This document shows, piece after piece, positions 1-39,219 of a stretch of DNA of 39,219 nt (positions are counted from its first letter, which is position 1; every line of letters starts with the position of its first letter). The notes beneath the pieces were generated by a model. The model had not been told where the DNA came from and made no database searches. It saw only the letters and a program-made list of their open reading frames with translations. This stretch comes from a virus (Duplodnaviria; Caudoviricetes). The position numbers and the translations under genes were made by a program. The stretch covers positions 1-39,219 of IMG/VR virus record IMGVR_UViG_3300025128_000119; one strand, written 5' to 3'.

Positions 1-303
1 GTTAATAAGACCGCCCTGATGATGACGGCTGAAAATCCTGTCATCCTCATCCCTGGCTTGTTCGGCATCACGTCTAATCGGAGCATAAAACTTCCGACCT
101 GTCAATCTGGATATAGCAACCCACTCACCCATTTCCCCAATGTCGGGGTCGTGATATTCTGTAGGCATATACACCTCCCTGTCAATTAACATGCTTGTCT
201 GATGTACGTAACCAAGCTGCATGATTGTCTAGCACTTCATCCAACTCATACGTACCCAAATACTGTTCACACGCCCTACGTACTACCTCACTCCTAGTAA
301 TGG
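1..303. repeat. Terminal direct repeat, left copy (assembly overlap of a circular/permuted genome)
   Basis: Matches 38917-39219 at 298/303 positions (differences at 88, 106, 107, 139, 197); cuts through two genes. Confidence 0.95.
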
Positions 304-388
304 AGTGTTCGTCCGCAAAGTCTTGCAACTGATACCGTAACATGGGGGTCATTTGAGCCGACACCCAGACCTTCGGTTCTTTATCCAT
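182..388 (-). CDS. Ribbon-helix-helix (CopG/Arc-like) DNA-binding protein, 68 aa
   Basis: KVWVSAQMTPMLRYQLQDFADEHSITRSEVVRRACEQYL fits the RHH strand-helix-helix pattern; start reassigned to ATG 388, 6 nt below a consensus promoter. Confidence 0.75.
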   Translation of the reverse strand: MDKEPKVWVSAQMTPMLRYQLQDFADEHSITRSEVVRRACEQYLGTYELDEVLDNHAAWLRTSDKHVN

Positions 389-394
389 ACATGG

Positions 395-423
395 ATAATA
401 CACTACGGATTAGAAGTTGTCAA
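395..423 (-). promoter_or_regulatory. Sigma70-type promoter, probably giving a leaderless mRNA for the RHH gene
   Basis: Minus strand TTGACA (423-418), 17 nt, TATTAT (400-395), 6 nt, ATG (388). Confidence 0.75.
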
Positions 424-612
424 CTTTTTAATATCAGGACACATGGTCTGGTCGAGAGCAAACAATTCCATGTGAGTGGCACGTTTCCACTTATCACCGA
501 TGGTGACATTCGGAAAGCGTTTGCTCTCTCCAGTACAGAAGCAATACTCGATACAGCTACGTGCTATTTTGGCTTGCTCCACATCGGCCTTGTGGTATCT
601 GCGTTTTTTCAT
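403..612 (-). CDS. Hypothetical protein (Cys-containing, 69 aa)
   Basis: ORF in the tightly packed minus-strand early cluster. Confidence 0.55.
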   Translation of the reverse strand: MKKRRYHKADVEQAKIARSCIEYCFCTGESKRFPNVTIGDKWKRATHMELFALDQTMCPDIKKLTTSNP

Positions 613-620
613 ATCTCATA

Positions 621-719
621 CTATACTCCGAAAAACCAGTATATAAAATGCGCTCCAAAGTATATTGTGCCCAGAGTAATCACCATCCAGCCTAGTGTAT
701 CTATCCAGCCGTGTCTCAT
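621..719 (-). CDS. Small single-TM membrane peptide, 32 aa (not in ORF track)
   Basis: MRHGWIDTLGWMVITLGTIYFGAHFIYWFFGV; SD GGAGGTG; ATGA overlap with the upstream stop. Confidence 0.7.
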   Translation of the reverse strand: MRHGWIDTLGWMVITLGTIYFGAHFIYWFFGV

Positions 720-925
720 ACATCCACCTCCGTAGATTTACCAGCCTCAATCGCTGCCTTCAGTATTCCAACACACTTATCTAATTCATTGAAGTCACAT
801 GCTGCCATCAACATTGACCATTCCTTAGCGTCCAGCTCTACTATACTGAAAGCTCCGTGAAACATGGCTGGTGTCCAAAACAGTTCCATTTTGTCATTCA
901 TTACCACAACTCTTGTGTCATCCAT
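716..925 (-). CDS. Hypothetical early protein
   Basis: ORF with AGGAGGTG SD. Confidence 0.75.
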   Translation of the reverse strand: MDDTRVVVMNDKMELFWTPAMFHGAFSIVELDAKEWSMLMAACDFNELDKCVGILKAAIEAGKSTEVDV

Positions 926-936
926 ATCACACCTCC

Positions 937-1164
937 TCAGATGGTTGGAATGATTGGGAAATTGTCATCCGAAGTATGTAAAGCTCCGGCATCATTGCCC
1001 TCATCATCACTCATTGCAATCAAGTACGTACCATCACCGAATATAATCACTGGCGCGTAATTGTATAGCTGTTTCCGATACTCAATTCTGGCTATGATTT
1101 TACCGCTGCACTTCTGGGTTGCTTGTTGTTCCCAGTATGCTATCGTATCTTTTTGGTTACGCAT
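937..1164 (-). CDS. Hypothetical phage protein (SDDEGNDAGAL motif)
   Basis: SD leader AGGAGGTGCAAG-ATG; I recall this motif from phage hypotheticals; function unknown. Confidence 0.75.
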   Translation of the reverse strand: MRNQKDTIAYWEQQATQKCSGKIIARIEYRKQLYNYAPVIIFGDGTYLIAMSDDEGNDAGALHTSDDNFPIIPTI

Positions 1165-1483
1165 CTTGCACCTCCTCTCTGCCGTCTATATGCTTCCCAT
1201 TAGCCCAATACACTTCTTGCCCTGTTACTTCCCACCCCCAACTTTCTCTCAGGTCGTACAGCAACTCGCTTACGGTGGGGCGAGCATTCTCACCCCATAT
1301 GTCATCAGCAATGTCTTTCACTTCGTCAGGTGTCCAAGTCTGCCTTAGTTCGCCATAGTAATGGAGCTTCTTTCTGTTCAACTCCTCTGCCATGTGCGCA
1401 AGGTACATATCATACGGTATAGCTTGTATGTAACGTTCCGTATTCAACCAGTCTATTTCCCAAACCTCTTTGTATTCACTCAT
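1157..1483 (-). CDS. Hypothetical early protein, 108 aa
   Basis: Start reassigned to MSEYKEV after AGGAGGTGCAAG. Confidence 0.75.
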   Translation of the reverse strand: MSEYKEVWEIDWLNTERYIQAIPYDMYLAHMAEELNRKKLHYYGELRQTWTPDEVKDIADDIWGENARPTVSELLYDLRESWGWEVTGQEVYWANGKHIDGREEVQDA

Positions 1484-1622
1484 CTTGCACCTCCTCGTCT
1501 TTGTTTTCAGGTAAGAACAACACACCATCAGCTTGCATTTTTTCCAACACCTCATCAGGTAACGAATGTATATAGTTGCCTAACTTCTGTACGTCTTTGA
1601 CATCTTTGTCTGTGTCACTCAT
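1476..1622 (-). CDS. Small acidic hypothetical protein, 48 aa (not in ORF track)
   Basis: MSDTDKDVKDVQKLGNYIHSLPDEVLEKMQADGVLFLPENKDEEVQDE; SD AAGGAGGTGAAAG-ATG; fills the gap between neighbours. Confidence 0.75.
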   Translation of the reverse strand: MSDTDKDVKDVQKLGNYIHSLPDEVLEKMQADGVLFLPENKDEEVQDE

Positions 1623-1878
1623 CTTTCACCTCCTTGTTTCGTTCAGCTATGTGCATGTCTATGTTGACCTCGATAACAATCCAGTTGATACCTGTTTCGG
1701 CATCAGCCCTGTAGTGAATGCCATGTAGAATGTCCTCTGCCTCAGCACGAGATATGTCAACCCCCATACCTTCGGCTGTGTGAAGCACGTCATCTACGTG
1801 CCACACATGGACAGCAATCGCTGTATCAGGCTTGTAGTGCATCGTCAGATGTTCTATGTGTTGTTTTACTGTTGTCAT
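1615..1878 (-). CDS. Hypothetical phage protein (WxxDDV...GINW motif)
   Basis: SD AGGAGGTG; pattern I recall from small phage early proteins. Confidence 0.75.
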   Translation of the reverse strand: MTTVKQHIEHLTMHYKPDTAIAVHVWHVDDVLHTAEGMGVDISRAEAEDILHGIHYRADAETGINWIVIEVNIDMHIAERNKEVKDE

Positions 1879-1880
1879 CC

Positions 1881-2234
1881 TTACACCTCCTCTAAGTTAT
1901 CCAGGAACTCCGTGATGTCATAGTCGTCACTGAGTTCTTTTACGGTACTGGCATCCCACCCCATTCCATCAACCTCCTCCTCAATGTTCGCTAACCTTCT
2001 CTCTATGTCCTCCAAGTGCTTGTTGATATCAACTTGTAATTGATTTATTATCTTGCTAACCGTAGACTTCTTGACATAACCGAAGTAGTTAGGCATGTCA
2101 TCAAGCTGTGTGTGTGCGTTGCTGATGTCCATGTCATCTACAATGTCGTACGTGATGTTGTCAGCTACGTACTTTATATTCTCGGCTGCGTCCCTAGCTT
2201 CCGTGACTTTTGTTATAAACTCTTTCTTGTTCAT
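1881..2234 (-). CDS. Acidic coiled-coil hypothetical protein
   Basis: SD AAGGAGGTGCAAG-ATG; strongly D/E-rich. Confidence 0.75.
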   Translation of the reverse strand: MNKKEFITKVTEARDAAENIKYVADNITYDIVDDMDISNAHTQLDDMPNYFGYVKKSTVSKIINQLQVDINKHLEDIERRLANIEEEVDGMGWDASTVKELSDDYDITEFLDNLEEV

Positions 2235-2424
2235 CTTGCACCTCCTTGTGCTTTATTCGCTCGAACATGCGACTGTCTTTATGTTTGAAACAATTTGCAA
2301 GTGTACGCCTCCAACCAAAATACTCTAGTCTATCTCTATCACGGTGCATATCATGGCACTCTGACGTTATCCAGTCATCATACATAGCCGTGATAGAGGC
2401 TGTGTGCATTACGTTACTCATCAA
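2194..2424 (-). CDS. Hypothetical protein
   Basis: ATG overlaps the upstream stop; operon packing. Confidence 0.6.
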   Translation of the reverse strand: MMSNVMHTASITAMYDDWITSECHDMHRDRDRLEYFGWRRTLANCFKHKDSRMFERIKHKEVQDEQERVYNKSHGS

Positions 2425-2594
2425 CCGTGTCGGTCTATCAAGTCTTGAATAGATAACTTGCCTTCCTTGAACATGTCCCAGTCGTCATCGCTGACATCCA
2501 TCTGTTTGAAGCAGTCCTCGAAACTGTCCTCTAGCCAGTGCTCTGGTGTGCCATCGGCATATTCAGGGTTCTCATAAAATACTGTAGTTGTCAT
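2421..2594 (-). CDS. Small acidic hypothetical protein, 57 aa
   Basis: Start reassigned to MTTTVFY after GGGAGG; ATGA overlap. Confidence 0.7.
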   Translation of the reverse strand: MTTTVFYENPEYADGTPEHWLEDSFEDCFKQMDVSDDDWDMFKEGKLSIQDLIDRHG

Positions 2595-2818
2595 TGTGTT
2601 TGCGCCTCCCTGCGCAGTACGATATAGTGCCATGTGAATATGGCTATTGTTACTGGTATCACCGTCAACAAGAACACAGTGTCATCCGACATACGTGTTC
2701 CACAGCCTGATGCCTCATACAAAGTCTTGCCTAGCTTGTAAGACATGTGACCAAGCCAGTCATTACAGAAGTCTCCATCCGTTACGCTTAGGTACAGCCA
2801 GTTAGCTATTGCTTTCAT
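2591..2818 (-). CDS. Hypothetical membrane protein (one C-terminal TM)
   Basis: SD AAGGAGG; hydrophobic VFLLTVIPVTIAIFTWHYIVL. Confidence 0.7.
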   Translation of the reverse strand: MKAIANWLYLSVTDGDFCNDWLGHMSYKLGKTLYEASGCGTRMSDDTVFLLTVIPVTIAIFTWHYIVLRREAQTQ

Positions 2819-2851
2819 GTTGCCTCCTTCTAACCTTAGGGTTAGACTATG

Positions 2852-3244
2852 TTACCAACGTTCGTTAGGGTCTAGTGCATATGCGTATCGCTTAATCAAA
2901 TTCAAGTGTGCAACACTCTCACCTGCTACGTCCATCTGAGCGTTTAGCATTGCTGTGTGTAACAGTCGTAGCTTACGTGTGCCTCCAGGATAATCCCAGA
3001 AGTGACGCAGGTAGTGTCTATACTCATAAGCCCAGAAGTAGAAGATACCTAGATAGTTATACGTGCCTCGATATTTTTTATCCCAGTCAATCAAGACCTG
3101 ATTAACTTTCCAGTACATGTTGGCATTGACAAGGTAAAATATTTTGTCGTTGTTATCAGCTACCCAGCACAGCAACCTGTGTAAATGCTTCATCCGAACT
3201 TCGTTGTTTTCTGCCCAGCACAGCAACCTGTGTACATACCTCAT
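2852..3244 (-). CDS. Hypothetical protein with duplicated HRLLCW segment
   Basis: SD AAGGAGGTG; 21-bp perfect repeat at 3163-3183 and 3214-3234. Confidence 0.7.
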   Translation of the reverse strand: MRYVHRLLCWAENNEVRMKHLHRLLCWVADNNDKIFYLVNANMYWKVNQVLIDWDKKYRGTYNYLGIFYFWAYEYRHYLRHFWDYPGGTRKLRLLHTAMLNAQMDVAGESVAHLNLIKRYAYALDPNERW

Positions 3245-3504
3245 ACCCACCTCCTTGCGTCAATAACGCCTTGCTCATTTGCTCCAGCTTTTATCATCAG
3301 TCTACCTATAACTTCCAGTCGGACATCCCTACTCATTTTAAGAGGCATTTTAGCAAGCATCTCGTCCCACTTCACAAACAAGCCCATGTACTTGTCAAAG
3401 TGATTTTTATGCGTGCCCAAGCTATGTGCTTTTGCAACTTCAGGTATCATCTCATCGACAAGCGCATCCACTACTCCGTTTATGGCTTCAGATTTATTCA
3501 TCAT
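3241..3504 (-). CDS. Hypothetical protein
   Basis: SD AAGGAGGTG. Confidence 0.75.
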   Translation of the reverse strand: MMNKSEAINGVVDALVDEMIPEVAKAHSLGTHKNHFDKYMGLFVKWDEMLAKMPLKMSRDVRLEVIGRLMIKAGANEQGVIDARRWV

Positions 3505-3521
3505 GTCACCTCCTTAGGTGT

Positions 3522-3752
3522 TTATTCCTCGTGATTGTTGGCATCTAGTATTGTATCTAATCCGTTAGGTGTAACGTCTACAGGCATGATACCTATACCT
3601 GCTAGGTGTCGGATTTCGTTTTCAGTAATCGTCTTACGCTCACCTCTACCTATCAACTGCACTAGTACATATGCTCGGGGACATCGTGGATACCAGTGAT
3701 ATTGGTTGTACATACCACTACGCCGCTCAATGTTGTACGTGTAATTGTCCAT
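3522..3752 (-). CDS. Hypothetical protein, 76 aa
   Basis: Start reassigned to MDNYTY after AAGGAGGTGCAAGC. Confidence 0.7.
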   Translation of the reverse strand: MDNYTYNIERRSGMYNQYHWYPRCPRAYVLVQLIGRGERKTITENEIRHLAGIGIMPVDVTPNGLDTILDANNHEE

Positions 3753-3769
3753 GCTTGCACCTCCTTGTG

Positions 3770-4381
3770 CTAGTAATTTTTCACTGTCTCGACTATACAT
3801 ACTTCTGTGTTGGCGACATCGTAACACATCAGGCAGTTAATACACTTGCCAAAACAATTCTCACGCGGGTCATCTTGGGTGATAGTGTTGAATACCTTCT
3901 GAAATCCTGCAGGTGGTACTTCCATCACGTTATCCTTGATAGGATTTGAGTAGATGAGTATGAAATTGTCAGGGCGTGTGTACTCAGCGTTGTACCTGTT
4001 GATAATATCTTTGCGTTTTGTCCAGATTGAGCAAGTAACAGCAGGATTTTTACGTGCTGTATCATGGAAGTTCAGTTGATGGTCAAAGTTTATCAGTTCA
4101 CCATGTGCATGAAATCGCACTCGTAAGTGATGCAATCTCGGCAAGTCATCCCAGTGCATCCGCTCAGTCAGTAGTTCAGTGTTATGCTCAAACGCTGGTA
4201 CACAAGACTTGCGAAACCCTTCCAGCATTTGCCAACTGTAACAATCCCTGCATATCACGTTATCAGGCTTGCGCTGCATCGACTGACAAAACGCATTGCT
4301 CAGTGTGTTAGTGTTTATGGCTGGTATATGCTCCAGCTTACCTGTCATCGTGCTTATGTGTATTACGCCTGGAGTAGTCAT
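3770..4381 (-). CDS. Phage gp88-like protein (Cys-rich, possibly radical-SAM-like)
   Basis: C...CxxCY, RFHAHGE, WTK, PDNFILIYS and C-terminal CxxxCxxCxxC follow the gp88 family pattern; TAATG overlap suggests start MTTPG. Confidence 0.6.
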   Translation of the reverse strand: MTTPGVIHISTMTGKLEHIPAINTNTLSNAFCQSMQRKPDNVICRDCYSWQMLEGFRKSCVPAFEHNTELLTERMHWDDLPRLHHLRVRFHAHGELINFDHQLNFHDTARKNPAVTCSIWTKRKDIINRYNAEYTRPDNFILIYSNPIKDNVMEVPPAGFQKVFNTITQDDPRENCFGKCINCLMCYDVANTEVCIVETVKNY

Positions 4382-4851
4382 TAGAATTTGTTTACAAAGT
4401 TCAGCAATCTTTGCGCTTGCCATACGTGCGTAGTTTGTATAACGTCTTTGCCCTTGCTCAGTTTAGCGAGTATCCTAAGGTTAGACTTGTCAGGCAGTAC
4501 CAAGCCCAGCAATCCGTCAATACACAAGACCCAAATACTACCCTCTCGCAGTGTGCCCTTCTTGACCATGTTGCGAAACTTCGTACGTATTGCACCTTTA
4601 GCACCTGCACAGTCAATAGCTACCGCCAATTTGATAGCCACATGCAAGATTGAGCAGTCAAATTCCTGTTTCCCTGACTTCATACTGACGACAGGACTTT
4701 CCAGTGCAACGGCATTGCTGAATTGCTTGAGCAGTGTAGACGTAGGCACTTTGTAACTCTTGCCCTCTTTAGTGGTGAGTGTAAAATGTGAGGCATTAAC
4801 TTTGTTTTTGATACCTGTTAATTCAGGCGTGTACATGTATGTTTTTTGCAT
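4381..4851 (-). CDS. Basic hypothetical early protein
   Basis: SD GGGAGGA; 156-aa ORF. Confidence 0.75.
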   Translation of the reverse strand: MQKTYMYTPELTGIKNKVNASHFTLTTKEGKSYKVPTSTLLKQFSNAVALESPVVSMKSGKQEFDCSILHVAIKLAVAIDCAGAKGAIRTKFRNMVKKGTLREGSIWVLCIDGLLGLVLPDKSNLRILAKLSKGKDVIQTTHVWQAQRLLNFVNKF

Positions 4852-4862
4852 GTTATCCTCCC

Positions 4863-5012
4863 TTATCGGATACGATACTTGTCTGATTGCGTATAGTCAT
4901 ACTGACCTGTACGTATAGCGAGTTTGACATACTGCCTATTTTTGCGACTACTTGCACGTTTACTGCGTGCAGGTGCTGAATGTGTAACTGTGTTTTTGTA
5001 GGTCTTACTCAT
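4863..5012 (-). CDS. Small basic protein, 49 aa, apparently first gene of this minus-strand block (not in ORF track)
   Basis: MSKTYKNTVTHSAPARSKRASSRKNRQYVKLAIRTGQYDYTQSDKYRIR; SD GGAGG; contains a 17-bp motif copy at 4886-4902. Confidence 0.7.
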   Translation of the reverse strand: MSKTYKNTVTHSAPARSKRASSRKNRQYVKLAIRTGQYDYTQSDKYRIR

Positions 5013-5050
5013 GTAATAGTCCCTCCGTCAGTGGTTACAGTGTGGGTGTC

Positions 5051-5135
5051 TCAATGCACCCATGTATACACACTAACACTCAATAGCCAGTCGCTATTAT
5101 GGGGTGGTGCTAGTGTGCATCATATGGAGTATTGA
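5051..5135. other. Long imperfect hairpin (~33 bp of stems)
   Basis: TCAATGC/GTATTGA, CCATGT/ATATGG, ATACACACTAACAC/GTGCTAGTGTGCAT and AATAGC/GCTATT nested. Confidence 0.75.
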
Positions 5136-5150
5136 AATTTTATTATTGTG

Positions 5151-5735
5151 GAAGTCGTCACCGATAAGTTAAGGGTAAGTGCCCAACGTGTGCAGAATAA
5201 GACGCTCGTTTGATGACTTCAAGTGTGGCAATGATATAAAACAAGTCTATAGTTCTGACTATGATATTTTAGATTTTATATCTTATCACTTGCGCTATGT
5301 GTTGAGTAGATTGCCAGACTAGCCGCAGCTAATCAAAAGCGAATTCGCAAGAGGTTACAAAGTCCGGTTATTTTATACTTGTTCCTAGCTCGAAGGCTTG
5401 CAAGAATGAATTTCCACATGTACGGCTGCTTCAGGGTTGCCCACGCTTCATTCTTTACCAACGTTATCACACTAGTTACGAGTTACTAACAAGCAACCAA
5501 ATTATAAAAACTTTGGGCGGGTCATCTATTGCAACGTTGACCGCTAGTGCATCTATTCAATTGTATAAAATTTGCTTCCAATTCTGTGGCGGAATGACCG
5601 CCAACCTGCGCATACCTTACCACATATTCAGAAATTATGTAACCAATTTGGAAGTTTTAAGGTTACAGGCAAGAACTAGGAACAAATTGGTATTAGTAAT
5701 TAGCGCAAAAGTAGTGCATGGTAAAGTTTGGGCAA
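5151..5735 (+). ncRNA. Candidate large structured non-coding RNA (~590 nt)
   Basis: No credible ORF; several 6-10 bp local helices plus nested long-range pairs 5290-5297/5701-5708 and 5379-5388/5676-5685; G-U pairs favour the plus strand. Confidence 0.5.
5614..5643 (-). promoter_or_regulatory. Possible leftward early promoter
   Basis: Minus strand GTTACA, 18 nt, TAAGGT preceded by TGTGG (extended -10). Confidence 0.35.
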
Positions 5736-5877
5736 GCCTAAATTAGACCGCCAAAAACAACCCACACATACGCTTAATAATGGCAAGAAAACAAAGCAAC
5801 CAAGCCCACTATAAGAGAACAAGAAAACACCAAGCCAGTAGAACAAATGAGCTAAATCCTGGTATACACGTATACAG

Positions 5878-6207
5878 GTAGCACTATACGCAATCGGAGC
5901 GGATGCAATAAGATTGCAAGAAAACAAGTATCATGATATCGGATTGCAATCGGAGGGTTTTCCTTTAATACACGTGACACGTCAGGCGACTATGTACACC
6001 TATACGCAACGTACACAATCGGACACGCAGGCTATACGCAACGTCAGAAGCGTAGGCATATACGCAACGGATTGCGTATAGGCAGACGAAAACGTGGGAC
6101 TATACGCAATCGACTGCATGGCTATACGCAATTTCTGGCGGGGTGATTGCGCATAGGCATACGGAATTGTAGGACTATACGCAATGGCGAGTACGCCTAT
6201 ACGCAAT
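5878..6207. repeat. Array of 10 copies of 17-bp motif GTAnGnCTATACGCAAY (8 forward, 2 reverse)
   Basis: 11-nt cores start at 5884, 6000, 6032, 6058, 6100, 6122, 6175, 6197 (forward) and 6071, 6146 (reverse); 63-bp block repeated with 75-bp period (6070-6132 vs 6145-6207, 50/63 identical, ungapped). Confidence 0.9.
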
Positions 6208-6414
6208 GAGCGCGCGCGTGTCGTGTAGGTTCTGTGGTCTAGCACGTACTCTCTTATGATTGCCGATGGCCTCCGCTCTCTCCTGACCGCCGCACCCCCC
6301 CACCACTTGCGATTGTTCATTACCTGCTTCCTACATAGGGGCGCAACAAAATTTTCACAGTTTTCCTAACCACTGATGTTTATTGTAATGTGGTACATTC
6401 CTTACCTGATTTCA

Positions 6415-6423
6415 TGGTATACT
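6415..6423 (+). promoter_or_regulatory. Extended -10 promoter for terS, probably leaderless
   Basis: TGgTATACT, 7 nt, ATG 6431; no SD. Confidence 0.6.
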
Positions 6424-6430
6424 GCAACCG

Positions 6431-6844
6431 ATGGCAGTCCACAAGAACAGCCTCGCTAACCTAAAACGGGGTGGAAACAACGAAATCATCAAAAAGCATC
6501 AGTTTACTGCTGGTCCTGATGGCACCGCTGTACAAGCCGCTAACTCACGCTGGGAGCGTGCCAGAGAAGCGGCAGCAGAAGGCTTAGTGGATGCGTTAGA
6601 CAAGCGGAAAACAGGTGCTACCGTAGAGCAAGCCTGGAAACAGATAGTCAAAACGCAAGCCGAGCTTGCGGCAGACCCTGAGAAACGGGGTAGTACGCAG
6701 GCCGCACGCCTAGTAGGACAGGCGGCAGACCTGTTACCACGGGCTAACGCCCAGCCTGAAGCTAGTGGTCCTGCTACCGTTATCCAGATTGATGCCCGTG
6801 ATGCTCAGATACTACTTGCCCAGATAAATGACAAAAAAGAGTAG
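6431..6844 (+). CDS. terS: Terminase small subunit
   Basis: Directly upstream of and overlapping terL; N-terminal NSLANLK..G..F motif typical of small terminases. Confidence 0.7.
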   Translation: MAVHKNSLANLKRGGNNEIIKKHQFTAGPDGTAVQAANSRWERAREAAAEGLVDALDKRKTGATVEQAWKQIVKTQAELAADPEKRGSTQAARLVGQAADLLPRANAQPEASGPATVIQIDARDAQILLAQINDKKE

Positions 6845-8426
6845 TCCCGTTAAGGGTAAAAAGCCCAAAAAAGAAAAAATCGTTTTAACTGGCGAAAAGA
6901 CTTCTGGTATAAATTATTTAGAATCTCTCTCACCAGAGGAGCAGCTAGAACAACTGTTAGCGGCATCGGCTAGAGGCGATAACGTAGAGAGCGTTTGCCA
7001 CTACGCCCAGCTAGTATTTGACGTTATACCGTCCGCAGTCCACAAAAAATGGATAACAGAGGTATTAGGTAATAGACGGGTAGTTATCGTAGCACCCCCC
7101 GAAAGTGCTAAGACCACTATTATTTCCGTTATATTACTAAGCTGGTGGATAGGGAAGAAGCCCTGGACCACCAATCTTATCTGTAGTGCAGGGGAGAACC
7201 TCTCCAACAATATAGCTAGAAGGGTCGCAGACGTTATAGAATTCAACGAAAAGTTCAAAATAGTGTTTCCGAACGTAGTTCCTGCTAAAGAGCTAGGCTG
7301 GAGCCGTGACGGCTATGAGGTAAAAGACACCTCAATGGATAATTGGGCACTTCTTACCGCTACCAAGAAGGACCCGACCCTCGCATCTGGTGGTGTCGGC
7401 AGTAGTAGTGTGAATGGTCGCCGTGTGACTGGTATTGCTATTGGCGATGACTTGCATGATAGGGAGAGTAAAAGCTCTGAGACAGTTTGTGTCCAGACCG
7501 TAGACTTTGTAAAGGATACGTTCCTACCCCGTTGTATGGAAGATGCCCATGCCGTGATTGTGCAGACCCGTTGGAATGGTAAGGATATTGTTGGTTATTT
7601 AGATTCAGTCGAGTATGAAGGCGAGAAGATGTATCAGGTCTTTGTCCATCCTGCGATAGAGAATGATGAAAGCTATTGGCCTGAACAATGGCCTATCGAG
7701 CGTTTGGAACGTAGACGGGCTGAGGTAGGTGAGGTAGACTTCCAGCTAGTGTATCTAGCTAATGCTAACGCTACTAAAGGTAATGTACTCAAGGCTGAGT
7801 ATCTGACTGATTTCCCCCAGATATGGATAAAACAAGAATTTAATCGCTTCTATGGGGTGGATTTCGCTATTACCCAACAGTCAATGGTTGGTACCCGTTA
7901 TAGGAAAGGGGACAATTTTGCGATTGCTAAGATAGTAGATACCCGTCCTGTGCTGGTAGTGGAGGATGGCTTTGTAGGTCGGGTCAATCAAGCTGAGGCT
8001 GAGAACGTCCTATTTAGTATGGCCTCTTACGATAATCCCCAGCGTATATATTTAGAAACTAATGCAGGGGGTGAGGTGTTCTATCAAGCACTGATGCGCC
8101 GTATGAGAGAGAATGGATTGCGCTTACCACTTATTGGTAGGAAGGCAATCAAAGGCAAAGCCGAGCGTATCAATCAGATGTTACCTGACTTTCAGTTCGG
8201 TAGAGTGAAGGTAAGTGACGCTCAAACCACGTTTTTGAAGACATTTCGGGACGAATGGCTCCGTTTTGGGGATAAAGCAGCCCACGATGATACGCTAGAT
8301 GCGGTATACTGGGCTTGGAGAGCGTCTGACCACTTACTTACTCAAAAGAGTAATAATGATTATGATGCTCAAAAACCGACTGGTCAAACAGTCGGTAGAC
8401 AAATCGAAATAGCATACGGACTATAG
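6828..8426 (+). CDS. terL: Terminase large subunit
   Basis: Walker A variant APPESAKT, Walker B IAIGDD, VQTRW, nuclease GVDFA and HDDTLDA. Confidence 0.95.
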   Translation: MTKKSSPVKGKKPKKEKIVLTGEKTSGINYLESLSPEEQLEQLLAASARGDNVESVCHYAQLVFDVIPSAVHKKWITEVLGNRRVVIVAPPESAKTTIISVILLSWWIGKKPWTTNLICSAGENLSNNIARRVADVIEFNEKFKIVFPNVVPAKELGWSRDGYEVKDTSMDNWALLTATKKDPTLASGGVGSSSVNGRRVTGIAIGDDLHDRESKSSETVCVQTVDFVKDTFLPRCMEDAHAVIVQTRWNGKDIVGYLDSVEYEGEKMYQVFVHPAIENDESYWPEQWPIERLERRRAEVGEVDFQLVYLANANATKGNVLKAEYLTDFPQIWIKQEFNRFYGVDFAITQQSMVGTRYRKGDNFAIAKIVDTRPVLVVEDGFVGRVNQAEAENVLFSMASYDNPQRIYLETNAGGEVFYQALMRRMRENGLRLPLIGRKAIKGKAERINQMLPDFQFGRVKVSDAQTTFLKTFRDEWLRFGDKAAHDDTLDAVYWAWRASDHLLTQKSNNDYDAQKPTGQTVGRQIEIAYGL

Positions 8427-8434
8427 GAGATATT

Positions 8435-8710
8435 ATGGCGATGATACCTATGGGCGGCCCACCAAACGGTGGTATGCCGCCAGGACCAATGCCTGGTGGA
8501 CCAATGGGTCCTGGGCCGATGCCACCTGGTGCGCAAGGTGGACCACCCCCAGAATATTTATTACAACAAATGTTAGCAGGACAAGGACCAGCTCCAGCTC
8601 CTGGACCTGAACTTATGGGAGCTTTGCAACAGCTACTAGATAGTTGGCCGCAAAAAAACCACCCATATTACATTGACTTAGCGAATGTTGTAGCACAGTT
8701 TATGGGCTAA
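8435..8710 (+). CDS. Pro/Gly/Met-rich small protein
   Basis: SD AGGAG; between terL and portal. Confidence 0.7.
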   Translation: MAMIPMGGPPNGGMPPGPMPGGPMGPGPMPPGAQGGPPPEYLLQQMLAGQGPAPAPGPELMGALQQLLDSWPQKNHPYYIDLANVVAQFMG

Positions 8711-8712
8711 AC

Positions 8713-10635
8713 ATGCCAGCTAGAAAAGAAAAGCCACAAGACGCACAATGGGTATTGGACCAACACGCTTTTGCCCGTGATTTATATTATGAAGCTATTG
8801 ACTTCTCCGAAGAAGTAGAGGAGTTATTTACGGCTAAATGGAATGTACCCCGTGATGCGGCTGATATGTCTACCGCAGGTGGACGAGCTACCCAGCTACG
8901 GCCTGCCCGTGCTAGGGCTATATTGGAGAAATTCCTTACTTTATTGAATGTAAGAGCTACTACTAAAGTTCAAGTAATACCCCGTAGTACAGGCGAACAA
9001 GAGATAAAAGCCTGCTCTAAACTAGAGAATTGGCTACTTGGTTATCAACGTCAGTACATGATGGAAACCAAAAAGAACCCGTGGAGGGATTTTGTATATT
9101 GGTACCTCCTGCGTGGTAGAGCAGTTATTGAAACTCGCTTTGATGTGAATATGATAGATAGCGAGTATTGTCCTATCAGAACTATCGTCACTGACCCTAA
9201 TATGGTTTATACCGTTAGAGGTGAGAATGGTATCGGTTGGTACACCAAAGAATACAAGCGTTATGTTTGGGACATAAGGTCTGAATTAGAAGGATTACAA
9301 GGTAGTAAGAAACGGCAGATGCCCGAACTACCTGACGATGAGAATGAGAAAGTACCCGTAGTAGAGTATTGGGACAAAGAGTGGAACGCCTTATTAGTAG
9401 ATGAACAACTAGTATGGGTAAATAGGCATGACTACGGCTTCGTTCCTATCTCAGAAGCACATTGCATGGACACGCCTTTGGCAGATATGCGCTGGGCTTA
9501 CAATTCTGTGCTTGGTCCTATTATGGACAGCCTTAAGCAACAATACGCAGCCGCTAGTAAATTAGCCACTGGTGTAGATTTGTTCTATTGGCCCAAAGTT
9601 TTGGTGCAATCGGCTACAGGTCAAGCAGTTATATTAGACTCTGGAATGCCAGGGGTGGAAAGTAACATACCACCCGATGCTAAAGTAACGGTTATTTCAC
9701 CTACTCCTAATGCGCAGGTCTTACAACAATTGATGGGTTGGCTCAAAGCGGATGAACAATTAGGTGGCATTCCTGAGATAGCATGGGGTGCCGAGCCTAG
9801 TAGTTTACAATCAGGCTTTGCCGTATCCCAAGTATTATCACAGGTCTTAGATAAGATACATGATAAAAAGACTAACCTTGAATTAGCTATGGGTTGGGAC
9901 TTTTCACATAAACTACAATTAGTAGAGAAGTTTGGCTTGATGGACGGCGTAAACTTACAGGTACCAGCTGGCGATGCAGCCAGCGTGTATGGCTCTAGTT
10001 CACGTAAGTCGATGCTTATTGATATAAAGCCTGACGATGTGGATGGACGTAACCACGTATCAGTAAGTATAACCCCAGAGTTACCGCAAGACCGAATGGT
10101 CAAGTCGCAGCTGGCACAAGCCTATCGTACCCCAGGTGTAGATGGCAAACCACTAGTAGACGACCAGAGTATTCTGGAGATGCTGGAGTTTGAACATCCC
10201 GACCTGATACGCCAGAGGATTAGAGAGCAGTTATTACCAGCTCAATCACAGGAAATAAACAAGACCTCTATCGCCGCATCTGAGCAAGAATGGATGCAAG
10301 AGAACAAAGAGGTATTAAAGTTAGCAGAGAAACGTAAAAATCCTGAAAATATGCCCAGTATGTCACCTGAAGAAATAGAAAAACTGGTAGACCTTATGGT
10401 TAAACAGAAACTAGCGCAATTAACAGGACAAGGTGGACAACTACCACAGATGCTGGCACAAGCGGCTCAGATGCCACCTGAAGGATTGATACCACAAAAC
10501 GGTGCCCAACCAGGCGTACCACCAGAGGTTATGCCTACTCAAATGGGTATGACAGCTGAAGACGTGGTACCTGATTTACCTGACTTACAACGCCGCCAGA
10601 ATCAACGGGTCGCTTACGGCAGACCGCCTAGCTAA
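8713..10635 (+). CDS. Portal protein
   Basis: 640 aa after terL; HDYGFVP motif, SGFA segment and Q/P-rich tail typical of podoviral portals. Confidence 0.8.
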   Translation: MPARKEKPQDAQWVLDQHAFARDLYYEAIDFSEEVEELFTAKWNVPRDAADMSTAGGRATQLRPARARAILEKFLTLLNVRATTKVQVIPRSTGEQEIKACSKLENWLLGYQRQYMMETKKNPWRDFVYWYLLRGRAVIETRFDVNMIDSEYCPIRTIVTDPNMVYTVRGENGIGWYTKEYKRYVWDIRSELEGLQGSKKRQMPELPDDENEKVPVVEYWDKEWNALLVDEQLVWVNRHDYGFVPISEAHCMDTPLADMRWAYNSVLGPIMDSLKQQYAAASKLATGVDLFYWPKVLVQSATGQAVILDSGMPGVESNIPPDAKVTVISPTPNAQVLQQLMGWLKADEQLGGIPEIAWGAEPSSLQSGFAVSQVLSQVLDKIHDKKTNLELAMGWDFSHKLQLVEKFGLMDGVNLQVPAGDAASVYGSSSRKSMLIDIKPDDVDGRNHVSVSITPELPQDRMVKSQLAQAYRTPGVDGKPLVDDQSILEMLEFEHPDLIRQRIREQLLPAQSQEINKTSIAASEQEWMQENKEVLKLAEKRKNPENMPSMSPEEIEKLVDLMVKQKLAQLTGQGGQLPQMLAQAAQMPPEGLIPQNGAQPGVPPEVMPTQMGMTAEDVVPDLPDLQRRQNQRVAYGRPPS

Positions 10636-11864
10636 TGGCTATACTGAAGCCAAAGGTACCAGGGGACCGTGGCAATCCCTTTACACATACAGGCATACAA
10701 AAGCCATCTGGTGCAATTCCGAGTGACCTAAATATACCTAGACAAGTTAGTAATGTTGGGCGATGGTTGCCTTATGTAGGTGATTTTTTTGAACAACAAC
10801 ATATAGTAAGTAACCCAAGGCTAACCGCTCAACAAAAACAAAAACAATTAGGTGAGATGGTACCTTACCAAATGCTGGACTTAATAAATCCTGTTGCCAG
10901 CGTAATACCTAAAGGAGCTATCAGAAAAGTAGCTACTAGTTTGAAAGACTTGGTCCCTACCTCGCCAATACGCTGGGGATATGGCACTGACTTTGCTGGA
11001 GCTATGGGTACATACGGACAATATATATTGCCTGACTCCTCTAAATACATAAAATCTGGTATGCCGATGGAGATTGCAAAACCTCGCCACACTAATCCAG
11101 ACAACATGGCAGCCATGATAGCCATGCTACCCGAACACTTTCGTAAACTCAATCCACCTAGACCAAGTGTTATTGGTGGTAAAGTACTAACTAGAGATGA
11201 GTATTTGAAAGCGATAGAACCTACTTTAGATGCAATGCGACAAGGAAAACAGTTCACGGGCACTTACGATACCCCACATTCAGGTTTTGCACCTCCTGTA
11301 CTCAATGTAGAGTGGGACGATTTATTTAAACGATGGCAAATATTAGGTCACGAGGGTAGAGGACGAGCGTTAATGGCAGAACAAGTAGCACCTGACCAAC
11401 TCATACCAGTAGATTTGTTTATGCAAAGGTACCCAGTAGACTCCATATTGGCTGGCCGAACTACGGATTTTGGTTTTCAGAACCCAGGAGGATTTAGGCA
11501 ATACTGGCAAAAAGGTCGTACTTATGCTCCTATAGCAGCAGACGATAACAGATTAAGTTCAGTAGGTACTATTAATCCCGACAGATGGTGGGACGATGCG
11601 TGGTTTGGGCGTGGTGGAGAAATCCCAGAAGATGCTTTATCAGATTATATTCACACTCGCCATGGACTAGACACACCCACGTTTTGGGAACAGTTAGGTT
11701 TTGATGCTTCCAGAGTAAGACCTGACCATTGGTCGTATGGAACAGGACAAAAACTAAGACAGGCAGGGTGGAAATACGGCGAATTAACTCCAGACGAGAT
11801 AGCACGCAGAAGTGGGGACCCACATAGCTATATGACGCACGCCACAATACCGCATGGTTGGTAA
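10635..11864 (+). CDS. Virion-module protein with ParB/sulfiredoxin-like domain
   Basis: PPVLNV...WQILGHEGRGRALMA...IPVDL resembles the GHEGRHR variant of ParB-N domains. Confidence 0.5.
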   Translation: MAILKPKVPGDRGNPFTHTGIQKPSGAIPSDLNIPRQVSNVGRWLPYVGDFFEQQHIVSNPRLTAQQKQKQLGEMVPYQMLDLINPVASVIPKGAIRKVATSLKDLVPTSPIRWGYGTDFAGAMGTYGQYILPDSSKYIKSGMPMEIAKPRHTNPDNMAAMIAMLPEHFRKLNPPRPSVIGGKVLTRDEYLKAIEPTLDAMRQGKQFTGTYDTPHSGFAPPVLNVEWDDLFKRWQILGHEGRGRALMAEQVAPDQLIPVDLFMQRYPVDSILAGRTTDFGFQNPGGFRQYWQKGRTYAPIAADDNRLSSVGTINPDRWWDDAWFGRGGEIPEDALSDYIHTRHGLDTPTFWEQLGFDASRVRPDHWSYGTGQKLRQAGWKYGELTPDEIARRSGDPHSYMTHATIPHGW

Positions 11865-11909
11865 TGGAAGATACAAAAACCTATTATAATAGGCACTAGG
11901 AGTAATACA

Positions 11910-13160
11910 ATGGCAAAATTCAGTAATCCTTATATACAAAGTTTAGTAGATATGGGACACGTAAGTCAAGCAGCTGCAGAAGCTGGCGACTTCCCAGATT
12001 GGGCTGGTGTCTATGAAGAAACAAACCCATTAGCTTGGGACGATTCTAAATTTGAAGACCCAAATGCAGGTATGGCTCAACCTGGTTGGAACCAGCCGTC
12101 TAATAATGAAGGTTATCAAGAAACAAATCCATTAGATTGGGATAGTAGCGGCTTTAGTGATGCGACAATCAATAAATACAAAGACCCACCCAAAAAGCCA
12201 TCACGTCCTGTAAATCAATATGCAGACGATGCTAGTGGTAATCCAGCTTTGTGGTCGTCACCTATGCCTGGTTATATACAGTTCCATCCAGGTGGAATGG
12301 TTTACGAACTAGGTAGTGCCAGTCCACACGAAATACAACAAAACCAACACCTGTTTCAAGACCAAGCTGTTACTGGTGCCAAGTGGGGTCAGGACTTCGG
12401 ATATGACCCTTATCTTCCAGACCGCTATTTTAGCTATGATAATATACACGTTCCACCTGAAGTGTTAGCACAATACGGTATGACCGATATGCCCAGTAAA
12501 ATGGCAAGGGAACGACTGTGGAATCAAGAAAGGGCACCCATTGCACCGCACAGTACAGCTATACATCCGTATGGTCTTACATATTCGGAGATGAACGCAT
12601 ATAACGAGTTTCGTAGAAACCAAGCAATGGATGAGATTGCTAGACGGCAAGCAGAACTAGCACGTTATTTAGGAGTAGGTGGTTACGCACAACAAGGTAC
12701 TAGTGCTTATCCAGGAGCTTGGGATAGTTATGCTTATCAGCAACAAGACCCATATGATTGGTCACAATATGCACCTGGCTCAAATATTGCCGAACAGGCA
12801 GCACTAGGTACTTATGCTGATGTGCCTGTAGTGTCAGGTGAACCTACGATTTATCCTGATACCACTTTATCTAATCCTTATATAGATATTAGAGGAGCAG
12901 GTTTAGAAAAAATGACTATGCCCACACGTACTAGATTAGCCAGTTGGCTTAGAGAATTAGGTTACTCAGGTCAAGGTGCCTATGGCGATTTTGGCGAAGA
13001 AAGCTACTTACGCCCAGAGGGGCAGACAGGTCCAGTAGAGTTTACTGCCGCAGACTTTGCACTAATCGAAGACCCGAACATGAGAAGCTGGATAGAATGG
13101 CTAATGGGTAGAATGGGATATGCTGACCCGATTAAGTATCCTGGCGCAGTAGCGGCTTAA
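11910..13160 (+). CDS. Putative internal virion/ejection protein
   Basis: SD AGGAG; low-complexity acidic N-terminus with YxETNPLxWD duplicated; precedes the giant protein. Confidence 0.55.
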   Translation: MAKFSNPYIQSLVDMGHVSQAAAEAGDFPDWAGVYEETNPLAWDDSKFEDPNAGMAQPGWNQPSNNEGYQETNPLDWDSSGFSDATINKYKDPPKKPSRPVNQYADDASGNPALWSSPMPGYIQFHPGGMVYELGSASPHEIQQNQHLFQDQAVTGAKWGQDFGYDPYLPDRYFSYDNIHVPPEVLAQYGMTDMPSKMARERLWNQERAPIAPHSTAIHPYGLTYSEMNAYNEFRRNQAMDEIARRQAELARYLGVGGYAQQGTSAYPGAWDSYAYQQQDPYDWSQYAPGSNIAEQAALGTYADVPVVSGEPTIYPDTTLSNPYIDIRGAGLEKMTMPTRTRLASWLRELGYSGQGAYGDFGEESYLRPEGQTGPVEFTAADFALIEDPNMRSWIEWLMGRMGYADPIKYPGAVAA

Positions 13161-13163
13161 TAA

Positions 13164-16100
13164 ATGGCTTCGAGAAGATTCGAAAAACCTGATAAACCTG
13201 CTGTAGCCGACACAAGGTATAAGGATATAAGTCCATTCGAGGACATTCCTTTAGAACCTCCGTCAGGCAACAGAGATGTTCCGTTTAAGCCAAAGGTAAT
13301 TGAAGAACCCAAATTCGAGCTACAACCACAAGCATCATATCGACCCCCTGTGAGGCCACGGGTAAGATTCGAGCAATGGCTTGACCAACAAGACTCAAAG
13401 CCATCTGCACTAGATATACCCATGCGTCCAGATATACAAAACGAGTATATCGACCATCCTGTACCTGGAATGCGAGAAAGATTTACATCTAAAAGAGGCT
13501 CTACAGACCGTGGCGAGTATTTAGATAATCTAGCAGAAGGAACAAGAGCAGCATCAGCTTACGGTTTAGATTATTTCCTAAACGAGCCTGCGAGTGTACA
13601 GGAAGCTAGGGATTGGACACGGCAAAATACCCAAAGTTTACAAGATGCTTACATGAAAAGATGGGAAGAAGAAGATGCTACATTTCAAGAGCAGCTTCAA
13701 GAGTATCGTGATAAACCCTATATAGTAAGTGAGGTTGAGGAAAATCCTGATAGATACGAGTTAGTTGCTAGACAAACTATCAATGGTGAAAAATGGGATT
13801 TAGTTTTAGATAGACAAGCCACACCCCAAACAGAAAACAAGTATGCTGATAGATACACCAAAGAGATGCTTGCACAAATTGAGCAAGCTGAAAAATTCAA
13901 AGAACAAGAAACCTTAAGAGCGTTTGGTTTACAGAACGAAGATGCTAATGTTTCAGCTGGCAAAAGTTTTGTTAGTCCATATAGCTACACAGGCCAATTT
14001 CGTTTTGTGCCATCGTTTGAGGAAGTAGAGCCTGATTGGTACGATAAAACCAAACGCAGTGGTGGAGTATGGAGTAAAACACAGGTTAAAAAATGGGCAG
14101 ATTGGTCCGCACGTAAAGGTTGGGAACTTCCTTGGTTAGAAAGTTTAACTGGTATTAGTGGTACAAGCATAATGCCTGGCTATGCCGAACTGGGTGTAAG
14201 TACAGGCGCAGCAGAAATGCTCAAAGAAAATGTGTATTTGGCTGATGGTACTTTATATACAGTAGATAGAAGCCCTAGCCCTGCTAGTTCTCAAGCATCG
14301 CCAGGGGGTACTTATGTAAGAAAGGTGGTCCAAGAAGATGGGGAGGTACGACCCACATTAGTGCGCAGTGGTGCTAAACCTAAGCCTGTTACCGCAACAT
14401 TATACGAAGCCTTACAAGATATTTACCCAGAGGAGTCTAATGATTTTTACGTTGAAGCAATAGCTGAAACTTCAGTCATTCCTTCTGGTAGTGCTAGTCA
14501 TAAACTTGAAGCAATAATCAAAGTTCACGATTTAGGCATGTCATGGACTGAAGCCATTGATGGCGACCCGAACATATTGCAAAACGAATTAGCACCGCTT
14601 ATGGATAATTGGTCAGTAAGCACCCATGATGCCTTTATGAGTGCCGTAAAACAAAATCCTAAAACAAATTGGTATTATAACAAGCGTATACAAGAACTAG
14701 CACAAGTAGGTATTACAGGTGAAGCTGCAGATAGAGATGTCGCTATAACTATACGTCAGTCAGGTTTACCAGGCAGTCAAGATGTTTCTAATAAATTTGC
14801 GCACGATATATTTTTTGACCCTTCTACATGGATAGCAGGACTAATAGGTAAAGGTCTCAAAACCGCTAAAGGCGCAGCGGATGCAGCTAAACGGTTAAAA
14901 TATTTTGGTCCTTCTATAGTAAAAGGGCGTGGATATGTGAACCCCAGAATTTTATCAAACATCTATGACCCCATCAAAGGAGAGTTTACGGAAGTTGGCT
15001 TACAGCAGGTTACTAAAGCAAACTCCAACCAAACCGTTCGTCTTGCTGACGATATAGCCGAAACTATCACCGATGATATAACAGAAACTGTCAGACAAAA
15101 CCAAACAGTATACCAAAGAGGTGGTGGGATAGGAGGATTAAATCCGATAGCCCTTACCGCATCAGGTGCTAAAGGTGAAGTCATTGAGCGTGCCTACGAT
15201 GCTTTTACTGCCATATTGAGTGATGTACATAAAGTGCAGGGTACTGTCAATCCCATTACAGGCCAAGTAAACAAAACGTCTATCAAGGAAGCTGGTATGG
15301 CACTTGCTACATTAGCGGAGCCTGCACCGCTTGTTGATGATTTTGTTTCAAGATTAGGTCGAGAAGCAGGTGAAAAAGCATTCAACACAGCCAAAGACGA
15401 TTGGACACTTCGTACTATACAGGCTGCTAATTTATTAGAGCCTTATGGTGTGGCAAGGTCAATAGCAGGCAGAGAAGCGTCAGCCCTGTTGTATCAAATG
15501 GTTAGAAATCCTGCCACTGGTAGAGTGGACCCACGAATTTTAGCTCAAAAATTACTCAGACAGGGTAAGGATGTAGACGACATAACAGAAGCACTTGTAC
15601 AACACTACGATGAAGCAGCTGAAACATTGCTGACGGGTAAAAACGGTAAACCTAATCCTATCCGTGAAAAATATCAATCATTCAAAGAGTACATAAACCA
15701 AGTGGATGATGCAGGCAATTATATAAACGACCCTGCTGATTTTGGACAATTCGAGCGTGGTACTAGAGGAAGTTTAGAAAGACATCGCCAGAGAGTTGCA
15801 GCAAGAAAAGTAGTAGATGAAAACAAAGAGAAAGTGTTTGACTACAACATGGGTGACTCGTTCATCAAAATGGGTTTGCACGAATTAGCAGCTGGTTGGC
15901 AAGGTACCAAAAACATTGTCAATACTGGTTTATGGATGTTATATGGTTCGCTCAATCCTGCGTATTCAGCCAGAAATTATTACAATAATATGCTAACAGC
16001 GATGGTTGATGGCAAGTATAGTCTAAAACCGCTTAGTGCCATTGAGGAATTTTACAATCACGCTCCTCGACCATATGCAGCTGAACGAGGTATTGGCGGC

Positions 16101-19100
16101 ACAATAAAAGCTGATATAGGTGGGCAGCAAGGTGACGCATTAGGGCAATCTTTGGCAGACAGAATGCTTGATAATCGGTTCGATTTATTTTCTGGCACAT
16201 GGACACCAACCATACCAAAGTGGGTACCAGGAGTTGGAGGAAAGAAAATTCGAATCGGAGCAAATGCTATTGAGCAATCTACGGGTGCCCGTGTAGCCTA
16301 TCAGGGCCAAAGTGATTTTCTAAAACATATCTTAGTCGATACAAAAACAGGTGTAGTGCCGTTGCCAGACGATATTGTATTGACGCTTGAAGCGGCAGGG
16401 CGTGGAGATTTAGTAGTGAACTTGTATCAAGATTTGTATAGTGGTGTAACTCGCAACGGCGACACAATGATGTTTAATGTAGACGGTGCGTTGAATAATC
16501 TCTATGATGCAATGCAAACCCCCCAAGGCTGGCAAGTAGACTTACGTTCTTTACAAAGACACATAACCGATGACGATATTATCCTGTTCAATAAAATTGA
16601 TGACGCTGGACAACTTGATATAGCAGTCAAAAAGATTTTACACAAAGCTGACACACCGCAAGAAGCAGCGGAACAGTTACGATTATATGCACAGGAACTC
16701 GATGCCAAAATTGCTGCAGCGGATAAACGTATACCAGCAGGTTTGGAAATTGAAGAACCAACATCTGAAACTAATCAGTTTCTAACTAGGGTGGAAGTTG
16801 AGAAAAACAAAGGTACACAACAGATAGATATAGCACTCGGCATAGATGATATTGAACGTATGGATTTGTCGCAATCGTTAAATGCTATACGGGTAGGTGA
16901 GTCTGAGTTGGCTGAAAATGTTGCCAGAAAACAACAGCATATACACAACATTATGAACAATGCGAGAGCTAATGCTGATGTACCACAATCTGTAGTCGAT
17001 GATTTACAAGAAAGACTTAACGCAGCTAATGCTAAAAATGACGCTGCTAGACAAGCGGCAGCTGCCGAACACGTAGACTTATTAAAAGACACGTGGAAAA
17101 GCCACGATAACATAGCAAAAATACCCAATATCAAACCTGAACAAATCTCCCGAAGGCGTGAAAGATTATGGCGAGGCGAGACAGGCTATCATGTACAACA
17201 AGCCATAAGAAGACAAGATTTGCAAGCTGAAATGGTCGCAAATTTAGAAGAAGTAATAAATTATGCCATGCGAACTGATGCAGACAATTTATTGCAGCCA
17301 GCTATAAAATATTCAGATACACCTTTGTTTAGTCCTGTAGACCCTACATCTTATAAGTATACGTTAGACCCACTTATTACTAGGCTTGACGAAGCAAGTC
17401 GTACTGTTGAAGGAGTTGTACCTGCTAAAACTGTGCAGTTGACTGCAGACCAAATCGATGACCTTTCGCTTTGGAGAGAACAACAACGGGCTAGAATGAC
17501 TCAGAACCTATCCCAAAGTCAACAAGTTGGCAAAAACAATAGAGACTTTGCATTATTACGATATACAGATAGACGTAACGCAGATACCTGGCTATCTAAT
17601 GTGTTTCCATTTCATTATTGGTATACTCGTACAGCGTATAATTGGACACAACGTGCCTTCATGCGGCCAGCCGCAGCTCAAGCATACGTAAGATTCCGAA
17701 TGGTAAGGGACCAACAACACGCAGCTATGCCTGAGTATTTGCGACAGGCTCTGTCGACAGACGATTTGGGTATACGGACAGATTATCCGTTATATTTTAA
17801 TCATGAAGGTATGTTTAATCCGTTACACCAATTTATAGGTAGTAATTTTGAAGACAGAGATAAAGAACAAGCAAGAATATTAGGTACCAATATCGGTAGA
17901 GTTGCCCAAGATATAGGTAATGTGGGTCCTGCTATGTGGGCACCGTGGCAATGGGGAATTGCAGCTTCGCAATTGGACTACACTGTGCGAGAAGGACAGA
18001 AACCTAAACCTGGTGAGGTACGGGTGACAGAACAAAATCGAGATACCGCATCGGCGTGGTTTGGAACTCTCAGTAATCAAAGTAGGGCTATTAGAGCTAT
18101 AACAGCATATGCACACGCTATATCCAATATAGGACAACCTGGTGGAATTAACCTAGACCCACTAGTAGCACTAGGGCACAGCATTAGGACACCAGGCGAC
18201 TTGAATCCAGGGTATACACGTAGTCTTACTAAATATGATGAAAATAGACTAGTTGAAGAATATGCCTATATGCTAGAAAACCCACAAGAATTTGCCCACC
18301 TGTATCCTAATAGGTCGTTTACCAGAGATGAATGGATACAAGAAGTGCAAAACAGCGCAATACAAGGTCCAGTTACTAAACTAGATTATCAGGCACAACA
18401 AGATGTTAGTCTAAGTATTGATGCGTATAAACATGGCGACCAGGATTATAATTACTTGTATGACGCTGCCCTCCAACGTAGTATCGAAAAAAATGTACCC
18501 AGAGCTTTATTCTCGTTCGGATTAGGTTGGATGTATCAAGGCACATCACAAGAAAAAGAACGTGTAACAGACTATTGGAAGCGTCATCAATATCTTAGTG
18601 GCTTATACGAAACAGACTTAGACCAAGAAGAAATTTCAGAGTTATATCGCCAATTTCAAGTTAATGACCCTTTGTTTGACATAGTACCTAACTTACGCAA
18701 TGGACAAACTGAACGGAACGACCATCTAGTAAGGAGTGCCATAAGTGCTGCCCCAAATGGTGTTGATATTTTAGTTGATACTATAGGAGATGATACAGCA
18801 ATTAGTAGGTTTTTTGAAACTGGTAGTACGCAGTATTTGACAGCTGAACAGCGTGATGAGTTACACGCTGCAGCGTTACGCCAAAAACTATTACTACAGC
18901 AACCACCTATTGAAAAACGCAAAGCATACTTACAGTCCCAAAAGGATGCAGAACAAATTCGGGATGAAATAAAAGCTACGCACGGAGAAGATGTGTGGAA
19001 CTTTAGAAACGAACTGTTGCAAGACGCAGCAACAAGTGACAATCCAACTGAGCTTATCAATGGTGAATTAGACCAGCTACAACGACAAGACCCTGAACTA

Positions 19101-21029
19101 TATGACGCTTTCAAAGCTCTAGAGTTTGATTATTTTACAGCCGTTATGAACAATCCTGATGTCGGTGGTGCTATGGCTGAACAGTACCAAGTGGAGTTAT
19201 ATACCCAAGAAAAATGGTATCGGGAACAACAACGGTTGTATAGTGCCGCAGGGGGTATTACTAAAGCTGATATTGGTCTAGGCGATTCTGATGAATATAT
19301 GAGTTTAGAAGACTTAGAGATTGCACACAAAGTATTGCTAAAAGAACGCCAGTTTGACGCAGCTGACGAGCTACTTAAAAATGCTCCTATATTTGCCGAA
19401 TACATAAAGAACAAAGACAGATGGGTTAGGTACGGTCAAGATGTAGAGATGAACAAAATCATTGAATCGTTACGAATGCCCGAAATTACTTTAGCAGGTG
19501 ATGGACCTCCAGAAACAGGAGCAGAACAACGCCAAAGGAAAGCTGTAGAAAAAGAAAACAGAAGACTATCATACCAAGACGTAAAAGCTAATGATAATCA
19601 ATTAGCAATAGTTGACGCATTGGTAGCAAAAGATGTTGCTGACCAAACATGGTATGAGAGAACTCAAGAACAATTTGTAGACGAATTGTTTGAACCATTC
19701 ATTCAACAGGAAGCTCAAAACAGTCAGGTAAAATGGGAACAATTACGAGAAGAACCTGTTTTATACAAATTCCCTGTTAGCAACAAAGGCATAGATGGCC
19801 TCAGAGGCTATGTTGCTCAGAACGATGCTGCGAGCTTGAGGGAAGCTATGATGAACGAAGCTCTTAGAATAGGAGAGTTAGCTGACGATGCTTTAGCGTG
19901 GCGTGTAATGGGTACCATTTTAGAAATGCACCCTGACGATATAGATGCAGCTGCAGACCGCTATCCCGAACTCAAAGATATGCGAGAAATCTTTTCGGTT
20001 GTGTATGGTCAGCAGTATCCTACCCGTGAAGTGTATATAAACGCTATGGGTATGGATGGAAAAGTTTCAGCAGATGGTAAGGCTTCGGTAAGTCGGCATA
20101 GTGTCTGGGGCGTGACCGCCGAAGACGTATTCAAAGCAGAGGATTTGATGGGGTCATTAGTGACGGATGAAGACGACAATTATGTTAGTACAGCTAAGGT
20201 GCATGAATTTATTAGAAGATGGACTAATGAAAATATTGAAGAAAACATTAATCTAAAGTATCAAGAATATAATATGTTGTGGACCTCACATCAGTATGCA
20301 GAGGCTTTGCAAATGTTAGAAGATGAACCTAATATTCAACAATTCGAACTATTTTCAAAAGCAACATTTGATGCTTTCAATGCCGCTAAAAACGTATCGG
20401 GTAGTGATAAGTGGTTGAAGTATCTTAAACAGTTAAAAGAAGGTGAAAGACCAGGTCTTGCAGTAGGTGCAGATGGAACAGTTGCAAGTACAGGGGCAGA
20501 AGGAGTGTTAGCAGCTATAAAAGAATTTGGTTTAGATGCTTTACCAGGATTACGAAAGGTTAAAAAAGAAGCAACCAGTAAACCGTCTAGTAGACCACGA
20601 ACTACTAAAGGCAATAAAGAGAAACTTGCTTTATGGGACTATGAGGTTTTCAAACAACCCCAACGTAGACAACAAAGCAGAGGTAGACGACAACAACAGG
20701 AATTACCACCGCCAGACTTATCGCCGTGGACTAACCTCATGGACCAATGGAAGACAGACAAGAATCCACTATTAGTTATACTAATGGACTTCTTTGACCT
20801 GTCAGCATATGCACGTCAAGCGCATTTGCAACGTAATCCTAACTTGGCCAGATGGTTATCTAGTATTAAACCTGAAGATTTAGCTAAGATTGAACAGGCT
20901 TATTACCTTTGGGCACAACAAACAGGTAGAATATCGCCGAGACAAGAACGTAGGATACAAAAGTCTCGACCCAACCTAGCTACAACTTTACGGGTATATA
21001 AACCCCGTGGAACCAGAGCTGGTTTATAA
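13164..21029 (+). CDS. Giant internal virion / DNA ejection protein, 2621 aa
   Basis: Size, helical character and position between portal and scaffold; no tape measure elsewhere. Confidence 0.65.
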   Translation: MASRRFEKPDKPAVADTRYKDISPFEDIPLEPPSGNRDVPFKPKVIEEPKFELQPQASYRPPVRPRVRFEQWLDQQDSKPSALDIPMRPDIQNEYIDHPVPGMRERFTSKRGSTDRGEYLDNLAEGTRAASAYGLDYFLNEPASVQEARDWTRQNTQSLQDAYMKRWEEEDATFQEQLQEYRDKPYIVSEVEENPDRYELVARQTINGEKWDLVLDRQATPQTENKYADRYTKEMLAQIEQAEKFKEQETLRAFGLQNEDANVSAGKSFVSPYSYTGQFRFVPSFEEVEPDWYDKTKRSGGVWSKTQVKKWADWSARKGWELPWLESLTGISGTSIMPGYAELGVSTGAAEMLKENVYLADGTLYTVDRSPSPASSQASPGGTYVRKVVQEDGEVRPTLVRSGAKPKPVTATLYEALQDIYPEESNDFYVEAIAETSVIPSGSASHKLEAIIKVHDLGMSWTEAIDGDPNILQNELAPLMDNWSVSTHDAFMSAVKQNPKTNWYYNKRIQELAQVGITGEAADRDVAITIRQSGLPGSQDVSNKFAHDIFFDPSTWIAGLIGKGLKTAKGAADAAKRLKYFGPSIVKGRGYVNPRILSNIYDPIKGEFTEVGLQQVTKANSNQTVRLADDIAETITDDITETVRQNQTVYQRGGGIGGLNPIALTASGAKGEVIERAYDAFTAILSDVHKVQGTVNPITGQVNKTSIKEAGMALATLAEPAPLVDDFVSRLGREAGEKAFNTAKDDWTLRTIQAANLLEPYGVARSIAGREASALLYQMVRNPATGRVDPRILAQKLLRQGKDVDDITEALVQHYDEAAETLLTGKNGKPNPIREKYQSFKEYINQVDDAGNYINDPADFGQFERGTRGSLERHRQRVAARKVVDENKEKVFDYNMGDSFIKMGLHELAAGWQGTKNIVNTGLWMLYGSLNPAYSARNYYNNMLTAMVDGKYSLKPLSAIEEFYNHAPRPYAAERGIGGTIKADIGGQQGDALGQSLADRMLDNRFDLFSGTWTPTIPKWVPGVGGKKIRIGANAIEQSTGARVAYQGQSDFLKHILVDTKTGVVPLPDDIVLTLEAAGRGDLVVNLYQDLYSGVTRNGDTMMFNVDGALNNLYDAMQTPQGWQVDLRSLQRHITDDDIILFNKIDDAGQLDIAVKKILHKADTPQEAAEQLRLYAQELDAKIAAADKRIPAGLEIEEPTSETNQFLTRVEVEKNKGTQQIDIALGIDDIERMDLSQSLNAIRVGESELAENVARKQQHIHNIMNNARANADVPQSVVDDLQERLNAANAKNDAARQAAAAEHVDLLKDTWKSHDNIAKIPNIKPEQISRRRERLWRGETGYHVQQAIRRQDLQAEMVANLEEVINYAMRTDADNLLQPAIKYSDTPLFSPVDPTSYKYTLDPLITRLDEASRTVEGVVPAKTVQLTADQIDDLSLWREQQRARMTQNLSQSQQVGKNNRDFALLRYTDRRNADTWLSNVFPFHYWYTRTAYNWTQRAFMRPAAAQAYVRFRMVRDQQHAAMPEYLRQALSTDDLGIRTDYPLYFNHEGMFNPLHQFIGSNFEDRDKEQARILGTNIGRVAQDIGNVGPAMWAPWQWGIAASQLDYTVREGQKPKPGEVRVTEQNRDTASAWFGTLSNQSRAIRAITAYAHAISNIGQPGGINLDPLVALGHSIRTPGDLNPGYTRSLTKYDENRLVEEYAYMLENPQEFAHLYPNRSFTRDEWIQEVQNSAIQGPVTKLDYQAQQDVSLSIDAYKHGDQDYNYLYDAALQRSIEKNVPRALFSFGLGWMYQGTSQEKERVTDYWKRHQYLSGLYETDLDQEEISELYRQFQVNDPLFDIVPNLRNGQTERNDHLVRSAISAAPNGVDILVDTIGDDTAISRFFETGSTQYLTAEQRDELHAAALRQKLLLQQPPIEKRKAYLQSQKDAEQIRDEIKATHGEDVWNFRNELLQDAATSDNPTELINGELDQLQRQDPELYDAFKALEFDYFTAVMNNPDVGGAMAEQYQVELYTQEKWYREQQRLYSAAGGITKADIGLGDSDEYMSLEDLEIAHKVLLKERQFDAADELLKNAPIFAEYIKNKDRWVRYGQDVEMNKIIESLRMPEITLAGDGPPETGAEQRQRKAVEKENRRLSYQDVKANDNQLAIVDALVAKDVADQTWYERTQEQFVDELFEPFIQQEAQNSQVKWEQLREEPVLYKFPVSNKGIDGLRGYVAQNDAASLREAMMNEALRIGELADDALAWRVMGTILEMHPDDIDAAADRYPELKDMREIFSVVYGQQYPTREVYINAMGMDGKVSADGKASVSRHSVWGVTAEDVFKAEDLMGSLVTDEDDNYVSTAKVHEFIRRWTNENIEENINLKYQEYNMLWTSHQYAEALQMLEDEPNIQQFELFSKATFDAFNAAKNVSGSDKWLKYLKQLKEGERPGLAVGADGTVASTGAEGVLAAIKEFGLDALPGLRKVKKEATSKPSSRPRTTKGNKEKLALWDYEVFKQPQRRQQSRGRRQQQELPPPDLSPWTNLMDQWKTDKNPLLVILMDFFDLSAYARQAHLQRNPNLARWLSSIKPEDLAKIEQAYYLWAQQTGRISPRQERRIQKSRPNLATTLRVYKPRGTRAGL

Positions 21030-21098
21030 TTATGATTGACCCGTCTATGTTATAATAGGCGGCGTAGTAAACAATATAATACATAAGGAGAGTGTACC

Positions 21099-21818
21099 GT
21101 GGCTGAAACTACGAACACCGTACAAGCGGAAGATGCTGAAATCGCCCCCGTACAGGCGCAAGCGGCTGAAGCTGAAACTACGGCAGAATCTGTACCAGCG
21201 GCCCCAGAAACCCCTGATACGGACACCATTCTGGAAAATAAACGCAATCAATGGTTAGCGGAATGGAATCAATCTAAGGACAGGGAACTGGCAAAGGTTC
21301 ACCAGCAGTACCAAGCGAGGGAAAAGGCCCTCCGACAACAAGCCAGACAACGGCTAGAGCATGTTGGCGATACGCACGCAGGAGAATGGGAAGCAAACCA
21401 AGCTCTAAACGATAAAGCCCAAGCCTATGATGCTATGCAACAACAAGCACAGGCGTGGCAAGCGTGGAACAGTTATACCGCCGAAGTAGCTTCAGCCTAT
21501 GGTTTGAAATCGTCTGACCCTCGTCTGAGTAATGCGCAAAATGCTGACGAGTTGGTAAATGCAGCTAAGAAAGCTATGTCTGAAGATGCTAAAGCTGAAA
21601 AGAAACGCATCAAAGACGAAGCAGCTGCAGAGAAAAAAGCCGCACTAGATAAGAAAGTTGCTAGTGGAGAGCTTGACAGCTTGAGTGGGGCACCTGCTGG
21701 TAAAGTAGGTGACTTACGTGACCAGTATGAGCGTGCCAAGAAGGATGTACGTAGGGGCAACGTACTAGGACACACCGAGTTGCGACAAAAATACCGCAAA
21801 CTTGGTTTAGATATATAG
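21099..21818 (+). CDS. Capsid scaffolding protein
   Basis: Acidic A/E-rich N-terminus, coiled coil, directly before the capsid gene; SD AAGGAG; TGtTATAAT upstream at 21048-21056. Confidence 0.75.
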   Translation: MAETTNTVQAEDAEIAPVQAQAAEAETTAESVPAAPETPDTDTILENKRNQWLAEWNQSKDRELAKVHQQYQAREKALRQQARQRLEHVGDTHAGEWEANQALNDKAQAYDAMQQQAQAWQAWNSYTAEVASAYGLKSSDPRLSNAQNADELVNAAKKAMSEDAKAEKKRIKDEAAAEKKAALDKKVASGELDSLSGAPAGKVGDLRDQYERAKKDVRRGNVLGHTELRQKYRKLGLDI

Positions 21819-21830
21819 GAGAAACAAATT

Positions 21831-22946
21831 ATGGCTCCCTTAGATAGCCCGATTACTAGTTACTCGGATACTACTCCGCAGAAACGTGTAATCACGGATG
21901 TTATCGACCTGATTGACCCTACAGACGCTCCAGGTGTAGAAGCCTTGGGTGGTTTGGACGGTGCCAGCTCCAAATTCCGTTTTGTCAATGGTAAATCTAC
22001 CAAAATGGAATGGTTGGAGGACACACACAGTCCATTAGCTGATGCAATCAACGATGGCTCCAACATAAATAACTCACAGGTCACAATCACCGTAGATGAT
22101 GCTTCCATATTCCAACCTGGACACATCATTCTCTGTGAAAGTGAGCAAATGTGGGTCAGTAGCATAAGCGGCGAAGTTCTTACCGTTACTCGTGCATACA
22201 GTGGTTCAGCTGCAACACATGCTGACAACACCGCAATCACTATTGTGGGTATTGCACGTCTAGAAGGTGATGACTCTGACGCTGTAGCTTTCACTGACCG
22301 TTCAGTCGGTTCAAACTACACTCAGATTTTCCATCAGGAAATCAAGGTTTCGAGAACTCAAAACCAGATTTCTCAGTATGGTATTCCAGAGGAGTTTGAA
22401 TACCAATCCAATAAAGCCGTGCCGCAATTGATGCGTCTTGTTGAAAAACAGATGTATCTGGGCGCACGTAAAGCTGGTTCCGCAACTGCACCCCGTGCTT
22501 TCGGTGGTTTAGGAACATTCGTTACCGATAATACTGTTGACTTTGCTTCTGCAATAACTCAGGCAAATATCGAAGACGGAATGGAAGCAGCCTATAACGA
22601 TGGTGGACAACCAGACATAGCTTTGGTATCACCAGCCAATATGCAGGTCATCAAAAATCTATATGATTCCAGTTCCTACTTGCGCATCGAGCGTACAGAA
22701 GATACAATTGGTATGGTCATACAGAATGTAATGACCCCATTTGGTGAGTTGAAACTCGTTATGGACCGCTGGGCACCAGCAGATAAGGTATATCTGCTAG
22801 ACTCAGAAAGAGCAGGATTTGTCACATACTTCCCATTCACATTCGAGCCACTGGCTAAAGTCGGTGACTATGAGCGTGGAGAGGTTGTTGGCGAGTTCTC
22901 TCTATGTGTCAAGATGGATAAGGCACACGCAGTTCTCACTACATAA
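21831..22946 (+). CDS. Major capsid protein (SU10/DUF5309-like) with beta-rich insertion
   Basis: IDLIDPTDAP, KMEWLED, EGDD, NYTQIF, RAFGGL, TPFG, GEFSL motifs; insertion ITVDDAS...LTVTRAY. Confidence 0.9.
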   Translation: MAPLDSPITSYSDTTPQKRVITDVIDLIDPTDAPGVEALGGLDGASSKFRFVNGKSTKMEWLEDTHSPLADAINDGSNINNSQVTITVDDASIFQPGHIILCESEQMWVSSISGEVLTVTRAYSGSAATHADNTAITIVGIARLEGDDSDAVAFTDRSVGSNYTQIFHQEIKVSRTQNQISQYGIPEEFEYQSNKAVPQLMRLVEKQMYLGARKAGSATAPRAFGGLGTFVTDNTVDFASAITQANIEDGMEAAYNDGGQPDIALVSPANMQVIKNLYDSSSYLRIERTEDTIGMVIQNVMTPFGELKLVMDRWAPADKVYLLDSERAGFVTYFPFTFEPLAKVGDYERGEVVGEFSLCVKMDKAHAVLTT

Positions 22947-22987
22947 TAGTAGGAGAATAAAATCGGAATAAGCAACGGAGGTCGTCT

Positions 22988-23209
22988 ATGTCGGTGATGC
23001 AAACAGAACCAGTGTTTTTATGTCGCCGATGTGGACGACCCGTTGTGGTCAAGCACTTATCTACATCTGAGTCCGACCCAGACGGAAAACAATTGCATGA
23101 CATGATGGCCAATCTACATAAGATAGCCTTATGTGATTTTCATCAAGCTCAACGTAATTGGTTTGCCGCTAATGACCGAATGGCCGAATGGGAAGCAGGT
23201 GCCACATGA
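22988..23209 (+). CDS. Small zinc-finger protein
   Basis: CRRCG...CDFH; SD GGAGGT. Confidence 0.7.
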   Translation: MSVMQTEPVFLCRRCGRPVVVKHLSTSESDPDGKQLHDMMANLHKIALCDFHQAQRNWFAANDRMAEWEAGAT

Positions 23210-24060
23210 CCGTAAAGGTAGACATAGGCATAGCCTGCTCCAAAGCTCAATCAAACAATTGGTGGCAACCCGTACTTACCCAGCTTATATCTGTAGCCCA
23301 GGAAGGCAAGATAGAGATAGGTAACGTACATGCCGTAAGTAGTGCGCTTCCTGACCACAACAAAAACCTTATCTTAGATGACCGCCGCTTTGCCCGTACT
23401 GACCACAATCGTAATAAGATTGCAAAAGGTTTTGTACATGGTGATAGTGAGTGGCTCTGGTTCTTAGATGATGATACAGTCCCACCCCAAGGTGCGCTTG
23501 AACATCTGTTAGCAATGCGCCGACCCTTTGTTGCTGGGCTATATCATCTAGCTAGACCTCCGCATAACCCACTAGCATATATCAGAGATGAAAATGGTAT
23601 GTATGCTTCATTGTGGGATTATGAACATGGCACTATAGCTGAAGTAGATAGCGTTGGTATGGGCTGTACCTTGATACAGAAGAAAGTTTTCTTAGATATT
23701 ATGGACAACTTCATAGAGTTCCAACGCCCCGATGGAAGCATAGTACCAATACATAAGGAGGATGTAGATATGGTAAGTAGAGATACAGGGTTCTCTAGTA
23801 ATGGAGCAACCACTAAAGTAGAAGAAATGGTTTTGAAAATGCCATTGAAGCACAAGGCAGATGATGACCCACGGGCATTTCCATTTTATGCAATGGAGTA
23901 TGGACGCACAGAGGACCATTTCTTTTGTGAGATAGCAGAACGTGTGGGCTATAAACCAGTGATAGATACAGCAGTAGTGTGTCAGCACTGGCGAGAAGTA
24001 CCACATGCTAGAAAAGACTTTACAGCATATAAAGACCAACACCCTGAACTAGCCGCATGA
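23206..24060 (+). CDS. GT-A fold (family 2-like) glycosyltransferase
   Basis: RNKIA, WLWFLDDD (DxD), GMGCTLI, TEDHFFC, CQH motifs; ATGA overlap. Confidence 0.85.
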   Translation: MTVKVDIGIACSKAQSNNWWQPVLTQLISVAQEGKIEIGNVHAVSSALPDHNKNLILDDRRFARTDHNRNKIAKGFVHGDSEWLWFLDDDTVPPQGALEHLLAMRRPFVAGLYHLARPPHNPLAYIRDENGMYASLWDYEHGTIAEVDSVGMGCTLIQKKVFLDIMDNFIEFQRPDGSIVPIHKEDVDMVSRDTGFSSNGATTKVEEMVLKMPLKHKADDDPRAFPFYAMEYGRTEDHFFCEIAERVGYKPVIDTAVVCQHWREVPHARKDFTAYKDQHPELAA

Positions 24061-24605
24061 TGCGAGTTCTGGACGTAGGTTGTGGGGACAAGACCGAATG
24101 CCGTACTATATTCCCAAAGGAAAAGATTACTACGCTAGACGTAAATCCAGACCTGAAACCAGATATAGTAGCGGACATCACACAACCTCTAAAGATAGAC
24201 GAGAAGTTCGATACAGTGTTTATGTCCCATGTAATCGAACACATACCGAGATTATCTGTCGTACCGACTTTACGTAATATATCTCAGGTACTGAACAGAC
24301 AGGGCAAACTATACGTTATTACCCCCTCTTTGGAGTGGGCCGCCCGACAGATAATAGATAATGAAGACCTCCATGTGTCAGTGCTGGCTAGTATCTTTGG
24401 TAGTCAGGATGACCCGTGGCAGTTTCATCAGTGTGGGTTTACTATTATGCTACTAAGACAAGCAATCCGTATGGCAGGTATGCAGGATATGGAAGCATAC
24501 CAGAGTAGCTATACGATAGAAATGGAAAGCGGACCGATAAAAGCCCAACAAAATATAGTTGTTGGATGGAAGGTATTTGAAGATGGCGAAGAAAGAGAAA
24601 GCTAA
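24057..24605 (+). CDS. Class I SAM-dependent methyltransferase
   Basis: VLDVGCG motif I, FDTVFMSHVIEHI, LNRQGKLYVITP. Confidence 0.9.
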   Translation: MMRVLDVGCGDKTECRTIFPKEKITTLDVNPDLKPDIVADITQPLKIDEKFDTVFMSHVIEHIPRLSVVPTLRNISQVLNRQGKLYVITPSLEWAARQIIDNEDLHVSVLASIFGSQDDPWQFHQCGFTIMLLRQAIRMAGMQDMEAYQSSYTIEMESGPIKAQQNIVVGWKVFEDGEERES

Positions 24606-24690
24606 ATCCAGTGGGTTTATCTCTAATAAACCTCCTAAAAAAGTAACTGTTATAAAAGGCACGCCGTTTATCACTAAAAAGAAGCGGTAA
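24583..24690 (+). CDS. Lys-rich peptide, 35 aa (not in ORF track)
   Basis: MAKKEKAKSSGFISNKPPKKVTVIKGTPFITKKKR; SD-like GGAAGGT. Confidence 0.55.
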   Translation: MAKKEKAKSSGFISNKPPKKVTVIKGTPFITKKKR

Positions 24691-24737
24691 GCCCATCGCA
24701 AGTGCTAAACGTATGGTACGCTTGTTAGGGGACGATA

Positions 24738-24791
24738 ATGCTATATAAAAAACCAGGCAAGAAGAAACGTAAGTCCCGAAGGAAGAAGTAA
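24738..24791 (+). CDS. Lys/Arg-rich peptide, 17 aa (not in ORF track)
   Basis: MLYKKPGKKKRKSRRKK; SD-like AGGGG; TAATG coupling to the next gene. Confidence 0.5.
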   Translation: MLYKKPGKKKRKSRRKK

Positions 24792-25447
24792 TGGCTGTTA
24801 CTGGACAAACTGTAATAGATAGATTGGACCAACTGTTCGATGATACTAGTAATGCGTTATGGACTACTACTCAGAAACTAGCCTCAGTCAATGCCGCTAT
24901 AGATTCAGCATGGCCTGAGATAAAAGATGTTGAGGTAGATAGTAGCTTGACCGTAGCATCCAGTACATATGAATATACACCTACTGCAACCCCAGAAGTA
25001 GAATGGGGATTTTCGGTTGCTTATGTAACCCTCGGTAGTAACCCCAAGGTTCTACTGCGTAGGGTAAAGCAACGGCAGAATGGTACAGCTTGGACCATTA
25101 TACTTCCAGCAGACTTAACGGCAGAGTTTAATGGTAAAACCCTGCATCTACAATACAATGACCGTATAGACCGTATAAGTGCAGCTACCGAATCAGCCGA
25201 ATTACCGCTAGATTATCTGACTAATTATGCAGCTTACTGGCTGTGTTTATCACAGACCACAAAGGCAGCGCATTTTGATGTCAAGCCTTATGCTGAACTA
25301 ATTGGTGAGTTTAGGCAAGCCGCTGAACGTAGCAAGTTGCGTAATCGGCGTGGCGATATACCACATATGATAGGTATCGGACACGATTTTGGTACAGGCC
25401 AATCTACCGTTGGACGTTACGGTGAGAACATAGTAACTAATCCGTAA
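24791..25447 (+). CDS. Head-tail adaptor protein
   Basis: T...VIDRL...DD...W......VN.A pattern and position after the capsid block. Confidence 0.65.
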   Translation: MAVTGQTVIDRLDQLFDDTSNALWTTTQKLASVNAAIDSAWPEIKDVEVDSSLTVASSTYEYTPTATPEVEWGFSVAYVTLGSNPKVLLRRVKQRQNGTAWTIILPADLTAEFNGKTLHLQYNDRIDRISAATESAELPLDYLTNYAAYWLCLSQTTKAAHFDVKPYAELIGEFRQAAERSKLRNRRGDIPHMIGIGHDFGTGQSTVGRYGENIVTNP

Positions 25448-25449
25448 TT

Positions 25450-27366
25450 ATGCCTACCGCTGGTGGAACTCACGATATAACCCTCCAACAAGGCAACACA
25501 ACCTTTGGGTTTATGGTTGCCCCTGGAGAATACAACTCAGAACGTGTAGACGACTTTGCTCCACGTATTGCCACTGGTACTGAAGCTAGGGTACGAGAAG
25601 GCTTTTGGGACGCTTGGTCACAAACTGGCATGGTCGAAGGTATAGACCAACTAACCTTTGCCAGCGCACAAAAGATTTACCACAGTGATGGTAATATATT
25701 TCCTTTCACCAACGAAAATATAACTTTACATTCAGCCTGGAATGCAACTGATAGTAGTAAAGTAGCTACTGCTCCAATGATATTAGATTTTGGAGCCAGT
25801 ACAGTATTATCTGCTATTGGCACTAAGGTACGCCGTACCACAGACGATAGTACCTGGAGTGACAGTAGTACCACATTAGGTGCAAGTGCTGTTTGGTTAC
25901 ATCGACATGGTAGCTATGTATTTGCGGCTACTGGTAGTAGCGCAGACTTTTATCGTTCGTCTGATGGCGATAGTTGGACCCAGCCAGCATCAGGACAAAA
26001 AGCTAATTGCTTTGCTACCTGGGAAAAGCCCGATGGTAATGTATTCTTAGTATTAGGTAATGGCAGTACGATAAAGACCAGCACCGATAATGGTGGTACG
26101 TGGTCCTCAGCTATCAACGTAGGTAATCCTGAGTCTGATGTTACGGGTTTAGGTGTAGCTTTCAACCTGCTTATTATCGGTAAAGAAGATAGTATCTATT
26201 GGTATGACGGTACTAATATCAATGAGATTACAAATTTCTATAATCAAAAATACAGTGGTAATGCTAAAGCTCTAGTGTACCACGATGGTTTTCTATACAC
26301 CCATATATTAGGACGGATTGTGAAAATTAGTTTGTCCTCAGGTGTTATCAGCAACATGATAGATGTGACCCCTTTGATGAAAGGTGATGCTGATAAAGAC
26401 TTACATGGACACGGTATTCCGATTTGGTTATGGAGTGGTCCGTTCCATTTGTATGCGGCATTCGACCAGGGCGAGAGCGATTTACCAGAAGTGCTTGCTT
26501 ACAATGGATTTGGTTGGCATCAAATGTATCGTGGTGCCGCTGACGATACAATGAAAGCAGGTGGGTATTCACGTAATCTGGCAAGGTCTTTTCTCAATGA
26601 TGGGGCTACTAGAAGTAGACGACACACTAATTTACGAGACACACCATTCGCTGCTTATCCTGCATCGGCTCAGTTCACTACGTCTGACCATGATGGTGGC
26701 TTACCATTCATGCTCAAGGCTTATAGGGATGTATCGGTAGATGCCCGTAACCTTAGCACGTCTGATGGACGTAAGATTACGGTAGAGTATTCTACTGATA
26801 AAGGTGCTAACTTCGTCAGCTTGGGCGACATTACGGCAGATGGTAAGACGGTTTTACCTTTCAGTGAGACTGACATCACAACTACGTCTAAACATTTACG
26901 GTTACGTTTTACACTAACCCGTGGTACTAACGCCGCTAAAACGCCAGTGTTAGAGCGATTTACTACCAGCTTCTTGTTACGACCTGACCCAATCAGGGCT
27001 TATCAGGTAGGACTATTGTTAGGTGGTTCACGTAATAGAGATAACGAAGCCGAAAGTAAATCAGTTAGGGAACAGCTAGAGTTCTTGAAAGAGATAGAAG
27101 GTAGTGAGACACCAATAAGATTTACAGACATGCTTGGTTGGCAACACTTAGTATACATAACGAAGACCAGTATACTTCGTCCGAGTGAAGACCAACTAGG
27201 GTATGATAAAGATGAGCGACAAGCACAGGTAGTAATGGTGGATGCCACCAGTGGTCCGTGGCCGCAGATAACAGCACCAATGAGTGCAACAGTTGCAGTA
27301 ACAGTGACTGCTACTGATTCTCCACCAACGTGGGATAACTTCAATTGGGATTTTGCAGAGTGGTAA
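25450..27366 (+). CDS. Tail nozzle / stabilisation protein (beta-propeller)
   Basis: Asp-box motifs SSDGDSW, STDNGGTW, STDKGANF; position after adaptor. Confidence 0.65.
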   Translation: MPTAGGTHDITLQQGNTTFGFMVAPGEYNSERVDDFAPRIATGTEARVREGFWDAWSQTGMVEGIDQLTFASAQKIYHSDGNIFPFTNENITLHSAWNATDSSKVATAPMILDFGASTVLSAIGTKVRRTTDDSTWSDSSTTLGASAVWLHRHGSYVFAATGSSADFYRSSDGDSWTQPASGQKANCFATWEKPDGNVFLVLGNGSTIKTSTDNGGTWSSAINVGNPESDVTGLGVAFNLLIIGKEDSIYWYDGTNINEITNFYNQKYSGNAKALVYHDGFLYTHILGRIVKISLSSGVISNMIDVTPLMKGDADKDLHGHGIPIWLWSGPFHLYAAFDQGESDLPEVLAYNGFGWHQMYRGAADDTMKAGGYSRNLARSFLNDGATRSRRHTNLRDTPFAAYPASAQFTTSDHDGGLPFMLKAYRDVSVDARNLSTSDGRKITVEYSTDKGANFVSLGDITADGKTVLPFSETDITTTSKHLRLRFTLTRGTNAAKTPVLERFTTSFLLRPDPIRAYQVGLLLGGSRNRDNEAESKSVREQLEFLKEIEGSETPIRFTDMLGWQHLVYITKTSILRPSEDQLGYDKDERQAQVVMVDATSGPWPQITAPMSATVAVTVTATDSPPTWDNFNWDFAEW

Positions 27367-27378
27367 ACAGGTGATATT

Positions 27379-27753
27379 ATGGCAACTAGTCTAATTACAA
27401 ACAATGGATTGAATGCGGCAGTAAGTCAGTGGCTCAATGTAGGTAGTACAACTAACATGACCCACTTAGCAGTAGGTAGTGGCACAACTACCCCAGCTGT
27501 AACGGATACTGCTATGCAAACCGAGATAGTACGGGTTGCTCCTGACACTAAAACAGCGAGTGATAACGTAATTACGTTAGAACATTACTATGGCACGACT
27601 GAAGGGAACGGTACTATTGCAGAAGTAGGAGTGTTATCCGCTTCTAGTGGTGGTGTGCTACATATGCACGGACAACCAGCAGCTGCCGTAACTAAAACAA
27701 CCAATAAGACCATGCGTGTGACGGTCACAATAACACTAGATAATAAGACCTAA
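27379..27753 (+). CDS. Tail-associated structural protein
   Basis: ITNNGL...HLAVGSGTT.PA.TDTAM.TE..R and GTIAEVG pattern of tail/baseplate-type proteins. Confidence 0.6.
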   Translation: MATSLITNNGLNAAVSQWLNVGSTTNMTHLAVGSGTTTPAVTDTAMQTEIVRVAPDTKTASDNVITLEHYYGTTEGNGTIAEVGVLSASSGGVLHMHGQPAAAVTKTTNKTMRVTVTITLDNKT

Positions 27754-28196
27754 TGCCCAAACGATTAATTAGCAGTCCCCGTAAAATGATGTCGGCACCA
27801 CGTATTAATATACGTGCCCGTAAACTTATTAGGTTGTCCCGTCCTGATTTACCTCCTGTAACCCAGGTGCCAGGTCTAAATCTACCTGAAAGCCGTATAC
27901 ATAAAGCACTTACCGAGCTAAAAATCAACTTTCAAGTACAGCGTAATGTACTAGGAGGAGGTATACTAGGAGGAGCGAGAGCGGACTTCTTGCTACCCGA
28001 TTATAAGATAGATTTGGAGTATCAAGGCCCATTTCATGGAGTAGCAGAAGGTAAAGCTCGTGATATACTTAGAAATATAGGCTTAACTAGTCAGGGATGG
28101 CGTGTTGTGCCGCTATATGAGCGAGACTTGAAACGATTAGTACCCAGAATATTAGAGGTAATAGGTAAACCAGTAATGGTAGGAGTAGGAACATGA
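27753..28196 (+). CDS. DUF559/Vsr-like PD-(D/E)XK endonuclease
   Basis: E..I..AL, ADFLL, LEYQGPFH, RD..R...L...GWRV motifs. Confidence 0.75.
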   Translation: MPKRLISSPRKMMSAPRINIRARKLIRLSRPDLPPVTQVPGLNLPESRIHKALTELKINFQVQRNVLGGGILGGARADFLLPDYKIDLEYQGPFHGVAEGKARDILRNIGLTSQGWRVVPLYERDLKRLVPRILEVIGKPVMVGVGT

Positions 28197-30388
28197 CAAT
28201 AGCATCTGATAGTCAAGCACTAGCAGCCGACATACTAAATCACGCTGATGCCAGCGGATTTCCTAAGTGGAAGAAAGGCGCAGACTTATCTAGTGCCAAC
28301 GCCCTAACTCTAGGTAGTGATGGTAATGCTTTTGATATAACTGGCACTACCAGCATCACTTCAATTTCAACCAGAGGGGTAGGCGCAATTATATTATTGC
28401 ACTTTGATGGCGCACTAACGTTGACCCATCACAGTACCAACCTGGTACTTCCAGACGGAGAAAACATAACCACAGCAGCAGGCGATGTAGCCGTACTACA
28501 TGAGTACGCATCGGCAGACTGGCGACTTGTATCGTACAGTCGAGCAGACGCAGCTAGTGGTGTGCTATCTGTAGCTAATGGTGGTACAGGCGCAGCCACA
28601 CTAACTGACGGGGGAGTATTATTAGGTTCTGGAACTAGTGCAGTCACAGCCATGTCCGTATTATCGGATGGCGAGATGATTGTTGGTGACGGAACTACTG
28701 ACCCTGTAGCAGAGAGTGGCGCAACATTACGTACCTCAATTGGTGTGGGTACGGGTGATTCCCCTCAATTTACAGGTATAGAACTAGGACACGCCACCGA
28801 TACAACTATCGCACGTAGCGGTTCTGGCGACATAACGGTAGAAGGTAATGCAGTCTATAGGGCAGGCGGTACAGACGTACCAGTAGCTGATGGTGGAACA
28901 GGAGCTTCATCACTTACCGATGGAGGTGTTCTATTAGGCAGTGGTACTGGAGCTGTAACTGCTATGAGTGTCTTGAGTGACGGAGAAATGATAGTAGGTG
29001 ACGGTTCGACTGACCCCGTAGCTGAGTCAGGTGCTACCCTTAGAACATCTATAGGTGTAGGTACAGGAGACTCACCTCAGTTTACAGGTGTTGAACTTGG
29101 ACATGCCAGTGACACTACTATTGCTAGAAGTGGCTCAGGCGATATTACTATTGAAGGAAATGCCGTATATAGAGCAGGTGGAACTGATGTACCCGTTGCA
29201 GATGGGGGTACAGGAGCATCATCCCTCACTGATGGAGGAGTATTACTAGGCTCAGGTACTGGTGCTGTTACGGCTATGAGTGTGTTGTCAGATGGCAACG
29301 TTATAGTCGGAGATGGTAGCGGCGACCCCGTAGCATTAGCAGCATTTACTTCTTCTACAGGTCAACTCAAGCATGAGAGTGGCGGTATTGAAACCGACAT
29401 ATCAGGTATAGCCAAAGGTGGTATACTGGCAGGTTCTGCCGCAGGTACGATAGCAATCAAAACCGTAGGTAGCGAAGACCAGGTACTAACAGTCGATGGT
29501 AGTGGTGGTATCGGATGGGAGGACCCAGCTTCAGGTGGTATGGCCAGCCTTGCGGCTGATACATCGCCCCAGCTAGGTGGTTTCCTAGATGCTAATGGTA
29601 ACTACATGCAGACCGAGAAGGGTGGTGACATCTCATCGGCCTCACCGTTGGTCATTGATACTGATGGTGATTATTTTGACGTAACAGGTACAACCAATTT
29701 TGCGGCAATGACCGTAGCGGCTGACAGGCAATTTACCCTGCAGTTTGACGGTGTATTGACAATGACCCACCATGCTACCAACCTCAACTTACCAGGTGGT
29801 GCAAATATTACGACTGCCGCAGGAGATAGGGGAGTATTCCAGTCTACTGGTGCTAACACAGTCCATTGTATTGCTTACACCAAAGCCAATGGTGAGGCGG
29901 TAGTATCAAGTAGTGGCGGCATTACACATGCCAGCCAATGGCGATTGACCACAAACTTCGATGGCGATGCCGCACCAATAGCAAGCAACCTAGAGGAAGT
30001 GGATGCGCCTTCAGATGGACCGTTTGGTACACTCGGTGCTAGTATGACGCAGAGTAGTGGTATCTTTACATTTCCAGCGACTGGTTTTTGGTACGTGAAC
30101 TTTTTATGTACGTATTATTATGACGGTAATTCTACATATACCGATGCGCAGATATTTGGTACAAATGACGGGTCGAATTACGGTACACTAACATATGGCA
30201 GAAGCGGTACCAATGCTTCGGGACCGGAATATGCTAATATTTTTACAGACTATGTATGTGATATTCAAAACACTTCTACCCATAAGATTAAGTTTCATGT
30301 CAAGACTGAGGACGATAGTGCAACTTGCAAAGGCAACACAGGCTATAACTATACTAGTATGACATTTATTAGATTAGGAGACACATAA
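28193..30388 (+). CDS. Tail fibre with ~2.5 tandem 104-aa repeats
   Basis: VAxGGTGA repeats starting at 28571, 28883, 29195; duplicated KG.D.SSA...NITTAAGD domain; C-terminal GIFTFPATG head. Confidence 0.85.
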   Translation: MTIASDSQALAADILNHADASGFPKWKKGADLSSANALTLGSDGNAFDITGTTSITSISTRGVGAIILLHFDGALTLTHHSTNLVLPDGENITTAAGDVAVLHEYASADWRLVSYSRADAASGVLSVANGGTGAATLTDGGVLLGSGTSAVTAMSVLSDGEMIVGDGTTDPVAESGATLRTSIGVGTGDSPQFTGIELGHATDTTIARSGSGDITVEGNAVYRAGGTDVPVADGGTGASSLTDGGVLLGSGTGAVTAMSVLSDGEMIVGDGSTDPVAESGATLRTSIGVGTGDSPQFTGVELGHASDTTIARSGSGDITIEGNAVYRAGGTDVPVADGGTGASSLTDGGVLLGSGTGAVTAMSVLSDGNVIVGDGSGDPVALAAFTSSTGQLKHESGGIETDISGIAKGGILAGSAAGTIAIKTVGSEDQVLTVDGSGGIGWEDPASGGMASLAADTSPQLGGFLDANGNYMQTEKGGDISSASPLVIDTDGDYFDVTGTTNFAAMTVAADRQFTLQFDGVLTMTHHATNLNLPGGANITTAAGDRGVFQSTGANTVHCIAYTKANGEAVVSSSGGITHASQWRLTTNFDGDAAPIASNLEEVDAPSDGPFGTLGASMTQSSGIFTFPATGFWYVNFLCTYYYDGNSTYTDAQIFGTNDGSNYGTLTYGRSGTNASGPEYANIFTDYVCDIQNTSTHKIKFHVKTEDDSATCKGNTGYNYTSMTFIRLGDT

Positions 30389-30756
30389 TGGATGATTACG
30401 GCAGACCAGACCACATTGAAGATGTATTAGTAAAACTCCACAAGGGGCAATGGTTCGGCTGGTCAGACAGTAAAGATAAAGTGTACAGCAATCTTATTAT
30501 CCATGATGACCAGTACAGTAAGCCAAGCAAAGCTAGTTTGGAAGCAGGATTAGCGCAAGCTCAAGATGACTTTGACTGGCAAGGAGTACGTAGAGAGCGA
30601 GACAGCCTGTTATCTGGTAGTGACCATATCCTAATGCCTGACTATCCTATGGAAGATAAGTCAGATTGGGAAGCATACCGACAAGAGCTAAGAGATATAC
30701 CACAAGACTTCGATGATGCGGAGGACGTAGAATGGCCCGAACAGCCCAGCGGATAA
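30388..30756 (+). CDS. Tail fibre assembly chaperone
   Basis: VRRERDSLL..SD....DYP...W..YRQELRDIP.......WP signature. Confidence 0.85.
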   Translation: MDDYGRPDHIEDVLVKLHKGQWFGWSDSKDKVYSNLIIHDDQYSKPSKASLEAGLAQAQDDFDWQGVRRERDSLLSGSDHILMPDYPMEDKSDWEAYRQELRDIPQDFDDAEDVEWPEQPSG

Positions 30757-30762
30757 AGAACG

Positions 30763-31011
30763 ATGAGCGAAAAAAAGAAGCCGGACCTCAATCTTATGGA
30801 CTTTGTGTTTGTGGGTATCCTCTTGAGTGCGTGTATCCTTATTGTATGGAACACAATACAGATACAACAAGTAAAAACGATAGCTGAACACAACAAGGCG
30901 CATGTGTGTTTCCTAACCGATGTATTGTTTGGACCAGCAGAAAACATGGCAGAGTTATGCGCTACTTTGCGTGAGGACCTACATGAAGAATGGCAAGCAC
31001 AGTCGAGGTAA
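30763..31011 (+). CDS. Single-TM membrane protein in lysis region
   Basis: FVFVGILLSACILIVW; precedes the endolysin. Confidence 0.6.
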   Translation: MSEKKKPDLNLMDFVFVGILLSACILIVWNTIQIQQVKTIAEHNKAHVCFLTDVLFGPAENMAELCATLREDLHEEWQAQSR

Positions 31012-32546
31012 GTAATGAAACAGTTGAGTTTGTCAAACGCTTTGAAGGGTTACGTCTAACTTCCTATTGGGATTACCACCAATGGAGTATAGGCTATGGA
31101 AGTATCAGCTATGAAGGACAAACAATCACCGAAGAACAAGCAGCAAAGAAACTCAAAGGCGACCTCAAAAAGTATGCCGCAAGCCTCTCTGCCGCACTCC
31201 ACGTTACACTATTACCCGAACAAGAGACTGCACTTTTATCAGCCACTTATAACCTTGGGGTTACAGGTGTTAGCCGTATTATTAAAGTATGTAACACGGG
31301 GGATTTTGACGCTGCTGCGAAGCTGCTTAGACGCTACGACCATGCTGGAGGTAAACGATTACCAGCCCTCACCAGACGCAGAGAAGCAGAAGCAGGACTA
31401 TTATCAAGGCGCAGACCATTGGTGGTGGATAGTCAAATGAGGGGTAGTCCACGGGTACAATACGAGCGCACCTATTATCTGATGCCACCTGATGCTAGTA
31501 AGCAGGAGTTCATGGATATAGCAAGCGAGGTATACAACCAGAAATCTACCGTAGGATTTAGTGCCGATGATGCTGGCATTGGTGATTTAGACAAGCGCAA
31601 TGCCGTATTAGTGTATCCCGAACGACAACCCGATAAAATTACTGAGTGGTTTTCAAGCAATTATGATGGCGTGAAGGTGCTTCACCACCCAAAACATACT
31701 CCCGTTGCGCCTGAGCCGTCTGTAGGGCTAACAAAGGTAGGTTTGCACGGTAGTGCCGATGGTTCTTGGGGTAATCCTATCCTTCCAGAGACAATTGACC
31801 TCATAAAAGAAGCTAAGATAGAAGCATACAAGGGTTTATCTAACGAGAGTGCTGATACAGTTAAGATACTCAAAGACATCAATCCTGATATGTTCATATT
31901 AATCAGACTATTTGCTAAGGTAAATAAGGGTTTTAGTAGACCACAACAGTTTGTCAACCTTGTGGCACAAGATGCCGTAAAATGGTATGATGCAGGGGTT
32001 AGGCACTTCGAGGTACACAATGAGCCTAACCTAAAGATAGATGATTCCGCAGAAGGTATGTGGGACGTATGGGAAGATGGAGCAGAGTTTAGTTTATGGT
32101 TCTTATCGGTGGTAGCACAGCTAAGACAGCTAATGCCAGAGGCAAAGTTTGGTTATCCAGGCTTATCTCCTGGACATTACATACCTGGTGTGCGCTACGA
32201 CCCTATCCGTTTCTTCAACGAGAGTTGGACAGCGGTGGACGAAGCGGACTTTATTTGTGCGCATTGCTATTGGGTTACAAGGGAGCAGATGTATTCGGAT
32301 GTAAGCGGTCAGTGGTACAAGCGGTATCACAGCAAGAACAAACCTATTATGATTACTGAATTTTCTAACCCTTCACCCGATGTCCCTAAACACGAAAAGG
32401 GGTTACAATACGTAGATTATTATAAGAGCCTGAACAACGTACACTCGGCCTACTCATTCTTGAGTACAGCCAGTAGCGGTTTCAAACATGAGACATGGCA
32501 TGGCTCGGATATTGCAACACTAGTTGGACAGAGAGATGGACGCTAG
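30990..32546 (+). CDS. Modular endolysin: GH24 lysozyme + linker domain + clan GH-A glycoside hydrolase
   Basis: FEGLRL..Y.D....SIGYG, YNLG, LTRRREAE; C-terminal VHNEPN and ITEFS. Confidence 0.85.
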   Translation: MASTVEVSNETVEFVKRFEGLRLTSYWDYHQWSIGYGSISYEGQTITEEQAAKKLKGDLKKYAASLSAALHVTLLPEQETALLSATYNLGVTGVSRIIKVCNTGDFDAAAKLLRRYDHAGGKRLPALTRRREAEAGLLSRRRPLVVDSQMRGSPRVQYERTYYLMPPDASKQEFMDIASEVYNQKSTVGFSADDAGIGDLDKRNAVLVYPERQPDKITEWFSSNYDGVKVLHHPKHTPVAPEPSVGLTKVGLHGSADGSWGNPILPETIDLIKEAKIEAYKGLSNESADTVKILKDINPDMFILIRLFAKVNKGFSRPQQFVNLVAQDAVKWYDAGVRHFEVHNEPNLKIDDSAEGMWDVWEDGAEFSLWFLSVVAQLRQLMPEAKFGYPGLSPGHYIPGVRYDPIRFFNESWTAVDEADFICAHCYWVTREQMYSDVSGQWYKRYHSKNKPIMITEFSNPSPDVPKHEKGLQYVDYYKSLNNVHSAYSFLSTASSGFKHETWHGSDIATLVGQRDGR

Positions 32547-32766
32547 TCTTGAGACTGTACTTGATAGGATACGTCAGCACGTTAAGGTTCTTAACCACTC
32601 CAGTGAAAGGATGGCATCTACACTGGACGAGCTTGAAGATGATTTTTCAGAGTTGTCACAACGCATGGCATCAGTTGAAGCAAACTTAGCTTGGCTAATG
32701 AAGTTGATATGGATGGTAATAGGAGGAATAGTGATGATTGTATTCAAGGTATTTGCAGAAACCTAA
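32536..32766 (+). CDS. Coiled-coil plus C-terminal TM protein (XhlA/holin-like)
   Basis: Heptad N-terminus then LIWMVIGGIVMIVFKVF; follows the endolysin. Confidence 0.6.
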   Translation: MDASLETVLDRIRQHVKVLNHSSERMASTLDELEDDFSELSQRMASVEANLAWLMKLIWMVIGGIVMIVFKVFAET

Positions 32767-32773
32767 TCTATAA

Positions 32774-33658
32774 ATGGTACACATACCTAAGTTAGAGCCT
32801 TCGGTTTCGCCAGGCTGTTATTACACTCGCCTAAATTACACTACTAAGTGGGAACAATACTTCCTGTTGATTAGTGATGTACATTTTGATGCTAAAGGCT
32901 GTAACAGAAAACTAATTCGTAAACATTTGGAACAAGCAAGGGTGCGTAACGCACCTGTTTTTATTTTTGGGGACCTACTAGACCTGATGCAAGGTAAGAA
33001 TGACCCCCGTGGTGCTAAACATGACCTGCGTCCTGAGTATGCTATGGATGATGACTACCTCGGCAACGTATGTGAGGATGCCGCAGACTTCCTAGCTCCA
33101 TACGCAGAGAACATAGCCCTGATTAGCATGGGCAACCATGAGTTTGAGTATCGTAGAAGGCATGAGATTGACCCACTAACTATTGTAGCTACGCACCTCA
33201 AGATAAAGACTGGCGTTGCCCCTATTATTGCACCGTATACTGGATGGATACAATACAAACTGAAGTATGCTAATGGTGGTAGGCGTAAGACTATCAATAT
33301 GAAGTATCACCACGGTGTGGGAGGCAATGCACCTGTAACCAAGGGTGCTATCCAGAGTAACCGTAGTGCTGTCATGTGGCCCAACGCTGACATAATGATA
33401 CGGGGGCATATACACAATAGGTTCAGTATGAGTATGCCAGTTGAAACAATCAGTAATCAAGGCAGAATAATCACTGACCAAGAGCGTATCTATCTCCAGA
33501 CAGGTTGCTATGTGTCTGATATAGACGATGGTAACAGCTGGTCGAGCCGTAGAGGATTTGGTGTGCCTGCTATGGGAGGCTACTGGCTCAGGCTATACAA
33601 CGAGAACTTGACCGAGAATGCTGTGTCAGTACAGTACCAAGCGATACCGACTGACTAG
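32774..33658 (+). CDS. Calcineurin-like metallophosphoesterase
   Basis: SDVH, GDLLD, GNHE, HHG, GHIH motifs. Confidence 0.9.
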   Translation: MVHIPKLEPSVSPGCYYTRLNYTTKWEQYFLLISDVHFDAKGCNRKLIRKHLEQARVRNAPVFIFGDLLDLMQGKNDPRGAKHDLRPEYAMDDDYLGNVCEDAADFLAPYAENIALISMGNHEFEYRRRHEIDPLTIVATHLKIKTGVAPIIAPYTGWIQYKLKYANGGRRKTINMKYHHGVGGNAPVTKGAIQSNRSAVMWPNADIMIRGHIHNRFSMSMPVETISNQGRIITDQERIYLQTGCYVSDIDDGNSWSSRRGFGVPAMGGYWLRLYNENLTENAVSVQYQAIPTD

Positions 33659-33861
33659 TGTGGTACTACATTGCAATAGATATGTTCGGAGACATCTTGT
33701 TTCTTGATGAAGGTGAACAATACGATGAGCCTGATGGCTGGATGAACAACGGCTATCCCCCGTTCTATTCGGCAGGTGGTCCACTCGATGTTATCACAGT
33801 AGGCATGAAGCATTTCCAGAAGTGCGAGAAGTATCGGCTAGGTTTTATCTCCATGAATTGA
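33658..33861 (+). CDS. Hypothetical protein
   Basis: GTG start overlapping the upstream stop. Confidence 0.55.
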   Translation: MWYYIAIDMFGDILFLDEGEQYDEPDGWMNNGYPPFYSAGGPLDVITVGMKHFQKCEKYRLGFISMN

Positions 33862-33880
33862 AGTTTTAAGGTTGTTCCTC

Positions 33881-33909
33881 TTTACACTAAACCCACTCTA
33901 AAGTATCAT
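33881..33909 (+). promoter_or_regulatory. Sigma70-type promoter, probably leaderless
   Basis: TTTACA, 17 nt, TATCAT, 6 nt, ATG 33916. Confidence 0.6.
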
Positions 33910-33915
33910 CTCCAA

Positions 33916-34029
33916 ATGGAAGAAACAATTACAACACGCCAGTGTGACAGGTGTGGGTCTGAAATACCTAACGTGTGTCACATACGATGCGAGAACTGTG
34001 GCGCAGAGGTTGTCTGTAACGATAACTAA
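33916..34029 (+). CDS. Zinc-finger microprotein, 37 aa (not in ORF track)
   Basis: MEETITTRQCDRCGSEIPNVCHIRCENCGAEVVCNDN: two CxxCG plus further Cys/His. Confidence 0.7.
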   Translation: MEETITTRQCDRCGSEIPNVCHIRCENCGAEVVCNDN

Positions 34030-34357
34030 TCGCAATACCCTAAAAGAAAAGCTAATAGAAATACGATTTGACTGTGACTGGTGTGACCGCCCGTTAGTGG
34101 GAGAAGGTGACATGCACGAATGGCTTATCAAGCGTTCTGCGCTACCAAAGAATAAGCGTATCTTTGATGAACGCAACTGTGCTATCTTACATCACTCCTG
34201 TCACATGGCTCACGGCCAGACCAGAGCAATGCAGGATAAGCTCGCTCCGATATTCGTTCAGCGTTACGGTAAGGACAAGATGTTAGATTTCATAGATGGG
34301 TTGGGGATGAAAGCACCACAACAATTTGTACACATAATAGAAGCTGTGGTATACTAG
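33998..34357 (+). CDS. HNH/His-Me finger-like nuclease (NinG/Ref-like)
   Basis: CDWC...DMHE...N...LHHSCH..H; start uncertain (33944, 33998 or 34010). Confidence 0.6.
   Translation: MAQRLSVTITNRNTLKEKLIEIRFDCDWCDRPLVGEGDMHEWLIKRSALPKNKRIFDERNCAILHHSCHMAHGQTRAMQDKLAPIFVQRYGKDKMLDFIDGLGMKAPQQFVHIIEAVVY
34326..34355 (+). promoter_or_regulatory. Promoter for putative sRNA
   Basis: TTGTAC(A) at 34326-34332 and TGgTATACT at 34347-34355; no credible plus-strand ORF follows. Confidence 0.6.
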
Positions 34358-34361
34358 AATA

Positions 34362-34482
34362 ACTTCACGAAACGGGTGTGACCTCCTTTGAGCAGGAAGC
34401 CCAATTCCTTCTTGCTTTATTTACAACAATACCCGTCTCCTCATAAACACCAGGTGGTCCATGCCGCCTGGTGTTCCTTTTT
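34362..34482 (+). ncRNA. Putative sRNA with unpaired anti-SD (ACCUCCUUU)
   Basis: Stems 34372-34379/34429-34436 and 34391-34399/34408-34416 (G-U on plus) flank ACCTCCTTT at 34381-34389; ends in a terminator. Confidence 0.55.
34446..34482 (+). terminator. Intrinsic terminator between convergent units
   Basis: AACACCAGGTGG-TCCATG-CCGCCTGGTGTT 12-bp stem then CCTTTTT; may also act on the minus strand. Confidence 0.8.
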
Positions 34483-34484
34483 AA

Positions 34485-34676
34485 TTACTGCAACTCGTCA
34501 CGCCAAACAATATTACGCTTGGCTAGACCACGACTAATAGCATACAGTCCACTAGCTACGGCTGAGGCTATCGCTACTTGGTCTGCGCTAAGTAGGTTCA
34601 AACTTGCCATTATTGCTGTGGCGACTACTGATAGTGCTGTTATCCAAAACTCTGTTGTCTTGTATCCGTGTTTCAT
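34485..34676 (-). CDS. Holin-like small two-TM protein
   Basis: KHGYKTTEFW...LYAISRGLAK signature, two hydrophobic segments; SD AAGGAGG. Confidence 0.7.
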   Translation of the reverse strand: MKHGYKTTEFWITALSVVATAIMASLNLLSADQVAIASAVASGLYAISRGLAKRNIVWRDELQ

Positions 34677-34965
34677 CTAGTCCTCCTTCAAGAATAGATT
34701 CAAATATGTCTGGTTGTTCAATGAAAAACTTTCCGATGGCGGCCAGTAACGCAACAGCCTCTCGTTCTCCTAGCCCTTTGATGGTACGCTTCAACCACCG
34801 TGCCTCCGATTTTATTATCTGCGCATCGTCACCTCCTAGTTTACGTAACGCATTTTCAGCTATATCAAGTCGTAACTTGGATGCAGACTGGACAGTCTCA
34901 TTGCCGTACTGGCGCAACAGCCTGTTACGAAGTTCATACTCTATCGGACTGTATTTAGTTCCCAT
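34588..34965 (-). CDS. Hypothetical protein
   Basis: SD AGAGGA; 3' end overlaps the holin-like gene by 89 nt. Confidence 0.65.
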   Translation of the reverse strand: MGTKYSPIEYELRNRLLRQYGNETVQSASKLRLDIAENALRKLGGDDAQIIKSEARWLKRTIKGLGEREAVALLAAIGKFFIEQPDIFESILEGGLDETRIQDNRVLDNSTISSRHSNNGKFEPT

Positions 34966-35413
34966 GTTTCCTCTTTAAGCGTGAGCGTTCTTGGGCTGCT
35001 TGTCTACGTACCCTCGCAGCAGTCTTTTTACGGGACGGTTTCTCACAGTAACTACCTGTACGCCAACGTAACTCACGCTCTGCCTGTCTAATGCCTTTGG
35101 CTAATAGTTTACGTTCCTCTGATGTCATGGGGTATAAGTGTACCTTCTTTTTGGAGCGTTGGGTTTTTCTAATAACAAGACCTGTACCTGTCTTGTAGTA
35201 TACAAACGCATCACCAATAAAAAATCCAGGCGCACACCTAGCTCCTTGATGTACGATAACCTCTTTCTTGCTGAACTGTGCCCCCACGTTGAAGGTATTG
35301 TCGGTGTTGCCATGCACGTTACCGACAAACACAATGCCTGCCGTGGCTCTTACGCCATCGCCATGACTACGATAAGGCACTACACTATCCCACGGATTGC
35401 CCCCTTTTAGCAT
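34955..35413 (-). CDS. Hypothetical protein with very basic C-terminus (start uncertain: 35413, 35380 or 35128)
   Basis: 152-codon open frame; C-terminal ELRWR..YCEKPS..RR weakly bS21-like. Confidence 0.6.
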   Translation of the reverse strand: MLKGGNPWDSVVPYRSHGDGVRATAGIVFVGNVHGNTDNTFNVGAQFSKKEVIVHQGARCAPGFFIGDAFVYYKTGTGLVIRKTQRSKKKVHLYPMTSEERKLLAKGIRQAERELRWRTGSYCEKPSRKKTAARVRRQAAQERSRLKRKHGN

Positions 35414-35436
35414 GTATGCCTATACGCAATTGTCAA
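35409..35436 (-). promoter_or_regulatory. Promoter with embedded 17-bp array motif (operator-like)
   Basis: Minus strand TTGACA (35436-35431) directly followed by ATTGCGTATAGGCATAC (35430-35414); candidate -10 CATGCT at 16-nt spacing. Confidence 0.6.
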
Positions 35437-35440
35437 CTTC

Positions 35441-35824
35441 TTAAGGTTTCGTTGGTTCATCTCTCAGAGCGCATACTAATGACCACGCCATGTCGGCACG
35501 GTTCTTATAGAGTTGGTCAAGCCATTCAATCGCATCACCATCGGCTATGTGTTTACTGGTGATGTGTAAGAAGCTCCACCCTAACAGACAGCCTGCATTC
35601 GTTTTCTCGCACAGTGAAGTAAAGCCCTTGCCTCGCACATGCCTACCTCCTGTCCAGATACCTCCCTCTATTTCAACCCCTATCTTATAGTCAGGCCATG
35701 CAAAATCAAGTCGCCAACGCCTACCCATCTCCTCTTTGGCAAACATATACTCTCGCTCCCATTTAGGAAACTCGAATAACTTTAACTGAAACTCAAACTC
35801 TTGTTCTAGTTCTGACTTAGCCAT
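35441..35824 (-). CDS. PD-(D/E)XK endonuclease (DUF559-like)
   Basis: SELE..F, REY.F, RRWRLDFAWP, VEIEGG.W..GRH, LGW motifs. Confidence 0.85.
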   Translation of the reverse strand: MAKSELEQEFEFQLKLFEFPKWEREYMFAKEEMGRRWRLDFAWPDYKIGVEIEGGIWTGGRHVRGKGFTSLCEKTNAGCLLGWSFLHITSKHIADGDAIEWLDQLYKNRADMAWSLVCALRDEPTKP

Positions 35825-35826
35825 TG

Positions 35827-36372
35827 TTACCTCATTAGGTGCATCACTAAATCTTCTAAGACACTCAACGCAATCGATAATGCGTCACGGTTTTCCTCGG
35901 TTAGTTCTACAGCACGGTGGGTTGCTCGGTCCAGGTTGCGCTTGGCTGCGTTGATGTCCTTCATAAACCTCTGCCAATCTTGAGTGGTGTCCTCATGCTC
36001 GCCCCTAACAAAAGATGATAATGTTTCTGCTGATGTTCCTTCCTCTAGTGCTGTACGTAACTGTTCAGCAGCTTCTCTGGGATGGAACTCGAACTTCTGC
36101 CATAAATCAAACATGGTATAGAAGTGTTTGGGGCTGGCTATCCTACCTCTAACCTTCGGGTTATACCTGCGGAATAATCTATAAGCCATGCCTGCTTTAG
36201 CCAGCCTGCCTACGTGCATGATACTAACACCGAGGGCTTGAGCTAACTTAATAGTCTCGCCCTCGGCATAGTTACCAACAACTCTTGATGCAGCCAGGCA
36301 CGTCACCCAACGGTGACGGTCACTTAGCTGATAGTTAGATACTGCTCGGTGATAGTTTTGCTCTAGACTCAT
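35827..36372 (-). CDS. Hypothetical protein with possible HTH
   Basis: TIKLAQALGVSIMHVGRL; start assumed at MSLEQ. Confidence 0.6.
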   Translation of the reverse strand: MSLEQNYHRAVSNYQLSDRHRWVTCLAASRVVGNYAEGETIKLAQALGVSIMHVGRLAKAGMAYRLFRRYNPKVRGRIASPKHFYTMFDLWQKFEFHPREAAEQLRTALEEGTSAETLSSFVRGEHEDTTQDWQRFMKDINAAKRNLDRATHRAVELTEENRDALSIALSVLEDLVMHLMR

Positions 36373-36700
36373 CTGTACAATATTTACCCCACAACGGGTC
36401 ACGTTTTGCTTCTACATCCCATAACAGTGTGTCTATTTGCCTAATAGACATACCCTGCTGGATGTAGTAAGGTTGGTTTTCCATAGTAAGTGCCTTGTCA
36501 TAGTCCACAGTCTCGACCATGTGTCGTAAATCTTTTATCTTGGGAAACCAATCCTCTGTGGTTATCCATTTATTTATAGCACGTTCCATCGTAGCATCGT
36601 CCACATCCTTGAACATACTGGCATACAACTTCCATGTACCAGCAGGAATGTTCTGATTAGGATAAGCAAATGCTAGTGGTTCAAATACTTTAGTCTGCAT
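36335..36700 (-). CDS. Helicase loader/inhibitor-like protein (G39P-like)
   Basis: LAFAYP...W......KD......AI......WFPKIKDL pattern directly after the initiator. Confidence 0.65.
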   Translation of the reverse strand: MQTKVFEPLAFAYPNQNIPAGTWKLYASMFKDVDDATMERAINKWITTEDWFPKIKDLRHMVETVDYDKALTMENQPYYIQQGMSIRQIDTLLWDVEAKRDPLWGKYCTDESRAKLSPSSI

Positions 36701-37406
36701 TAAAGGCCTCCTGTAATGTGTCTATACTAGTCTTACCTTTACCTTTTATCAAAGGCATCCTACCTTGCACAACCCAATCTGTCAACCACTTTATTGACAT
36801 AGGATTGTACCCACGTTCCAACCATTCCTGGTGATATGGAAGTAAATCATCCTCAGACTTATCTCCTATAACCTCAATGATGGTAGTGTATAACTCCTTT
36901 TTAGGATAGCGGTTAGTAATCTTTCTATATATTTGTATAGCCTTGTGTTGACTATCAGGATGACGAACTGCTTTTGTTCGTCCTAAGTTAACCTTGTTAT
37001 CAGTTAACTTAACTACTGATGGTTTGGGTGACATAGCTATGTCACCCCTAAAAACCCCAGATGTGGGGGGTATACTGTTTAGAGATGACATATTGTCACC
37101 CCTAACTTTCATAGGAGTTTCGTATTCCACCATGATTGCCTTGAGCTTTACCAAGTCTATACGGTACTCCCTGGGTCTATGTCTACTAGCTTTATGGACC
37201 ATCTCGATGTATCCATCTTTACGCAGGTCATTCATAATTCTTTGTACCTGTCGCTTAGACAGACATACCTTATGTGCTACACGTTCCATTGATGGGAAAA
37301 CTCGACCCCCCATATCATTGGCGTGGTCTGCCAGAGCTAACATGATTAGTTTCTGAGTTGGTTTTAGTGGTGTGTCAAACACCATGCTCATTATCTTTAT
37401 ACTCAT
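36690..37406 (-). CDS. Phage replication initiator (HTH_36-type N-terminus)
   Basis: KLIMLALADHAND.G...FPS...A....LS.RQVQR....L...GYI; internal GDxxS repeats. Confidence 0.85.
   Translation of the reverse strand: MSIKIMSMVFDTPLKPTQKLIMLALADHANDMGGRVFPSMERVAHKVCLSKRQVQRIMNDLRKDGYIEMVHKASRHRPREYRIDLVKLKAIMVEYETPMKVRGDNMSSLNSIPPTSGVFRGDIAMSPKPSVVKLTDNKVNLGRTKAVRHPDSQHKAIQIYRKITNRYPKKELYTTIIEVIGDKSEDDLLPYHQEWLERGYNPMSIKWLTDWVVQGRMPLIKGKGKTSIDTLQEAFNAD
37021..37105. repeat. Putative replication origin repeats inside the initiator gene
   Basis: Perfect 22-bp palindrome GGGTGACATAGCTATGTCACCC (37026-37047); TGTCACCCCTAA at 37040 and 37094; AT-rich flank 36985-37020. Confidence 0.65.
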
Positions 37407-37978
37407 TGCACCACCACCACATCTACGATGTACGAGCCTGCTGGACTAAAACGGTCACGTATGACCTCACCGTTTTCGACCCAGACTGGGTCACGCTGTA
37501 AGATGTCAAGCCTCACACTACCGTCATACTCTAGGGTATAAACAGCCCCACCTCTATCAATACACAGATAAGTATTCTTGAGCGCAGGTATATAGAACTT
37601 CGTACCAAGTGGATACTCACGAGGGCACGCTACTGTAGCATATTTCTCATGCCACCACGACCAGTGATGCCATCGCTTACCATCAGTCAGCCAGGATGTA
37701 CATTGCCCATCTACCACGTTATCTGGGTGACAGTTCGGACCCAGATTAGGCGGCCAATAATAACTCAGCCTTGCCCTTAGCTGTGGTTCTGTGGTAGGTT
37801 GTACTGTTGGTGTAGGTGGTACTGGTGTATTGGTTTCTATAGCTACGGCAGGAGCAACCAAAACTGCTGGTTGCTCCACTTCGTATCCTCTAAAAGCGTT
37901 CCAGATAACAACGCCAGTTACAAACCCTGCTACCATTGACATCGCAATCATAACTACGATAACTTCACGTCTAGTCAT
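37403..37978 (-). CDS. Membrane-anchored 3D/DPBB-like cell-wall-acting protein
   Basis: N-terminal TM, P/T linker, SYY..VACP...PLGT.......DRGGAV....LD motif; SD AAGGAGGT. Confidence 0.6.
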   Translation of the reverse strand: MTRREVIVVMIAMSMVAGFVTGVVIWNAFRGYEVEQPAVLVAPAVAIETNTPVPPTPTVQPTTEPQLRARLSYYWPPNLGPNCHPDNVVDGQCTSWLTDGKRWHHWSWWHEKYATVACPREYPLGTKFYIPALKNTYLCIDRGGAVYTLEYDGSVRLDILQRDPVWVENGEVIRDRFSPAGSYIVDVVVVQ

Positions 37979-37995
37979 AACAACCTCCTTAGACA

Positions 37996-38496
37996 TTATG
38001 TTTTAATTAAAGCTGTCACCTTCTTTGGTTTGTTATCTACACGAAGGTACGTACAAGTATATCCAGTCAAGTCATAGGTCTGGGTTGGGTCAAGCTGGTC
38101 TAAGTCTAAGATGTGAGCAATAGTCTCTGGCCAAACCGTAACTCCAAACTTAGTGAACGGTCCACCCTGTACCTTATAGTACGTCTTACCATCATTGACG
38201 CTACACACAAGTTTCTCAGCTGCAAACGTTTCAGTCTCAGCCGTGTCAGCTACTACCTGGGCTGGGGTCGTTGGTGGTGCGCCATTAGGTGCAGTGAATG
38301 TAGGTGGTGCGCCATTAGTTGCTGTGGTCTTACCAGTTGGTTCAATCCCATTCTCTAATAGGATACCTGCAAACATCCTAAAGCGTTCCAGCAAATGCGC
38401 CTCGCTCTCATCTCTAAGGGTGAACATTACTTCCCACCCTACACTAGTCTTGCCCTTGAAATTGATGCTACTCGGTGCTTCTGTATGCTGTGTCAT
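37996..38496 (-). CDS. Hypothetical protein (possibly ssDNA-binding/recombination)
   Basis: SD GAGGAGGT; NGAPPT duplicated (16-bp repeat at 38273 and 38303); beta-rich C-terminus. Confidence 0.6.
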   Translation of the reverse strand: MTQHTEAPSSINFKGKTSVGWEVMFTLRDESEAHLLERFRMFAGILLENGIEPTGKTTATNGAPPTFTAPNGAPPTTPAQVVADTAETETFAAEKLVCSVNDGKTYYKVQGGPFTKFGVTVWPETIAHILDLDQLDPTQTYDLTGYTCTYLRVDNKPKKVTALIKT

Positions 38497-38671
38497 AATT
38501 GACCTCCTCCCCTGTTCGGGTATCTAATAGCATAACTCTACTCATTTCGCCACACTCACGACAACGTGAGTACGCTGTTACTGAAGGTGGGTATTGAACT
38601 GAGCTATAATCATCGACCTGACCTTCACAACAGGCCGACAGCTCCTCTACGCTTCTGACTAACTCTTTCAC
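38468..38671 (-). CDS. Small zinc-ribbon protein
   Basis: SACC...CRECG; GTG start after AAAGGAGGT. Confidence 0.6.
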   Translation of the reverse strand: MKELVRSVEELSACCEGQVDDYSSVQYPPSVTAYSRCRECGEMSRVMLLDTRTGEEVNYDTAYRSTE

Positions 38672-38889
38672 GCTACCTCCTTTGCTGGGGGGTGAGGCTC
38701 TATACTTAGGCATACACTCAGAGTTGACCTAACCCCACCCCTTCCACAAAATGTGTACAGCAGTAAAAAGTCTTATGCTCATTGCCTGATGGCAACAAGA
38801 GAGTGAACACTCACTCTTTTGTGCGGATATACGTTTGTATCTAGAGGGACTATGCTCTTTGTGCATATCCGCACATAACAGCAAGTGTG

Positions 38890-39084
38890 CTATTGTTGGT
38901 CGGGTCTAATAACCCAGTTAATAAGACCGCCCTGATGATGACGGCTGAAAATCCTGTCATCCTCATCCCTGGCTTGTTCGGCATCACGTCTAATCGGAGC
39001 ATAGAACTTCCGACCTGTCAACTTGGATATAGCAACCCACTCACCCATTTCCCCCATGTCGGGGTCGTGATATTCTGTAGGCAT
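38890..39084 (-). CDS. Hypothetical protein, 64 aa (partial variant copy at 1-168)
   Basis: MPTEYHDP start after GGGAGGTG. Confidence 0.7.
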   Translation of the reverse strand: MPTEYHDPDMGEMGEWVAISKLTGRKFYAPIRRDAEQARDEDDRIFSRHHQGGLINWVIRPDQQ

Positions 39085-39219
39085 ATACACCTCCCTGTCA
39101 ATTAACATGCTTCTCTGATGTACGTAACCAAGCTGCATGATTGTCTAGCACTTCATCCAACTCATACGTACCCAAATACTGTTCACACGCCCTACGTACT
39201 ACCTCACTCCTAGTAATGG
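38917..39219. repeat. Terminal direct repeat, right copy
   Basis: Matches 1-303 with 5 mismatches. Confidence 0.95.

Follow-up and report, generated by a model that had tools for sequence, protein, structure and literature searches.

A candidate phage small RNA with an unpaired anti-Shine-Dalgarno seed at the late-operon end

Background

The C-rich unpaired seeds of RNAIII and RsaE act on G-rich Shine-Dalgarno (SD) sequences (PMC9217828), and an anti-SD blocking of ribosome binding has been proposed for the csRNAs (PMC3091779). In the phages P1 and P7, the c4 antisense RNA pairs near the ribosome-binding site (RBS) of the ant mRNA, blocks its translation and serves immunity; known phage regulatory RNAs have single targets according to the cited part of the same review (PMC12197685). 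Cluster K mycobacteriophages have start-associated sequences, which would represent the target side of such a pairing; whether a protein or an RNA binds them was left undecided in that paper (PMC3203893). Here we describe a unit that, judging from sequence comparison, is likely a trans-acting anti-RBS RNA directed against the early genes of its own phage. A search of the open-access literature returned no paper on such an RNA.

Results

The window, by which we mean the whole stretch of DNA analysed (39,219 nucleotides), is a complete 39-kb virus record from marine metagenomes. Among the public runs listed with the phage none was of RNA, which weighs neither for nor against a transcript. Its plus strand (6431-34357) encodes terminase, SU10-type capsid, lysozyme and phosphoesterase, and its minus strand carries the replication block and small early genes. 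A replication-initiator gene and a CopG-like repressor are present, and the 52 ORFs scanned gave no polymerase or integrase match. The host is likely a member of the Chloroflexota, because the iron-sulfur cluster assembly gene (ErpA/IscA, 3867-4235) borne by a related phage, L039, has its best named matches in Anaerolineales and because one member of the capsid cluster carries the label Dehalococcoidia. No provirus of the phage was found in prokaryote genomes. The ends of the window (1-300 and 38917-39216) form a 300-nt terminal repeat (98% identity), which probably reflects an overlap in the assembly together with differences between strains. Compared with L017, L040 and L055, in which the middle-gene block lies behind the RNA and on its strand, the block of the window (34485-39219 plus 1-612) is inverted. 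The sequence TGCGTATAG occurs in 10 copies, nine of them within or beside the long non-coding early-late stretch (4888-6205), partly as inverted pairs, and the tenth (35420) inside the promoter region of a 152-aa gene; these repeats may be operator or origin iterons.

Behind the last gene of the late strand lies a unit (34345-34482, plus strand) composed of an extended -10 promoter, an ORF-free 120-nt fold and a terminator (Table 1). The extended -10 element (TGTGG-TATACT, 34345-55) is preceded by two -35 candidates, TTGTAC (34326-31) and TGTACA (4/6). A single promoter match of this kind is uninformative alone, 14 being found against 14.3 expected by chance. The fold reaches -48.4 kcal/mol (z -7.5), and none of 200 shuffles was as stable. 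The outer stem P1 surrounds the seed, the inner hairpin P2 and an A/C-rich strand unable to pair with the seed. The seed has the same letters as what we take to be the 16S tail. The terminator is the most stable hairpin with a U-tract in the window (-21.8). No covariance model of Rfam 15 matched the window at E<=1. A sequence-only reading of the same DNA had described the promoter (TTGTAC...TGgTATACT), about 120 nt without a credible ORF, two stems leaving the seed largely unpaired and a strong terminator. The promoter coordinates hold and the other elements are confirmed, the two stems proving to be nested; the conserved unpaired UCCUCA and the invariant 5' ACUUCAC had been absent from it.

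Table 1. Positions of the RNA unit, its surroundings, its predicted targets and the unrelated units of other lineages
Feature	Position or loci	Strand	Evidence and remarks
Promoter, weak -35 and extended -10 (TG-G-TATACT)	34326..34355	+	overlaps stop codon of upstream gene; TGTGGTAYAMT in 5/5 homologues; duplicated behind terminator in L017
Predicted small RNA, about 120 nt	34362..34482	+	5' end deduced from promoter
5' segment ACUUCAC, unpaired, invariant, contains anti-GUG	34362..34368	+	homologue alignment and fold
Outer stem P1 (34372-79 with 34429-36)	34372..34436	+	8/8 pairs present in all five sequences; two double changes and a single one
Anti-SD seed GACCUCCUUU, unpaired, internal loop	34380..34389	+	CCUCC unpaired probability 1.0
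Inner hairpin P2	34390..34417	+	different, shorter hairpin instead in L016/L017/L040/L055
Second anti-SD-like motif UCCUCA	34438..34443	+	unpaired probability 0.7-0.99; in 5/5 homologues
Intrinsic terminator	34446..34482	+	hairpin 34446-75, 13 pairs; also likely end of late read-through transcripts
Upstream gene, last on late strand, HNH-like, start uncertain	34031..34357	+	weak PHROG match, E 0.03
Convergent 63-aa membrane-peptide gene, outside RNA unit	34485..34676	-	gone beside RNA in L016/L017/L040/L055; one homologue with weak holin matches, E 0.04
Late promoter TGGTATACT, same 9 bases as RNA promoter	6415..6433	+	precedes leaderless first late gene
Early gene block, repeated AGGAGGUG leaders	716..3770	-	7-8-nt matches; repeat families D3, D5
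Predicted target, leader of 166-aa gene	38500..38508	-	9/9 to seed; -11.9, rank 1
Predicted target, leader of 67-aa gene (GUG at 38671)	38675..38684	-	10/10 to seed; -10.2 kcal/mol, rank 2
Type B unit	L023, L026, L027, L032 and copies		two CCUCC loops
Type C unit	L021, L028		two CCUCC loops
Type D unit	L029, L044		one CCUCC loop and a second unpaired segment

Homologues were sought by protein- and pattern-based scans, and five distinct sequences constitute what we call family A (the window, L019, L016, L017 and L040). A model of this family (R1) run over 59 sources returned the 11 known copies, six reverse-strand terminator echoes and no more distant homologue, and none of 50,697 annotated phage records matched the unit. 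Covariation around an invariant seed, named beforehand as a check, was found: GACCUCCU is invariant across the homologue alignment, both double changes in P1 are compensatory and the single one is a G-C/G-U change. The covariation score of P1 was reached in 5/500 shuffles, a control that relatedness can inflate, and P1 has only two haplogroups, so that each compensatory change represents one event. P2 is swapped among the homologues, and the seed, the 5' ACUUCAC and the UCCUCA are retained. The four changes that separate L019/L034 from the window lie in the linker or are A-U/G-U swaps, as fits a plus-strand RNA; the identity between the window and L034 is 116/120 in the RNA and 297/327 in the upstream gene. 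In Logan contigs, 11 and 24 differences are listed, none of them in 34345-34482, a comparison weakened by coding flanks and low depth.

In L016, L017, L040 and L055 the downstream block is reversed and the RNA unit is kept. L017 has an extra hairpin terminator between the upstream gene and the duplicated promoter, hence the unit stands alone. The minus-strand frame behind the seed has four codons in the window, as the sequence-only reading had it; this length does not extend to L016/L040, where the frame has 36 codons (spacer 13-15 nt). No SD-led ORF is common to the five homologues. The compensation in P1, the invariant seed, the retention of the unit without the peptide gene and the lack of a shared SD-led frame together point to a plus-strand RNA gene. 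For want of a common SD-led frame we rejected both a relic SD of a minus-strand gene and a peptide gene within the unit, and we rejected a cis-acting (type I) antitoxin of the convergent peptide because four relatives keep the unit without the peptide gene. The broader view that the segment is only a 3' UTR with a terminator, its motif being such a relic or an antitoxin for the membrane peptide, can appeal to the convergent hydrophobic gene in the window and to the chance occurrence of CCTCCTT in 0.4-3.6% of shuffles per unit. We give it very little credence, as it is opposed by the persistence of the unit where the 63-aa gene is missing and the block inverted, by a promoter that is conserved and, in L017, insulated, and by the absence of a conserved minus-strand ORF among the homologues.

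We curated the gene starts of the window by hand and obtained 53 leaders, 29 early/middle and 24 late. GGAGGU occurs in 14/29 early/middle versus 1/24 late leaders (p 5e-4), and GGAGG in 20/29 versus 1/24 (p 8e-7). The late leader at 22988, with GGAGGUC, is the exception among late genes, which use AGGAG-type, coupled or leaderless starts. When the 53 start regions were ranked by accessibility-corrected duplex energies, our own approximation of the suggested IntaRNA ranking, the top 13 were all early/middle. Since the seed presumably equals the 16S tail, the counts and the ranking say no more than that the SDs of early genes are strong. These counts agree with the earlier claims of GGAGGU in about 14 early leaders and of structural leaders mostly of other types, 22988 excepted; the claimed seed matches of 10 nt and 9 nt (Table 1) and of 8 nt at 1628, 2240, 3249, 3508, 3759 and 37983 were likewise all recovered. 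The majority of leader matches measure just 7-8 nt, with -6 to -9 kcal/mol.

Among relatives, the match of the best-ranked leader (38500) is lost in L017/L040/L055, and the 67-aa gene leader AAAGGAGGU is retained in L034, L017, L040 and L055. An atlas search with the 166-aa protein matched unnamed viral clusters only. The 5' ACUUCAC has a 10-nt match to the 67-aa leader in L040/L055, inconsistent in the window, L034 and L017, and we rejected co-variation of the two as proof on account of this inconsistency. In 4/4 relatives the 67-aa gene has a GUG-AA that the invariant UUCAC fits, with an 11-nt loop-out needed and flanks free of co-variation. An energy matrix of 8 RNAs by 9 genomes revealed no own-genome advantage. 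For nine CCUCC-type RNAs the longest matches to own and to foreign leaders were not significantly different (p 0.09-0.77), the own mean lying above the pool mean in eight. The window seed is generic, without significant preference for its own leaders, and small early genes may carry strong SDs for other reasons.

To place the unit among relatives, lineages were grouped by BLAST identity and gene order. Eight related lineages comprise five with one clear unit near the late-operon end, one ambiguous case and two with none in partial sequence. The five units belong to five unrelated scaffolds, four of which display CCUCC. In relatives that lack the family-A RNA, types B-D are likewise units of promoter, fold and terminator. 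Types B and C were first met in a CCTCC-directed search and type D by reading a sequence stretch; a motif-blind scan recovered all three, plus two ORF-free units without CCUCC. Types A-D exhibit no BLAST cross-match, the family-A model does not match types B-D, and Rfam models gave no match to types A-E in 10 loci. The four further scaffolds fold with z -6.0 to -8.2. The second unpaired segment of type D complements its own GGAGAACAC leader.

A later scan, serving as an out-of-sample test, added two lineages, L087 and G012. In L087 a perfect extended -10 comes after the late terminator and leads into a 95-nt fold, itself followed by a terminator; CCUCC is absent. Its unpaired UCUCGUCUCC (probability 0.95) is the complement of a GGAGACG tag carried by 5/13 non-structural leaders of that phage (matches of 11, 10, 10, 8 and 7 nt), and the predicted targets include an Erf-like gene. 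Matches of at least 8 nt occur in 4/13 own versus 0/85 foreign leaders (p<5e-5), the tagged leaders being repeats and not independent. The L087 RNA is the positional counterpart of the window RNA, not its homologue. Its seed matches a private leader tag, which supports an aim at the phage's own early leaders and argues that selection follows these leaders.

A shut-off of host mRNAs with strong SDs, which late genes would escape by avoiding GGAGG, could explain both the generic anti-SD seed of four scaffolds and that avoidance, but the L087 seed matches a phage-private tag and not the 16S tail; we regard this explanation as quite unlikely. It is improbable that the RNA is a decoy for a protein or another RNA, such as a defence protein or a G-rich host sRNA, instead of an mRNA repressor: the invariant 5' segment has no consistent partner and C-rich seeds also pair with G-rich sRNAs, as in RsaE-RsaI (PMC9217828), yet the anti-leader letters are the sole common feature of five unrelated folds, and in L087 these letters follow the leader.

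Several other loci were inspected. The G012 unit, with a loop containing CUCCUUUU, was set aside as ambiguous, having a weak U tail, a place directly before a tmRNA-like piece and no own-leader preference. Two distant phages have weaker look-alikes: in G004 a 3' hairpin that displays UCCUCCU in its loop precedes a terminator, and 7/9 leftward early leaders use GGAGG; G005 has a promoter-hairpin-terminator unit with a loop not matching its own early leaders. Relaxed-pattern matches in L075 and L076 were discarded as chance matches in coding DNA. Among loci with a 34-38% identical phosphoesterase, no CCUCC unit was seen (none in 15/21 scanned). In runs X6, X8 and X11 a divergent contig joins homologues of the HNH-like and membrane-peptide genes with 408 unlike letters between them, so that a further, unread version of the slot appears to exist there.

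The slot also holds a second class of promoter-led RNA (L022:1235-1335, L026:2890-2965, L021:3875-4000, L032:810-925, L042:1525-1625), a short hairpin with a loop able to pair with 10-11 nt lying 60-90 nt further downstream. The pairing partners change together between L022, L026 and L021, and the class may form an H-type pseudoknot or alternative stems; no Rfam match was obtained for L022, L021 and L072. A short unit of promoter and terminator that lacks CCUCC is present at L017:1359-1440 and L028:3636-3710, and these two lineages have its terminator in common. In G012 (L121:9157-9226, minus strand) we found a 70-nt tmRNA tRNA-like domain, in which 13 nt replace the 316-nt mRNA-like part. It scores 49.4 bits against RF00023, above the gathering score, has a perfect sigma-70 promoter upstream and was not called by ARAGORN; it may serve to decoy SmpB or alanyl-tRNA synthetase. 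The same integrase-bearing lineage has arrays of 17-nt palindromes (L084:8070-8200 and L121:9750-9900), possible operators or iterons.

Discussion

We think it likely that the unit is transcribed as a small RNA that would mask GGAGGU leaders on early and middle genes of the phage itself and spare most late genes. Host sigma-70-type polymerase would transcribe the predicted RNA, its open ACCUCCUUU loop would pair with the GGAGGU leaders of early and middle mRNAs, and the pairing would block 30S binding and ribosome entry, repressing early translation. Late genes would escape through their AGGAG-type, coupled or leaderless starts, and host mRNAs with the same SD may be affected as a side effect. 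By accumulating with genome copy number and, in the window, with late read-through to the same terminator, the RNA could put a brake on early translation at the onset of late gene expression. The sequence-only reading had proposed an RNA that silences early and spares late genes. The stand-alone RNA gene, the invariant seed, the leader asymmetry and the aim of the L087 RNA uphold this proposal; the generic character of the window seed does not.

Timing is the least supported step; we favour a late brake, with a constitutive role in c4-like silencing or exclusion as second choice. The RNA has a host-type promoter, in which an extended -10 is combined with a -35 match of 3-5/6. Each late promoter (6395-6423 and 21027-21056) has a pair of -10-like boxes, spaced 23-24 nt, and lacks a -35. 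This double pattern is retained before the scaffold gene in 8 relatives, and the second box is absent from the RNA promoter. With the same pairing and the opposite timing, an RNA made immediately or constantly would silence early lytic genes during a carrier or dormant state, or would exclude incoming related phages in the way that c4 RNA does for P1/P7. A host-type promoter whose -35 match rises to 5/6 in L040 and L017, a generic seed that binds leaders of relatives equally well, the replication-initiator gene and CopG-like repressor of a window without an integrase match, and the lack of a clear unit in the two integrase-bearing lineages would all suit such timing. Against it, late promoters likewise combine an extended -10 with the lack of a perfect -35, middle-operon promoters having TTGACA (6/6), and the unit is located at the late-operon end. 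We judge the opposite timing unlikely and retain the late brake.

The late brake may be one case of a tag-and-mask switch, in which an early leader tag, its avoidance by late genes and a slot behind the late operon, repeatedly refilled with unrelated anti-tag RNA folds, would suffice to shut off early expression with no regulator protein; we put this generalisation forward only tentatively. If true, the same logic could account for orphan start-associated sequences in other phages. An RNA masking a whole class of its own leaders would provide a protein-free ordering of expression in a phage without its own RNA polymerase, and five unrelated folds in one slot, one of them apparently following a private leader tag, would amount to a natural swap experiment.

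The unit would work much as the cuckoo, csRNA, RsaE and c4 RNAs do, but it lacks what defines them. Like c4, it would be a phage RNA whose loop-exposed sequences pair near the RBS of its own mRNA; the target of c4 is the defined ant mRNA, whereas here it would be a leader motif common to many early genes (PMC12197685). A search for c4 features gave no Rfam match and no antirepressor match among the 52 ORFs. An unpaired anti-SD is shared with the csRNAs as described in the cited text, but these are host-encoded and CiaR-driven, whereas the window RNA is phage-encoded with its seed in an internal loop and its anti-GUG 13-15 nt from the anti-SD, a stem arm lying between (PMC3091779). A CiaR-dependent promoter is not expected, because the host is likely a member of the Chloroflexota. 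The cuckoo/alpha-r14 family likewise holds an anti-SD motif while its stems are free to vary, and types B-D show the motif in hairpin loops; by the cited definition, however, that family requires 2-4 adjacent hairpins each with CCUCCUCCC, and the window has one ACCUCCUUU in an internal loop (PMC4615179). RsaE/RoxS and RNAIII also direct C-rich unpaired seeds, two per RNA, against G-rich SDs, but their motif is UCCC(C), they are host metabolic and virulence regulators in the account cited, and they have no sequence match to the unit (PMC9217828). The window unit contains no UCCCC, the seed duplicated in RsaE/RoxS. The start-associated sequences of cluster K resemble the early leaders in being a repeated extended SD restricted to non-structural genes; they differ in that the cited portion of the paper gives the target side only, with no partner RNA described (PMC3203893). 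An anti-leader RNA would be a testable answer to the purpose of such sequences.
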